This document shows, one piece after another, positions 1 through 12,204 of a stretch of DNA of 12,204 bases; position 1 is the stretch's first letter; each line of letters opens with the position of its first letter. The stretch comes from Candidatus Methylomirabilota bacterium (GTDB lineage: Bacteria > Methylomirabilota > Methylomirabilia > Rokubacteriales > CSP1-6). The notes under the pieces were generated by a model, which saw only the letters and a program-made list of their open reading frames with translations, searched no databases and was not told the origin of the DNA. Made by a program: the position numbers and the translations under genes. Location of the stretch: assembly GCA_046726415.1 (NCBI GenBank), contig JBKPAK010000256.1:1-12204 (forward strand), read 5' to 3'.

Positions 1-34
1 TCCGGTCCAGCGCCCTCGAGGAGGCCCCCGGCGG

Positions 35-1543
35 CTAACCCACCGTCGTCGAGGTGGCGGGCTCCTTCCGCGCCGGCGCGGGAAGGTGCACATACAGATC
101 CGAGGGTTTCGGCTTCGCCGTCCCGAGGGTCCGGGGCGGCCTCATGGTGTAGGTCACCGGCCGGGCGTGGTCGGCGACCTGCCGCTTTGCGTTGTAGACG
201 CGGTTGAATTTCCAGATCGACTTCGCAAAGTTGGTATGCCCGCGCAGAAGCTGGCCGGCGATGATGCGGGCCGCCCCGCGCATCGCGGAGAAGCCGAGGT
301 GCTTCTGCCGCAGCACGCCCTGCGTCTTCACCAGTTCCGCGTAGAAGCGCTCGAGGGGCAGGCGCGTGGGCAGAACAGCGTGCTGGACGTCGAAGAGCCG
401 GTAGTCCAGCGACGAGAGCGCGCGGGACTCGGTCAGCCACGTCTCCGTCCCCGGATAGGGCGTGTTCACGGTCACGTGGACGATCTCGGGGATACTCAGC
501 GCCCACTCCCGGATGGTGGCGAAGCGCGTCTCGTCCCAGTCGGGATCGGCAATGATGTTCAGGGCCACCGTGAATCCCAGCTCGCGGGCCACCTCCAGAG
601 CTTTGAAGTTATCGCCCGGGGACACGCGCTTGCGGTGAAGCTTGAGACCCTGCTCGTCGATCGCCTCGAGGCCCAGGAACATGTAGTGGAGCCCGAGCTT
701 CCTCCAGTACGCGAAGACCTCGCGGTTCTTCAGCAGCACGTCGCAGCGCGTCTCGAGGTAGTACTCCTTCTTAATGCCTCGCCGCTCGATCTCGCGGCCG
801 ATGGCGTAGCCGTGCTCGGGCCGGATGAAGGCCACGTCGTCCACCAGGAACACGTTGGGCTCCCGGATCTGCGCCACATCCTCGGCCGCGGCCTCCGGCG
901 AAGCCTGGCGGTAACTGCGTCCGTAGAAGGTCCAGGCACTGCAAAAGGCGCAGTCCCAGGGACAGCCCCGGGTGAACTCCACGGAGGCGCAGGGATCGAG
1001 CACCCCGATGAAGTACTTCCGCCGACGGCGGGTGAGGTCGCGCGCGGGAAGATGCTGGTCGAGGGTGTGAAGCAAGGTGGGGTTGGGGCCGCTCCCCTCC
1101 AAGGTCACCACCCCCGGTAGTTTCTCCGCGCCGCCATCGCGCCACGTGTCGAGGAGCGGTGGGGTGACCACTTCCCCCTCGCCCCGCACGACGCAGTCGA
1201 TGGCGCCCCGCGCGTGCTCCAGGATCTCCGAGGCGATGAACGACGCGCTGTGGCCTCCCACGAAGACAAAACAGCCCGGCCGCCGGCGCTTGGTCTCCAC
1301 GGCCAGGTCGATGGCTTCCGGGACGTTGGCCAGGTAGTTCAACGAAAAGCCGATGGCCTCCGGCTCCCACCGTGAGACCTCCCCGAAGTACGTCTCGTGC
1401 GTGAAGATCTGGAGATCGAGGAGACGCACGTCGTGGCCGGCGGCCCGGACCGCCGCGGCCACCCGCTCGAGTCCGAGGGGCTCAAGCCGCAGATAGATCT
1501 CGGAGTACATGAGTGGGCTTGGGTGGACCAGAAGCACTCGCAT
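35..1543 (-). CDS. hpnR: B12-binding radical SAM methyltransferase, probable hopanoid C-3 methylase (502 aa)
   Basis: N-terminal cobalamin-binding domain (MRVLLVHPSPLMYSEIYLRLEPLGLE..., GGHSAS, VVRGEGE) followed by the radical SAM motif C194-PWD-C198-AF-C201 in RGCPWDCAFCSAWTFYGRSYR. The N-terminus, HPS..MYSEI.LRLEPLGLE, CSAWTFYGRSYR and FDVQHAVLPT match my recollection of the HpnR family. Confidence 0.85.
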   Translation of the reverse strand: MRVLLVHPSPLMYSEIYLRLEPLGLERVAAAVRAAGHDVRLLDLQIFTHETYFGEVSRWEPEAIGFSLNYLANVPEAIDLAVETKRRRPGCFVFVGGHSASFIASEILEHARGAIDCVVRGEGEVVTPPLLDTWRDGGAEKLPGVVTLEGSGPNPTLLHTLDQHLPARDLTRRRRKYFIGVLDPCASVEFTRGCPWDCAFCSAWTFYGRSYRQASPEAAAEDVAQIREPNVFLVDDVAFIRPEHGYAIGREIERRGIKKEYYLETRCDVLLKNREVFAYWRKLGLHYMFLGLEAIDEQGLKLHRKRVSPGDNFKALEVARELGFTVALNIIADPDWDETRFATIREWALSIPEIVHVTVNTPYPGTETWLTESRALSSLDYRLFDVQHAVLPTRLPLERFYAELVKTQGVLRQKHLGFSAMRGAARIIAGQLLRGHTNFAKSIWKFNRVYNAKRQVADHARPVTYTMRPPRTLGTAKPKPSDLYVHLPAPARKEPATSTTVG

Positions 1544-1549
1544 AGTCGG

Positions 1550-3466
1550 CTATTCTAGCCTCCGATCCTCAGCGACATAGTCGAATGATCCTTTGCGGAT
1601 ATTGACGAAGAACAGCTCAGGCAGGCTGAACGCGACCCCTCTGAGCCCCGCCCACAGCGTCCGGCCGCGGTCGAACGGCAGGGTGGCCAGGCCGGCCACG
1701 GTCGCCCCCAACCCCGTGACCAGGTTGGCCGCCCCAAAAAGCGGGCGCGCGACCACCACGTCATCGGTAAAGAACAGGAAGTACGAGTCATCGCGGGGTC
1801 GCTCGTAGAGGGTCGAGGTGAGCGTGTTTGACTCCTGCAGGAATACCCGCAGGGCGGAGTGCTGGCGGTAGAGGCGGGCCAAGCTGGCCCGGCGATGCGA
1901 CGGAATTTCGGCCGGTGGCGATGTCCTATAGGTCTTGATCACGGCCGCGGCAGAGACGGCGGGAATGAAGCGCAGCCCGTTCATCTCGAGGTGGCCGCCC
2001 AACCGGCGCTGGGACGCCTCGCGCAGAGCGCGCCCGGCGTCCGCCGCGTCGGGATGGGCGTTGGCGAGGGCGCGATCGATCTCGCGAAAGATCTCGGTGA
2101 CGCAGTTGCGCGTGAGCAGGTGGTATTCGTAGAGGCGCTGCAGCCGTTGGCCATAGTTGGCCTCTCGCGTGGTCACCACCTTGAGGTACTCATCCACGGC
2201 CTGGCCAGCGCGCGGGGGGACGATGAGGCGGCTTGCCGGCGCGCTCCGCGAGGGCGCCTGGCGGCCCGGCAGGAGACGAAGATCGCGGCCTTCGTGGCCG
2301 GCGCGCCAGGCCTCGCTGAGGCGATTGCCCGCCGCTTCCAGCTCGGCGAAGTCCAGCTCCGGAAAACCGCCGTCCGGGCCCGACGGCCTTACGATCCGGA
2401 CCCGGGCTCGCTCGAAGTCGGCGCGCGCCTCGCCGGTGAGCTCGGCCAGCAGGTCCGGCCGCCTGGCCAGACGCCCGCGATCGAGCCTCGGCGCATCGGC
2501 GGGGAACACATCGAGAAATACCCAGGAGCCCGATCGCCGAGTCTGCTCGAGGGCCTCCAATCGGGCCAGGCCCACCAGGAGGGCGCTGCCCCAGTCCGGA
2601 CGTGGCGACCGCACGAGTCGAACAAGGCTTGCCCGCAGGGCTTCCATCAGACCGTCCACGGCGCGCGCTTCACCATCGCGCAGGGCGACGTCGACGGAGG
2701 CCGCGAGCGTGGTGCTCCCGGGAAGGAGACCCCGGCCGTGGTGAATGACCTCCAGCGCCTGGCGCGCCGCCATGGCGTCCGTGTAGCGCTGGGCAAATCC
2801 ATAGACGGCGGGAGGAGCCCGGTCGATGGCGATATCGAGGGGAGGCGCGCCGCTCTCGCGAGGATCGAGCGCGTCGATCTGGCGATCGGCCTCCACCAGG
2901 CGATGGCTCAGAAACTCGGGGCCGTGAACCGCCGCGATGCGCTCGCGCAACGCTTCGAAGGCCCATGACGGCGCGCCGTCCGCAGGGGTGCCGGCGCCAT
3001 CGAAAAAGTATCCGGCGCCCTCCAGCCGCACGGGCGCTACGGGTTCCCCGCGCTGGAGCGCCTGAAACGTCTGGAGCAGCCGCCGATCGGCGGCCAGGGA
3101 GTCCAGCAGCTGGACCTGCTGGTGCTCGATGAGGCGGCGCCGGGTGAAGTGCTGGTGAACGAGGTCGAAGGTCTCCTCGCTGACGGGAATCTGGATCACC
3201 TGAATTGTCCGGTTCTCCAGCAGCGCGTAGTTTCGCCGGAAACCCGCGAAGTCTTCCCGACTGATGCCCAGGAGGCCAGAGTCCATGTACTGGAAGTGGA
3301 AGACCTGCTCGCCAAAGCGAATGGCCGCGTGCCCGCCGCTCGAGCCGGCCTCGTTGGCTTCGACGTAGAGATAGTCGATGGAGGGTGCGGCCGCCGCATG
3401 CGCGGCGGGCGCGACGGTCGCGACGAGCAGCCCTCCGGCGACGAGCCAGCGGCCCGTGGGCCGCAT
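1550..3466 (-). CDS. Exported hypothetical protein (638 aa), putative His-Cys papain-fold (DUF4105/Lnb-N-like) enzyme with large insertion and hydrophobic C-terminus
   Basis: Long ORF packed 1 nt after the upstream stop and 6 nt before hpnR. Sec-type signal peptide (MRPTGRWLVAGGLLVATVAPAAHA). Motifs SGGH46AAIRF, F..NY...ENRTIQVIQIPVS and YEYHLLTRNC455VTEIF. C-terminal Gly/hydrophobic segments. The CDS call is solid; the function is inferred. Confidence 0.8.
   Translation of the reverse strand: MRPTGRWLVAGGLLVATVAPAAHAAAAPSIDYLYVEANEAGSSGGHAAIRFGEQVFHFQYMDSGLLGISREDFAGFRRNYALLENRTIQVIQIPVSEETFDLVHQHFTRRRLIEHQQVQLLDSLAADRRLLQTFQALQRGEPVAPVRLEGAGYFFDGAGTPADGAPSWAFEALRERIAAVHGPEFLSHRLVEADRQIDALDPRESGAPPLDIAIDRAPPAVYGFAQRYTDAMAARQALEVIHHGRGLLPGSTTLAASVDVALRDGEARAVDGLMEALRASLVRLVRSPRPDWGSALLVGLARLEALEQTRRSGSWVFLDVFPADAPRLDRGRLARRPDLLAELTGEARADFERARVRIVRPSGPDGGFPELDFAELEAAGNRLSEAWRAGHEGRDLRLLPGRQAPSRSAPASRLIVPPRAGQAVDEYLKVVTTREANYGQRLQRLYEYHLLTRNCVTEIFREIDRALANAHPDAADAGRALREASQRRLGGHLEMNGLRFIPAVSAAAVIKTYRTSPPAEIPSHRRASLARLYRQHSALRVFLQESNTLTSTLYERPRDDSYFLFFTDDVVVARPLFGAANLVTGLGATVAGLATLPFDRGRTLWAGLRGVAFSLPELFFVNIRKGSFDYVAEDRRLE
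1552..1557 (-). promoter_or_regulatory. Putative -10 element (TAGAAT) for a leaderless hpnR transcript
   Basis: Minus strand reads GGC-TAGAAT-AGCCGACT-ATG: a 5/6 match to TATAAT 8 nt before the start codon. The nearest SD-like GGAGG is 15 nt from the ATG. No clear -35. Confidence 0.45.
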
Positions 3467-3467
3467 C

Positions 3468-3899
3468 CTACTTTTGCGCGTTGTACGCCTTCTGGATGGC
3501 GTTCATCTTCTGCGCGTCGCCATGGCCGAGGTTTTGCTTGTAGGCGTCGACCTGGACCTGGCTGACCTGGGCGCGTCCCAGGCCCTCCCCCACGCCTTCG
3601 TAGGTGACCAGGCTGTCCTCCCAGTTCGTGACGTCGTGCCGCATCGCCAGTTCGCCGATCCGCTTCTGGAAAGCGTCGAACTGGCCGCCCGACTTCGCGT
3701 ACGCCTGCGTGTAGTCGCGCACGTCGTCCCGGTAGGCCGTCTCCTTGCTTTCCGGTGACGAGGACCTCGAGGACCTCGAGCTGCTTTCCGACGAGCCCGC
3801 CGAGCTGTCGGAAGAGGCTGCGGAGGAGGCGGAGAACGAGCAGCCGCTCGCGCCGAGACCCACCACGATCAGGAGGACAAGTAAAGTGTTCATGGTCAT
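3468..3899 (-). CDS. Putative lipoprotein with Ser-rich tether (about 141-143 aa; start ATG at 3899 or 3893, not 3980)
   Basis: Hydrophobic stretch LLVLLIVVGLG then lipobox-like ASG-C (Cys codon 3842-3840). 18 of the next 28 residues are Ser, followed by a compact, probably helical domain (YRDDVRDYT...HDVTNWED...TYEGVGEGL). Stop TAG is followed by G-ATG of the next gene. Confidence 0.8.
   Translation of the reverse strand: MTMNTLLVLLIVVGLGASGCSFSASSAASSDSSAGSSESSSRSSRSSSPESKETAYRDDVRDYTQAYAKSGGQFDAFQKRIGELAMRHDVTNWEDSLVTYEGVGEGLGRAQVSQVQVDAYKQNLGHGDAQKMNAIQKAYNAQK
3759..3780. repeat. Short tandem repeat (CGAGGACCT) x about 2.4 encoding SRS-SRS-S in the lipoprotein tether
   Basis: cgaggacct cgaggacct cgag read directly; the 9-bp unit is in frame. 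Confidence 0.6.
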
Positions 3900-3962
3900 C
3901 CAGCATCCATCAAATGACGCGGTGCTGTCTATAGTCCCGTGGCCTACCGGGGGGCCGCTGAT

Positions 3963-3990
3963 TTGCGTTTCCCGTGCCATCCGCTACCAT
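3963..3990 (+). promoter_or_regulatory. Possible upstream sigma70 promoter (TTGCGT-N16-TACCAT)
   Basis: Partial matches to the -35/-10 consensus with 16-nt spacing in the divergent intergenic region. Confidence 0.3.
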
Positions 3991-4026
3991 GGGAATCCGC
4001 GAAGCGGGCGCCGCCTCCGCGCTGTG

Positions 4027-4055
4027 TTGCGGCATCGAAGCGTCCTCGGTATGCT
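4027..4055 (+). promoter_or_regulatory. Putative sigma70 promoter for tRNA-Leu/tig (TTGCGG-N17-TATGCT) with GC-rich discriminator
   Basis: TTGCGG 4027-4032, 17-nt spacer, TATGCT 4050-4055, then GCTGCCG. Lies 33 nt upstream of the tRNA. Confidence 0.55.
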
Positions 4056-4088
4056 GCTGCCGCGGGAGCGGCAGCCGCTCAATTTTGT

Positions 4089-4176
4089 GCGAGAGTGGCG
4101 AAACTGGCAGACGCGCTGGACTTAGGATCCAGTGGGCCCACAGCCCTTGGGGGTTCGACTCCCCCCTCTCGCACCA
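4089..4176 (+). tRNA. tRNA-Leu, anticodon TAG, CCA encoded
   Basis: Acceptor GCGAGAG/CTCTCGC, discriminator A, then CCA. D-arm GCG-AAACTGGCAGA-CGC. Anticodon stem CTGGA/TCCAG with loop CT-TAG-GA (4123-4125). Long variable arm GGGC/GCCC. T-arm GGGGG-TTCGACT-CCCCC. Confidence 0.98.
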
Positions 4177-4188
4177 TCTGGAGATGTG

Positions 4189-5472
4189 ATGCCGGAAGCG
4201 GCGATGAAGGTCGACGTCGAGTCTCTCGAGGCGTGCAAGCGCCGCCTGTCCGTCGAAGCTCCCCTGGACGTCGTGCAGCAGGCGTGGGAGCGCGCGTACA
4301 CCCGCGTGCAAAGGCAGGCGCGCCTGCCCGGGTTCCGCAAGGGCCACGTGCCGCGCTCGCTCGTGAAACTGCATTTCGCCGACGACGTGCGCCGCGACGT
4401 CGCCGAGCATCTGATTCCCGATCTCTATCGGCAGGCAGTGACCGAGGCCATGCTGGAGCCGGTCGACGAGCCCGATCTGACCGAGGTGCGCCTCGAGGAG
4501 GGAGTCCCCCTGAGCTTCAAGGCGGTGGTGGAGATTCGTCCGGCCATCACCCTGGATCAGTACAAAGGCCTCGACGTCCAGCATGTGCCCACGCCCGTCA
4601 GCGACGAGGACGTCGAGACGGCCCTCGAGCAGATGCGCGAGCATCACGCTGAGTTGCGCAGCGTGGAGCGCCCCGCAGCGCCCGGCGATGTGGTGATCGT
4701 GGATTACACCCTGACCCCCGATGGGCTGGCCCCGAACAGCGAGAGCGGCTACGCCTTCCAAATCGGTGACGGCGCGGTCCTGCCCGAGATCGATGAGGCG
4801 GTGGTGGGCATGCGGGCGGGCGAGGAGCGCGAGGTGGGCGTGCGCTTCTCCGCCGAGCATCGGCGCGCGGAGTTGCGCGACAAGGCTGGGCGGGCTGCCG
4901 TGAAGGTCGTGGAAGTCAAGGAGAAGGTCCGGCCGGTGTTCGACGATGATTTGGCCAAGCAGGTGGGCGAGTTCGAGACCTTGGAGGCGTTGCGAGCAGA
5001 GGTGCGCCGGCAGCTGGAAGAGCGCCGCGAGCGCGACGACAAGGTGGCCCTCGAGGGGAAAATCGTCGACGCCCTCCTCGTCCGCCACGAGTTCGCGGTG
5101 CCGGATGCGCTGGTGATGCGCCAGGTCCAGCATCAGGTCGACCACGCTCGGGCGCGGTTGCGCCGCCAGGGCATCGACCCCGATCAGGTTCCGTGGGACT
5201 ACGACAAGCTGGTGGCCGACCTGCGGCCGGGGGCGGAGCGGGCGGTGCGCCGCACCCTGCTGCTCGACGCGATCGCGAGTGCCGAGGGCGTGGTGACCGC
5301 GGAGACCGAGATCGACGCGGAGATCGAGAAACTGGCGGCGGCCAGCCGGCGGCCCGCCCCCGCGGTTCGGCGTATGATGGAGAAGGGCGGCGACCTGGAC
5401 AACCTGCGCGCCAGCCTCCGCGAGCAGCAGACGCTCGACCTCCTGATCCGTCACGCGACGGTTCACCCCTAA
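4189..5472 (+). CDS. tig: Trigger factor (start ATG 4189 after GGAG; alternative 4204)
   Basis: Ribosome-binding signature LPGFRKGHVP, central FKBP-like domain and helical C-terminal domain. Canonical tRNA-Leu-tig-clpP-clpX synteny. The ORF-track start at 4132 lies inside the tRNA. Confidence 0.96.
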   Translation: MPEAAMKVDVESLEACKRRLSVEAPLDVVQQAWERAYTRVQRQARLPGFRKGHVPRSLVKLHFADDVRRDVAEHLIPDLYRQAVTEAMLEPVDEPDLTEVRLEEGVPLSFKAVVEIRPAITLDQYKGLDVQHVPTPVSDEDVETALEQMREHHAELRSVERPAAPGDVVIVDYTLTPDGLAPNSESGYAFQIGDGAVLPEIDEAVVGMRAGEEREVGVRFSAEHRRAELRDKAGRAAVKVVEVKEKVRPVFDDDLAKQVGEFETLEALRAEVRRQLEERRERDDKVALEGKIVDALLVRHEFAVPDALVMRQVQHQVDHARARLRRQGIDPDQVPWDYDKLVADLRPGAERAVRRTLLLDAIASAEGVVTAETEIDAEIEKLAAASRRPAPAVRRMMEKGGDLDNLRASLREQQTLDLLIRHATVHP

Positions 5473-5604
5473 GGAAACCTCCCCGCGATGTCGATCTCAG
5501 CAGGCGTGCGGCGGAGGTCGAGCGCGGGGCCGGACATCGCGCGATGGTGGAGCGCGGTCCCCGCGGACCGAGGCGAGCACATGAGAAATGCAAGGAGACG
5601 TCCC

Positions 5605-6246
5605 ATGGCGTTGGTCCCGATGGTCGTCGAGCAAACCCCGCGCGGCGAGCGCGCGTTCGACATCTTTTCTCGACTCCTCAAGGAGCGAATCATCTTCCTT
5701 CCCACCTTCATCGAGGACGAGCTGGCGAACCTGGTGATCGCCCAGATGCTCTTCCTGGAGGCGGAGGATCCCGACAAGGACATCTACCTCTACATCAACT
5801 CGCCCGGCGGGTCGGTGACCGCGGGCATGGCCATCTACGACACCATGCAGTACGTGAAGCCCGGCATCTCCACCATCTGCATGGGTCAGGCCGCGTCGAT
5901 GGGCGCCCTGCTTCTCACCGCGGGCTCCAGAGGCAAGCGCTTCGCACTGCCCCACGCGCGGATCATGATCCATCAGCCGCTGGGCGGCGTGCAGGGGCAG
6001 GCCACCGACATCGACATCCAGGCCCGGGAGATCCTCCGCATGCGGGAGGAGCTGAACCGGATCCTGGTGCACCACACCGGCCAGTCCATGGACAAGATCC
6101 AGCGCGACACCGATCGGGACTTTTTCATGACCGCCGAGCAGGCCAGGGAATATAAAATCATCGACGAGGTCATTTCCTCGAAGCCAACCACCCGGCCCGT
6201 GACCGAAGCGGCGGCCCTGGCCGCGCAGTCGCAGGTGAAGTCGTAG
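5605..6246 (+). CDS. clpP: ATP-dependent Clp protease proteolytic subunit (213 aa)
   Basis: [41 protein letters not shown], catalytic Ser in GQAASMGA, His in IMIHQP, Asp in DRDFFM. SD AAGGAG at 5592-5597. Confidence 0.98.
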
Positions 6247-6267
6247 GGGCGGGGGGAGCGGAGCAGC

Positions 6268-7515
6268 ATGGCGCGCACGCGCGAGACGAACGGTACGCTC
6301 AAGTGCTCGTTCTGCGGCAAGAGCCAGAACGACGTCCGCAAGCTGATCGCCGGCCCCACCGTGTACATCTGCGACGAGTGCATCGAGCTGTGCAACGACA
6401 TCATCGCCGAGGAGTGGGAAGAGGAGAAGAGCCGGGAGATCCGCAGTCTCCCCAAGCCCGCCGAGATCAAGACCGTCCTCGATCAGTATGTCATCGGCCA
6501 GGAGCGGGCCAAGAAGATCCTGTCGGTGGCCGTCCACAACCACTACAAGCGCATCGAGTCGGGGAGCGACGCGGGTGACGTCGAGCTGCAGAAATCCAAC
6601 ATCCTGCTCATCGGCCCCACGGGCTCCGGCAAGACCCTCCTCGCCCAAACACTGGCCAAGCTCCTGCGAGTGCCCTTCACCATCGCCGACGCCACCACCC
6701 TCACCGAGGCGGGTTACGTGGGCGAGGACGTGGAGAACATCATCCTGCGCCTCTTGCAGGCGGCGGACTACGACGTGGAGCGGGCCGAGCGCGGCATCGT
6801 ATACATCGACGAGATCGACAAGATCGCCCGCAAGTCGGAGAACCCCTCCATCACCCGGGACGTCTCCGGCGAGGGCGTGCAGCAGGCCCTCCTCAAGATT
6901 CTGGAAGGTACGGTGGCCAACGTGCCCCCCCAAGGCGGACGCAAACATCCGCACCAGGAGTTCATCCAGGTCGACACGGCGAACGTGCTCTTCGTCTGCG
7001 GTGGGGCCTTCGTGGGGCTGGACAAGATCATCGAGAACCGCGTGGGCCGCTCGGGCATGGGCTTCGGGGCGGAGATCAAAAGCCGCGACGAGCGGCGGGT
7101 GGGGGACCTGCTCTCGGTCATCCAGCCCGAGGATCTGCTGAAGTACGGGCTCATCCCGGAATTCGTGGGGCGGCTGCCCGTCATCGCCACCCTGCACGAC
7201 CTGGACGATCAAGCGCTCGTGCGCATCCTTCGCGAGCCGAAGAACGCCATCATCAAGCAGTATCAGAGATACTTCGACCTCGAGAAGGTGCGCCTCAAGT
7301 TCACCGACGACGCGGTGGCCTCCATCGCGCGGGAGGCGCTCAAGCGCGGCACCGGCGCTCGCGGACTCCGCGCCATTCTCGAGGAGGTCATGCTCGAGAT
7401 CATGTACGAGCTGCCGTCCATCCAGGGGCTGAAGGAGTGCATCATCACCCGCGAGGTGATCATGAATCACGAGCGCCCCGTGCTCGTGACCGAGCCCAAG
7501 GAGCAGTCAGCCTGA
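6268..7515 (+). CDS. clpX: ATP-dependent Clp protease ATP-binding subunit ClpX (415 aa)
   Basis: C4 zinc domain CSFC...ICDEC, Walker A GPTGSGKT, pore loop GYVG, Walker B YIDEID, RKH loop GGRKHP, ClpP-docking loop MGF, TGARGLR. Confidence 0.98.
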
Positions 7516-7663
7516 TACTCGACGGGGGGCTTGGCCTCCCGATCCGACGGTCGTTGCCCGCCTACCGGCTCGCTCCTCCCCGCCTCCCCTGAGGACTGCG
7601 CGGGCGGGGCCGGCTCCGACGCGCGTTGTGCACAATGGGACGGTGCGCGAACATCTCCCGGGT

Positions 7664-8344
7664 ATGAGGGGAACCCTGTACGTCGTGGCCACGCCGATCG
7701 GGAACTTGGAGGACATCACGCTCCGGACCGTGCGCGTGCTGAAAGAGGTCGATCTGATCGCGTGCGAGGACACCCGGCGCACGCGGACCCTGCTCGCCCG
7801 GTACGAGATCGGGACGCCGACCACCAGCTACTTCGAGCACAACAAGCTGCGCAAGGGGCCATACCTCCTGGGACTTCTCGGCGAAGGCAAGTCGCTGGCG
7901 CTGGTGAGCGACGCGGGCACGCCGGGTATTTCCGACCCCGGCTTTCTCCTCGTGCGCGAGGCCCAAGCGGCGGGCATCTCCGTGGTCCCCGTGCCCGGAC
8001 CCTCTGCCGTGATCACCGCCCTCTCGGCCGCCGGCGTGCCGGCCGATCGCTTCGTCTTCGACGGCTTCCTGCCCGTGAAGCCCGGGCGCCGCCTGAACCG
8101 GCTGCGCGGCTTGCGAGATCTCCAGACGACCGTTGTCCTCTACGAGTCGCCGCACCGGATCGTCGCCACGGTGGGGGCGATCCGGGAGATCTTTGGCGAG
8201 GTCCCGGTGGTGCTGGCCCGCGAGCTCACCAAGCAGTTCGAGGAGATCGCCAGGGCGACGCCGTCCGAGCACCTCGAGCGCCTGGCCTCCGCGCCCGTCC
8301 GCGGCGAGTTCACCCTCGTGATTCCCGCCTCGGCGGCGGGCTGA
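7664..8344 (+). CDS. rsmI: 16S rRNA (cytidine1402-2'-O)-methyltransferase (226 aa, short form)
   Basis: [66 protein letters not shown]. Confidence 0.95.
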
Positions 8345-8368
8345 AGTGCGGAGGCCGAGCCGCCCGCG

Positions 8369-8374
8369 TATACT
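8369..8374 (+). promoter_or_regulatory. Putative -10 element (TATACT) for a near-leaderless thiD transcript
   Basis: TATACT stands out in GC-rich context, 10 nt before ATG 8385. No SD between them. Confidence 0.5.
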
Positions 8375-8384
8375 GCCCTCTCGT

Positions 8385-9173
8385 ATGGCCGTTTCCAAGG
8401 CCCTGACCATCGCCGGCTCCGACTCCGGCGGCGGCGCCGGCATCCAGGCAGATCTCAAGACGTTCTCGGCGTTTCGCGTCTTTGGAATGTCGGTGATCAC
8501 CGCGCTCACCGCCCAGAACTCCGTGGGCGTTCACGGCGTGCTGAACGTCGAGCCGGCGTTCGTGGCCCAGCAGATCGACGTGGTGCTCGAGGACTTTGGC
8601 GCCGACGCGGTGAAGATCGGGATGCTCTCCACGGCGGCGATCGTCCGCGCCGTGGTCGAGCGCCTGCGCGCGCATCGGCACGAGCGCATCGTGGTCGATC
8701 CCGTGATGATCGCCAAATCGGGAGATCCACTGCTCCAGCCGGAGGCCCGCCAGGCCCTGATGAGCGAGCTGTTGCCGCTGGCCTATGTGGTGACGCCGAA
8801 TCTCCACGAGGCGGCGGCGCTGGCCGATATGCCGGTGGCAACCGAGGGTGAGATGGAGGAAGCGGCCCGCCGCATCGCCGCCCTCGGCTCCCGCCACGTG
8901 ATCGTGAAGGGAGGGCACCTCAAGGATTCCGCTACCGACCTCCTGTGGGACGGACGCGCCTTCACGCGCTACCCGGCGCCCCGGATCGAGTCGACCTCGA
9001 CCCACGGGACCGGGTGCACGTTTTCCTCGGCGATCGCCGCCGGCCTCGCGCAGGGCTGCTCCTTGGGCGAGGCGGTGCGGGCGGCCAAGGCCTACGTTAC
9101 GGCGGCCATCCGCGAGGGATTTCAGGCCGGGCACGGCGTGGGTACCCTGCGCCATTTCGTGGCGAGCTGGTAG
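8385..9173 (+). CDS. thiD: Hydroxymethylpyrimidine/phosphomethylpyrimidine kinase (262 aa)
   Basis: [67 protein letters not shown]. Confidence 0.93.
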
Positions 9174-9180
9174 GACTCGC

Positions 9181-10029
9181 ATGACCTTATTCAAACGCAC
9201 GCCGCCGCCGGACGACCCCGAGGGGCGCATGTCGTTCATGGAGCACCTCGGTGAGCTTCGCACGCGGATCGTGCGCAGCCTGATAGCCCTGCTCGTCGGT
9301 CTCGTCATCACCCTGCCGTTCAGCGAACGGATCGTCGACTTCCTAGCCCGGCCCATCAAGAAGATGGGCTACACCCTGATCTTCACGTCCCCCACCGAGG
9401 CCTTCTGGGTGCAGATGAAGGTTGCCCTCATGGCGGGGCTCTTTCTCGCGGCGCCCGGCATCCTCTGGCAGGTGTGGCGCTTCGTGGAGCCCGGGCTCCA
9501 CGCCAACGAGAAGAAGTACGCGGTGCCGTTCATCCTGATCGGCTCGGTGCTCTTCATCGGGGGCGGGGCCTTTTCCCTGTTCGTGGTGACGCCGTACGCG
9601 CTCAACTTCCTGCTGAGCTATGCGCGGCCCGGGTTGACCCCCATGATCACATTGCAGAACCACGTGGACTTCCTGCTCAAGTTCACCCTGGCCTTCGGGA
9701 TCGTGTTCGAGCTGCCGCTGGCCATCACGCTGCTCGCCCGCATGGGTGTGGTCTCGGCCAGAATGCTGTCCCGCAACCGCAAGTACGCCATCCTCGGCGC
9801 CTTCATTGTGGCCGCCGTCCTCACCCCGACGCCCGACGTCTTCAATCAGACACTCATGGCCGGCCCCTTGATCCTCCTGTACGAAGTGGGGATCGTCAGC
9901 GCGCGCATCTTCGGGCGGCGGGCCCCCCCACGGAGTCCGGCGGCCTCGAACGGCGGGCCTCCGGATTCCGGCACGATCCCCAGCCCGCCGCCGTCCGCGC
10001 CGGCGGATCAACCCACGATCGGATCGTGA
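9181..10029 (+). CDS. tatC: Twin-arginine translocase subunit TatC (282 aa)
   Basis: MSFMEHLGELRTRI, SPTEAF, QVWRFVEPGLHANEKK, FGIVFELP, AAVLTPTPD, LYEVGI. Six hydrophobic segments. SD AGGA overlaps the thiD stop. Confidence 0.97.
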   Translation: MTLFKRTPPPDDPEGRMSFMEHLGELRTRIVRSLIALLVGLVITLPFSERIVDFLARPIKKMGYTLIFTSPTEAFWVQMKVALMAGLFLAAPGILWQVWRFVEPGLHANEKKYAVPFILIGSVLFIGGGAFSLFVVTPYALNFLLSYARPGLTPMITLQNHVDFLLKFTLAFGIVFELPLAITLLARMGVVSARMLSRNRKYAILGAFIVAAVLTPTPDVFNQTLMAGPLILLYEVGIVSARIFGRRAPPRSPAASNGGPPDSGTIPSPPPSAPADQPTIGS

Positions 10030-11543
10030 TGGACTTCGCGTCCCTCGATCTGCCCGAACCCGTCACCCAGGGCATCCGCCAGGCGGGCTTCGTCACGGCC
10101 ACGCCCATTCAGGAGGCGGCGCTGCCGCTCGCCCTCAAAGGAAAGGACGTGGCCGGTCAGTCGCAGACCGGCACAGGCAAGACGGCGGCCTTCCTGATCG
10201 CCGGCTTCACGCGCCTGCTGCGCTCGCCCGAGCCGCCCCCTGCCCCGGGAACGGCGCCGCGGATACTCATCATCGCGCCCACGCGCGAGCTGGTGGTGCA
10301 GATCGAGGCCGACGCGCGGCTTCTGGGCGCCTTCACCCCGTTCCGGATTCTGGCGGTCTACGGAGGCATCGACTACGCGCGGCAGCGCGACGCTCTCGCC
10401 GCGGGCTGTGACGTGCTCGTGGGCACGCCGGGGCGGCTGATCGACTATCTCAAACAGCACGTGTGGTCGCCCAAGCGCGTGGAGGTCCTCGTCGTCGACG
10501 AAGCCGACCGCATGTTCGACATGGGCTTCATCAGCGACTTGCGCTTTCTCCTTCGCCGCCTCCCCGCCCCCGAGAAGCGACAGTCCTTTCTGTTCTCCGC
10601 GACGCTCTCCTTCCGCGTGCTGGAGCTGACGTGGGAGTTCATGAACAACCCCGCCCAGATCACCATCATGCCGCAGCAGAAGACGGCCGACGGGGTCGCT
10701 CAGACGCTCTACCACGTGGGGCGCGAGGATAAGTTTCGCCTCATCCTGGGGCTTCTGCGGCAGGAGGGGGGCGAGCGGATTCTCATCTTCTGCAACACGC
10801 GCGAGGAGGCGCGGCGTCTGGAGGACCGGCTCACGCGAAACGGCTGGGAGGCCCGCGCCCTGACCGGCGACGTGGAGCAGAGACGACGGCTGCGCATCCT
10901 GAACGACTTCAAGGAGGGCAAGCTTCCGGTGCTGGTCGCCTCGGACGTGGCCTCGCGCGGCCTGCACATCGAGGCGGTCAGCCACGTCGTCAACTGGGAC
11001 TTGCCCCAGGATCCCGAGGACTACGTGCATCGCATCGGCCGCACCGCGCGGGCGGGCGCCGAGGGCAAGGCCATCAGCCTCGTGGACGAGGCCAGTGCGC
11101 TGAACCTCGAGGCGATCGAGAAGTTTCTCGGCCACAAAATCGCCGTGGAATGGCCAGAGGACGACCTCTTCGTGGAGGAAATCAAGCCTTCGACGGAGGA
11201 GCGCCGGCGGTTTGCCGAAGAACGCCGCGCCCGGATCGAGGCCCGCACGCGACGCGATGGGCGGGAGCGGGGGGCGCGTGGCGAACGCCCGCCGCGGCGC
11301 GAGCGACCGCTTCGGCCGGAGGAATCCGCCGATCGTCGCCGGGAGCCCACAGTACCCGCCGCGGAGCCCCGCGAACCGCGCGTGCGGTTCGAAACCGTCT
11401 CGGTGGGGGATCCACTGGGGCCGGTGGCCGCTGGGCCACCTGTCCCAGCGCCCGGCGGTTCCGGCGAATCGCGGGACTCGCGCCGGCGCCGGTCGCGCCG
11501 CCGCCGGCGGGGATCGCCGCCGAGAGGGCCGGCCGGGGCGTAG
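10029..11543 (+). CDS. rhlB: DEAD-box RNA helicase, RhlB-like (504 aa), with Arg/Pro-rich disordered tail
   Basis: Q motif (GF...TPIQ), DVAGQSQTGTGKT, PTREL, TPGRLIDY, DEAD, SAT, SRGLHI, HRIGRTARAG. Segments FSATLSFRVLEL and ALNLEAIEKFLGHKI resemble RhlB specifically. The start overlaps the tatC stop (TGATG); the ORF-track start at 9474 is an in-frame extension through tatC. Confidence 0.85.
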   Translation: MDFASLDLPEPVTQGIRQAGFVTATPIQEAALPLALKGKDVAGQSQTGTGKTAAFLIAGFTRLLRSPEPPPAPGTAPRILIIAPTRELVVQIEADARLLGAFTPFRILAVYGGIDYARQRDALAAGCDVLVGTPGRLIDYLKQHVWSPKRVEVLVVDEADRMFDMGFISDLRFLLRRLPAPEKRQSFLFSATLSFRVLELTWEFMNNPAQITIMPQQKTADGVAQTLYHVGREDKFRLILGLLRQEGGERILIFCNTREEARRLEDRLTRNGWEARALTGDVEQRRRLRILNDFKEGKLPVLVASDVASRGLHIEAVSHVVNWDLPQDPEDYVHRIGRTARAGAEGKAISLVDEASALNLEAIEKFLGHKIAVEWPEDDLFVEEIKPSTEERRRFAEERRARIEARTRRDGRERGARGERPPRRERPLRPEESADRRREPTVPAAEPREPRVRFETVSVGDPLGPVAAGPPVPAPGGSGESRDSRRRRSRRRRRGSPPRGPAGA

Positions 11544-11566
11544 TGCCCGCCGCAGACGAGGCGACA

Positions 11567-12204
11567 ATGGTGAGTGACATGGCCCGGCCAACGATCATCC
11601 TCGAACAAGAGGGGCCGGTCGCGCGGGTGATTCTGAACCGCCCCGAGATCCTTAACGCGGGCAATCGCCCGTGGGTTCGCCGCATGACGGACGTCGTGCG
11701 CACGCTGGCCGAGCGGCGGCCGCGCGTGGTGGTGGTGACGGGAGCCGGCCGCGCCTTCTCCACGGGCGTCGATCTCAAAGCCCTGGCCACCGGCGAGTTC
11801 GGACTGGATGACTTCGTCGCCTGGGAAAGCATGATGGTCGCGCTGGAGCGGCTCGAGGCTCTGACGATAGCGGCCATCAACGGCCACTGCGTGGGCGGCG
11901 GGCTCCAGCTGTCCCTGGTGTGCGACTATCGCCTGGCCAGTGAAGATGCGCTGATCGGCCTGCCCGCGGTCAAGGAGTGTCTGATCCCGTCGATGGCGCT
12001 CTATCGGCTGCCCCGTCTCATTGGGCTGGCGCGGGCGAAGGAGCTGATCCTGCTCGGCGATCTCATCGGCGCTCGCGAGGCCGAGCGCTATGGCGTGCTG
12101 CACCGCGTGGTGTCGGCCGCCGACTTCGCGAAGGCGCTCGACGAGACGATCGAGCGCTTCCTCGCCCTCCCATCGACGAGCGCACTGGCCAGCAAGCGAC
12201 TCAC
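11567..12204 (+). CDS. Enoyl-CoA hydratase/isomerase (crotonase) superfamily protein, truncated by window end (alternative start 11579)
   Basis: My translation: MVSDMARPTIILEQEGPVARVILNRPEILNAGN...VTGAGRAFSTGVDLK...IAAINGHCVGGGLQLSLVCDYRLASEDALIGLPAVKECLIPSMALYRLPRLIGLARAKELILLGD...AREAERYG. No stop before 12204. SD GAGG at 11558-11561. Confidence 0.93.
   Translation, partial: MVSDMARPTIILEQEGPVARVILNRPEILNAGNRPWVRRMTDVVRTLAERRPRVVVVTGAGRAFSTGVDLKALATGEFGLDDFVAWESMMVALERLEALTIAAINGHCVGGGLQLSLVCDYRLASEDALIGLPAVKECLIPSMALYRLPRLIGLARAKELILLGDLIGAREAERYGVLHRVVSAADFAKALDETIERFLALPSTSALASKRL

Follow-up and report, generated by a model that had tools for sequence, protein, structure and literature searches.

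A proposed split, circularly permuted NlpC/P60 enzyme and the LIC11139-family lipoprotein encoded upstream of it

In a 12,204-nucleotide stretch of DNA from a Candidatus Methylomirabilota bacterium, which was analyzed as a whole and is referred to here as the window, the open reading frame at 1550..3466 on the minus strand (P0001; stop codon included) encodes a protein of 638 residues. Its sequence and its predicted structure support the interpretation that it is a split, circularly permuted NlpC/P60 (papain-like) enzyme, which had been put forward in a first-pass annotation and was largely borne out by our analysis. The new observations are the pairing of this enzyme with a LIC11139-family lipoprotein encoded directly upstream, the complex predicted for the two proteins, and the presence of a canonical Lnt in the same genome. 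We lean, if only slightly, toward the reading that the protein is a dedicated, exported, membrane-proximal cysteine enzyme that acts on the lipidated N-terminus of its own partner lipoprotein, and together the two may form a lipoprotein-tailoring system that has not been described before.

All coordinates given below refer to the minus strand. The motifs quoted in the first-pass annotation were all found where it had placed them: Residues 32-51 read YLYVEANEAGSSGGH46AAIRF, residues 76-103 read FRRNYALLENRTIQVIQIPVSEETFDLV, and residues 446-463 read YEYHLLTRNC455VTEIFREI, with F500-I501-P502 further on. As had been noted, and as a check of the codons confirmed, C455 is the sole cysteine of the protein; it is separated from H46 by 409 residues. 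The Ala/Arg/Leu-rich stretch that had been described between these two residues is real as well and extends over about 350 residues (15% Ala, 13% Arg, and 12% Leu within residues 110-440). The N-terminus (MRPTGRWLVAGGLLVATVAPAAHA/AAAP), in agreement with the earlier description, is hydrophobic with Kyte–Doolittle values of 1.2-1.7 around residues 13-22, and sequence and hydropathy mark residues 1-25, which end in AHA, as a putative signal or anchor (3392..3466). P0114, a seeming fusion with a B12-binding domain, was rejected because it is a read-through from the enzyme gene into hpnR that is riddled with frameshifts. An RNA run gave no match on this stretch. Relatives of the enzyme comprise 113 full-length proteins and 941 cluster representatives, and its ESM-Atlas cluster holds 1,861 members; neither these members nor the 941 representatives are annotated.

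Structure prediction, which had been suggested as a check, returned a confident AF2 model (pLDDT 90.0, pTM 0.86), in which the N-terminal helix 5-18 has low pLDDT. The N-terminal core half (residues 28-96; 3179..3385) consists of five strands (29-35, 46-51, 54-60, 65-72, and 88-94 according to DSSP) and one helix and contributes G44-G45-H46, H57, and N85-R86, while the C-terminal core half (residues 447-530; 1877..2128) contributes Y448, N454-C455, the Cys helix 455-468, and F-I-P502. The halves combine into a papain-like α+β core with the order typical of circularly permuted NlpC/P60 proteins: The His-bearing strands precede the Cys-bearing helix, the conserved cysteine sits at the N-terminus of that helix, a histidine is located on a strand, and a third polar residue is present. 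In the model, C455 (2102..2104) opens helix 455-468, and H46 (3329..3331; strand 46-51) and H57 (3296..3298; strand 54-60) are found on adjacent strands. Together with conservation, this geometry leads us to propose C455 as the nucleophile, H46 as the catalytic base, and H57 as the third residue, which would orient H46. The anticipated conservation of the GH and NC motifs was indeed observed, as G44-G45-H46, N85-R86, and Y448/N454-C455 are invariant among 36 diverse relatives, and in an alignment of 252 family sequences, neither H46 nor C455 is ever replaced save for one misfit row. Here, position 46 is occupied by histidine in 243 sequences (nine gaps, no substitution) and position 455 by cysteine in 250 (one gap, and one Ala in the misfit row), while the H57 column contains 228 His, 16 Asp, 1 Ala, and 7 gaps.

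The first-pass annotation had also called for a papain-fold match by structure comparison, and TseH and YiiX were retrieved as the closest structural matches; 146 aligned residues draw on both core halves, and residues 28-96 belong to the region that aligns with TseH and YiiX. A Foldseek search of the PDB with the whole enzyme model gave nothing at E ≤ 0.001 (best: a talin fragment, E 0.051), its sole relevant hint being the Ljungan virus 2A2 protein with a probability of 0.66, and the profile of the enzyme family had 0 matches at E ≤ 10 among all PDB sequences. At the level of sequence families, the expectation that standard domain searches could miss the enzyme proved correct: In Pfam, Lnb_N (PF13387, formerly DUF4105) reaches 13.3 bits (E 0.064) over residues 444-466 only, below the gathering cut-off of 22.2 bits, and NCBIfam returned no match. 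A profile scan of the whole source genome scored the enzyme at 11.3 bits for Lnb_N. Precomputed Pfam domains are absent from the relatives of the enzyme, save one artefact. Sub-threshold matches to Lnb_N (E ≤ 1) recur in 19 of the 36 relatives (best E 0.0012); every other Pfam family is matched by one of them at most. When the halves were aligned by hhalign to 16 true Lnb_N proteins, E-values of 0.18 (N-terminal half) and 0.016 (C-terminal half) were obtained at low probabilities (0.22 for the whole-length enzyme), and the low-probability register places GH on GH, R86 on a conserved Lnb_N arginine, and Y..NC on Y..NC. The nearest named ESM-Atlas clusters are likewise Lnb_N, with a score of 0.76 that serves as a lead only. 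Judged by sequence, the enzyme stands outside Lnb_N, as a relative whose similarity stays below every threshold. Literature searches on Lnb, DUF4105, and permuted NlpC proteins turned up no paper about a split form.

The connector between the core halves is occupied by a mostly helical inserted domain (residues 97-446; 2129..3178), which folds at a pLDDT of 93.8 when modeled alone and which we propose as a docking platform for the lipoprotein. The core is followed by a highly conserved tail (residues 531-638; 1553..1876) with the motifs ESNTLTS, DSxFLFFTDD, and RPLFG..N, which closes with a helical hairpin of moderate hydrophobicity (574-599 and 602-619). Its Gly/Ala-rich helix 578-596 has a family mean Kyte–Doolittle value of 1.45, lower than the 1.6 usual for a membrane span, and is followed by an amphipathic helix; the hairpin is probably membrane-associated. 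An hhalign comparison of tail and insert with Lnb_N-type proteins, including the DUF7840 part, gave no meaningful alignment, and a word-based search for short forms that lack the insert returned 16 matches, all of them fragments with 22-47% query coverage and none of them a form without the insert.

Directly upstream of the enzyme gene lies that of a LIC11139-family lipoprotein (P0115; 3468..3980), which is assigned by NCBIfam NF033171 (lipo_LIC11139) with 65.5 bits, and 65.1 bits in the genome scan, at a cut-off of 50. A single base separates the stop codon of the lipoprotein from the ATG of the enzyme (TAG-g-ATG). The lipoprotein, whose true start is likely M28 (3899), contains a lipobox cysteine, Cys47 (codon 3840-3842), with a hydrophobic stretch before it; after it come a tether rich in Ser and a C-terminal domain of about 95 residues that is conserved. 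Among 42 sequences, C47 is invariant and S48, S50, and S52 are conserved to at least 90%, and the resulting mature N-terminus, C-S-F-S-x-S-S, is maintained across phyla. A literature search for LIC11139 found no mention of it, and neighboring locus tags yielded only unrelated items.

The pairing of the two genes extends well beyond the window. Of 75 enzyme loci, 61 have a lipoprotein gene upstream in the same orientation; since the enzyme stands at the start of the collected DNA in 10 of the other 14, 65 loci from several phyla are testable, 61 of which show the pair. In one locus (L027), the lipoprotein gene is 4.3 kb away from the enzyme gene, and for three of the testable loci (L032, L054, and L064), no partner was found either in the locus or, at E 0.001, in the respective genomes, so the enzyme can exist without a LIC11139 lipoprotein. 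The source genome has one copy of each gene, adjacent to one another, and among 121 genomes sampled from the phylum, 11 carry both genes, which are adjacent in 11/11; three further cases have a single gene, including one partial gene and one gene at base 21 of its contig.

A search for other conserved neighbors in the 75 loci found none. ABC ATPase, SDR, sulfatase, MlaE, and other neighboring genes were rejected as partners, as each occurs in at most 12 of the 75 loci. The window itself contains tRNA-Leu, tig, clpP, clpX, thiD, tatC, a DEAD helicase, an enoyl-CoA hydratase, and hpnR, which codes for hopanoid C-3 methylase (35..1543; TIGR04367, 861.9 bits, cut-off 650) with B12-binding and Radical_SAM domains and begins 6 bases beyond the enzyme stop codon. 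hpnR was considered as a functional partner and rejected: It lies directly downstream in merely 3 of 75 loci and on separate contigs in other genomes of the phylum, and because it is a neighbor in close relatives only, it is probably not part of the enzyme–lipoprotein module.

Modeling of enzyme and lipoprotein together gave ipSAE values of 0.84, 0.85, and 0.85, compared with 0.00 for the best of three controls; among solved complexes, 116 of 157 attain the mark applied to this score, as do 2 of 215 mismatched pairs, figures that are approximate since our own alignments were used. The runs share at least 53% of their contacts, and the partner has a pLDDT of at least 75. In the model, the globular domain of the partner is docked on the insert, which appears to hold the upstream lipoprotein. 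The predicted interface comprises residues 44-47, 58-60, 454-456, and 502 of the enzyme core, residues 108-119, 216-230, 280-299, 357-375, and 402-406 of the insert, and residues 47-48 and 74-124 of the partner, whereas the tether residues 49-73 are absent from its confident part. Cys47-Ser48 of the partner and GGH46 and NC455 of the enzyme all lie within this interface in a model whose lipid-free partner chain begins with Cys47 as its free end, and the 25 best-supported contact pairs all connect the insert with the C-terminal domain of the partner. A comparison of interface residues with other residues detected no significant excess of conservation (insert, p 0.19; partner domain, p 0.27).

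Building on the computed fold, conserved residues, gene pairing, and complex, we envisage the following course of events, to which export, membrane association, the partner as substrate, and the chemistry are added by inference. The core would be assembled from two pieces, residues 28-96 with H46 and its helper H57 and residues 447-530 with C455 at the helix start, and the helical domain of about 350 residues, which folds on its own and is inserted in the connector joining these pieces, would serve to dock the globular C-terminal domain of the upstream LIC11139 lipoprotein. The Ser-rich tether might then allow the lipidated N-terminal cysteine of C-S-F-S-x-S-S to reach the His–Cys site, where an acyl chain would be transferred or removed via a thioester on C455. 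Such chemistry would resemble that of Lnb and Lnt, which act on lipoproteins generally, but would be confined to the enzyme's own partner. More tentatively, and with doubts on our side, a Lnb-like acyl enzyme equipped with a docking domain might give the cysteine or the adjacent serines of its cognate lipoprotein an acylation state unlike the product of the general Lgt–Lsp–Lnt pathway, which would make for one more, protein-specific step in bacterial lipoprotein maturation. Going by the taxa of the collected loci, such a system would be spread over Methylomirabilota/Rokubacteria, Binatia, Myxococcota, Desulfuromonadales and other Deltaproteobacteria, Methylococcales, Leptospira, and Verrucomicrobiia.

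With TseH and YiiX as top structural matches, the protein could also be a phospholipase or acyltransferase of the bulk membrane, the lipoprotein then being a regulatory, inhibitory, or anchoring subunit and not the substrate. Tox-Act1 cleaves PG and PE, and TseH had phospholipase activity (PMC12994826); a similar action has been proposed for TseH and YiiX. The three genomes that hold the enzyme without a detectable partner point in the same direction, as do the surest predicted contacts, which connect insert and globular domain away from the active site. However, the retention of C-S-F-S-x-S-S across phyla would be unusual for a mere anchor, and partner residues 47-48 share the predicted interface with the catalytic residues; we regard this reading as rather unlikely. 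The papain-like fold with its Cys–His pair, along with the conservation of the tether and of the motif beside the lipidated cysteine, might further suggest a cysteine peptidase: cleavage of the Ser-rich tether would free the C-terminal domain of the lipoprotein from the membrane. Only a small chance is left for such an activity, given that PMC12994826 describes permuted NlpC/P60 members as lipid-directed, not peptide-directed, and that the tether lies outside the confident interface.

That Lnb_N is the sole Pfam family hinted at, and that TseH is the top structural match here and likewise for Lnb (PMC11573676), would fit a general lipoprotein N-acyltransferase standing in for Lnt as Lnb does in Bacteroides. 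Yet the source genome encodes a canonical Lnt (348 bits, cut-off 132.9), which already covers ordinary N-acylation, so the enzyme is no housekeeping substitute for it; moreover, its gene is present in just 13 of the 121 sampled genomes of the phylum, true Lnb_N proteins accompany it in three of five genomes tested, and it lacks the multi-pass membrane domain of Lnb. A general Lnt-like role is hence unlikely, and very much so for a stand-in of this kind. An equally slim prospect is a toxin–immunity pair composed of an exported lipid-targeting toxin and a periplasmic lipoprotein as immunity protein: TseH and Tox-Act1, both T6SS toxins, have their immunity genes next to them (PMC12994826), and the predicted complex covers the catalytic residues, but no secretion-system or polymorphic-toxin genes were found in the window, the enzyme has a putative export signal of its own at the N-terminus as well as a hydrophobic tail that is conserved, and there is one copy per genome with the lipoprotein gene coming first.

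Lipoprotein maturation is thought to finish with one general N-acyltransferase, namely Lnt, Lnb, or LnsAB, and the N-terminal structure of lipoproteins governs their sorting and their recognition by the host Toll-like receptor 2. Against this background, a widespread enzyme that shares their fold class is tied by gene order and a strongly predicted complex to a single lipoprotein. If action on the partner's lipidated N-terminus is correct, bacteria could tailor the lipid anchors of individual lipoproteins. Grafting a whole folded domain between the catalytic halves of a small domain would, moreover, constitute a route to substrate specificity, and the same insert conceals the family from domain databases.

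The permuted NlpC/P60 class, which includes Lnb, TseH, YiiX, and LRAT/PLAAT, targets fatty-acyl ester or amide bonds. TseH, a Vibrio cholerae T6SS effector (PDB 6v98; 9% identity), is a secreted toxin of compact build (about 220 residues) that has no insert, export signal, or LIC11139-type partner, and the YiiX/YaeF-like permuted amidases (PDB 2if6, 3kw0; 12-15% identity) are small single-domain proteins without insert or conserved tail. The LRAT/PLAAT acyltransferases and the picornavirus 2A H-box/NC proteins (PDB 7zot, 7zv6) are eukaryotic or viral, act at the cytosolic face, comprise about 120-230 residues, and have neither insert nor partner lipoprotein. LnsA of Staphylococcus aureus, an NlpC/P60-superfamily protein, requires a second protein for lipoprotein N-acylation (PMC11573676) and is comparable by this description, with the difference that LnsB is a membrane protein and not a LIC11139 lipoprotein. 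Lnb of Bacteroides shares the permuted order of His, polar helper, and Cys (H49, N66, and C148); its catalytic domain faces the periplasm and is attached to five predicted membrane helices, and, like our enzyme, it has TseH as its best structural neighbor (PMC11573676). The low-probability hhalign alignments hint at a common GH..R..Y..NC register. Lnb_N is, however, a contiguous domain of about 175 residues with His and Cys roughly 100 residues apart (99 in Lnb), and the spacing of 409 in our enzyme is due to the folded insert. The hydropathy profile of the enzyme shows no multi-pass domain; apart from the N-terminal signal, just one stretch of moderate hydrophobicity (579-589; Kyte–Doolittle 1.3-1.5) stands out, and the enzyme is devoid of the DUF7843, DUF7842, or DUF7840 domains that long Lnb_N proteins carry. 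A further difference from Lnb is its pairing with a single dedicated lipoprotein, in a genome that also encodes Lnt.

The main addition to the first-pass annotation is a lipoprotein partner encoded directly upstream of the enzyme gene. The partner ORF (3468–3980, reverse strand) stops one base before the enzyme ATG, and its product matches the NCBIfam family NF033171 'lipo_LIC11139' (65.5 bits, cut-off 50), which is annotated as a putative lipoprotein of unknown function. When all ORFs of 74 related loci and the window were clustered, a LIC11139-type lipoprotein gene emerged as the only conserved neighbor of the enzyme gene, which it precedes, in the same orientation, in 61 of the 75 loci. In ten of the 14 loci without an adjacent partner the retrieved DNA ends where the enzyme gene begins, and in one the partner lies 4.3 kb upstream; in loci L032, L054, and L064 it was found neither in the locus nor elsewhere in their genomes. 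The genome of the window holds exactly one gene of each kind. Among 121 sampled genomes of its phylum, both genes occur in 11 and are adjacent in all 11, while three genomes show a single gene: one has only the lipoprotein, another only an incomplete enzyme gene, and in the third the enzyme gene begins at base 21 of its contig. Computationally, enzyme and partner are thereby shown to form an almost obligatory gene pair. A hint of expression comes from a 246-base soil RNA-Seq contig (X20) that matches 3358–3603 with two differences across the partner–enzyme junction; the library may contain DNA, and the contig is no proof of a single transcript. DNA nearly identical to 3358–3603 also occurs in soil metagenomes from several studies.

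The partner comprises a hydrophobic leader, an invariant lipobox cysteine (C47), a Ser-rich tether of roughly 25–45 residues, and a conserved domain, about 95 residues long, in which W120, G131, and G133 are invariant. The start of the mature protein, C-S-F-S-x-S-S, is strikingly conserved, and many partners share an S-S-P-F-x-x-S-S motif within the tether. In the Leptospira locus L037, two tandem LIC11139-type genes (498–1157 and 1249–1716) lie upstream of the enzyme gene.

The enzyme ORF (1550–3466, reverse strand) has 638 codons plus stop, and its translation confirmed the residue numbers of all previously quoted strings: position 46 is a histidine, C455 is the sole cysteine, and residues 110–440 are Ala/Arg/Leu-rich as described (15%, 13%, and 12%). 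A short hydrophobic N-terminal segment ending in AHA agrees with the proposed signal peptide, and from sequence and hydropathy we infer that the enzyme is exported. At the C-terminus, previously called hydrophobic and Gly-rich, a moderately hydrophobic Gly/Ala-rich helix is followed by an amphipathic one. AlphaFold2, run on a 36-sequence alignment, returned a confident model (pLDDT 90.0, pTM 0.86) in which helix 455–468 begins with C455 and H46 and H57 occupy neighboring strands, an arrangement that is papain-like as modeled. At the level of this model, the computation shows a permuted core of the NlpC/P60 type whose catalytic residues are intact; it also shows the insert to be self-folding.

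A word-indexed search yielded 113 relatives, nearly all of 600–690 aa. As anticipated, standard domain searches miss them: save for one artefact, none carries a precomputed Pfam domain, and for the enzyme itself NCBIfam yields no hit. An exhaustive HMMER search over 1.84 billion cluster representatives matched 941 at E ≤0.001 and 554 at E ≤1e-30, and in the ESM Atlas the enzyme adjoins a 1,861-member cluster of 'hypothetical proteins' sharing no Pfam family. The family is real, large, and unannotated. According to genome records, its carriers are Rokubacteria/Methylomirabilota, Binatia, Myxococcota, Geobacter-type and other Deltaproteobacteria, Methylococcales (including the cultured Methylococcus capsulatus Texas and Methyloglobulus morosus), Leptospira, and Verrucomicrobiia; in the phylum of the window its distribution is patchy (13 of 121 sampled genomes). 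A search for an insert-less form among shorter proteins gave fragments only. We found no literature on the split form under Lnb, DUF4105, or permuted NlpC, and none on the enzyme family or LIC11139; neighboring locus tags led only to unrelated work.

Invariant in 36 diverse members are G44-G45-H46, N85-R86, Y448, and N454-C455 as well as many residues of the tail. The conservation expected for the GH and NC motifs extends to 252 aligned sequences, with histidine at position 46 in 243 (nine gaps, no substitutions) and cysteine at position 455 in 250 (one gap, one Ala). H57 is histidine in 228 and Asp in 16 of the 252, the pattern expected of a third residue that orients the catalytic histidine. 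The best-conserved part of the enzyme is the tail (residues 531–638; 1553–1876, reverse strand), for which no match to any family was found: E545, D560, F563, F566, R574, P575, G578, N581, G592, S614, P616, E617, R624, K625, and G626 are near-invariant in the same 252 sequences. The tail may form a membrane hairpin, help lipids enter, or have some other role.

Complex prediction with enzyme residues 27–638 and the mature lipoprotein (47–170) gave ipSAE values of 0.84, 0.85, and 0.85, whereas the best of three controls reached 0.00. Of 157 solved complexes, 116 attain the score mark, as do 2 of 215 mismatched pairs; these figures apply only roughly because alignments of our own making were used. 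The runs share at least 53% of contacts, and the pLDDT of the partner is at least 75. The strongest predicted contacts connect insert residues 216–230, 280–299, 357–375, and 402–406 with partner residues 93–124; the interface list, which records residues rather than pairs, adds the catalytic enzyme residues 44–47 and 454–456, along with 58–60 and P502, and the first two residues of the mature partner, 47–48. Formation of an enzyme–partner complex through the insert is strongly predicted by the modeling. It counts against the complex that interface residues as a class are not more conserved than the remainder (p 0.19 and 0.27), although several near-invariant polar positions do fall within the interface: on the enzyme side S287, R289, D291, and E370, on the partner side Y83, F104, and E121.

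For permuted NlpC/P60 enzymes as a class, it is established that they target lipid or lipoprotein acyl chains (PMC12994826, PMC11573676). For the present pair, we propose that the insert would hold the globular domain of the lipoprotein, that the Ser-rich tether would allow the lipid-bearing N-terminus to reach a membrane-proximal His-Cys site, and that C455 would carry an acyl chain, either delivering it to this N-terminus or removing it from there. Among the alternatives, we give most weight to an enzyme directed at phospholipids, with the lipoprotein as its regulator, followed by a peptidase that releases the lipoprotein. A general substitute for Lnt ranks behind both: the same genome encodes a canonical Lnt (348 bits against a cut-off of 132.9), and because of this and the patchy occurrence of its gene, the enzyme is not the general N-acyltransferase of the cell. 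Last in order comes a toxin–immunity pair.

Downstream of the enzyme gene, after 6 bases, starts hpnR (35–1543, reverse strand), a B12/radical-SAM hopanoid C-3 methylase (TIGR04367, 861.9 bits against 650); only the closest relatives share this order (3 of 75 loci). In the phylum sample, 12 of the 13 enzyme-bearing genomes also carry hpnR, on other contigs, versus 50 of 121 overall, a comparison among kin that is no test; the unpublished genome G213 is one of the 50. One database relative, P0114 (698 aa), seemed to fuse the enzyme to a B12-binding domain; it is a frameshift-ridden read-through into hpnR from a poor assembly. On the other side of the pair, a tRNA-Leu gene (anticodon TAG; 4089–4176, forward strand) separates the lipoprotein gene from the one for trigger factor, and the tig start must be later than that of the long ORF 4132–5472, since this ORF overlaps the tRNA; its Trigger_N domain begins at residue 25. 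From tig onward (4132–12202) the genes are housekeeping ones: clpP (5488–6246), clpX (6268–7515), a thiD-like kinase (8346–9173), tatC (9181–10029), a DEAD-box helicase (within 9474–11543), and an enoyl-CoA hydratase that runs off the end (11150–12202). The ORF 7531–8406 lacks any Pfam match.

The kinship with Lnb/DUF4105 claimed in the first-pass annotation stands insofar as Lnb_N is the nearest named family; the enzyme is not a member, as it scores below the family's own cut-off (13.3 versus 22.2 bits, residues 444–466). Lnb_N is matched at E ≤1 by 19 of 36 members (best E 0.0012), every other Pfam family by at most one. For comparison, we gathered 16 true Lnb_N proteins from genomes and ran hhalign for each enzyme half: The N-terminal half places GH on GH and R86 on the conserved family arginine (E 0.18), and the C-terminal half aligns Y..NC together with the I-P that follows it and a P-S further along (E 0.016). 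The motif register appears right at the sequence level, with weak statistics. In the Lnb_N consensus about 40 residues separate the conserved arginine from the NC motif, whereas R86 and C455 are 369 apart, so that this connector has gained about 330 residues. True Lnb_N proteins occur in 16 of 151 sampled Desulfobacterota genomes, and together with the enzyme family in three of five genomes tested; those of Desulfobacterota and Leptospiraceae (loci L083, L084, and L089–L101; e.g., L084:499–2481, reverse strand) have nearly the same total length (about 630–680 aa). Their architecture, DUF7843–Lnb_N–DUF7842–DUF7840, is unlike the build of the enzyme family. In summary, the enzyme resembles Lnb, TseH, YiiX, and LRAT in fold and catalytic residues, but falls outside Lnb_N/Lnb by score, domain contiguity, and membrane domain.
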